NCBI GenBank assembly: GCA_005885035.1
Contig: VAXZ01000115.1
Coordinates: forward strand, 1 to 38,762
Direction of reading: 5' to 3'
DNA: 38,762 nt
Source of the DNA: Actinomycetota bacterium
GTDB lineage: Bacteria > Actinomycetota > UBA4738 > HRBIN12
The notes under the pieces were generated by a model that was not told the DNA's origin, did no database searches, and worked only from the letters and a program-made list of their open reading frames with translations. A program made the position numbers and the translations under genes. Below, in pieces: positions 1-38,762 of this stretch (its first letter is position 1; every line of letters starts with the position of its first letter).

Positions 1-257
1 AGGCGACCGGTGTCCAAGGTGAAGACGCGGACGTCCGGGTTGATGCGCCACGCCATGTCCATCAAGGCCAAGCCGTCGATGCCGCCCGCGGCACTGATCG
101 CGATCCGAGGGTGGAAGGTGCCCAGTGCCCAGGCGAGCAGCTCCTCGGCGCGCGCCCCTTCGAAGCGGTCGGCAGCGTCACGGACCCAGCCGGCCTCCTC
201 GCCGAGGAAGGGAACGGCGGGCTCGTGGATAGGTTGGATCGGGTCGGTGTCTGCCAT
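1..257 (-). CDS. cysH: APS/PAPS (phosphoadenylyl-sulfate) reductase, 5' part, truncated by window edge
   Basis: Not in ORF track. Manual translation from ATG at 257: MADTDPIQP...ELLAWALGTFHPRIAISAAGGIDGLALMDMAWRINPDVRVFTLDTGR; the VFTLDTGR motif is typical of CysH. Confidence 0.85.
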   Translation of the reverse strand, partial: MADTDPIQPIHEPAVPFLGEEAGWVRDAADRFEGARAEELLAWALGTFHPRIAISAAGGIDGLALMDMAWRINPDVRVFTLDTGR

Positions 258-291
258 GGGTCGTCCCTCGAACGCCTGGACGTCGGAGCCG

Positions 292-324
292 GACAAGAGA
301 AAGGCCGCCTGCGCGGCGGCCCTT
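292..324 (-). terminator. Intrinsic (attenuator) terminator in cysH leader
   Basis: Minus strand GGCCGCC-GCGCA-GGCGGCC followed by TTTCTCTTGT. Confidence 0.8.
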
Positions 325-346
325 GAGGTCGATTGCGAGCGAGGAG

Positions 347-451
347 CTACCGCACGGGGTGGCCGGCGCGCAGCGGCGCCGTCGCGGTACAACAGCACAG
401 GCGACTGGGGATCATGGCCCCGACCTGGCCGACCGTTCGTGTGCGGATCAT
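347..451 (-). CDS. Cys-rich leader peptide (34 aa; alternative in-frame start at 415 gives 22 aa)
   Basis: MIRTRTVGQVGAMIPSRLCCCTATAPLRAGHPVR*; TGC TGT TGT at 397-389; lies between promoter and terminator upstream of cysH. Confidence 0.75.
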   Translation of the reverse strand: MIRTRTVGQVGAMIPSRLCCCTATAPLRAGHPVR

Positions 452-487
452 CGCGGAACGTGGCTCCCTCGAAGTTGCAGGTGCAAC

Positions 488-516
488 AGGCTACCGACGG
501 CTCCCGAACCCGTCAA
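488..516 (-). promoter_or_regulatory. Sigma-70/SigA-type promoter of cys leader/cysH
   Basis: TTGACG (516-511), 17-bp spacer, TAGCCT (493-488). Confidence 0.75.
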
Positions 517-523
517 GGGAAGA

Positions 524-2185
524 TCACACCCCGGGAGGGGCGAATGAACCCACCCAGAGGGCGCCGTCGGCGAACTCGAGGGACTGCACTGTTGACGAGA
601 TGGGGATCGTCTGGATCGCGAGGTTCGCGTTCGGGTTGACTTCGGTGACGGTTCCGTTCCCATGGTTCGCCACCCAGACGGATCCGCCTCCGATCGCGAC
701 GGCGGTAGGCTCCTGACCGACGCTGACGTCTTGGATCCCGGAGGGATGGTGAGGAGCGATCCGGAGCAGCTGGTCGTCCTGACCATCACTCACCCACACG
801 GATCCCGCTCCCACGGCGATGCTGGTCGGATCGCCCTGCAGGGGGATCGGGGGCTCGGCGCGATCCGTGCCGGGGTCGATCGCGGTTAACGTCCCGCCGA
901 ACCGATCGACAACCCACAAGGAGCCTTCCCCGTAGGCGAGGAGATCGATGGTGACGCCTGCGCCGAGTCGGATCGTGTCGATCGGACGGCCGGTGGACGG
1001 ATCGACCCGGTAGATCGTGCCGGAGGATCCGTTCGCGAGCCAAACGCTCCCCGCCCCCCACGAGACGGGAGCGTTGAACGATAGGAACTCGCCTCCTGGC
1101 CGCGTGACACTAGGGTCCACGATCGTCGCCTTTGCCGACAGGCCTGTCGTAGCGTCGATGCGCTCGAGGCCGAGTCCCTCGGGCACGAGGACCGAGACCC
1201 ACACCGCGTGGGCGGAAGCAGCCATGCACGTCGCGGGAGAAAGGCACGCCCCGGGGGCGGGAATCTCTTTCGCGACCTGGGGCTCGGCGTATCCAGGATT
1301 GATCTGGAACACGCCGCCGCTTTCGAACGCGGTCGTCTCGGTCAAGGCCCAGATGGAACCTCCCGCAGACACGATCGGCCCGGCGCTGATCCGTTGGAGA
1401 TACACGGGCTGCACCTGGTCGACGGTTGTCGTTGGGTTGACCTTGAACAGTGTCGCGTAGCCGTTCGCTTGGGACGTTTGGGGCGACGGTGGACCGTTCG
1501 TTCGGCCCGACGAAGCCTCGCGCGCGATCGCGACCACCGCGACGGTGATCGCGATGACGCCAGCGATGAGGCCGACGAGGAGCGTCCGAGCTCGTGTTCT
1601 TCCGGTGGGCCGATCCGAGCTCGAACGCGTCCGGCGTTCGACGGCCTCAACCCGGTCAAGCGGCGGTCCGAGAGCCACCCCTTCCACCGCGTCGAGCGCG
1701 AAGAGACGCCACGAGCCCGGGATGCCTTTGAGCTCGTAGGTTCCCCGTTCATGGAAGTCGAGGCCGGAGCCGGAGACAAGGTCGACGATCGTCTGGGTCA
1801 CCAGCACCTCTCCCGGTGCAGCCAGGCTCGAGACGCGGGCCGCGGTGTGCACGGCGATCCCGCCCGCTCCGCCGGCAGACAGCTCCGTCTCCCCGAAGTG
1901 GAGTCCCGCCCGCACCTCGAGGCCGATCGACCGCGTCGCAGGCAAGATCGCTGCCGCGCATCGGACTGCGTCCTGGGGGATGCGGAACCGCGCGAAGAAC
2001 GAATCGCCGGCCGTGTCTATCTCGTGGCCACCGAAACGGCGGAGCTCTCGGCGGATCAGGTCGTGGTGGGCGGCTTGGAGCTCGCGCCATCGACGGTCAC
2101 CGACCTCCACGGCGATCTCCGTGGAGCCCACGATGTCGGTGAAGAGCAACGCTGCGAGGTTCCGGCCCGCAGCACGCCGCGACAT
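524..2185 (-). CDS. Membrane-anchored class III adenylate/guanylate cyclase with extracellular beta-propeller (YncE/Vgb-like repeats)
   Basis: LFTDIVGST, TAGD, GLHFGE, VHTAARV motifs; one TM helix; repeated GxGSVWV blades; start re-placed at ATG 2185. Confidence 0.85.
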   Translation of the reverse strand: MSRRAAGRNLAALLFTDIVGSTEIAVEVGDRRWRELQAAHHDLIRRELRRFGGHEIDTAGDSFFARFRIPQDAVRCAAAILPATRSIGLEVRAGLHFGETELSAGGAGGIAVHTAARVSSLAAPGEVLVTQTIVDLVSGSGLDFHERGTYELKGIPGSWRLFALDAVEGVALGPPLDRVEAVERRTRSSSDRPTGRTRARTLLVGLIAGVIAITVAVVAIAREASSGRTNGPPSPQTSQANGYATLFKVNPTTTVDQVQPVYLQRISAGPIVSAGGSIWALTETTAFESGGVFQINPGYAEPQVAKEIPAPGACLSPATCMAASAHAVWVSVLVPEGLGLERIDATTGLSAKATIVDPSVTRPGGEFLSFNAPVSWGAGSVWLANGSSGTIYRVDPSTGRPIDTIRLGAGVTIDLLAYGEGSLWVVDRFGGTLTAIDPGTDRAEPPIPLQGDPTSIAVGAGSVWVSDGQDDQLLRIAPHHPSGIQDVSVGQEPTAVAIGGGSVWVANHGNGTVTEVNPNANLAIQTIPISSTVQSLEFADGALWVGSFAPPGV

Positions 2186-2249
2186 AGCCAGATTGTCCGC
2201 GGTCTCGCTCGAGCGAACAAGGCGCCCCGCCGCCAGTGGGGACGGGCTG

Positions 2250-3095
2250 TCACAAGGAGGCGACGCGGCCACGCTCTTCGGGAGTCAACCCGCGGAGCGG
2301 CAACCGGACGTCGGCGTGAGCCAGCACACCTTCGTTCAGGAGCACCTGTTTCGCGACCGCGGGCAACGACAGGTCGCGGAGGGCTTCGCGAAGGGCTTTG
2401 ACGCGAGCATCGGCGGCGTCGGTCTTCCGGTGCACCAGCTCGGCGGTGACCTCGGGCCACGCCGACGCCAGACCGGACACCGCCCCGACCGCTCCCGCGG
2501 CGAGCCCTTCCAACACGAGCGGCTCGAAGCCGATGAAGACGTCCAGACCGTCCAACAGGTAAGGCTTCACCGCTTCGAACGGCGTGTCCGACACCTTCAG
2601 CCCCGCCAGGTTCGGCACCTCGTCGCGCAGCCGTTCGATCACGGGGATCGGGACCGGGTAGCCGCTCCGCCCGACGAACTCGTAGATGTAGAACGGCAGC
2701 GGGTCACACGCGACGGCGGCGTTCCGGAAGTGATCGAACAGCTCCCTTTCGTCCAGCGGGAAGTACGGGGGAGCGATCACGGCGACGGCGTCGGCTCCGG
2801 CCTCCCGCGCGTGCGACGCGAGCGCGACCGTATCCGCGGTCGTCTGCGCGCCGGCGTGGACCGCGACCGCGAAACCGGACGGGCGCGACTCCAGACAGAG
2901 CTCCGTCATCCGGCGCCGCTCCGGCACCGAGAGCAGCACGCCCTCGCCCGTGGTGCCGCACGTGAGGACCCCGTCCATGCCGCCCTCGGCGAGGAAGCGG
3001 ACCAACGGAGCCACGCTGGCCTCATCCAGGGAGCGGCCGCCGTCACGCAGCGGCGTGACGGTGGCCGCGATCGCACCGTGGAGCTTCCCGAGCAT
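2250..3095 (-). CDS. Dihydrodipicolinate synthase/N-acetylneuraminate lyase family aldolase
   Basis: GTTGE motif, PPYF, catalytic Tyr (FYIYEF) and Schiff-base Lys (GLKVS). Confidence 0.85.
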   Translation of the reverse strand: MLGKLHGAIAATVTPLRDGGRSLDEASVAPLVRFLAEGGMDGVLTCGTTGEGVLLSVPERRRMTELCLESRPSGFAVAVHAGAQTTADTVALASHAREAGADAVAVIAPPYFPLDERELFDHFRNAAVACDPLPFYIYEFVGRSGYPVPIPVIERLRDEVPNLAGLKVSDTPFEAVKPYLLDGLDVFIGFEPLVLEGLAAGAVGAVSGLASAWPEVTAELVHRKTDAADARVKALREALRDLSLPAVAKQVLLNEGVLAHADVRLPLRGLTPEERGRVASL

Positions 3096-3112
3096 CCGCT
3101 CAGGGTACGTGG

Positions 3113-4396
3113 TCAGAACTGGCCGGTTTCGGTCGAGCCGTCGAGCGCGAGGGTCGAGGACTGCCCCTGGCTGATCGTCTTCGACACGAGATCGAACCAG
3201 CCCGTGCCGACCTCCCGTTGATGCTTGACCGCCGTGTAGCCGGCTGATTCGAGTGCGAACTCACGCTCCTGAAGACGCACGTAAGCCGTCATGCCCTCGT
3301 CGGCGAACCCCTTCGCCAGTTCGAACATGCTCGCGTTGAGGGCGTGGAAGCCCGCGAGCGTGATGAACTGGAACCGGTAGCCCAGGGCGCCGAGCTCCTT
3401 CTGGAAGGCGGCGACCTGCTGGTCATCCAGCCGCCGCTTCCAGTTGAACGACGGGGAGCAGTTGTACGCGAGGAGCTTCCCGGGGAACTCTGCGTGGACG
3501 CCCTCGGCGAACGCCCGTGCATCGTCGAGGTCCGGTGTGGCGGTCTCGCACCAGAGCATGTCCGCGTAGGGCGCGTACGCCCGCGCGCGGGCGATCGCGG
3601 CGTCCAGCCCGCCGTGAACGCGGAAGAACCCCTCCTCGGTCCGCTGTCCGTCGAGGAACGTCCGGTCCCGCTCGTCGATGTCGGACGTGAGCAGGCTCGC
3701 GCTGAGCGCGTCGGTCCGCGCCATCAGCACGGTCGGAGCGTCCAGGACGTCCGCGGCCAGGCGAGCCGCGACGAGCGTCCGGATGAACTGGCCGGTGGGG
3801 ACGAGCACCTTTCCCCCCAGGTGTCCGCACTTCTTCTCGGACGAGAGCTGATCCTCGAAGTGCACCCCCGCCGCGCCGGCTTCGATCATCGCGGTCATCA
3901 GCTCGAACGCGTTGAGGGGGCCGCCGAAGCCGGCCTCGGCATCCGCCACGATCGGGAGGCAGAACTCTGCCTCATCCCCTTCGGCCCAGGCGACCTGGTC
4001 GGCGCGACGAAGGGCGTTGTTCAGACGACGGACGACCGTGGGGACCGAGCTCACGGGGTAGAGCGACTGGTCGGGATAGGTGTGCTGCGCCGTGTTCGCG
4101 TCGGCGGCTACCTGCCAGCCGGACAGGTAGATCGCGCGGAGACCCGCCCGCGCGCACTCCACCGCCTGGCCACCCGTGAGGCAACCGAGCGCTGGCACGT
4201 AGTCGTCGGCGTTCACGAGCCGCCACAGCGCGGCGGCCGAGGTCTCCGCGATGACGTGACGCTCCCGGATCCTTCCCCGGAGCCGGACCACGTCCTCGGC
4301 GGTGTAGGGGCGGGTGATCCCGCGCCAGCGCTCCTCGTTCCGCCACCGGGCTCGCAGCTCGTCGGCTTCGCCGCGGATCCGCTCGGTGATCGTCAT
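3113..4396 (-). CDS. aceA: Isocitrate lyase
   Basis: [38 protein letters not shown]; 427 aa; GGAG RBS. Confidence 0.97.
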
Positions 4397-4448
4397 CGGT
4401 CTCCAGCCTTCCCTTGGGCGCCGGTCGCTTCCGGCGCATCCCTGCGGG

Positions 4449-4479
4449 ATAACGAAACCTCCCGGGGTGGCCGGGAGGT
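4449..4479 (-). terminator. Intrinsic terminator-like hairpin within aceA leader
   Basis: ACCTCCCGG-CCACC-CCGGGAGGT (9-bp stem) followed by TTCGTTAT. Confidence 0.65.
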
Positions 4480-4516
4480 CGGGTGCGCACGACGGCCCCG
4501 TGGGCCGCGGCGCGGG

Positions 4517-4552
4517 TCAGCTGGCTACGTTCTTGAACGGTCGTTCAATCAT
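4517..4552 (-). CDS. Putative leaderless leader peptide MIERPFKNVAS
   Basis: ATG 7 nt downstream of the predicted -10; stop precedes a hairpin and the terminator; translation unproven. Confidence 0.4.
   Translation of the reverse strand: MIERPFKNVAS
4533..4548. promoter_or_regulatory. 16-bp inverted repeat (candidate operator or RNA hairpin)
   Basis: TTGAACG-GT-CGTTCAA, perfect 7-bp arms, AT-rich relative to background, just downstream of the predicted TSS. Confidence 0.55.
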
Positions 4553-4559
4553 CGACCTC

Positions 4560-4589
4560 ATCCTGCCAGACGCCGATGGTTCGGGTCAA
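4560..4589 (-). promoter_or_regulatory. Promoter of aceA leader
   Basis: TTGACC (4589-4584), 18-bp spacer, TGg-CAGGAT extended -10 (4565-4560). Confidence 0.6.
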
Positions 4590-4611
4590 CCGGTGTGGCG
4601 CAGCTGGGGGA

Positions 4612-4718
4612 TCAGGCGATGATCTTCGAGATCGAAAGCTCCAGGATGTCGGTGGCGCCGGCGGTCTTCAGCTCCGGGAGCAGCGGTTGACGCCTCGCTT
4701 GTCGACCACCGTCTCGAG
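4612..4718 (-). pseudogene. hisG: C-terminal remnant of long-form ATP phosphoribosyltransferase, with frameshift
   Basis: LETVVDKRGVN / frameshift at about 4685 / LLPELKTAGATDILELSISKIIA* resembles the HisG C-terminal regulatory domain; rest of gene absent. Confidence 0.7.
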
Positions 4719-4762
4719 TCCATCGCCGCTCGCTTCGCCGGATCCGTTCCGCGAGCCGGCGT

Positions 4763-5464
4763 CTATCCCCGGATGACCTGCGACAGCTTGAGGGTCTTCT
4801 CGTAGAGCGCCTTGCCGGTGACCGCCGCCTCGCAGCCGGCATCGCGCAAGGCCCAGATGTCGTCGGCGGATCGCACGCCGCCGCTCGCGATGATGGGTCG
4901 GTCGGTCAGACCGAGCACCTGTCGGTACAGACGCAGGTCGGGACCGTCGAGCGTCCCGTCCCGCGCGATCGCCGTGACGAGGTAACGGGGCGTGCCCGCG
5001 TCGTTGAGCGCCGGGATCACCTCTTCGACGGGGGGACCTTCCTCACGCCAGCCCTTCACCATGGCGTGACCGCCGCGCACGTCCACGGCCACCAGGATCC
5101 GCTCGGCGAACTCCTCGACGGCCCGGGCGACGAAGCCGGGGTCGAGCGCCGCGGAGGTGCCGAGGATGGCCCGGCCGGCCCCGATCTCGAGCACCGCGGC
5201 GACGTCCTCGAGGGTGCGGACGCCCCCGCCGACCTGGACGGGGAGCACCACCGAACGGCAGATGTCGCGGATCGTGTCGCGGTTGGCGCCCTCGTCGAGC
5301 GCGGCGTCCAGGTCGACCACGTGGAGTCGACGTGCACCTTCCTCTTGGAAGCGCACCGCCACCTCCACGGGATCGTCGTCGTACGCGGTCTCCTCGTTGG
5401 GGTCGCCGCGCAGCAGCCGCACCGCCCTCCCGGCTCGGACGTCGATCGCGGGGATCACGATCAT
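4763..5464 (-). CDS. hisA: ProFAR isomerase HisA
   Basis: IPAIDV, LHVVDLDAA, QVGGGVR, RDGTLDGPD, IASGGV, GKALYE. Confidence 0.93.
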   Translation of the reverse strand: MIVIPAIDVRAGRAVRLLRGDPNEETAYDDDPVEVAVRFQEEGARRLHVVDLDAALDEGANRDTIRDICRSVVLPVQVGGGVRTLEDVAAVLEIGAGRAILGTSAALDPGFVARAVEEFAERILVAVDVRGGHAMVKGWREEGPPVEEVIPALNDAGTPRYLVTAIARDGTLDGPDLRLYRQVLGLTDRPIIASGGVRSADDIWALRDAGCEAAVTGKALYEKTLKLSQVIRG

Positions 5465-5562
5465 GCTGCCCGGACCCCCTCGAGGAAGCGCTCGGACCGC
5501 TCGAGCTGCGGTGACACGTACGGCGTCGTGTCGCGGAGCCCCTCGCGAGGCTCGGCGGTCAT
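5461..5562 (-). pseudogene. 33-aa ORF, apparent HisC N-terminus/HisH C-terminus fusion remnant
   Basis: MTAEPREGLRDTTPYVSPQL-ERSERFLEGVRAA*; ATGA overlaps with hisD stop and hisA start; occupies the hisC-hisB-hisH position. Confidence 0.6.
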
Positions 5563-6845
5563 CGGTCGCCGGCCTCGTCCGCGCGGGCCTCCATCGCCTT
5601 CGCGTGTCCGACCAATCCCTCGGCCCGGGCGAGCGTCGAGGTGCCGGGACTGAAATGCGCGGTCGCGGCCGGCGACATCCGCATCACCGAGGTGATGGTC
5701 ACGTAATCCGCGGCGCGTAGCCCGCTCGAGAACCGGGCGGTTCCCGCGGTGGGGAGCACGTGGTTGGACGCGAGTCCGTAATCTCCGAAGGGCACGGCCG
5801 ACCACGACCCGAGGAAGATGGCTCCGGCGTTGCGGACGCTCGGGAGGAAGTCCTCGGGCTCACCCAGCAGGAGCAGCAGGTGCTCGGCCGCCACGTCGTT
5901 CACCGCCGCCGCCGCGTGCACCAGGTCGCGCACCAGCACCAGCTTCGTGTGGCGGATCGCGAGGTCGATGATCTCCCGACGACCGACGAGCGCCAGCTCC
6001 TGCTCGAGGGCGGCGTCGACCTTCTCGGCGAGCGCGGCATCCGGCGTGACGAAGAACGTGCGGGCCTCGGGATCGTGCTCCGCCTGCGCGATCAGATCGA
6101 GCGCCGCCATCCGCGGATCGACGTCGCCGTCGGCGACGATCGCGAGCTCCGACGGGCCCGCCAGGCCGTCGATCCCGACGAACCCGGCCACCTGTCGCTT
6201 GGCCTCGGTGACGTAGACGTTGCCCGGACCCACGATGCGGTCGACCGACGGGATCGACTCCGTCCCGTAGGCCATCGCTGCCACGGCCTGCGCGCCGCCG
6301 GTCCTGGCGACGTCGGTCGCTCCGGCTCGCTTCGCCGCGTACAGCACGGCGGCGTGGATCGACCCGTCGCGTTGCGGCGGCGTGCACACGACGATCTCCT
6401 CGACGCCGGCGACGGTCGCCGGGACCACGGTCATCGCGACGGTCGACGGGTACTTCGCCCGGCCGCCCGGCACGTAGCACCCGACCGATGCGAGCGGACG
6501 CACGATCTCACCGAAGCGGATCCCATCGTGTTCGTCCCACCACTCGCGAGGGATCTGCCGGTCGCAGAAACCGCGGAGCCGGTCGATCAACGCGTCGATC
6601 TCGGCGCGCAGCTCGCGCGGTGTCTCTCGTTCGGCGTGCGCGAACTCGCGCTCGGTCACCAGGATCCCGGAACGGGAGAGGTCGGCTCCGTCGAACTGCT
6701 TCGACAGCTCGATCAGCACGTCGTCGCCCTCGACGAAGACGCGTTGGAGGATCTGCCGGACCGTTTCCGTGGTGGCGGGATCGATCTCGAGCTTCGAGGG
6801 CTCGAGCCGCCCGCCCCGCTCACGCAGGTCGAGGAGCTCGAGCAT
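5559..6845 (-). CDS. hisD: Histidinol dehydrogenase
   Basis: GCYVPGG, GGAQAVAA, GPGNVYV, GPSE, QAEHD, AAEHL, GDY, HVLPT; start at ATG 6845 after GAGGAG. Confidence 0.95.
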   Translation of the reverse strand: MLELLDLRERGGRLEPSKLEIDPATTETVRQILQRVFVEGDDVLIELSKQFDGADLSRSGILVTEREFAHAERETPRELRAEIDALIDRLRGFCDRQIPREWWDEHDGIRFGEIVRPLASVGCYVPGGRAKYPSTVAMTVVPATVAGVEEIVVCTPPQRDGSIHAAVLYAAKRAGATDVARTGGAQAVAAMAYGTESIPSVDRIVGPGNVYVTEAKRQVAGFVGIDGLAGPSELAIVADGDVDPRMAALDLIAQAEHDPEARTFFVTPDAALAEKVDAALEQELALVGRREIIDLAIRHTKLVLVRDLVHAAAAVNDVAAEHLLLLLGEPEDFLPSVRNAGAIFLGSWSAVPFGDYGLASNHVLPTAGTARFSSGLRAADYVTITSVMRMSPAATAHFSPGTSTLARAEGLVGHAKAMEARADEAGDR

Positions 6846-7000
6846 CAGCGCTCCTCGACGACCTCGGGCTGAGCTGCGGCGCTCGCCGCCTTCGCGAGCC
6901 GGTGATCGCGGGCCCACAAGACCCATCCGCTCGCGCCCACGGCGAGCGCCGCCGCGGCGAACAGGATGAGCGCGAGCAGGAACGTGGCGTCGCGGTCCAT
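6845..7000 (-). CDS. Small single-TM protein (51 aa)
   Basis: MDRDATFLLALILFAAAALAVGASGWVLWARD...; TGATG overlap with hisD; TACCCT -10 at 7015-7010. Confidence 0.6.
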   Translation of the reverse strand: MDRDATFLLALILFAAAALAVGASGWVLWARDHRLAKAASAAAQPEVVEER

Positions 7001-7041
7001 GAAGGCGCCAGGGTACCGAACGAACGCAACCCCCGACCCGG

Positions 7042-8100
7042 TCAGACGCCGTGGAGCGTCTGGTCGGCGTGGGGCGCGTTCGGATCCAGCGAATCGGCGA
7101 GGATGTGGTCCGCCACCTCGAAGGTGAGCGAGGACACGTCCAGCTCCTGGCTGTTCGCCAGACAGATGAACGTGGCTCGCTGCTCGGGGAAGACCACGAG
7201 CTTCGACTCCCACCCCGGGAAGCTCCCTCCGTGGCTCACGATCGGCTGGCCGCGATGCGTCCGCACGGAGACACCCCACGCGTAGTGGATCGGTCTGCCG
7301 TCAGCCAGTCGGCCCGGCGTGGTCAGGGTCTCCGCGAGCCATCCACCGGTCAGCCGGTCGTCCAGGAGGTTCGCGCTCCATCGGGCGAGGTCGTCGGCCG
7401 TCGTCCAGAGCCCACCCGACCCGACAGCGTGGAACCGAGCCGGCTCGACGTGCAGGCGGCCGTCGGTGGCGCGGAAGTGCCCGCGCGCTGCGCGCGCGGG
7501 CAGTTCCGTTTCCGCATCGCGGAAGAAGGTGTCGTACATCGCGAGCGGCTCGAAGAGCCGCTCGCGTGCGACGTCGGCCAACGGCGCGCCGGAGGCCCGG
7601 GCGATCGCCTCCGCCAGCAGGAGATACCCGTCGCCCGTGTACAGATGGCGCGTTCCCGCCTCCTCGCCCGAGTCGGGGATCGTCCGGATCTCCTCCATGA
7701 GCTCCTCGTTCCCCCACCCCGGGACGCCCGAGGGGTCGATCCCGCCGCTCGGCCGGTAGACGTGTGGCAAGCCCGCGGTGTGGTGGACCAGATGCTGCAG
7801 GTGCACGCGCTCTCCCCACGACGGGAGCCCAGGGACGTACGTGGCGATCGGTCCATGGAGATCGAGCACGCCATCGCGCCACAGAAGTGCGACGCACGCG
7901 GCCACGAACTGCTTCGCGAGCGACCCCACGTAGAAGATCGAGTCACCGCGGAGCGGCCGTCCGGTCGTGATGTTCGCGGTGCCCATCCCGTGGCCGAGCC
8001 AGTCGTGTGGTCCCGGCCCGCGAACCTGGATCATGACTCCGGGTTGCCGTTGGGGAAGCTCGGGAAGGATCCCTGTCTCCTCGATGCCGTCGAAGCGCAT
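7042..8100 (-). CDS. Serine hydrolase, beta-lactamase (class C-like) family
   Basis: GSLAKQF (SxxK), HHTAGL, HGG; start re-placed at ATG 8100. Confidence 0.85.
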   Translation of the reverse strand: MRFDGIEETGILPELPQRQPGVMIQVRGPGPHDWLGHGMGTANITTGRPLRGDSIFYVGSLAKQFVAACVALLWRDGVLDLHGPIATYVPGLPSWGERVHLQHLVHHTAGLPHVYRPSGGIDPSGVPGWGNEELMEEIRTIPDSGEEAGTRHLYTGDGYLLLAEAIARASGAPLADVARERLFEPLAMYDTFFRDAETELPARAARGHFRATDGRLHVEPARFHAVGSGGLWTTADDLARWSANLLDDRLTGGWLAETLTTPGRLADGRPIHYAWGVSVRTHRGQPIVSHGGSFPGWESKLVVFPEQRATFICLANSQELDVSSLTFEVADHILADSLDPNAPHADQTLHGV

Positions 8101-8102
8101 CG

Positions 8103-9593
8103 CTAGCCGGGCTCGACGGACCCGCGTCTCCGTTCGGTTCGCCGTTCCGCCTCCAGGCGCTCCAGGTCCACGTCGTCGTGGCTCATGAACGTGAACGCTT
8201 CGCCGATCGCCGGGTGCACCGCGGCGATCTCCCGGTGGATCGCCTGCGCGACGCGGCGATACGTCGGATGGCCTTGCGGTTGCGAGCGGAGCTCCGCCAG
8301 GTGCATCGCCTCGCGAGCCGTCATCTGCAGCACGAACCGGATCCGGTACCCCATCGCGACCGCGTACTGGGCGGCGTCCAGCAACCCTCCGGCCGCGATC
8401 TGGTCGTGCGTCTCCTTCGAGCGCTCCATCAGGCGCTCCCATCCGTCGCGGAGGCCGGCAGCGTCGACGTCGACCGGAACCTCGTAGCCGAACGATGGCG
8501 AGAGTCGTTGCCATTCGATCGTGAGGGGGCGGTGGCGCTGCAGATCGCGGAAGGCGCCGTAGTCGCACAGGATGTCGAAGCGATACTGCGTCCGTTCCCA
8601 TGCACGGCCGGGCTTGTGCCGCCGGTTCGTCCGCATGCCGATGCTCGCGGCCAGCACGGCGTCCCGGTCGCCGGGCTGCATGCCACGGACGAACTGGAGG
8701 AGCTGGTCGTCGGGCAGATCGCTCGCGGCGTAGAGCGCCGCGGCGGTTACCTTTAGCTCGCCCTCGGGATCATAGTCAACCAGGTTGACTTCTTCGCGCA
8801 GCTCGGGCTCGACGTCACCGGTGAGCTTCGCCGCAAGCTCCTGCGTGCGCTCGCGGACGTCGCGCCAGTAGCTCGACCAGGCCACGCCCCGATCGTCCAC
8901 ATCGACACGCTTGAGGAACTCGGGGATGACCTTCCGCAGCTCGACCTTCATCAGGTCGCCGTACTCGCGCGCCTCGACGAGCGGGTGCTGCGCCAGACGC
9001 ATCAGCAGTTGCTCGTACGACTGCCCGGTCGCGTAGATCCCGAGGTTCGAGCGCGTCCCGGCCGGGAGGATCAAGCGGAGCGTGTCGCAGGTCTTCGCCA
9101 GGATCGTTTGTCGATAGACGAAGTCAGAGTCACCGGGTTCCTGCGGGAACCGCTCGCGGTACCAGGCATCCAGGGTCTCGTACATCCTCCCGTACGTCGT
9201 GAAGACATCGTCCAGGAGTCCGACGTAGCGCTGCTCGAGTTGGGTGTCGACGATCTCGGGCGGAACCGTCGCGCGCCAGCGTCCATCGGGACGGCTGTCG
9301 TAGCGCATGTACCGCGTCGATTGTTCGAGGTACGCCGCGAGCCTGCCCCACTCCAACGCCTTCGCCAGGAGCTGCGACGACTGCTCGCACGCCAGGTGGA
9401 CGCCCCCGAGCTGCGCCACCGAATCGTCGCCGTACTCCACGAAGACACGGTCGTACAGCTTCTCGGCCCGCGCCGATCCCATCGACGATCCGACGCTCGC
9501 TCCCGCGACGTCCTCGGCGAACTCGTCGAGGAACAGGCGGCGGAGCGACTTCGTGCTTCGTGAGTAGCGAGCGGTCGCGTACCAGGTGCTCAC
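8103..9593 (-). CDS. thyX: Tandem-domain FAD-dependent thymidylate synthase; N-terminus appears internally shortened
   Basis: ARYSRS, YGDDSVAQLG, YLEQSTRY, FRDLQRHR, ELRSQPQGHPTYR; GTG at 9593 overlaps pknB stop (GTGA). Confidence 0.85.
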   Translation of the reverse strand: MSTWYATARYSRSTKSLRRLFLDEFAEDVAGASVGSSMGSARAEKLYDRVFVEYGDDSVAQLGGVHLACEQSSQLLAKALEWGRLAAYLEQSTRYMRYDSRPDGRWRATVPPEIVDTQLEQRYVGLLDDVFTTYGRMYETLDAWYRERFPQEPGDSDFVYRQTILAKTCDTLRLILPAGTRSNLGIYATGQSYEQLLMRLAQHPLVEAREYGDLMKVELRKVIPEFLKRVDVDDRGVAWSSYWRDVRERTQELAAKLTGDVEPELREEVNLVDYDPEGELKVTAAALYAASDLPDDQLLQFVRGMQPGDRDAVLAASIGMRTNRRHKPGRAWERTQYRFDILCDYGAFRDLQRHRPLTIEWQRLSPSFGYEVPVDVDAAGLRDGWERLMERSKETHDQIAAGGLLDAAQYAVAMGYRIRFVLQMTAREAMHLAELRSQPQGHPTYRRVAQAIHREIAAVHPAIGEAFTFMSHDDVDLERLEAERRTERRRGSVEPG

Positions 9594-11293
9594 GGGACGA
9601 GACTCGCGCTCGGCGATGGGGATGGGGACGGCGACGACGGTTCTCCGGTGGAGAGCCTCACGGTGTCGCCCGGCTTCACTTGCGCCCCCGGCTGCGGGTC
9701 CTGCGCTGCGACCCGATTCAGGTTCGGGCATTGCGGGAGCGGGGGCACCAACGGTCCCGGTTGCACTTTCAACCCGAGGTGGTTCAGCTGGTTCTTCGCC
9801 TGGCTGTACGTCTCGCACGTGTAATCCCCGAGCGTGATGGACGACGGCCCCGACACCAGCGTGACGCCCACCAGCGAGCCGCGATCGACCTTGGTTCCAG
9901 CCGGAGGCGATTGGTCGATCACGGTGTCGACCGGGCACGTATCGCTCGGTGCTCGCTTCTGGGTGCCGAGCGTCAGGTGCATGGCCTCCAAGGTCGCCGT
10001 CGCGGCGTCGAGCGGCAGGCACGACGACGAGATGTCGGGGACCGTGACCTTGGGGAAGGGGGAGGCGACCGTCAGCGTGATCGTGTCTCCGGCGGCGACC
10101 GGCGTCCTCGGGTCCGGGCTCTGGAGCAGAACGGTGCCTTGGGGCTTCGCGCTGTGTCTCGTCGGCGGCGGGTCGACGACCACGAGACCGAGACCCTCCA
10201 GCTGGGACTTCGCCGCCTCGAACGTCTTGCCCGTGACGTCGGGCAGCTGGAACGCCTGCGCGGCGTTCTTGTTGCTGAGGACCTGGGCGAGGAGGTACCC
10301 GCCGGCCGCCAGCAGGGCGAAGACCAACAGACCGATCAGTACCCCCAGCCAGACCTTGCGCGATGAGCCCTCGGGCTCTGGCGGCGGCAGCACCTGGGTC
10401 GGCGCCGGCCGAGCGATCACCTGCGTCGCGTCCACGGCCCCGGCGCCGACGAGGATCGGCGTCGCCTCGACGTCCTGACCCTGCTTGACCCGTTCCAGAT
10501 CCGCCGCCAGCTCCTCCGCGCTCTGGTAGCGGTTGGCAGGGTTCTTCGCCAGGCATTTCATGACCACGGCATCCAGCTTCGGCGGCACGTCGGGGTTGTG
10601 CGCGGACGGGGGGACCGGCGCCTCGTTCACCTGCTTGTACGCGATCGCCACCGGCGTGTCGCCGGTGAACGGGGGCCGCCCCGCGAGCAGCTCGTACAAG
10701 ACGCACCCCAACGAGTAGATGTCCGATCGCGCGTCCACCGCCTGCCCCTGGGCCTGCTCGGGCGAGAGGTAGGTCGGGGTCCCGATCACCGACGAGGTCT
10801 GCGGTGCGGTGACGTCGGTCTGCATCCGCGCGATACCGAAATCCATCACCTTCACGAACCCGTCCCGGGTGACCATCACGTTCCCGGGCTTGATGTCCCG
10901 ATGGACGATCCCCTGCGCGTGCGCCGAGGCGAGTGCCTCGGCGATCTTCCGCGTCAGCTCGACCGCCTGCACCAACGTGGGGCGTCGGCCGCTCGCCAAG
11001 AAATCGGCGAGCGTCCGACCCTCCACGAACTCCATCACGATGTACTGCCGGTCGCCGTCGGATCCGGTGTCGTAGACGCCGACGATCGTGGGTTGGTTCA
11101 GCCGAGCCGCCGCCTGAGCCTCACGCCGGAACCGGGCGACGAACCCCGCGTCACGCGCGAACTGGGGGAGGAGGACCTTGATCGCGACCGTTCGATGGAG
11201 CACCGGGTCGAAGCCGCGGTAGACCTCGGCCATCCCGCCCGCACCGATCCGCGCTTCAACCCGGTAGCGCTCACCCAGCACGGAATCGCTCAC
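9590..11293 (-). CDS. pknB: PASTA-domain Ser/Thr protein kinase (three PASTA repeats)
   Basis: IGAGGMAEVY, VAIK, HRDIKPGN, DFGIAR, TM helix, PASTA repeats; start GTG 11293. Confidence 0.95.
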   Translation of the reverse strand: MSDSVLGERYRVEARIGAGGMAEVYRGFDPVLHRTVAIKVLLPQFARDAGFVARFRREAQAAARLNQPTIVGVYDTGSDGDRQYIVMEFVEGRTLADFLASGRRPTLVQAVELTRKIAEALASAHAQGIVHRDIKPGNVMVTRDGFVKVMDFGIARMQTDVTAPQTSSVIGTPTYLSPEQAQGQAVDARSDIYSLGCVLYELLAGRPPFTGDTPVAIAYKQVNEAPVPPSAHNPDVPPKLDAVVMKCLAKNPANRYQSAEELAADLERVKQGQDVEATPILVGAGAVDATQVIARPAPTQVLPPPEPEGSSRKVWLGVLIGLLVFALLAAGGYLLAQVLSNKNAAQAFQLPDVTGKTFEAAKSQLEGLGLVVVDPPPTRHSAKPQGTVLLQSPDPRTPVAAGDTITLTVASPFPKVTVPDISSSCLPLDAATATLEAMHLTLGTQKRAPSDTCPVDTVIDQSPPAGTKVDRGSLVGVTLVSGPSSITLGDYTCETYSQAKNQLNHLGLKVQPGPLVPPLPQCPNLNRVAAQDPQPGAQVKPGDTVRLSTGEPSSPSPSPSPSASLVP

Positions 11294-11303
11294 GCTCGTT
11301 CGT

Positions 11304-12845
11304 TCACCCCTTGAGGTATGCCTGCAGGACCTGTTTGGCGATCGGCGCGGCCACGCGACCGCCGGTCGCCTCGCTCCCGAGGTCCCCGCCGTCCAGCACG
11401 ATAACCGCAACCGCGATGGTCGGCGTCTGGCCCGAGCCGGCCGGTGCGAACGCCGTGAACCAGGCGTTCGGCGGAACGTTGCAGTTGGGGACCGGGCCGC
11501 AGTTCGTCGCCGTCCCGGTCTTGCCGGCCACGATCGTCCCCGGGATCTGCGCCGCAGTTCCGGTCCCGCTCGTGACGACGTTGATCATCATCTGACGCAT
11601 CTGGTCGGCCGTATGGGGAGTGATCGGACGTCCGTACTCCTGTTTGTCGAACAGCTTGATGGTCCGGCCGGCGCTGTCGCGCACCTCCGTCACCAACCTC
11701 GGCGCGTACAGCAGTCCTCCGTTGGCGATCGCGGCTGATTCGAGCGCGAGCTGCAGAGGGTTCTGCTTGTCGTTGTCGAGCCCGACCGCGGACAGGGCCA
11801 CCTTCGGCAGGTTCTCGTTGAAGTACGAGGACTCCGGGAACCGCCCGCTGTTCCACGGAAGGATGAACGGGATCGTCGGCTCCGCGCACGTGACCTGGTT
11901 CGGCGGCAGGATCGGGCAGAACCCGTAGCGATGCGCCTGTGCCGAGAGCCGCTCCGCGCCGAGGTGAAGACCGATCAGCCCGAACGTGACGTTGCACGAT
12001 TGCTCGAACGCTTGCGCCATCGTGACCGTCGTGGTGCCGACGTGGCAGATCTCGTTGCCGAAGTTCTGCAACGTGCTGGATGACTGCGGCAGGTCGAGGA
12101 CGTGGGGGTTCGGCCACGCCTTGTCCGGTCCCCAGCCGTTCTCCAGGGCCGCGGATGCCGTCACCAGCTTGAAGGTCGATCCGGGCAGGTAGAGCTCCTG
12201 GAACGCCTTGGAGACGAGCGGGCGCTGGGGGTCCGAGATCAACGCGTTCCACGCCGAGTTGATCTGCTGGTCGGTCCCCGTCGACAATGGGTTCGGGTCG
12301 TAGCCCGGGTTCGAATACATCGCAAGGACGTCGCCCGACCCTGGGTCGAGCGCGACGACCGCGCCCTGATGGCTCCCGAGCGCGGCGCGGGCGACCCGCT
12401 GCAGGGACGGGACGATCGTCGTGAGGACGGTTCCCCCGACCTTTGGCCGGCCGAGCAGGATGTCGGTGAGGTTCTGCGCCGTGAACTCGGGAGCCGTCCC
12501 GGACAGGTAGGGGTTCATCGCGTCCTCCAGGCCGCTGAGCCCGTAGATCCGCGAGTAGTACCCGGTGAGCTGCCCGTAGAGCTCCCGTCCCGGATACTTC
12601 CGGAGGAACCGATAGACGGAGTTCGGATCGGGGTTCTTGATGCTCTCGGCCAGCACGGTCCGTTCGTCGGCCGCGAGGATCTGGCCGCGCTCCACCGAGT
12701 ACTCCGCGCGTATCTGCCGAGCCGCGTTCGCCGGCTCGTCCGCGATCCGGTTCGCCGCGAAGACCTGGATGTAGGCGACCTGGGCGAACAACAGCGCGAA
12801 CAGCGCGACGAACGCGAACCCAAGCCGCCGGATCTGGCGATCCAT
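11304..12845 (-). CDS. pbpA: Class B penicillin-binding protein
   Basis: PGSTFK (SxxK), SCN, KTGT; N-terminal TM; conserved synteny. Confidence 0.93.
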   Translation of the reverse strand: MDRQIRRLGFAFVALFALLFAQVAYIQVFAANRIADEPANAARQIRAEYSVERGQILAADERTVLAESIKNPDPNSVYRFLRKYPGRELYGQLTGYYSRIYGLSGLEDAMNPYLSGTAPEFTAQNLTDILLGRPKVGGTVLTTIVPSLQRVARAALGSHQGAVVALDPGSGDVLAMYSNPGYDPNPLSTGTDQQINSAWNALISDPQRPLVSKAFQELYLPGSTFKLVTASAALENGWGPDKAWPNPHVLDLPQSSSTLQNFGNEICHVGTTTVTMAQAFEQSCNVTFGLIGLHLGAERLSAQAHRYGFCPILPPNQVTCAEPTIPFILPWNSGRFPESSYFNENLPKVALSAVGLDNDKQNPLQLALESAAIANGGLLYAPRLVTEVRDSAGRTIKLFDKQEYGRPITPHTADQMRQMMINVVTSGTGTAAQIPGTIVAGKTGTATNCGPVPNCNVPPNAWFTAFAPAGSGQTPTIAVAVIVLDGGDLGSEATGGRVAAPIAKQVLQAYLKG

Positions 12846-12847
12846 CG

Positions 12848-14176
12848 TTACGGCCCCTTCCGTTCCCGGTACCACGCACCAGCGGACGCTCGGATCAGCA
12901 GTGCCAGGATCACGAAGGTCGCCACCCGGCTGGTGCCGCCGTAGGACACGAGCGGAAGGGGCACGCCCGTGAGTGGGATCAGCCGCAGCACGCCGGCCGC
13001 GATCGTGAAGACCTGCAAGCCGATCACCGTCGTGAGGCCGACGGCAAGGAGCTTGCCGAACGAGTCCTGGCGTTCCACCCCGATCCGCAGCCCTCGTCCG
13101 ATCAACACGAGATACAGGAGCAGGATGCCGGCAACCCCGAGCATCCCCAGCTCCTCACCGAACGCCGCGAGGATGAAGTCGCTCCCGACGTAGGGGATGA
13201 ACGTCGGCGAACCCAGGCCGAGACCCGTCCCGACCGTGCCGCCCGACGCGAACGCGAACCATCCCTGCGCCAACTGATAGCCGATCCCGTTCACGTTCTT
13301 CGGGTCGAGCGCGTGGAACCAGATCACGACCCGCTCCTGGATGTGCGGGAGCGCCAGCCACCCGATGTAGGCGCCGATCGCGAACAGGACGATCCCCAGC
13401 AGCAGGTACGACGATCGCCCGGTCGCGATCCATACCATCACGACGAACACGCCGAAGAGGAGCAGCGACGCGCCCACGTCGCGTTCGAGCAGCAACACCG
13501 CGAGCGAGGTTCCCCATGCGAGGAGCAGGGGCCCGAGATCTTTCACGCGGGGGAGCCCGAACCGCCCGACGCCGGCCGCCAGCAGCTCGCGGCGTTGCGA
13601 GAGGTAGGACGCGAGGAAGATCACGATCAGGACCCGGCCGAACTCAGCGGGTTGGAACTGCAGGAACCCGAAGTTCACCCACAGACGTGCTCCGTTGATC
13701 TCGTAACCGAGGCCGGGGACGATCGGCAGCAGGAGCAGCACGATGCCGGCCAGCCCGATCGTGTAGGTGAAGGCGTCGAGCTGCCGGATGTCCCGCACGA
13801 CCAGAAGCGTCAGCGCGAAGCAGGCGAGCCCGATCAGCAGCCAGATCGCCTGGTTCTGGGCGATGTCGACGCGGCCACGCTCGTCCATCAAGCGGTAGAG
13901 CATGGCCAGGCCCAAGCCACCGAGGAGCACGGCGACCGGGTAGAGGGCGGGATCGGCGGACCGCGCCGCGTACCGGATCACGAGCCACCCGCCGAGCGAG
14001 GCGCCCGTGAAGACCACGCCGTAGACGGCGAGGTTCCGAGGAACCTCGCCGTGCAGCCCGAGTCCCTGCAGGACGTAGGCCAGGAGCGAGCCCGCAACGG
14101 CGAGGATCAGCAGACCGAAGCCGGTGCGGGCTCGCCGTGTCTGCGCGGCGCCGGCCGGAACCGCGACGGCGCTCAC
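12848..14176 (-). CDS. rodA: SEDS family peptidoglycan polymerase RodA/FtsW
   Basis: NGARLW, FQPAEF, GEELG, IPLTGVPLPLVSYGG; multi-TM. Confidence 0.93.
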   Translation of the reverse strand: MSAVAVPAGAAQTRRARTGFGLLILAVAGSLLAYVLQGLGLHGEVPRNLAVYGVVFTGASLGGWLVIRYAARSADPALYPVAVLLGGLGLAMLYRLMDERGRVDIAQNQAIWLLIGLACFALTLLVVRDIRQLDAFTYTIGLAGIVLLLLPIVPGLGYEINGARLWVNFGFLQFQPAEFGRVLIVIFLASYLSQRRELLAAGVGRFGLPRVKDLGPLLLAWGTSLAVLLLERDVGASLLLFGVFVVMVWIATGRSSYLLLGIVLFAIGAYIGWLALPHIQERVVIWFHALDPKNVNGIGYQLAQGWFAFASGGTVGTGLGLGSPTFIPYVGSDFILAAFGEELGMLGVAGILLLYLVLIGRGLRIGVERQDSFGKLLAVGLTTVIGLQVFTIAAGVLRLIPLTGVPLPLVSYGGTSRVATFVILALLIRASAGAWYRERKGP

Positions 14177-15324
14177 GCGTGCCCTCCGGTTCCCCCGCGC
14201 GCAGCCTTGCGGACGTCCCGGCGGATCTGCTCAACGCGGGCATCGGCGTCCGCACGGCTGTCGACGTTGATGCCGCTGGCGAGCGACGAATACAGGGGGA
14301 GTGCCTCCGCCGCTGCCGCCGGGATGTCCGTCTCCTCCTCCACGACGTGCGAAAGGTGATAGCCGAACACGTCCGCAGGGATCCCCTGGTAGATCGCCAC
14401 GTGACCGTTGGCGACCCCGACGTACCAGCGCGTGTCGATCAGCACACGGGCCCCGGTGAACGCCGCCCCGAGCGCGACCACCACGATGCCGAGGATGATC
14501 GCGACGCGCCACCAGCGCCGGCGTGCTTCGCGTGTGCGCGCCGGTCCGTCGGCCTCCTGCTCCGCGTGGGTCGTGGCCGCCCTGGGGGGCGCCACGACGG
14601 CCGCACCCTCGTCCGCTCCATCATCCGGCAGGACGTCGAGCACGACCACGGTGATGTTGTCGACGCCGCCGGCATGGTTCGCTGCGGTCACCAGCCGGTC
14701 GGCGGCCTCCTGCGGGGCGCCTTCCGTGGCTCCGAGGATCGCCTGGATCTGTTCCTCGGTGATCATCCCGGTGAGCCCGTCGGAGCACAGGAGGAGTCGG
14801 TCACCGTCGAGGAGCCCGACGTCCTGCTCGTCGAGCGGGACGTCGGGCTCCGTCCCGAGCGCCCGGACCAGCACGTTGCGGTGCGGGTGGACCTCGGCTT
14901 CCGCCGCGGTGATCTCTCCAGCCTTCACCATCCGGTTCACCAACGTGTGATCGTCCGTGAGCTGCCGGAGGGACCCCGCCCGCAACAGGTAGGCGCGGGA
15001 GTCGCCCACGTGCACCAGGTGCGCCAGGTCGCCCCGGATCACCGCGGCCGTGAGCGTGGTTCCCATACCGGCGACGGCCCGGTCGGCTCCCGAGCGTTCG
15101 AAGACCGCTCGGTTCGCCGCCTGGACCTGCTCTGCGAACGGCTCTGCTCCCTTGCGGAACGACTCGGCGATCGTCGTGAGCGCCAGCTGCGAGGCGACCT
15201 CTCCACCGCGATGCCCGCCCATCCCGTCCGCGACGGCGTACAAGGGCGGCTCGATCAGGTAGGCGTCCTCGTTCCCCGAGCGCACCTGCCCGACGTGCGT
15301 CGCGACGCCGGCCTCGATCTTCAC
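14173..15324 (-). CDS. pstP: PP2C-type Ser/Thr phosphatase, membrane anchored
   Basis: NEDA, VADGMGGH, HVGDSRAY, LCSDGL, GGVDNITV; start GTG 15324. Confidence 0.93.
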   Translation of the reverse strand: MKIEAGVATHVGQVRSGNEDAYLIEPPLYAVADGMGGHRGGEVASQLALTTIAESFRKGAEPFAEQVQAANRAVFERSGADRAVAGMGTTLTAAVIRGDLAHLVHVGDSRAYLLRAGSLRQLTDDHTLVNRMVKAGEITAAEAEVHPHRNVLVRALGTEPDVPLDEQDVGLLDGDRLLLCSDGLTGMITEEQIQAILGATEGAPQEAADRLVTAANHAGGVDNITVVVLDVLPDDGADEGAAVVAPPRAATTHAEQEADGPARTREARRRWWRVAIILGIVVVALGAAFTGARVLIDTRWYVGVANGHVAIYQGIPADVFGYHLSHVVEEETDIPAAAAEALPLYSSLASGINVDSRADADARVEQIRRDVRKAARGGTGGHA

Positions 15325-15800
15325 CGTGCGAGCTCCAGGATCGTCGTCCCTACACGGATCCGGTCGCCGGCCGTGAGCATCGCGGGGGCTGCCAATCGCT
15401 GTTCGTTCACGAAGGTTCCGTTCGTCGAGCCGAGATCCTCCACGTACCACGAGCTGTTCTTCGCGAATATCCTCGCGTGCTCCTGCGACACGTACGTGTC
15501 CTCCAGCCGCAGGTCGCACCCCATCGCTCGGCCGATCACCGTGTTGGCGGCGAGGCGGAGCGTTCGCGGCTTCTCCTTGCCTTCGACGTGCACCAGGACG
15601 TTCGCGGGCACGGGCTGACTCGGCGATCGATCCGAACCCGCGCGCGCGCCGGGACCGGGCATCGGTGCGGCCGGGCTGCGATCCACGTTCAACCCGCGGA
15701 CCACCCACCGCATCGAGCGCCACAGGAACAGGAAGAGCAACGCGAACAGCCCGTACTTGAGGGCCGAGAGCGCGAACGGCTCGACGGCGTCCGCGAGCAC
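15321..15800 (-). CDS. fhaB: FHA domain protein with N-terminal TM (FhaB/FipA)
   Basis: IGR, VSQEHA, DLGSTNGT; synteny. Confidence 0.9.
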   Translation of the reverse strand: MLADAVEPFALSALKYGLFALLFLFLWRSMRWVVRGLNVDRSPAAPMPGPGARAGSDRSPSQPVPANVLVHVEGKEKPRTLRLAANTVIGRAMGCDLRLEDTYVSQEHARIFAKNSSWYVEDLGSTNGTFVNEQRLAAPAMLTAGDRIRVGTTILELAR

Positions 15801-16504
15801 TACACCCTCCGGTACTCGATCACCGTGGTGCCGACCGTGATCCGATCGCCGTCGGACAGCGGCCGCGACTGGACCTGCTGTCCGTTCAGCTTGGTCCCGT
15901 TCGTCGATCCGAGATCCGTCAGCGTGGAGCGGCCGTCTTTCGTCCGGATCTGCGCGTGTCGCCGGGACACGCCTTTGTCCTCGATCGTCACGTCGCTCTC
16001 GGGGAGGCGTCCGATCGTCACGATCTCCTTATCCAGCCGGACTCGGTGGACCGAGTCGGCCTCGTGCACCAGCAGCTCGCCGTGGTGCCCGGCTTCGGCG
16101 GCCTCGGCCACGGCCGCGGGAGGGACCTTCTCCTCCCCCTGGACGAGCGACGGCTCGACCTCCAGGTCGCCCTTCCGGAGGTCGTGACCGATGAACAGCT
16201 CGACCTCGGGCGCCCCGACGAGCCCCCATCCGCGCTCCGCGGCGGTCTCCAATACGACCTGCTTCAGCTCGGTGACGAGCGCCGACTCCATCTGTTGGAA
16301 GCGGGGCGCATCATCCTCCGAGAGCGAGATCTCGAAGCGGTTCGGCGCCCACACTTCGTTGATCGCGACCTGCTTGGCATCGTCCATCTCGCGGACCACG
16401 CGCTTGGCGATCTCGACCGGCTGAAGGCCGCTTCGGAACGTCTTGGAGAAGAGGCCTTCGACGAGGCCCCCGAGTCGCCGTTCGAAGTCGCGGAGGTTGG
16501 GCAC
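15800..16504 (-). CDS. fhaA: DUF3662 plus FHA domain protein
   Basis: FERRLGGLVEGLFSKTFRSGLQPVEIA N-terminus; IGR, VSRRHA, DLGSTNGT. Confidence 0.92.
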   Translation of the reverse strand: MPNLRDFERRLGGLVEGLFSKTFRSGLQPVEIAKRVVREMDDAKQVAINEVWAPNRFEISLSEDDAPRFQQMESALVTELKQVVLETAAERGWGLVGAPEVELFIGHDLRKGDLEVEPSLVQGEEKVPPAAVAEAAEAGHHGELLVHEADSVHRVRLDKEIVTIGRLPESDVTIEDKGVSRRHAQIRTKDGRSTLTDLGSTNGTKLNGQQVQSRPLSDGDRITVGTTVIEYRRV

Positions 16505-16595
16505 GATAGGCGGCGTATGCGCGGCGGCCGTTCCGCCGCAACGCCCCCAATCCTACCCTTGGGCTCGTGGCGCCTCGTGACGCCGCGGCGATCCG

Positions 16596-17159
16596 TCAGT
16601 TGTAGACGACGATCGTGCCGGCGACCTTGTCGTGCAGGGTCTGTCGCTGCCGGTCCCAGAGCATCCAGAGGTCGTCCAGCAACGTGATCAGCCCTGCGCC
16701 GGGGACGAACGATCCGAAGCTGACGATCAGCTGCAGGATCGGCCGGAGGAGCGCCTCGCGCCAACCGACGGCATTCCGTTCGGTCGTCCGGACCCTGATC
16801 CCGACCGCCAGCTTCCCGAGCGTCCCTCCGAAGAAGCGCACCAGCAGGGCCTGGTACGCGTACGTCGCGACGGCGACCCCGAGCGCCCAGCCTGCGTACC
16901 GCCCCATGTAGCGGGTCACGTCGACCCGCTGACCCGTGGCGATGGATCGGTCGATCTCGGTCGACATCCTGTTCCACACGGCGGCCAGGAACGGGATCCA
17001 GATCGGGATGAACACGAGCCCATCGATCAAGGTTGCGCCGACCCGTATCCAGAAGCTCGCGTACCGCGGCGCGGGCTGCGGAGGCGGCGGGGTCCAGGTC
17101 GCTTGGGGCGAGGCCGGTAACGGTGCGTCCGGCCGAGGCGGGAGGGGATGCTGATCCAT
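16596..17159 (-). CDS. RDD family membrane protein
   Basis: YASFWIRVGATLID, TLGK, RQTLHDKVAGTIVV. Confidence 0.9.
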   Translation of the reverse strand: MDQHPLPPRPDAPLPASPQATWTPPPPQPAPRYASFWIRVGATLIDGLVFIPIWIPFLAAVWNRMSTEIDRSIATGQRVDVTRYMGRYAGWALGVAVATYAYQALLVRFFGGTLGKLAVGIRVRTTERNAVGWREALLRPILQLIVSFGSFVPGAGLITLLDDLWMLWDRQRQTLHDKVAGTIVVYN

Positions 17160-17193
17160 GGTTGCGCACAGGCTACGGCCGCTCGGTGGCCAC

Positions 17194-17202
17194 TGCTACG
17201 AT
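17194..17202 (+). promoter_or_regulatory. Extended -10 for tRNA-Leu
   Basis: TGc-TACGAT 14 nt upstream of the tRNA. Confidence 0.5.
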
Positions 17203-17216
17203 TCCCTTTTCCCCAC

Positions 17217-17305
<89 letters not shown>

Positions 17306-17346
17306 CGCTTCCGTGGCGAGACGGTAGCCACGCGCAGCGACTCGAC

Positions 17347-17707
17347 CTAGCTCTTCGCGAACTTCTCCGCGGTCTCGCTGTGGAACTCGAGGGCCGAGTA
17401 GGTGGCTTCCCCCGACCCATGCGTCGTGGCCGGGAAGGATCTCGTAGACGTCGCCGGCACCGATGTCGAACTCGTGGCCTTCGTCCGTGACGACGTGCAA
17501 GCTGCCCGAGACGCAGTAGCCGACGTGGTGGCCTTGACAGGAGTCGGTACCGACGATCGGCTTGAGGTCGGTGGACCAACGCCAGCCTGGTTCGAACGTC
17601 GCCTGAGCGGCGGTTGAGCCGGCCAAACGGACAACATCGACCCTTCCATGTTCGAAGTCTCGGGTCTCGTCGGGTGCCTCGAAACGCTTCGTCGTCGCAT
17701 CGCCCAT
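17347..17707 (-). pseudogene. Cupin-domain protein with frameshift (or sequencing error)
   Basis: FEPGWRWS...DSCQGHHVGY...PGHDAWV in one frame and GEATYSALEF...FAKS* in another; the shift falls at a 5-G run (17413-17409). Confidence 0.7.
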
Positions 17708-17859
17708 CTGCGGATCCCTTTCCTCTGGTGGTCGGTCAGTCAACAACCTCTCGGGGCTGAAGGTCAATGCGGCCGATCCATATGTGGGGTCTGACGGGCC
17801 GCCGTCCCCTGATCCACCCATCCGCCGGCGACCCGCAGCCGGGGTAAGGTTCGCGTCAC

Positions 17860-18783
17860 ATGGGGGTGATCGAGCTCCACGGTCTCCGCAAGGAGTACCG
17901 GAGGATCCGCGGCGGGCGGACGGTTGCCGTCGATGGGCTCGACCTGGAGGTCCCCGATGGCGGTGTCTTCGGATTCCTCGGTCCGAACGGTGCCGGCAAG
18001 ACCACCACGATCCGATGCGTGCTGGGGCTGGTTCGGCCGAACGCCGGCAGCCTCATGTTGCTGGGGGCCGACGTGTCGGGCGGCCTCGCCAGCGTGATCG
18101 GCAAGGTTGGCTCGATCGTGGAGCAACCCGCGCTCTTCCCTCGATTCACCGGCCGCCGCAACCTGGAGATCCTGGGACGGATCCACCGCGTCGCGCGAAG
18201 CACCATCGACGACGTGCTCGAACGCGTGCGCCTGTCAGAGCGCGCCGACGACCCCGTGCGCACCTATTCCCTGGGGATGAAGCAGAGACTGGGGATCGCC
18301 GCCGCGTTGTTGAAGGATCCGTCGGTGCTGCTCCTGGATGAACCGGCGAACGGGCTGGACCCGGCGGGGATCGTCGAGGTGCGCGAGCTGATCCGCTCGC
18401 TCGGCGCCGAAGGGCGAACCGTCTTCGTGTCGAGCCACATCCTGTCCGAGGTGCAGCAGACGGCCGATCAGGTCGCGATCATCGCGCGCGGGCGGCTCGT
18501 GAAGGCTGGGCCCGTGAACGAGGTGCTTGCCGCCGGGCGCGCGCGAGGGCTCGTCGTCAGGCTCGCGGATCTTCCGGCCGGTGCGCGTGTCCTGGCGGAC
18601 GCGCAGATCCCCGCCGTCGTCGCGGGAGACACGCTCAGCGTGGAGCTCCCGCCCGACCAGGCGGAGCGGGTGACGCGCGTGCTCGCGGCCAAGGACCTGT
18701 ACGTGTCGGAGCTCCGGCCCCAGGAGGTCGATCTGGAGACCGTCTTCCTGGAGCTGACGAAGGACGAAGGGCTCGGGCCGTGA
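17860..18783 (+). CDS. ABC transporter ATP-binding protein (ABC-2/BcrA-like)
   Basis: GPNGAGKT, YSLGMKQRL, LLLDEP, SSH. Confidence 0.93.
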   Translation: MGVIELHGLRKEYRRIRGGRTVAVDGLDLEVPDGGVFGFLGPNGAGKTTTIRCVLGLVRPNAGSLMLLGADVSGGLASVIGKVGSIVEQPALFPRFTGRRNLEILGRIHRVARSTIDDVLERVRLSERADDPVRTYSLGMKQRLGIAAALLKDPSVLLLDEPANGLDPAGIVEVRELIRSLGAEGRTVFVSSHILSEVQQTADQVAIIARGRLVKAGPVNEVLAAGRARGLVVRLADLPAGARVLADAQIPAVVAGDTLSVELPPDQAERVTRVLAAKDLYVSELRPQEVDLETVFLELTKDEGLGP

Positions 18784-19733
18784 TCCACCTGTTCCGGTCG
18801 GAATTCCTACGAGCGCGATCGCGCCGGATCCTCCCCATGATGCTCGTCGGCGGCGTCTTGCTGATCGTCGTGGCGATGGTGATCGCGGGGGCTCACTCGC
18901 ACAAGCCGACCCAGGCGGACATCGATACCGCACAGGCCCGCTTCCAGAAGCAGTTCGCGAGTTGCATGCAGGGTCGGGTCCTCGGACCCGGGGCGCAGCT
19001 TCCTCCCGGTTACACCTCGCTCGACCAGTTCTGCGCCGACGAGGCTGCGCCGAACGTCGACACGGCCCTACAGTTCCGCGATGTCGCGCTCGTGATCGAG
19101 CACACCTCGACGTTCGTCGTCCTGCTCGGCGTCGCCCTCGCGGCTTCGCTCGGAGGCGCCGACTGGTCGGCCGGCACGATGACCACGCTGCTCACGTGGG
19201 AACCACGGCGGATCCGCGTGCTGCTGATCCGCGCGATCGTCGTCGCGCTCGTGGTTGCGCTCGTCACGCTCTTCCTGCAAGGGGTACTGCTGGGAGCGTT
19301 CAGCCTCGCGGTCGCGCTCCGGGGGACCAGTCTCGGGGCTCCACCGGGACTGGTGGGCACCGCCGTGCGGACCGCCCTTCGGGTCTCGACCGTGGCCGCT
19401 GGATTCGGCTTGGTCGCGCTCTCGGTGGCGACGATCGGTCGTTCGACGGTCGCGGCACTCGGCGTCCTCTTCGGCTATCTCGTGCTCTTCGAGGGCGTGA
19501 TCGCTGGGTTCCGTCCGAGCATCCAGGACCGGCTCCTCGTTCGGGCCGGCGGGGTGATCGTGTCCCAACAGCCCATCTACGACCAGAGCCATGAGTCCTT
19601 CTCGTCGCTCGGTCCTCTCAGCTCGCCCCCGGTGTTGCTCGGGCTCACCGAAGCGTGGGTCGTCGCGGCCGCCTACGTGGCGGTGCTGATGGTCGTGGCG
19701 CTCCTCGTGTTCCGTGCGCGCGACGTGAACTGA
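18780..19733 (+). CDS. ABC-2 type permease
   Basis: About six TM helices, GADWSAGTMTTLLTWEPRR, C-terminal FRARDV; GTGA overlap. Confidence 0.88.
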   Translation: MIHLFRSEFLRARSRRILPMMLVGGVLLIVVAMVIAGAHSHKPTQADIDTAQARFQKQFASCMQGRVLGPGAQLPPGYTSLDQFCADEAAPNVDTALQFRDVALVIEHTSTFVVLLGVALAASLGGADWSAGTMTTLLTWEPRRIRVLLIRAIVVALVVALVTLFLQGVLLGAFSLAVALRGTSLGAPPGLVGTAVRTALRVSTVAAGFGLVALSVATIGRSTVAALGVLFGYLVLFEGVIAGFRPSIQDRLLVRAGGVIVSQQPIYDQSHESFSSLGPLSSPPVLLGLTEAWVVAAAYVAVLMVVALLVFRARDVN

Positions 19734-19814
19734 CCGCCGTATACTTCGGTCCCTCACGAAACCGCCTCTGACGTGCGGTTCCGCCCCGTCGAGAACATCC
19801 GGAGGCCGATGCGG

Positions 19815-20297
19815 ATGACGCTTTCCGCCCATACGCTGACGCTGGTCGCCCTGATCGCGATCGGGTTGTCGCTGCTGGCGATCGGCTTCGTGGTGTTCGC
19901 CGGCGGGTCGGGAGACCGGGAGCCGGCCAGCGTGTTGACGGGCGACGATGCCGTGGGCGCGCTCCTCGGGAAGATCGAGCGGCTCGAGCAAGCGGTCCGA
20001 GCGCTGAACGGCACCGACCGGCGCCAGCAGTTCCAGATCGAGGGCAGCGTGCGGCGGGTGGCGCTGCTGCGCTACGACGCGTTCGAAGATGTCGGCGGCC
20101 GGCTCTCCTTCTCGTGTGCGATGCTCGACGAGCACGGGACCGGTGTGGTCCTCACGTCCATCAACGGACGACAAGAGACGCGCGTCTATGCCAAACCCGT
20201 CACCGCAGGGACCAGCACGTACAACCTGTCGGCCGAAGAGGAAGAGGCGATCAGGCTGGCGATGACGGAGGATCACGAGGCGGCCGAGGCTCGATGA
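19815..20297 (+). CDS. DUF4446-like membrane-anchored protein
   Basis: RYDAFEDVGGRLSFS, GVVLTSINGRQETRVYAK, LSAEEEEA; GGAGG 9 nt before ATG 19815; TATACT at 19740-19745. Confidence 0.8.
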   Translation: MTLSAHTLTLVALIAIGLSLLAIGFVVFAGGSGDREPASVLTGDDAVGALLGKIERLEQAVRALNGTDRRQQFQIEGSVRRVALLRYDAFEDVGGRLSFSCAMLDEHGTGVVLTSINGRQETRVYAKPVTAGTSTYNLSAEEEEAIRLAMTEDHEAAEAR

Positions 20298-20803
20298 TCT
20301 GGCGGCGCGACGATGCGGAGCCCGAACAAGCGGAACCACCGCGCGTGCCGGCTCCCCCGGAACGAAAGGACAGGGACATGGCCGAGAACGGCGAGGTCAC
20401 GATCGTCGGAACGGGTGCGCGTCTGGAAGGCAACGTGGTGTCAGCGGGCAACCTGCGGATAGACGGCCAGGTGAAGGGGCAGATCAACGCGGACGGCGAC
20501 GTCGTGCTGTCGCCGCAGTCACAGGTCGAGGCCGACATCCGCTCGCAGAACGTCAGCGTGGCCGGCCGGTTCAAAGGCAACATCCTCGTCAAGGGCAAGG
20601 CGCACCTCGCGCGCGGCGGGCGGATCGACGGGAACATCACGTCGAAGACCCTCGTCGTCGAGGAGGGCGGCATCTTCCACGGGCAGAGCAACATGGACGC
20701 CGGAGCCGGATCGGGCTCGCCGTCGACGCAGGCCTCGCAGCAGTCCGCTGGCGCGGCCGCGAAGGAGGGAGAGGAGAAGAAGCCCGACCAAGTGAAGGTG
20801 TGA
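20294..20803 (+). CDS. Bactofilin (polymer-forming cytoskeletal protein)
   Basis: TIVGTGARLEGNV...LRIDGQVKGQI...VAGRFKGNI...IDGNITSKTLVVEEGGIFHG beta-helix; ATGA overlap with upstream gene (alternative start 20378). Confidence 0.88.
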   Translation: MIWRRDDAEPEQAEPPRVPAPPERKDRDMAENGEVTIVGTGARLEGNVVSAGNLRIDGQVKGQINADGDVVLSPQSQVEADIRSQNVSVAGRFKGNILVKGKAHLARGGRIDGNITSKTLVVEEGGIFHGQSNMDAGAGSGSPSTQASQQSAGAAAKEGEEKKPDQVKV

Positions 20804-20807
20804 CCGC

Positions 20808-22082
20808 ATGCTCGACATCAAGCTGATCCGGGAAGACCCGGAGCCGTTCCGCGAGGCGCTCGCCCGCCGGGGCTTGGCGGAGCGCGTCGATGAGCTGTTG
20901 AAGGCGGACGAGCGGCGGCGGGAGCTGACCCGGCGCGTCGAAGACCTGAGAGCGGAGCAGAACCGTTCGTCGAAGGCGATCGGTGGCGCGCAGGGCGACG
21001 AGAAGCAGCGGTTGATCGCGGAGGTCGCGAAGGTGAGCGCCGAGCTGAAGGAGCTCGATCCGCAGCTCGCCGAAGCGGAGACGGTTCTCACCCTGCTCCT
21101 TGCGGCCACCCCGAACCTCCCACACCCAAGCTCTCCCGACGGCTTCACCGACGAGGATGCCGTCGAGGTCCGGCGCAATCACGACGAGCTCCCCGCATTC
21201 GACTTCGAGCCGAAGGATCATGCCGAGCTCGGCGCGGCCCTCGGCGTGCTGGACGTGGAGCGCGGCGCGCGCACGAGCGGCTCGCGGTTCGTCTACCTGA
21301 TGAGGGACATCGTCTTCGTCCAGTTCGCGCTGATGCGGAGCGCCATGGACGTCCTCACCGACAAGGGCTTCATCCCGGTGATCCCGCCGGTCCTGGTCCG
21401 CGAGGAGGCGATGTACGGGACGGGGTTCCTCCCGACGGACGCCGTGAACATCTACCGAACGGCCGAGGACGATCTGTATCTGATCGGTACCGCCGAGGTG
21501 TCGCTGGCGGCGCTCCACCTGGGCGAGATCCTGGAGGAGGCGGATCTGCCGGCTCGCTACGCGGGGTACTCGACGTGCTTCCGGCGCGAGGCCGGCACCT
21601 ACGGTAAGGACACCGGCGGGATGTTCCGGGTCCACCAGTTCGACAAGGTGGAGATGTTCTCGTTCACCACACCGGAGTCCAGCTGGGACGAGCACGAGTA
21701 CCTCGTGAGCGTCGAGGAGGAGGTTCTCGGCAAGCTCGAGCTCCCGTACCGGGTCGTCAACATCGCCGCGGGCGATCTCGGCGGCGCGGCCGCGAAGAAG
21801 TACGACATCGAGGTGTGGCTCCCCGGTCAGCAGCGCTACCGGGAGCTGACGAGCTGCTCGAACACGACGGACTACCAGGCGCGCCGGATGCAGACCCGAT
21901 TACGCAGGAGCGACGGCACCGTCGAAACGCTGCATACGCTGAACGGAACCGCCACGGCGATCGGACGGACCCTGATCGCGATCATGGAGAACCATCAGCA
22001 GGCCGACGGCTCCGTCGTCATCCCCGAGCATCTGTGGCAGTACCTGCCGGAGCGGGCAAGGCTGCTGACGCCTCGCACGTAG
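20808..22082 (+). CDS. serS: Serine--tRNA ligase
   Basis: MLDIKLIR, GTAEV, FRREAG, FRVHQFDKVE, ELTSCSN, TLNGT. Confidence 0.97.
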   Translation: MLDIKLIREDPEPFREALARRGLAERVDELLKADERRRELTRRVEDLRAEQNRSSKAIGGAQGDEKQRLIAEVAKVSAELKELDPQLAEAETVLTLLLAATPNLPHPSSPDGFTDEDAVEVRRNHDELPAFDFEPKDHAELGAALGVLDVERGARTSGSRFVYLMRDIVFVQFALMRSAMDVLTDKGFIPVIPPVLVREEAMYGTGFLPTDAVNIYRTAEDDLYLIGTAEVSLAALHLGEILEEADLPARYAGYSTCFRREAGTYGKDTGGMFRVHQFDKVEMFSFTTPESSWDEHEYLVSVEEEVLGKLELPYRVVNIAAGDLGGAAAKKYDIEVWLPGQQRYRELTSCSNTTDYQARRMQTRLRRSDGTVETLHTLNGTATAIGRTLIAIMENHQQADGSVVIPEHLWQYLPERARLLTPRT

Positions 22083-22103
22083 CGCGGACTGCGTAGGTTG
22101 GTC

Positions 22104-24269
22104 TCAGCCCTGCTGTTCCGCCTGGTCCTCGACCGGAGCACGGACCGGCTCCTCCGGAGCGTGCCGCGACGTCACGTCGATCGTGACCCCGTGCCAGGTC
22201 TCCGGCTCCCATCCTTGCGGCGTCACCCGGCGGCCAACGCTGTGGATCCACCGGACCGAACCATCACGATGGATCACTCGGTACTCGTCGTCCCATACGC
22301 CCGTGCGATCGGATGCCTCGTTCGCTCGTGTTACGCGCTCGCGGTCGTCCGGATGGACGAGCCGAGGGAAGTGGTAGGGCTCCGCAACCAGCTCCTCGGA
22401 CGTGTACCCCACGAGCTCGTACGCCTGCGCACCCATGAAGACGTACCGGGTCCATCCGGAGTCCGGGTCCTGGGTATGGGTCCACGGGATGGCGGGCATC
22501 CCGTCGATCAGATCGCGCAGGATCGCATGCTCGGCGGCGAGCGCGTCCTCGGTCGCCCGGCGGGTCGTCACGTCGAGCATCACGCCCTGGAATCGGATCG
22601 GCCGCCCGATCTGGTCGCGCTCGACGCAGCGGCCTCGATCGTTCAGCCAGACGATCCGGCCGTCCGCGGCGATCATCCGGTAGTCGACGTCCCACGGTTC
22701 CCCACCTTCGGCGTTGGCCCGCGTCTGCGCCACGACCTGGTCGCGATCATCCGGATGCATCAGCTCGAACCATCGTGCGGGCTCGTTCCACGCTTCGCGT
22801 GGCAGCTCGAGGATCTCGGACATCAGCGGTCCCATGTATCGGTGTTCGATCCGCAGCTGCTCTCCGTGGTCGACCTCGAAGGTGTACGGGACCACGGGGC
22901 CGAGCTCGGCGAGCTCGCGGAACCGCTGCTCCGCCTCCGCCGCCTTGCGCTCGGCGTCCAGGCGCGCCGTCAGGTCGATCAGGACCCCTTGGAACAGGAA
23001 CGGCGCGCCCGCCGCGTTGCGAGCGAGCATCGTGGCGCGGTCGAGCACCTGCACGATCCCGCCGTTCTTGTCGAAGTAGCGGTATCGCATCTCGAACGGT
23101 TCACCGGTTCTGCAGCTGTGTTCCCAGCCGTCCTCGACCCGGTCGCGGTCGTGCGGATGCAGTCGGCTCATCCGGATCCGGTCGTCCTGCCATTCGGTCG
23201 TCGTGAAGCCGAGGAGCTCCTCGATCTGCGGGCTCGAGTACGAGTGGTCGCGGCCGTCGTCCGACGCGGCGACCTGTCGCCGATACACGACGGCGGGCAG
23301 GTCCTCGACGAGGTGCCGGAATCGCTCCTCGGCGGACCGCAGCTCCCTTTCGACCCGGCGTCGCTCGTCGATCTCGAGCGTCATGACCTCGTTCGCGTCT
23401 TCCAGCTGCGCGGTCCGGGCCAGCACGCGGAACTCGAGGTCGTCGTTCGAGGTTCGCAGTCCCTCCTCCGCTTCCTTCTGTGCCGTGATGTCCACCATCA
23501 CGCCCTGCCAGTTGAGCGGGCGGCCGTCTTGATCGCGCAGCAGGACTGCCTGGTCACGGACCCAAACCACGCGTCCGTCTGCGGCGATCACCCGGTACTC
23601 CCGCGACCAAGGACCACCCGTGGCGCTGTGCAGATCATGGGCGGCGAGCTCGATCTCGCGGTCGTCTGGGTGTAGCAGCTCCACCCAGATGTCCTGCTGG
23701 TCGAGCCACTCCTCCCGGGTGTAGCCGAACAGGGCCTCGATGTGTGGACTCGCGTAGAGCGTGCGCCGCTGGTCGTCGAGGCCCATCTCGTAGACGACCG
23801 CGGGGATGCCCTCCACGAGTGCCCGGTACCGGGCTTCGCTGGTGGCAAGTTCGCGCTCCGCATGGACACGGTCCGTGATGTCGATGAGCACACCGCGCCA
23901 ATGGAGTCGGTTGCCGTCCGCGTCGCTGATCAGGACGGAATGATCGTGCACCCACACCTCGGTCCCGTCGGGGCGGAGGTGACGGAACTCTCGGTCGAAG
24001 GGGCCTCCCTGTTCCAAGGCCACCTTCCACGCCTCGAGCACGCCGGCCAGGTCGTCGGGATGAACCAGCCGAACCCAGTCCCGGCCGGCCTCGAGGAAGA
24101 ACGCCGGCGGGTATCCGAGGATCGCTTCAACGTTCGGGCTGATGTACAGGGTGTGCGGGAGCCTCTCGTCGGAGTCGATGTAGATCACGGCCGGGAGGTG
24201 GTCCACGATCGACCGCAGGTCCGCTTCAGGGTCGGACCCGTGAGGGATCCAAGAGACGTCGCTGGTCAC
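22104..24269 (-). CDS. Multi-PAS/PAC protein (five PAS) without recognisable output domain
   Basis: Five repeats of W..(L)HP(D/H)D...YR...DG...W...GV..D(I/L/V)T; central coiled coil. Confidence 0.85.
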   Translation of the reverse strand: MTSDVSWIPHGSDPEADLRSIVDHLPAVIYIDSDERLPHTLYISPNVEAILGYPPAFFLEAGRDWVRLVHPDDLAGVLEAWKVALEQGGPFDREFRHLRPDGTEVWVHDHSVLISDADGNRLHWRGVLIDITDRVHAERELATSEARYRALVEGIPAVVYEMGLDDQRRTLYASPHIEALFGYTREEWLDQQDIWVELLHPDDREIELAAHDLHSATGGPWSREYRVIAADGRVVWVRDQAVLLRDQDGRPLNWQGVMVDITAQKEAEEGLRTSNDDLEFRVLARTAQLEDANEVMTLEIDERRRVERELRSAEERFRHLVEDLPAVVYRRQVAASDDGRDHSYSSPQIEELLGFTTTEWQDDRIRMSRLHPHDRDRVEDGWEHSCRTGEPFEMRYRYFDKNGGIVQVLDRATMLARNAAGAPFLFQGVLIDLTARLDAERKAAEAEQRFRELAELGPVVPYTFEVDHGEQLRIEHRYMGPLMSEILELPREAWNEPARWFELMHPDDRDQVVAQTRANAEGGEPWDVDYRMIAADGRIVWLNDRGRCVERDQIGRPIRFQGVMLDVTTRRATEDALAAEHAILRDLIDGMPAIPWTHTQDPDSGWTRYVFMGAQAYELVGYTSEELVAEPYHFPRLVHPDDRERVTRANEASDRTGVWDDEYRVIHRDGSVRWIHSVGRRVTPQGWEPETWHGVTIDVTSRHAPEEPVRAPVEDQAEQQG

Positions 24270-24317
24270 CGCTGCAGCGTAGCGGACTTCCTCCGCCTTT
24301 CGCTCGTTCGCGGGCGA

Positions 24318-25181
24318 CTACGCCTTCGTGTACTTCTGAACGAACGCGAGCGCGATGTCGGCGACCTCTTGCCAGCCGTGGTCGATCGTGAGTGCGTGGC
24401 CACGGCCCGGGACCTTCATGATCTCGGTCACGCCTTCGTTGCGTCTCTGGCGCCTGTAGGACGCGTTCGCGATGGCCCACGGAACCACGTGGTCCTTCTC
24501 GCCGTCCAGGATCAGCATCGGGCCGCGCTTCGGGTTCCTCGTGTTGACCTTCGCCTCGGTCCACGGGTTGAGGTTCGCGGAAGCGGCCTGGAAGAGTGGT
24601 TCACCTGACGTCGGGACCGAGAAGGTCTCGTACAGCTCCTTGGCTTCCTCCTCGCTCACGGCGTTGGCGAACGAGTAGCGGAACTGCTCGTAGGTGAGCG
24701 GCACCGCGCGGTGGTAGTTCGCGGGGTTCTTGAGGACCGGCGAAGCGGACCGCAGCGACGAGATCGGCAACGGGAGCACGCCCCGGAACGGCGCTGGATC
24801 GATCGCCACGGACGCCTTGGCCAAACCGCGACCTGCGAGGATCTGGGCGAGCAACCCGCCGAAGGAGTGGCCGATGATGGCCGGCTTCTTCTTCAGTCCA
24901 CGGATGACGTCTTCGAAGTGATCCGCGACATCACCGACGGACTTGTTTGCGAACACCTCGGGATGTGCCTTGGCCTGGGCGACCGTGTCGGGGTCATCCG
25001 GCCAGCCGGGCGTCAGCGCGGTGTATCCGTTCTTCTCGAAGAGCTCCGCCCACCGATCCCAGCTGCTGGGGAGCAACCACAGTCCGTGAACGAACACGAC
25101 TGGCGTGCTCCCGACCGTGTTCGCACGATCCACCTGCTTCGCCTCGTGCTCGGTGATCGGCGCGTGCTCCTTGTCCTTCAT
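24318..25181 (-). CDS. Alpha/beta hydrolase (non-heme haloperoxidase-like)
   Basis: FVHGLW, GHSFGG nucleophile elbow, GEKDH, RGH. Confidence 0.88.
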   Translation of the reverse strand: MKDKEHAPITEHEAKQVDRANTVGSTPVVFVHGLWLLPSSWDRWAELFEKNGYTALTPGWPDDPDTVAQAKAHPEVFANKSVGDVADHFEDVIRGLKKKPAIIGHSFGGLLAQILAGRGLAKASVAIDPAPFRGVLPLPISSLRSASPVLKNPANYHRAVPLTYEQFRYSFANAVSEEEAKELYETFSVPTSGEPLFQAASANLNPWTEAKVNTRNPKRGPMLILDGEKDHVVPWAIANASYRRQRRNEGVTEIMKVPGRGHALTIDHGWQEVADIALAFVQKYTKA

Positions 25182-25276
25182 GCTGCACCCCCCGCTGTCG
25201 TCGCGTCGGACCCGCTTCCGGGCGCCACCCTAGGCGGCACCTCGAGATCGGACAAACGCGGCGGTACGCTCCTCGC

Positions 25277-25363
25277 GGGAGGATGGCCGAGCGGACGAAG
25301 GCGACGGTCTTGAAAACCGTTAGCGGGGCAACTCGCTCCAGGGTTCGAATCCCTGTCCTCCCG
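25277..25363 (+). tRNA. tRNA-Ser(TGA), CCA not encoded
   Basis: GGGAGGA/TCCTCCC acceptor stem, ACGGT-ctTGAaa-ACCGT anticodon arm, long variable arm, GGTTCGAATCC, G discriminator; TACGCT -10 at 25265-25270. Confidence 0.93.
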
Positions 25364-25386
25364 CAAAAGATCTCCGCGTTCGCCCG

Positions 25387-25893
25387 TCATTCATCGGTGA
25401 AGTCCCCGGCAAGCATCTCCATCAGCAAGCCGTCGTGCCATATCCCGTCCGTGCCGCGCTCGTATTCACGCATGACGCCCACTTCGCGGAAGCCCACGCG
25501 TCGATACGCTCGGATCGCTCGTTCGTTATCGACGGCGGGATCGATGGTAAGCCGATGGTGCCCACGTTCCTCGATCAGAAAGCGAGCGAGCGTTCGGACA
25601 GCGTCCGATCCCAGCCCCTGACCGTGACGAGCAGCCGTGATGAATACGTCGATGCCAGCGTGTCTGTACATCGGGTCGTTTTCCTCGTCGAACTGGATAG
25701 CCCCGATGACTTCGTCATCGACGACGATCACCGATGCGTTGTCTGCTTCCACGAACTCTTTGACGACATCATCCTCTGACCAGTGTGACCCCCAGCGTGC
25801 GGCGACCTCCGCCTCCCTGAGGATCGCGAGAAGACTCGGTACGTCTCCGGCTGCACCAGGCCGCAATACAACCTGCTTCCCCTGAAGGACCAC
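25387..25893 (-). CDS. GNAT N-acetyltransferase (RimJ/AAC(6')-like)
   Basis: HGQGLG acetyl-CoA motif, LTIDPAVDNERAIRAYRRVGF. Confidence 0.85.
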   Translation of the reverse strand: MVLQGKQVVLRPGAAGDVPSLLAILREAEVAARWGSHWSEDDVVKEFVEADNASVIVVDDEVIGAIQFDEENDPMYRHAGIDVFITAARHGQGLGSDAVRTLARFLIEERGHHRLTIDPAVDNERAIRAYRRVGFREVGVMREYERGTDGIWHDGLLMEMLAGDFTDE

Positions 25894-25942
25894 AGCGGGA
25901 ACATAGCCGACACGTCATCCCTGCAGAGGTGACCAAAACTGC

Positions 25943-27796
25943 TTAGGAGCGGGCGGACTTCCCGAGCATGTCGTCGAGCAGTGGCGGCCCACCGGCTTCG
26001 ATCAGCTCGAGCAGATGAGGGTTCTCCACGCCGACCGAGAGTACCCGGGCGGCTTCGGTCGCCGACTCGTCTCCCAAGTCTCGGCGGTAGAGGTATGCGC
26101 GCACGGATAGCTCCCGCATCCCCGACCTCCCTGAGATCGACGCGAGGTCGGTGACCCAACGAGCAGCCGTCGGGTGCTCGGCCGTGACGGCGACCGCACA
26201 AAGCGCGTCCATCACGTACGCGCGGAGCCACAGATGGGTGTCGCGTTGGCGGGCGCATCGCGTCAGTGCGTCGCCGATCGTCTTGACCGCGCCGGCGAGA
26301 TCACCTGAGGCGGCCTCGAGCAGCCCGAGCCCGCGGACGCCGTAGGCCTCCCAACAGGCGTCGTCCACCTGACAGCCGAGCGCGAAGGCGTGCTCGAACG
26401 CTTCCGTCGCGCGGCCGAGGTCACCGCCTCGGACCCAGACCTCGGCGAGGAGCGCCTCGGGGAATGCGGCGAACGTCGTCCACCGCTCTGCCGCGGTCAA
26501 CGCGATCGCGCGCTCCAGCGCCGCCTCGGCAGGCTCGAGCTCGTCCCGCAGGAGGTGCGTACGGCCGAGCATCGCCGTCGACCACGCCTCTTGCTTGGTC
26601 TGGTCAGTCTCGGCGGCGAGCTCGATCGATCGCCGCAACGCCTCCACCGCGAGGTCGTGCGCACCTGCGTCCGCGTATCGGGCTCCGCGCACGGCGTGGA
26701 TCTTGGACAGCTCGACCGGGTCGTCATCCGCAAGGTCCTCCGCCGTGCGGAACCAGGTTCCCGCGCGGACGTAGTCGCCGCGGAGGAGCTCGACGTAGCC
26801 GAGCTCTCGGTTCGCGGATGCGGCGACCGCGCGTTCGCCGCTCGCTTCTGCGGCCGTGATGCTCCGGTGGAGCGCGGCGGCTCCCTCCTCGTCCTTGCCC
26901 TTGGTCGCGTGGACCAGGGCGGCGCCGAGCGAGAGCAGGGCGGCGGCCTCGAGCGCTCGATCGCCGGACGCTCGGCTGCCGGCGACCGCGCTCCGGAGGC
27001 TGTCGACGCCCGCCTGGACCGCGCCGGCGCTCACGGCGGCCTCGCCGGACTCGAGGAGTGCCCGTAACGCCGCTAGCCTTCCGCCCGCGTCCGTGCGCGC
27101 GGCCGGGGCATCCATCCGCGCGGCCTCCGCGAGCTCGGGTCCGGGCTCGACCCCAAGCTCCCGCCGGAAGAGATCGATGGAGGCCGCGAGCTGGCGCTCC
27201 ACCGCGATCGTGTCGCCGCTGCCGGCGAAGGCGCGGATCAGAAGAGCGTGCGCGTCCTCGTCGAGGGGAGCCGCGGCCACCAGACGGGTGGCCAGGTCGA
27301 CCGCCGTCCGAGCGTTCCCCGACGCGAGCGCCCGCAACGCGCCTTCTCTGAGCACGGCCTCACCGAGCCCCGCGAGCCGGCGACGCTCGCCGAGGAGCCA
27401 TGCAGCGAACCCGGGGCTGGCCTCGATCTCGACGCCCTCGAGCAGCTCCCTGCCGAGACCGGGAAGTTCGACGGCCTCGAACGACGTCCCCGCCATCAGC
27501 ACCTGGACGTCAAGAAACGACCCCTCCGGGAGTCGAAGCCGCACGACGCTCCCGCTCCCGACCGTGTCCGGGCCGCCCAAGAGCCTTCGGAGTTCGGAGA
27601 GGTTCCAGCGCAGAGCGCCCGCGGGGTCCTCGGCGTCCGGGAACAGGAAGTCGATCAGCTGCTGCCTGGTCGGCGCCCGGTCGGAGAGCGCCAGATACGC
27701 GAGCAGCGCCCACGCCTTCCTGCCCTTGGGCGCCGCGTAGACCGTTCCGTCACGGACCACCACGGGTGCGCCGAGCAGGTAGGCGGCGACCGACAT
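25943..27796 (-). CDS. SARP-like regulator (wHTH + BTAD + TPR-like helical repeats)
   Basis: KAWALLAYL, ALRWNLSELRR, FAAWLLGERRRL, PLDEDAH, ELGVEPG. Confidence 0.82.
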   Translation of the reverse strand: MSVAAYLLGAPVVVRDGTVYAAPKGRKAWALLAYLALSDRAPTRQQLIDFLFPDAEDPAGALRWNLSELRRLLGGPDTVGSGSVVRLRLPEGSFLDVQVLMAGTSFEAVELPGLGRELLEGVEIEASPGFAAWLLGERRRLAGLGEAVLREGALRALASGNARTAVDLATRLVAAAPLDEDAHALLIRAFAGSGDTIAVERQLAASIDLFRRELGVEPGPELAEAARMDAPAARTDAGGRLAALRALLESGEAAVSAGAVQAGVDSLRSAVAGSRASGDRALEAAALLSLGAALVHATKGKDEEGAAALHRSITAAEASGERAVAASANRELGYVELLRGDYVRAGTWFRTAEDLADDDPVELSKIHAVRGARYADAGAHDLAVEALRRSIELAAETDQTKQEAWSTAMLGRTHLLRDELEPAEAALERAIALTAAERWTTFAAFPEALLAEVWVRGGDLGRATEAFEHAFALGCQVDDACWEAYGVRGLGLLEAASGDLAGAVKTIGDALTRCARQRDTHLWLRAYVMDALCAVAVTAEHPTAARWVTDLASISGRSGMRELSVRAYLYRRDLGDESATEAARVLSVGVENPHLLELIEAGGPPLLDDMLGKSARS

Positions 27797-27870
27797 GCGG
27801 AAACCTTCTCACTCCCGCTCACACGGTGCGGGGCTAGCGTCCGCCCAGCCGACCGAGGAGGACCGCCAAC

Positions 27871-29241
27871 ATGCCGACCACAACGCTCGACGAGCTCCGC
27901 ACGCAGGTGCGCGGCGATGTGATCGCAACCGACGACGAGGCGTACGAGGAGGCGCGGCACGTCTACAACGCGATGATCGACCGGAGGCCGGCGATGATCG
28001 TCCGGGCCGCGAACGTCGGCGACGTCATCGCTGCCGTGAACCTTGCACGCGAGAGCGGGCTCGACCTCGCCGTCCGCGGGGGAGGGCACAGCGTTCCGGG
28101 CTTCGGCACGTGTGACGGCGGCGTCGTGATCGACCTGTCCCGGATGCGCGGCATCCGGGTGGATCCCGCATCCGCGACGGCTCGCGCCGAGGGCGGGGCG
28201 ACGTGGGGGGACTTCAACGCCGCGACGTATCCGTTCGGATTGGCGACGACCGGAGGGATCATCTCGACGACGGGCGTCGCGGGCCTGACGCTCGGGGGAG
28301 GCATCGGCTACCTGGCACGTGGGTTCGGCCTCTCGTGCGACAACCTCATCTCGGCCGACGTCGTGACGGCCGACGGGCGGTTCCTGGTCGCCAGCGAGCG
28401 CGAGAACGACGATCTCTTCTGGGCGTTGCGAGGCGGGGGTGGGAACTTCGGCGTGGTGACCTCGCTCGAGTTCCAGTTGCATCCGGTGAAGGACATCTAC
28501 GGAGGGCCGATGTTCTTCGAGCTGAGCGAGGTGGAGAACGTCCTGCGCTTCTTCCGCGAGCACATCGCCGACGCGCCCGAGCAGCTCGGCGCGTTCCCCG
28601 CCTTCCAGATCGCGCCGCCGCTCCCCTTCATCCCGGAGGACCGCCACGGCGACACCTTCATCGCGATGGTCGCGTGTTGGGCGGGTCCGCTCGAGGAGGG
28701 CGAAAGGGCGCTGAAGCCCTTCCACGACGTGGCTCCCGTCGTCGCGGAGTTCGTCGGGCCCATGCCGTACCCGGCCCTGAACAGCGCGTTCGATGGTCTG
28801 GTGCCTCCTGGTCTCCAGCACTACTGGAAGGCGAACTTCGTCGAGCAGCTGACGGACGAGGCGATCGCCGCGCACGCGGTGCACGGACCGGAGGTGCCGG
28901 CAGTGAACTCGACCGTGCACATCTATCCGATCAACGGAGCCGCGCACCGCGTGGCGCCCGACGCGACGGCGTTCGCCTACCGGAACGCGAACTTCGCCAC
29001 CGTCATCGCTGGCATGTGGCCCGACGCGAGCCAGAACGAGGCCAACATCGCCTGGGTCCGCAACTACTACGAGGCCACGGCGCCCCACTCGGAGGCGGGC
29101 GGCTACATCAACTTCATGAGCGGCGACGACCAGGACCGGATCAAGGCCAACTACAGGGGGAACTACGACCGGTTGGTGGACGTCAAGCGCCGCTACGACC
29201 CGGGCAACCTGTTCCACCTGAACCAGAACATCAAGCCCTGA
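27871..29241 (+). CDS. FAD-linked oxidase, VAO/PCMH family with BBE domain
   Basis: RGGGHS, GLTLGGGIG, WALRGGGGNFGVVT, GYINF, KRRYDPGNLF; GAGGAGG RBS. Confidence 0.92.
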   Translation: MPTTTLDELRTQVRGDVIATDDEAYEEARHVYNAMIDRRPAMIVRAANVGDVIAAVNLARESGLDLAVRGGGHSVPGFGTCDGGVVIDLSRMRGIRVDPASATARAEGGATWGDFNAATYPFGLATTGGIISTTGVAGLTLGGGIGYLARGFGLSCDNLISADVVTADGRFLVASERENDDLFWALRGGGGNFGVVTSLEFQLHPVKDIYGGPMFFELSEVENVLRFFREHIADAPEQLGAFPAFQIAPPLPFIPEDRHGDTFIAMVACWAGPLEEGERALKPFHDVAPVVAEFVGPMPYPALNSAFDGLVPPGLQHYWKANFVEQLTDEAIAAHAVHGPEVPAVNSTVHIYPINGAAHRVAPDATAFAYRNANFATVIAGMWPDASQNEANIAWVRNYYEATAPHSEAGGYINFMSGDDQDRIKANYRGNYDRLVDVKRRYDPGNLFHLNQNIKP

Positions 29242-29373
29242 ACCGGCATCCGCCCGAACGCCCCGAGCGCCCGACGCGATCCCTCCCGCCCGCGGGGGTC
29301 CCCCGTTCGCCCTGTTGAGGGGGCACCGACCGCCACCGATACGCACCACAGGAAGCGAGAGGAGCCCCCCGAA

Positions 29374-30264
29374 GTGCGGTTCGATCGCGACAAGGTTCCG
29401 GACGGCGACCGGCTGCGCCGAGAAGCGCGCGTGGCCGGGCTCCGCGAGTTCCGCACGCCGTCGCTCGAGGCGGTCGAACGTCGCCGCAAGCAGCTCTGGC
29501 TCGTGACGACGATCGTGATCGCTTCGGTCGCGGCCGGCGTCATGGTCGTGACGCGGCCGGCCGGTTCGTCGCCCCAGATGCTCTCGGAGCCCCTGCTCCG
29601 TCTGTCGGTGATCGTGCTCGCCGCCGCGTGTTGCGCGTACGCGATCGAGAAGGAGGTCCATCTCGGGCGCGCCACTCGGATGCTGACGGATGAGCGCGTC
29701 CTGACCGCGGCGCTCACGAACCGGCTGCATGAGGTCTCCCTGCTGCTCGATGCCGGGCGCGCCATGAACCAGCTCCTCGAGCTGCCCGAGCTGTTGGAGA
29801 CCGTCCTTCGCAGCGCGTGCGAGCTGCTCGATGCGAACGGCGGCTCGATGATGCTGGTGGAGGCCGACGAGCTCGTGACGCTCTGCGTGCGGGGCCGCGA
29901 AGAGGCGGTCGGCGCTCGGCTGCGGCTCGGCGAAGGTGTGGCCGGCCATGTGGCGCTCCGTCGCGAGCCAGTGCTGATCGAAGGCCACGTCGATCCGAAG
30001 GAGTTCCCCGGGCTCGCCGACCGGGAGCCGTACGTCGAGAGCGCGATGTCGCTGCCGCTCGTGCACCGCGACGAGGTGGTCGGCGTCCTCAACGTCAACG
30101 CGGCCGCGGACTACGCCTTCACCGAATACGACCTGCGCGCGGTCGCCGTGTTCGCCGAACAGGCGGCCGCCGCGATCGCCAACGCCCGCCTCTACGAAGC
30201 GGAGCGTGCCCACGTCGCGGAGCTGATCGAGCTGCGCCACCGGCAGCTGGGAGAGGCCGGATGA
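29374..30264 (+). CDS. Two-TM GAF domain sensor lacking kinase module
   Basis: Two TM helices, GEGVAGHVA, LPLVHRDEVVGVLNV, AIANARLY; ends shortly after the GAF domain. Confidence 0.78.
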   Translation: MRFDRDKVPDGDRLRREARVAGLREFRTPSLEAVERRRKQLWLVTTIVIASVAAGVMVVTRPAGSSPQMLSEPLLRLSVIVLAAACCAYAIEKEVHLGRATRMLTDERVLTAALTNRLHEVSLLLDAGRAMNQLLELPELLETVLRSACELLDANGGSMMLVEADELVTLCVRGREEAVGARLRLGEGVAGHVALRREPVLIEGHVDPKEFPGLADREPYVESAMSLPLVHRDEVVGVLNVNAAADYAFTEYDLRAVAVFAEQAAAAIANARLYEAERAHVAELIELRHRQLGEAG

Positions 30265-30698
30265 TGGCGCCGACGCTGAAGCCGCGCGTGCTGATCGTGG
30301 AAGACGACCCGGATCTCCTGGTCGTCCTTCGTGTGAACCTGACGGCGATGGGCGTCGAGCCGATCCTGGCGGGCGACGGGCGGACCGCGATCTCACGGAT
30401 CCAGTCCGAGCGCCCCGACGCCGTGATCCTCGACGTGATGCTTCCGGGGATCGACGGCTGGTCGGTGCTCGAAGACCTCCACGCGATGGGAGATCCGGTG
30501 CCGATCGTAGTGTGCTCCGCGAAGAAGGACGCCCAGGACATGGAGCGTGCGCGACAGCTGGGCGCGACGGGCTACATCGTGAAACCGTTCGACATCGACC
30601 GGTTGATCGACGCGGTGCTGGAGGCGACCGGACGGAGCCGCACGGTGGAACCCGGACGCGCGACCGAGCTCGGCATCGAACGGCCCGAGCTCGCCTGA
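30261..30698 (+). CDS. Single-domain response regulator (receiver)
   Basis: LIVEDD, ILDVMLPGIDG, CSA, YIVKPF; ATGA overlap with sensor. Confidence 0.9.
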   Translation: MMAPTLKPRVLIVEDDPDLLVVLRVNLTAMGVEPILAGDGRTAISRIQSERPDAVILDVMLPGIDGWSVLEDLHAMGDPVPIVVCSAKKDAQDMERARQLGATGYIVKPFDIDRLIDAVLEATGRSRTVEPGRATELGIERPELA

Positions 30699-30735
30699 CC
30701 GGCGTGCCGCGGCTCCCCCGTATCCTGGGGAGCCC

Positions 30736-31773
30736 GTGGCCCTTTCCGCCGAACGATTGCTCTGCGCACTGCGTCGAGAACCTGTCGACCGCACGCCGAT
30801 CTGGTTCATGCGCCAGGCCGGCCGCTACCTCCCCGAGTACCGCGACCTCCGGGGTGATCGCGACATCCTCGAGACGATCCGGATCCCAGACGAGGCCGTC
30901 GAGATCACGCTGCAGCCCCTCCGGCGGATGCCGCTCGACGCTGCGATCCTGTTCAGCGACATCGTGGTGCCGCTCGTCGCGATCGGGATCGCCTTTCGGA
31001 TCGAGGCCGGTCTCGGACCGGTGTTGGACGAGCCGTTCCGATCCCGGGCCGACATCGCGAGGCTCCGTGCGCTGGAGCCCGAGGCCGACGAGCCGTACAC
31101 GCTCGAGGCCGTCCGCGCCCTCGCGGGGGAGCTCCACGTGCCGTTGGTCGGCTTCGCGGGGGCGCCCTTCACCCTCGCGAGCTATCTGGTCGAAGGGGGC
31201 CCGAGCCGGGATCACGCCCGGACGAAGGCGCTGATGTTCGCCGATCCGCCCACGTGGGACGCCCTGATGGGGGCGCTCGTCGACGTGATCGTGCCCCATC
31301 TCCGGGCGCAGGTGGGGGCGGGCGCGAGCGCCCTGCAGGTCTTCGATCCGTGGGTCGGGGCGCTCGCGCCCGCTCCCTACCGCTCCGGCGTCCTGCCGTA
31401 CATGCGCCGATTGTTCGACGAGATCGCCGATCTTCCGGTCCAGGTGATCCATTTCGGTGTGGGAACGTCCGAGCTGCTCGAGCTGATGCGCGATGCCGGC
31501 GGCGACGCGATCGGGATCGATCACCGGATACCGCTGGACCGCGCCTGGGAGCGGCTCGGGCCCTCGATCGCGATCCAAGGCAACCTCGATCCCGCGGTGC
31601 TGTTGGCGCCGTGGGACGTGGTGGAACGCGAGGCGATCGACGTCCTCGAACGCGCCGGTGGTCGCCCGGGCCACGTCTTCAACCTCGGACACGGGGTCCT
31701 GCCGGACACGCCGGTCGAGTCGCTGCAGCGGCTGGTCGACCTCGTGCACGCGCGGACCGAACACGATGGGTGA
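30736..31773 (+). CDS. hemE: Uroporphyrinogen decarboxylase
   Basis: WFMRQAGRYLPEY, AILFSDI, GFAGAPFTLASY, FNLGHG. Confidence 0.96.
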   Translation: MALSAERLLCALRREPVDRTPIWFMRQAGRYLPEYRDLRGDRDILETIRIPDEAVEITLQPLRRMPLDAAILFSDIVVPLVAIGIAFRIEAGLGPVLDEPFRSRADIARLRALEPEADEPYTLEAVRALAGELHVPLVGFAGAPFTLASYLVEGGPSRDHARTKALMFADPPTWDALMGALVDVIVPHLRAQVGAGASALQVFDPWVGALAPAPYRSGVLPYMRRLFDEIADLPVQVIHFGVGTSELLELMRDAGGDAIGIDHRIPLDRAWERLGPSIAIQGNLDPAVLLAPWDVVEREAIDVLERAGGRPGHVFNLGHGVLPDTPVESLQRLVDLVHARTEHDG

Positions 31774-33160
31774 CGCGCCGACCCGCGTCGCCGTCGTCGG
31801 CGCCGGCGTCACCGGTCTGACGGTCGTCTTCCGGCTGCAGGTGGCGGACCCGTCGATCGATGTCGTCGTGCTGGAGGCGTCGCAGCGTCCCGGCGGGACG
31901 CTGCGAACGGTGGAGGTGGCCGGCATCCCGTTGGATGCCGGCCCCGATTCGTTCCTCGGGCGGAAGCCCTGGGCGACGGAGCTCTGCCACGAGCTCGGGC
32001 TCGAGACGACGAGACCGGCCGCGACCGGCACGTGGCTGTGGACGCATACCGGGCTCGTTCCCTATCCGGTGGGCACGGCGTTCGGGATCCCGGGCGACCT
32101 CGGCGACCTCTTCCACTGGAGTGGCCTCTCCGGTCGCGGCCGTCGTCGCGCGCTCCGCGACCTGGTGATCCGGAAGCGACGCGAGGACGGGGACGAGACG
32201 CTCGGCGGGCTCCTTCGCCGACGGCTCGGGGATGAGGCCACCGACAGGGCGCTGGCTCCGATCCTCTCGGGGTTGTTCGGCGGCGACGTCGACACGCTGT
32301 CGGCCGACGCGACGTTCCCAGAGCTCCACCGGTGGGAACGGGCGCAGGGCTCGCTGATCCGGGGGGCGCAGGCCGCCCTTCGCGACGCGAAGGGCGGCGG
32401 GCCTCGGCCTCCCATGTTCGTGCGGCCCCGGGACGGGGCCGCACGACTCACCGACGAGCTCGCCGGACGAGCGGATGATCGCCTGCGCCTCGGCTCGCGC
32501 GTGGAAGCGATCGCGCGCGAGGACGACCGCTGGGTCCTCCGCACCGCATCCGGTTCCGTCCATGCGGATGCGGTCGTGTTGGCGGTCGGTCCCGCAACGA
32601 CGCGGCGGTTGCTCGAGCCGGTCGCTCGCGACGTGTCCGCCGATCTGGCCGAGATCCCCGTCGTGTCCGTCGGCGTCGTGCTGCTCGTCTACCGGGAGGG
32701 GAGCGCCGAGCAGCTCCCCGGCGGCACCGGCTTCGTCGTCCCGCGTGGCGAAGCCCCGATGGCCGCGTGCGGGCTCGTCTCGGAGACGTGGCCGGAACCG
32801 GCGTTCGGATCGCGTGCCGTCGTTCGATGCACGGTCGGCGGTGCCGGTGAGGAGGACATGCTCGATGCGGACGATGCTGACATCGTCCGCGCGTGCACCA
32901 GCCACCTCGCCGCCCTCCTCCCGTTACCGCAGGAGGCCGACGCCGCCGTCGTGGTCCGCTGGCCCGGCGCGGTGCCGCGCTACCTCCTCGGACACCTCGA
33001 GCGGGTCGCTCGCATCCGCGAACATCTGCCGCCGGGTATCTTCGTGACCGGACAGGCCTACGACGGGATCGACGTCGCCGGATGCGTCCGCGGCGCCACC
33101 GAGGCCGCCGAGGCCGCCCGGCACTTCGTCGATGCGACGCGCAAGGAGCGGACGGCATGA
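31766..33160 (+). CDS. hemG: Coproporphyrinogen/protoporphyrinogen oxidase (HemY/CgoX)
   Basis: VVGAGVTGL FAD motif, DAGPDSFL, PRYLLGH; start ATG 31766; synteny. Confidence 0.9.
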   Translation: MGDAPTRVAVVGAGVTGLTVVFRLQVADPSIDVVVLEASQRPGGTLRTVEVAGIPLDAGPDSFLGRKPWATELCHELGLETTRPAATGTWLWTHTGLVPYPVGTAFGIPGDLGDLFHWSGLSGRGRRRALRDLVIRKRREDGDETLGGLLRRRLGDEATDRALAPILSGLFGGDVDTLSADATFPELHRWERAQGSLIRGAQAALRDAKGGGPRPPMFVRPRDGAARLTDELAGRADDRLRLGSRVEAIAREDDRWVLRTASGSVHADAVVLAVGPATTRRLLEPVARDVSADLAEIPVVSVGVVLLVYREGSAEQLPGGTGFVVPRGEAPMAACGLVSETWPEPAFGSRAVVRCTVGGAGEEDMLDADDADIVRACTSHLAALLPLPQEADAAVVVRWPGAVPRYLLGHLERVARIREHLPPGIFVTGQAYDGIDVAGCVRGATEAAEAARHFVDATRKERTA

Positions 33161-33834
33161 CCGAGACGATCTACACGCTCTATCCGGTCTTCGCTGCGAC
33201 ACGGGAGCTGCGGGATCGGTTCGCCGACGAGAAGGACCGCGCCCGCGCGGTGAGCGAGCTCGAGGAGCTCTTCAAGCGTTGGGGGGACGACGTCCGGGTG
33301 CGTGGCACCTATTCGACCGTGGGGTTCCGATCCGACGCCAACCTGATGCTCTGGCTGTCGGCCGGCTCCGCCGAGGAGCTTCAGCGTGCCGTCGTCGAGT
33401 TCCGCCGGACCGAGCTGGGTGACGGGTTGACGCTCGCGTGGACGTTCATGGGGGTCGTCAAGCCTGCCGAGTTCGCCCCCGATCACCGACCCGCGTTCGT
33501 CAAGGGGGATCCTCCGCAGACGTACCTGTGCGTGTACCCCTTCGTACGCACGCCTGAGTGGTACCTCCTTCCGAAGGAGGAGCGGGCCGCCCTGCTCCGG
33601 GACCACGGGGCGGCGGGCCGCGAGTTCCCCGAGGTGCTCGGGAACACGACGAACGCCTTCGGGCTGGGCGACTGGGAGTGGATCTTGGCCTTCGAGTCCC
33701 CCACGCTCGACTCGATCGTGGAGGTGATCCGCCGGCTGCGGGAGACGGAAGCTCGGCGTTACGTGAAGGTGGAGGTCCCCTTCATCACCGGGATCCGCAA
33801 GTCCGTCGCGGACGTCATCGACGACCTGGTCTGA
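33157..33834 (+). CDS. hemQ: Coproheme decarboxylase (ChdC)
   Basis: PAEFAPDH, VYPFVRTPEWY, RDHG, FGLGDWEW; ATGA overlap. Confidence 0.92.
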   Translation: MTETIYTLYPVFAATRELRDRFADEKDRARAVSELEELFKRWGDDVRVRGTYSTVGFRSDANLMLWLSAGSAEELQRAVVEFRRTELGDGLTLAWTFMGVVKPAEFAPDHRPAFVKGDPPQTYLCVYPFVRTPEWYLLPKEERAALLRDHGAAGREFPEVLGNTTNAFGLGDWEWILAFESPTLDSIVEVIRRLRETEARRYVKVEVPFITGIRKSVADVIDDLV

Positions 33835-33838
33835 GCGC

Positions 33839-34636
33839 TTAGCGCAGCAGCGAGGCGGTGTGATCGGGCACGTACCTGTACAGGTCCTTCGGAGGGCGGA
33901 GGTAGCCGTCGTCGGACTGCCGCGGCGGCAGCTCGATCTTGGGTTCCGGTTTCGGCTCCCACGGGATCCGTGAGAGGAGATGCGCGATGCAGTTGAGTCG
34001 CGCGCGCTTCTTGTCGTCGGCTTCCACGACGAACCATGGCGCCTCGGGGATGTCGGTGTGGACGAACATCTCGTCCTTCGCGCGTGAGTAGTCGACCCAC
34101 CGCGAGCGCGCGTAGAGATCGGTGTCGGAGAGCTTCCACCTCCGCACCGGATCGTCCACGCGCTTGCGGAACCGGCGCTCCTGCTCTTCGTCCGACACGG
34201 AGAACCAGTACTTGATCAGGACGATGCCGTCCTCCACGAGGAGCCGCTCGAAGATCGGGCATTGCCGGAGGAACCGCTGGTACTGCTGCGGGGTGCAGAA
34301 CCCGAGCACGTGCTCGATGCCGGCGCGGTTGTACCAGGACCGGTCGAAGAGGACGGTCTCGCCGCCGGTGGGCAGGTTGGCGATGTAGCGCTGGAAGTAC
34401 CACTCGCCCTGCTCGCGTTCGGTCGGCTTCGGTAGCGCAACGTGCTTCGTGATCCGGGGGTTCAGGTGCTCCGTGATCCTCTTGATCACGCCTCCCTTGC
34501 CGGCGGCGTCCCTTCCCTCGAACACGACGGCGACCCGCGCCTTCGTGTCGTAGATCCACTCCTCCATCTTCACGAGCTCTTCTTGGAGTCGTGCCAGCTC
34601 GCGTTCGTAGATCTTGTTCGGGATCTTCTCGACCAT
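33839..34636 (-). CDS. ppk2: Polyphosphate kinase 2
   Basis: FEGRDAAGKGG, FDRSWYNRAG, WKLS. Confidence 0.95.
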   Translation of the reverse strand: MVEKIPNKIYERELARLQEELVKMEEWIYDTKARVAVVFEGRDAAGKGGVIKRITEHLNPRITKHVALPKPTEREQGEWYFQRYIANLPTGGETVLFDRSWYNRAGIEHVLGFCTPQQYQRFLRQCPIFERLLVEDGIVLIKYWFSVSDEEQERRFRKRVDDPVRRWKLSDTDLYARSRWVDYSRAKDEMFVHTDIPEAPWFVVEADDKKRARLNCIAHLLSRIPWEPKPEPKIELPPRQSDDGYLRPPKDLYRYVPDHTASLLR

Positions 34637-34647
34637 GGCAAGCGAGT

Positions 34648-35346
34648 CTACGCGTGAGAAGGGGGACGCTCTTCTCGGCCTTCGCTAGCCGATCCGAGCA
34701 GTGCCGCGAGATCCGTGATCACACGGTGACCGTTCGTCGATGGGGCGAACCCCTCCGGCGGATGCGCGTCGGGTCGGATGATCAAGCGCGTGTCGATCCC
34801 CAGCGCACGGGCGCCGTCGCAGTAGTCGGCCTGGTCGTCGACGAAGATCGCGTCCGCGGCCTGGCTCCCGACCGCATCGAGCGCGGCCCGATAGATCGCG
34901 GGCTGCGGCTTGCGGGCCCCCACCTCGAACGACAGGATCAGCGCGTCGAACTCCCGCTCCAGGTCGAGCCGGGCGACGACCGGTCGCGTGTTGTTCGAGC
35001 AGTTGCTCACGAGCACCGTTCGCACCCCCTCCGCTCGGAGCGCCCGAACGGTCGGGATCGAGTCCTCGAACAGACGGATACCGGTCGTCATGAACTCGCG
35101 CTCGATCCGGACCAGCTCCCGGATCTGTTCCGCATCGTGGGTGAGGCCGGCGGCCTCCAGCACGGCTCGCGTGTCCTCCTCTTCCGTCGCGAACGCCCCG
35201 ACGCTCCGGTCCGGCCGCGTCTGGTCGAACGCGCGCCCGAGCGTCGTCGGATCCATGTCCACGTGGCTGGCCAGCAGATCCCGCCACAGGTGCCAATCGC
35301 TCGCGACGAGCGTGTCGTAGAGATCGATCAGGACGGCGCGGGGCAT
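34648..35346 (-). CDS. HAD-like hydrolase
   Basis: LIDLYDTL, VSN, KP, FVDD; start re-placed at ATG 35346. Confidence 0.87.
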   Translation of the reverse strand: MPRAVLIDLYDTLVASDWHLWRDLLASHVDMDPTTLGRAFDQTRPDRSVGAFATEEEDTRAVLEAAGLTHDAEQIRELVRIEREFMTTGIRLFEDSIPTVRALRAEGVRTVLVSNCSNNTRPVVARLDLEREFDALILSFEVGARKPQPAIYRAALDAVGSQAADAIFVDDQADYCDGARALGIDTRLIIRPDAHPPEGFAPSTNGHRVITDLAALLGSASEGREERPPSHA

Positions 35347-35404
35347 GCAGCAAGGATAGGGGCGTCCGCGGGGCCCCCGTTCCGCCCTTCGTAGACTCGG
35401 CCCG

Positions 35405-36520
35405 ATGGCCCGCGCGGCGACCCTCACCGACGAACAGGTGCGCCGAGCGAGGACCGCTGCACAGCTCCTGCACCGGCCCGGTAGACGCTCCGTGGCCGAC
35501 CTCGTGTCCCATCTGACCGGTGTGCAGGCGCAGGTCCTCTCGGCCGCGAGCCTGGCGCTCCGAGCGCGCCGGGCGGGGCTCGCCGCGGCGGCCGTCGACC
35601 GCGCACGGGTCCGCGACCGCTCGATCGTGCTGTGCTGGGCGATGCGTGGCACGCTCCATCTGATCACTGCCGACGATCACGCGTGGCTGGTGCCGCTCGT
35701 GATCGAGCGACGGATCGCCAACGCCCACCGGCGTCTCCGCCAGGAGGGCGTCGGCGGGGACCAACCGAAGAAGGCGCTCCGAGCGATCGAGCGGATGCTC
35801 GATCGCGAGGGCCCGCTCCGGCGAGCGGAGATCGAGGAGCGGCTCCGGCGCCAGGGGATCCGCACCGAGGGCCAAGCGATCGCCCACCTCGTCTGGCTCG
35901 CTGCCGCAGAGGGCACGATCTGCTATGGGCCCGACCGTGATGGAGAGCGGTGCTTCGTGCTCGTCCGCGACTGGCTCGGGGGAGCGGCGACGGCGATGGA
36001 ACCGGGGTCCGCGCTCCACGAGCTCGTCGTGCGCTACCTGGGCGCGCACGCCCCCGCGGAGCCGGCGGACCTCACGACGTGGTCGGGGATCGCCCTCGCC
36101 GATGCGCGCCGCGGTTGGCGGGACGTCGAGGACCGCCTGGTCGAGGTTCCGACGGAGCGCGGGCCGCGGTGGGCGCTCCGGAGCGCGATCCCGCCGACCC
36201 CGGAGGAGGTGGTCAGGCTGCTACCCGCCTTCGACGAGTACCTGCTCGGGTGGAAGGACCGGAAGCTGATCGCGCCCGCCTCAGGCTGGAAGATGATCCA
36301 GCGCGGCGGAGGCTGGTTGCACCCGGTGGTCCTTCTCGACGGAAGGGCCGTGGGGACATGGACATCGGAGCGCACGGCCGACGGGCTCCGTGTGGACGTG
36401 AGCCCCTTCGGACCGTTGGCTCCTGCGCTCCGTCGCCGCATCGAGGAGGAGGCGCGAGACATCGGCAGGTTCCTGAAGGCCGAGATCAGGACGTCCTACC
36501 CGAAGAGGTCGGCGAGGTAA
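35405..36520 (+). CDS. AlkZ/YcaQ-like winged-helix DNA glycosylase (HTH_42)
   Basis: GVQAQ (QxQ), WAMRGTLH, LLPAFDEYLLG, DGRAVGTW. Confidence 0.85.
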   Translation: MARAATLTDEQVRRARTAAQLLHRPGRRSVADLVSHLTGVQAQVLSAASLALRARRAGLAAAAVDRARVRDRSIVLCWAMRGTLHLITADDHAWLVPLVIERRIANAHRRLRQEGVGGDQPKKALRAIERMLDREGPLRRAEIEERLRRQGIRTEGQAIAHLVWLAAAEGTICYGPDRDGERCFVLVRDWLGGAATAMEPGSALHELVVRYLGAHAPAEPADLTTWSGIALADARRGWRDVEDRLVEVPTERGPRWALRSAIPPTPEEVVRLLPAFDEYLLGWKDRKLIAPASGWKMIQRGGGWLHPVVLLDGRAVGTWTSERTADGLRVDVSPFGPLAPALRRRIEEEARDIGRFLKAEIRTSYPKRSAR

Positions 36521-38409
36521 GCGTCGACCCCGGCAGACCCGGTGACGGGGGCGAGGAGGTCGTCGCGGACGTCGACGACCGGCCCACTCGCATCCAGGTG
36601 GGCGCGTACCTCCTCGGGATCGAGGAACCGCGACACCAGGCCGTACATATGGACGTCGTCGCGGGGCTTCTGCCGACGGTAGTAGCGCTGGGGGTACGAG
36701 ATCGTCAGGGCGTTGCGCGCACGGGTGAGGGCGACGTACAGGAGCCGACGCTCCTCCTCGAGCTCCTCGTCGTCACCGGCCGCCATGTCGCTCGGGATGT
36801 TGCCGTCGGACGCGTGGATCACGTGGACGACGTCCCACTCCAGGCCCTTCGCGGAGTGGATCGTGGACAGGATCAGGTAGTCCTCGTCCAACAGCGGCGC
36901 CCCGGCGAGGTCCGCCGTGGAGGCGGGCGGATCCAGGGTGAGCTCGGCGAGGAACCGGCCCCGTGACTCGTATCCGCGGGCGAGGTGCGTGAGCTGTTCG
37001 AGGTCGGCGGATCGGGAACCCGGCGAGTCGTACTTCCGGGCGATCACGGGCTCGAGGTACGCCCGGAGCCGTTCCAGCTGCGCGGCGGGGGCCATCGAGG
37101 CTTCGTCCCGGCAGCCGTCGAGTGCCGATCGGAGCTCGCGGATCCCATCGCCGGCGCCCTTCGGGACCGCGACCGGCTCCTCGAGGAAGTGGCGCAACGG
37201 CATGGACGGGTCGTCGGATCCGAGGAGACCCAGATCGTTCATCACGTTCCGCGCCGCCGTCGGTCCGATCCCCTCGGGGAGCTGGAGCACGCGGAACCAC
37301 TCCAGGCGATCGGAATGGTGCGCTGCGCGGAAGAGGACGGCCTGTTCCTTCAGCGGCACCCCGCGTTCGCGGTGCTCCAGGACCGATCGGCAGACGGCCT
37401 CGGCCTCGTCGGCATCGTCCACGCATGCGCACAGCGCGGGACGCTCGCCGTCGGTGCGCTCGGTCCAGAGGGACTTGTCGTGACGTTCCGCGGCGAGCGA
37501 GATCACCGCGTTCGACAACCGGAGGATCGCCGTGGTCGAGCGGTAGTTCCGTTCGAGCTTCACGACGGTGGCGCCGGGGAACCGGTCCGGGAAGTCCAGG
37601 ATGTTCCGGACGGTCGCGGCGCGGAACCCGTAGATCGCCTGGGCGTCGTCGCCCACCACCGTTAGGTTGCGGTCCGTCCCGCCGTGTCGCATGGCCGCGA
37701 GGATGTCTGCCTGGATCGCGTTCGTGTCCTGGTACTCATCCACGAGGACGTGGTCGAACAGCTGCGCGAGCTGCGATCCGGCGACCGGTGACGCCGCGAG
37801 CGCCTTCCAGAACAGGAGCAGGTCGTCGTAGTCGAGCGTCTGTTGGGCGCGCTTGCGCTCGACGTACGCGCGGAAGATCAGGCGGATCCCGTCCACGTCG
37901 TCGACGCACCACGGGTACCACCGTTGGACGACGTCGTCGAGCTTGACCCCCGCGTTGACGACGCGCGAATGGATCGCGGCGAGCGTGTCCTTCCGCGGGA
38001 AGCGCCGGCCGCGCGCCGCGAACCCGAGCTCTTCCCGCAGGAGGTTCATCACGTCTGCACCGTCGGCCTGATCGAGGACGGTGAACGCGGGGGACAGGCC
38101 GAGCGCGCGGCCGTTGATCCGCAGGAGCCGGTTCGCGACCGCGTGGAAGGTCCCGCCCCAGACGCGACCCGCGTCGGCGCGCCCGGTCATGCGCTGCGCC
38201 CGGTCGACGAGGTCCTTCGCCGCGCGCCGGCTGTAGGTGAGCAAGAGGATCCGTTCCGGCGGGACCGCGCGCTCGGTGACGAGCCAGGCCACCCGAGCGG
38301 CGAGCGTCGTCGTCTTCCCGGTGCCGGCGCCCGCCACGATCAGCAGTGGCCCGTCGCCGTGCGTCGCTGCCGCCCGCTGTTCCGGGTTCAGCTCACCCGT
38401 GTCGAACAT
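36496..38409 (-). CDS. UvrD/Rep-family ATP-dependent helicase (apparent internal deletion)
   Basis: AGAGTGKT, DEYQD, VGDDAQAIY, NYRST, TIHSAKGLEW, YVALTRA; start ATG 38409. Confidence 0.9.
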   Translation of the reverse strand: MFDTGELNPEQRAAATHGDGPLLIVAGAGTGKTTTLAARVAWLVTERAVPPERILLLTYSRRAAKDLVDRAQRMTGRADAGRVWGGTFHAVANRLLRINGRALGLSPAFTVLDQADGADVMNLLREELGFAARGRRFPRKDTLAAIHSRVVNAGVKLDDVVQRWYPWCVDDVDGIRLIFRAYVERKRAQQTLDYDDLLLFWKALAASPVAGSQLAQLFDHVLVDEYQDTNAIQADILAAMRHGGTDRNLTVVGDDAQAIYGFRAATVRNILDFPDRFPGATVVKLERNYRSTTAILRLSNAVISLAAERHDKSLWTERTDGERPALCACVDDADEAEAVCRSVLEHRERGVPLKEQAVLFRAAHHSDRLEWFRVLQLPEGIGPTAARNVMNDLGLLGSDDPSMPLRHFLEEPVAVPKGAGDGIRELRSALDGCRDEASMAPAAQLERLRAYLEPVIARKYDSPGSRSADLEQLTHLARGYESRGRFLAELTLDPPASTADLAGAPLLDEDYLILSTIHSAKGLEWDVVHVIHASDGNIPSDMAAGDDEELEEERRLLYVALTRARNALTISYPQRYYRRQKPRDDVHMYGLVSRFLDPEEVRAHLDASGPVVDVRDDLLAPVTGSAGVDAYLADLFG

Positions 38410-38425
38410 GTGTTCGAGGAGTATA
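38402..38425 (-). promoter_or_regulatory. LexA SOS box overlapping helicase start, plus -10 element
   Basis: TCGAAC-ATGT-GTTCGA (38402-38417) matches the actinobacterial TCGAAC-N4-GTTCGA consensus; TATACT at 38425-38420. Confidence 0.88.
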
Positions 38426-38459
38426 GGACCCACGGGGGCGCTGAGGAAGGACCGGTCGG

Positions 38460-38762
38460 TCAGGCGGTGCGGAGGGCGCGGGCGGCCGCCGCCCGGTCGA
38501 ACCCGAGCTGTTCGGCACGCCGAAGGTAGGCGGCGGCCGCCCGCGCCAACGCCTCGTCGGGCGCGGCCGGGCGCTCGGGAAGTACGTCGCCGACGAACGT
38601 CCCCGCCCGGCCGCGCCCGACGATCCAACCTTCGTCCTCGAGCGCGCGGTAGGCACGGGCAACGGTGTTCGGCGACAATCCGAGCTGATCGGCGCAGACC
38701 CGGACCGGGGGGATCCGGTCGCCCGGAAGCAGCGAGCCGCGCCGGATCAGCGACGCGACTTG
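38460..38762 (-). CDS. GntR family regulator (YtrA-like), 5' end outside window
   Basis: LLPGDRIPPVRVCADQLGLSPNTVARAYRALEDEGWIVGRGRAGTFV; short C-terminal tail. Confidence 0.88.
   Translation of the reverse strand, partial: QVASLIRRGSLLPGDRIPPVRVCADQLGLSPNTVARAYRALEDEGWIVGRGRAGTFVGDVLPERPAAPDEALARAAAAYLRRAEQLGFDRAAAARALRTA

Follow-up and report, generated by a model that had tools for sequence, protein, structure and literature searches.

Our analysis suggests a layered, partly explained control of isocitrate lyase (ICL) that is tied to glycine-betaine breakdown in a family of uncultured soil actinobacteria. In the window (the whole 38,762-nt stretch of contig VAXZ01000115.1), the leader of the ICL gene, aceA, appears to be a composite of two layers, namely an operator for a TetR-type repressor and a short open reading frame (sORF) followed by a terminator; we put the probability of this reading at about one half. 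In this abundant family, ICL shares its candidate operator with genes of glycine-betaine, methylamine and glycine catabolism. The usual view of ICL is that of an enzyme for acetate and fatty acids, controlled by regulators of the IclR or RamB type, and aceA elsewhere is under protein control by IclR or, in other actinobacteria, by RamB, RamA or PrpR. The leader described here resembles those systems in having a candidate DNA-binding regulator at the aceA promoter; it differs from them in regulator family and motif, in a logic of betaine and glycine in place of acetate and fatty acids, and in its additional sORF and terminator. A search of the literature on ICL with leader-peptide attenuation or a leaderless upstream ORF found no such leader, and the nearest topic is reportedly EttA and aceB of E. 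coli.

Layout and conservation of the aceA leader

The leader lies on the minus strand of the window's genome (G000, whose assembly is 87% complete). Read from the sequence, it opens with a -35 element, TTGACC (4589-4584), and, after an 18-nt spacer, a -10-like hexamer of the form nAnnnT, CAGGAT (4565-4560), which ends 7 nt before the ATG of an 11-codon sORF. The sORF is followed by two hairpins (H1 and H2), the Shine-Dalgarno (SD) sequence GGAG (4404-4401) and aceA (4396-3113, with its ATG at 4396), whose 427-aa product scored 726.8 bits against NCBIfam NF011645 (cut-off 562) and also matched Pfam ICL. The parts named in the original prediction, i.e., the promoter, the 11-codon sORF, H1, the terminator-like H2 and the aceA ribosome-binding site, are thus all present on the minus strand where it had placed them.

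We fetched 60 ICL upstream regions from 28 genus codes irrespective of motif (the motif-independent sample); ICL itself was present in 72 of 91 sampled family genomes. A palindrome described below (at most 2 mismatches) lay 139-198 nt upstream of ICL in 53 of the 60 regions, and all 53 of these leaders had an ATG or GTG in register with an ORF of at most 25 codons, while seven ICL genes were without such a leader. With 53 of 60 regions carrying the leader, sORF and structure are conserved in relatives, a point that the original prediction had left to be checked. In 51 of these 53 leaders, TTGAC or TTGCC occurred in the 45 nt that precede the sORF. In a separate, pattern-selected set, an nAnnnT hexamer stood at a 17-19-nt spacer in 53 of 53 leaders, with 5-10 nt (mode 7) between its end and the start codon. 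From these patterns we infer that the -10-like hexamer is a transcription signal; CAGGAT shares only 3 of 6 positions with TATAAT, and a simple scan of the G000 leader for sigma-70 promoters and terminators returned no sites. A sigma-A-type promoter at this place would start transcription at or beside the ATG. Assembled contigs from four soil metatranscriptome runs supplied perfect 151-180-nt pieces on 4544-4716 and 3888-4067, and none over 4403-4543.

The neighbor upstream of the leader unit differs among genomes, being a hisG remnant in G000 and a DUF5122 gene in G014, and the unit accompanies ICL whatever gene is upstream. H1 and H2 follow hisA on its own strand and might therefore be the terminator of the his genes, as the original prediction had itself considered. 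We regard this as extremely improbable: the hairpins stand 283 nt past the hisA stop codon, beyond both the hisG remnant and the conserved promoter, and relatives have these hairpins behind that promoter too, although the genes upstream of it are unrelated. An Rfam 15 covariance-model scan of 3900-5200, a check that had also been foreseen, matched no known family; its only three hits were chance matches, with E-values of 0.84 or more and scores no higher than 21 bits, where the gathering scores are 50-80. Resemblances to ANTAR, PyrR and SECIS elements were considered and dropped, as their loops and sequence do not seem to match.

A palindrome shared with betaine and glycine genes

Codons 2-7 of the sORF are covered by a 16-bp palindrome, TTGAACGACCGTTCAA (TTGAAC-N4-GTTCAA; 4533-4548, no strand), which is a candidate operator of a BetI-type TetR repressor. 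We found two exact sites in G000 and none with 1 mismatch, and exact sites in 29 of 38 genus genomes; the reversed control gave no site in G000 and none in any of the 38 genomes. The other G000 site, which lacks a preceding ATG, lies upstream of a class-III aminotransferase operon. Elsewhere the palindrome sits on promoters of genes for an aminotransferase, a GbcA-like Rieske oxygenase, GcvT-like proteins and a corrinoid pair (MttB with an MtgC-like protein), and it also precedes a sarcosine-oxidase-like DAO operon, genes for ABC binding proteins and a TetR gene. At these target promoters it is placed at about +5, or overlaps either the -10 and start or the -35, the last being the case for the GcvT-like genes. 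In two genomes (G006 and G001) the -10 stands 1-2 nt before the palindrome, which therefore overlaps the transcript start. Because the palindrome recurs on glycine-betaine and methylamine catabolic promoters and at a BetI-type TetR gene, a protein regulator likely acts there. A search of the literature on repressors for a palindrome of TTGAAC and GTTCAA found no matching regulator.

The operator bases also bear on the sORF peptide. Codon 2 reads NNT in 53 of 53 leaders while specifying seven different amino acids, and codon 5, again with seven amino acids, ends in G (45) or A (8) in the 53 leaders. Because both codons change their amino acid yet hold their third base, the peptide pattern MxERxF(K/N) is largely a footprint of the palindrome. 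The original prediction had set peptide-level conservation against structural covariation; the covariation holds for H2 (see below), while the N-terminal peptide conservation coincides with the palindrome and falls away as independent support. The ICL leader is thus a clean natural case of a DNA operator and a seemingly translated sORF on the same bases, an overlap that can mislead tests of peptide conservation.

The core of the palindrome, GAAC-N4-GTTC, would also fit a LexA SOS box, and it differs from the genome's own boxes at two symmetric flank positions only. These flanks are T and A, however, not C and G, and we rejected LexA as hardly credible: 23 of 28 YGAAC-N4-GTTCR sites in G000 are of the CGAAC-N4-GTTCG type, including one upstream of the single true lexA, whereas the TTGAAC type is confined to two loci in G000 and, in relatives, to betaine and glycine genes.

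A gene encoding TetR_N and TetR_C_6 (BetI-type) domains was found in 36 of 38 genus genomes; the G000 copy runs off a contig end. Related palindromes lie around this gene's own -10 and -35. In 19 of the 22 loci where an N-terminal regular expression could place the gene (it failed in 8 of 30), the 170 nt upstream contain a site no more than 2 mismatches away from the palindrome. The protein is BetI-like and lies below the BetI equivalog cut-offs, with 81.4 bits against TIGR03384 (cut-off 201.3) and 70.2 against NF001978 (cut-off 118). These sequence relationships point, indirectly, to the TetR protein as the palindrome's putative binder.

In a study of BetI (PMC12442346), the BetI1 box is given as ATTGACG*CGTCAAT, the BetI2 boxes share AAACTTGAAC, and the half-sites are ATTGACG and TTGAAC. 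The ICL palindrome resembles the BetI boxes in having TTGAC/TTGAAC half-sites that overlap promoter elements, and the TetR protein resembles BetI in its C-terminal domain, in the sites on its own promoter and in a putative regulon of choline and glycine betaine. Spacing and half-site differ (TTGAAC-N4-GTTCAA, 16 bp), and the putative regulon extends to betaine demethylation, to glycine genes and to ICL, in place of betaine synthesis.

Under the composite reading, the palindrome, at about +5 to +20 of the transcript, would be the operator of the BetI-type TetR repressor. The same repressor would govern the genes that serve demethylation of glycine betaine and methylamine and those that handle glycine, and we therefore propose that ICL belongs to that regulon. 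Strong matches to malate synthase were found in only 4 of 38 genus genomes. Because most genus genomes show no malate synthase, a role of ICL between glyoxylate and glycine is suggested, rather than one in the classical glyoxylate shunt.

A short ORF with a fixed rare valine codon

The sORF (4552-4517, minus strand) reads ATG ATT GAA CGA CCG TTC AAG AAC GTA GCC AGC TGA, i.e., MIERPFKNVAS*, and is of leaderless type. Among the 53 motif-independent leaders, the start codon is ATG in 38 and GTG in 15, always in the same register, and the stop is TAG in 45, TGA in 5 and TAA in 3. The ORF ranges from 11 to 25 codons in 14 length classes, all of them in frame with a GTA codon and the stop. The other two frames have stops in 41 and 51 of the 53 pattern-selected leaders, and in one leader (L133) a +1-nt shift throws GTA and stop out of frame. 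Judged by this conservation of frame, the sORF looks translated, with a start at the predicted transcript start.

The GTA is a rare, in-frame valine codon, third before the stop in G000 (4528-4526, minus strand) and third or fourth before it in 50 of 53 motif-independent leaders; it makes up 1.8% of valine codons in 750 long ORFs of G000. Of 51 leaders, 33 have it 14-15 nt before the first pair of H1 and 46 have it 12-16 nt before, and the spacing of about 14-15 nt is maintained though either two or three codons follow GTA. As the original prediction had noted for the window's peptide, the sORF peptides contain no run of any residue, and the sole fixed codon outside the palindrome is this one GTA. 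We considered whether GTA might be unreadable for want of tRNA-Val(UAC) and rejected this idea, in that a Val(UAC) probe finds the tRNA in most genus genomes. Nearly complete copies (74 or more of 75 nt, identity 87% or higher) occur in 24 of 38, including G104 and G041, and contig-truncated copies in two more. The G000 assembly (87% complete) lacks this tRNA, and a Val(CAC) probe missed it in G104, G041 and G015.

The original prediction had favored an arrest peptide that senses a metabolite, or else a riboswitch, as the control of read-through. The sORF does adjoin a hairpin with a terminator downstream and lacks an Rfam match, and across the motif-independent leaders residue 3 is always acidic, residue 6 is invariantly Phe and a Val lies near the C-terminus. 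The conserved residues fall on the palindrome, however, where wobble bases are fixed as amino acids change, and the palindrome recurs without an ORF on other promoters. These findings argue against the peptide as a sensor, and together with the properties of the hairpins they leave this explanation quite improbable.

Hairpins before aceA and possible modes of control

H1 (4513-4485, minus strand) is a GC-rich 12-bp hairpin that begins 4 nt after the sORF stop; 48 of the 53 motif-independent leaders contain it. H2 (GACCTCCCGG/CCGGGAGGTT; 4480-4456, minus strand) is followed by a T/C-rich tail, TCGTTATCCC, and the whole (4480-4446) resembles an intrinsic terminator. Against dinucleotide shuffles, the fold of the 211-nt leader reaches z = -3.16. 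In 50 relatives' leaders the median z was -3.2 for H1 (45 of 50 below -2) and -4.2 for H2 (48 of 50 below -2). RNAalifold on MAFFT alignments recovers H2 only; because indels misalign H1 in these alignments, H1 is supported by per-sequence folding and z-scores. For H2, 87.4% of cells were paired across 53 sequences, against 78.6% in shuffles, a value reached by 0 of 500 shuffles; double-change cells numbered 62 against 19.8, and slid controls were 40-53% paired. The terminator-like hairpin that had been predicted between promoter and aceA is thus borne out as a structure.

In 43 of 50 leaders the tail of H2 contains 4 or more T within 8 nt, and a terminator scan flagged H2 in one relative (L026; 1 site against 0.2 expected). 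The G000 tail is weak: of the 8 nt that follow the minimum-free-energy (MFE) stem, which absorbs two T, 4 are T. H2 is not recognizable in 7 of 53 motif-independent leaders, and an automatic criterion of H2 plus T-tail is satisfied by only 34 of 53. We ruled out that H2 recurs as a genomic repeat: only this one of the 13 loose matches in G000 has a T-rich tail.

No alternative to the terminator was found. Masking the sORF plus 14 nt leaves H2 in the MFE structure in about 22 of 24 leaders, and pairing gave no signal between the sORF end and the 5' arm of H1 (median duplex z 0.19) or between the 3' arm of H1 and the 5' arm of H2 (0.63). The sORF was no more complementary to the aceA SD region than expected (median z -0.06, 3 of 53 below -2). 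On the evidence of the masked folds and duplex z-scores we rejected both a classical 1:2/3:4 antiterminator and sequestration of the SD by the sORF. A riboswitch is disfavored in the same way, in that no switching structure is detectable and H1 varies freely in sequence, with no aptamer-like conserved loops or junctions.

For the second layer of the composite leader, we envisage that the leaderless sORF would be translated at the 5' end of the transcript and that the rare GUA would hold the ribosome such that its leading edge meets the base of the stable H1, which abuts the stop codon. H2, about 5 nt after H1, would act as an intrinsic terminator, such that aceA would be transcribed only by polymerases that read through. 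Ribosome timing on the sORF, or another factor, might then modulate termination at H2 without a classical alternative antiterminator hairpin. A specific version, in which the GUA about 14-15 nt before H1 delays the ribosome and thereby sets H2 termination without any alternative fold, would be an attenuator of an undescribed kind, and we offer it tentatively, as a possibility that is unlikely on balance. Control could run through pause release, ribosome-polymerase coupling, or the access of Rho or NusG; if so, ICL output would track translational status on top of a betaine-responsive repressor.

Alternatively, the operator may do everything. The repressor would then account for all regulation, the 5'-terminal ATG would be translated by default, like any AUG or GUG that opens a transcript in actinobacteria, and sORF, H1 and H2 would form a structured 5' UTR, a leaky terminator or RNA stabilizer, that fixes the level without conditional read-through. 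The failure to find alternative pairing of any kind fits this explanation, as do the other putative regulon members that carry the palindrome without an sORF and the finding (10.1101/834739) that RUG at the transcript start is enough for translation in mycobacteria. It leaves unexplained, however, the start codon, the frame kept over 14 lengths and the stop beside H1 across 28 genus codes, as well as a fixed codon of 1.8% usage at constant distance from H1, and we consider it possible though unlikely.

Leader-peptide transcription attenuators are familiar from the trp, his and ilv operons and have also been described for actinobacterial amino-acid operons. The ICL leader is like them in having a 5' short ORF and then an intrinsic terminator before the gene, and in that the ribosome's position near the sORF end is seemingly under selection. 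It differs in having a single fixed rare GTA instead of a codon run, no detectable antiterminator, a catabolic or anaplerotic gene rather than one of amino-acid biosynthesis, and an sORF that also houses a candidate protein operator. As a compact case of a terminator behind a leaderless sORF without an antiterminator, it would, if regulated, widen the known mechanisms of attenuation. The source 10.1101/834739 summarizes the leader-peptide attenuators of amino-acid operons and describes the mycobacterial polycysteine attenuator Ms5788A, which controls translation through base-pairing of the sORF 3' end with the downstream gene's SD. The ICL leader shares with it a leaderless sORF as first cistron, a structured spacer and an SD-led gene; unlike Ms5788A, it has no excess of sORF-SD complementarity and carries a terminator-like hairpin instead.

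The unit is complete in itself, with promoter, ORF and terminator, and might be an independent small gene, i.e., a transcript of about 100-140 nt for a small RNA or small protein that would terminate at H2 and act in trans, perhaps through its C-rich linker and CCUCC arm, with aceA served by read-through or its own start. The H2 sequence (GACCUCYCG / CGRGAGGUC) is indeed conserved beyond what pairing alone requires, and the linker between H1 and H2 is C-rich. We nevertheless find this explanation improbable: the unit was never found apart from an ICL gene, only 40-60 nt separate H2 from aceA and contain no conserved -35 or -10, and the peptide is variable beyond the operator-encoded residues. 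A second leader of the sORF type at other genes was likewise rejected, in that additional matches to ATG followed by the palindrome, at 13 loci, are either ICL leaders or plain operator sites. At the latter, the ATG is part of a -10 or on the other strand, or the frame is not conserved (G133 and G219 differ by 1 nt). A further hairpin in the window, GCGCCGG-aagcga-CCGGCGC (4437-4418, minus strand), belongs to the closest relatives only; absent from most other leaders, it shows compensating changes in G009, G017 and G170.

Position and distribution of the aceA leader

On the minus strand of the window, hisD (6926-5559) and a His_biosynth gene of hisA type (5464-4763) are followed, after a gap of 366 nt, by the isocitrate lyase (ICL) gene aceA (4396-3113; NCBIfam NF011645, 726.8 bits against a cut-off of 562), then by a DHDPS-family gene and a cyclase. 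The original prediction placed an attenuator-like leader in this gap, and we found its promoter, reading frame, hairpins and ribosome-binding site exactly where they had been put. TTGACC (4589-4584) is followed by an 18-nt spacer and CAGGAT (4565-4560), 7 nt before the ATG of an 11-codon leader reading frame, the sORF (MIERPFKNVAS*, ATG to TGA, 4552-4517). Two hairpins, H1 (4513-4485) and H2 (4480-4456, with the tail TCGTTATCCC), an additional hairpin (4437-4418) and a GGAG (4404-4401) lead to the aceA ATG at 4396.

Querying 41 relatives by BLAST with the gap sequence revealed two separate conserved blocks. The first (4717-4612, minus strand), flanked by the hisA-type gene and the aceA promoter, corresponds to the final ~35 codons of hisG (...ILELSISKIIA*); in the relative G014 this sequence forms the end of an intact HisG of 291 aa, and intact HisG proteins of relatives span 291-374 aa. 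At this locus hisG is reduced to the remnant, and the HisG catalytic domain was not found elsewhere in the genome under study (G000, a MAG of 2.5 Mb, 68.5% G+C and 87% complete). The second block (about 4571-4445) comprises promoter, sORF and hairpins, and its upstream neighbour in G014 is a DUF5122 gene, not hisG. An ICL-like N-terminus lies downstream of this block at every locus with sufficient downstream DNA, with ICL identity confirmed by Pfam for G000 and G104. Because the second block is separate from the hisG block and moves with ICL behind differing upstream genes, the possibility that the hairpins are a terminator of the his genes was ruled out.

ICL was detected in 72 of 91 sampled family genomes (E <= 1e-80). 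Regions of 380 nt spanning the starts of 60 ICL genes were retrieved regardless of motif, one per genome, from 28 genus codes. A 16-bp palindrome, TTGAAC-N4-GTTCAA, which overlaps sORF codons 2-7, was present with at most two mismatches 139-198 nt upstream, together with an in-register start, in 53 of the 60 (ATG in 38, GTG in 15, each opening an ORF of 11-25 codons). Two upstream regions (L317, L323) had the palindrome without an in-register ATG or GTG, and five (L283, L306, L318, L329, L332) had no such palindrome. Three of the 60 genes came from unpublished genomes (G158, G252, G110), all with the leader. An order-wide scan of 294 genomes, nine of them unpublished, with the pattern ATGNNYGAACNNNNGTTCAA matched 112 of 222 genomes of the family (G000 excluded) and 5 of 72 in other families of the order, while the reversed control pattern matched 0 of 294. 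A promoter-anchored pattern run across prokaryotes, one genome per species, matched 101 stretches. Among the 80 that were retrieved, an ICL N-terminal motif lay downstream in 46, all from Actinomycetota MAGs; of the remaining 34, 31 were chance matches in unrelated taxa, and three (L102, L126, L144) resembled real leaders, two ending at a contig edge and one without a downstream ICL motif.

The palindrome and its candidate repressor

Conservation of the sORF at the peptide level largely follows the palindrome. Across the 53 motif-independent leaders, codon 2 was always NNT while encoding seven amino acids (TTT 36, ATT 8, ACT 3, GTT 2, TCT 2, GCT 1, CCT 1), and codon 5 likewise encoded seven, with G (45) or A (8) as third base. 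Codon 3 was GAA in 42, GAC in 8 and GAG in 3, and codon 6 was TTC in 53/53. The codons ATT and TTT, which rank with the rarest in G000, account for only 0.3% of its Ile and 0.6% of its Phe codons. The half-sites were perfectly symmetric in 22 leaders and differed at one position in 24. Third positions that stay fixed while amino acids vary are the signature of a nucleotide motif, and the conserved "peptide" is mostly a DNA palindrome. A count of 53/53 for GAA, TTC and NNG in a second set of 53 leaders chosen by pattern was set aside because the selection pattern itself imposes those bases.

The palindrome also occurs at other promoters. In G000 two sites match exactly, no site has a single mismatch and 31 have two mismatches (reversed control: 0, 0 and 7), many of the 31 being LexA-like boxes of CGAAC type; exact sites were found in 29 of 38 genus genomes, with none for the control. 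LexA boxes in G000 read CGAAC-N4-GTTCG, one of them before the single true lexA, and we therefore rejected an SOS box as the identity of the aceA site. Separately, a CGAACATGTGTTCG box at window positions 38403-38416, of a type seen more than 20 other times in G000, including once upstream of lexA, is probably a LexA SOS box.

The second exact G000 site (contig C139:161-176) has no ATG in front; the genes it precedes encode, in turn, a class-III aminotransferase, an alpha/beta hydrolase and another aminotransferase. In both G006 and G001, 1-2 nt separate the -10 of this promoter from the palindrome behind it, so the transcript cannot hold the whole palindrome, which argues for a DNA site and not an RNA hairpin. 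Further sites precede GbcA-like Rieske oxygenases (one with GGAG as its central four bases), GcvT-like aminomethyltransferases (where TTGAAC doubles as the -35), an MttB-family methyltransferase gene paired with one for an MtgC-like corrinoid protein, and ABC binding proteins. Another lies ahead of an operon that encodes two aminotransferases, a betaine-homocysteine-methyltransferase-like protein and, at 300 bits against 257 for NF008425, an N-methyl-amino-acid/sarcosine oxidase. From its sequence contexts, the palindrome is a candidate operator common to aceA and these other genes.

A TetR_N plus TetR_C_6 (BetI-type) gene in G041 carries TTGAACGGTCGGTCAA immediately after its own -10. Of 38 genus genomes, 36 have an orthologue at 73-92% identity, which in G000 is cut off where contig C42 ends. 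At 19 of 22 orthologue loci, the 22 being those where an N-terminal regex located the gene (it missed 8 of 30), the 170 nt upstream contained a best site with at most two mismatches. The best NCBIfam matches of this candidate are to BetI, below cut-off. Published BetI boxes include ATTGACG*CGTCAAT and boxes with a common AAACTTGAAC (PMC12442346).

Two chance matches of the prokaryote-wide scan, a TetR-family gene in a Chloroflexia MAG (L090, OY970217.1) and an ArsR-like gene in a Jatrophihabitans MAG (L099), have a TTGAAC/TGAAC-N4-GTTCAA palindrome that separates their own -10 from the start codon, indicating that this operator architecture also exists outside the family. WhiB-like genes at L039 and L049 (G083, G129) begin MIERRFKHDPE..., coded by ATGATTGAACGANGGTTCAAG, and share this 5' sequence with the aceA sORF; this may be coincidence or another operator site.

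Translation signals and hairpins of the leader

Despite its overlap with the palindrome, the sORF looks translated. The 53 reading frames had 14 lengths, alternated between ATG and GTG starts and ended in TAG (45), TGA (5) or TAA (3). In 50 of 53, an in-frame GTA, a codon with a 1.8% share of Val codons in G000, stood three or four codons ahead of the stop; the only other Val codon at these positions was a single GTC. In the pattern-selected set, GTA lay 14-15 nt from the first H1 pair in 33 of 51 leaders and 12-16 nt from it in 46, and the stop-to-H1 gap was longer in leaders with two codons after GTA than in those with three. A distance of 14-15 nt is about the reach of the ribosome mRNA channel from the P site. 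One exception (L133, CAWAPY010000017.1) has an extra base mid-sORF that puts GTA and stop out of frame, the ORF continuing for 52 codons; this frameshift is either natural or a mistake of assembly. In the pattern-selected leaders, 5-10 nt (mode 7) lie between the end of the -10 and the sORF start codon, so the mRNA would be leaderless, and a leaderless start is reported to be enough for translation in mycobacteria (10.1101/834739).

Because tRNA-Val(UAC) is present in the genus, GUA is rare yet readable. In some genus genomes, up to 11-12 copies of the 3' half of this tRNA (~49 nt) lie within ~40-50 kb beside the full gene (e.g., G024:C2:125173-174237 and G174:C5:401684-440203), an arrangement that looks like serial integrations at this tRNA.

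Structural covariation was borne out for H2, while H1 has per-sequence support: H1 occurred in 48 of 53 motif-independent leaders (median z -3.2), and its highly variable sequence was not alignable by MAFFT and RNAalifold. H2 had a median z of -4.2, and a terminator scan called that of L026 terminator-like. Automatic scoring, which required H2 and at least 4 T in 8 nt, accepted 34 of 53 leaders. This is an undercount because the MFE stem often takes in the first T; on visual inspection, 12 of the remaining 19 showed the same GACC...GGTC hairpin followed by a run rich in T and C, and the last 7 did not.

Unlike in a classical attenuator, no pairing that competes with H2 was detected: with the sORF plus 14 nt masked, H2 was kept in the MFE of about 22 of 24 leaders. 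Neither the sORF end with the H1 5' arm (duplex z 0.19) nor the H1 3' arm with the H2 5' arm (0.63) paired above shuffles, while real hairpin arms in the same tests gave z of -2.9 and -4.6. In the mycobacterial leaderless-sORF attenuator Ms5788A, the sORF 3' end pairs with the SD of the next gene; the aceA sORF, in contrast, was no more complementary to the aceA SD region than expected by chance, ruling out this type of mechanism.

Putative two-layer control of isocitrate lyase

The observation behind the original prediction was confirmed and its interpretation supported in part. The best-supported picture, drawn from comparative sequence analysis, has two layers. In the first, a BetI-like repressor would act at the transcript start, which would make ICL part of a regulon for betaine, methylamine and glycine. 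In the second, a leaderless sORF that is translated would be combined with the hairpin next to its stop and with an intrinsic terminator; the conservation of this layer argues for function. Literature searches found no published description of such an aceA leader; its novelty is that of a new arrangement of known kinds of element, namely a TetR operator, a leaderless sORF and a terminator.

Strong matches to the malate synthase family PF01274 were found in only 4 of 38 genus genomes (G021, G012, G010, G104) and none in G000; weak ~20-bit matches in other genomes are probably related aldolase or lyase folds. ICL may therefore serve glyoxylate-glycine traffic instead of a classical shunt.

Elsewhere in the window, an 867-aa ORF (8103-10706, minus strand), with a long N-terminal part lacking any Pfam match, has as its sole Pfam match a ThyX (Thy1) domain at residues 642-833.
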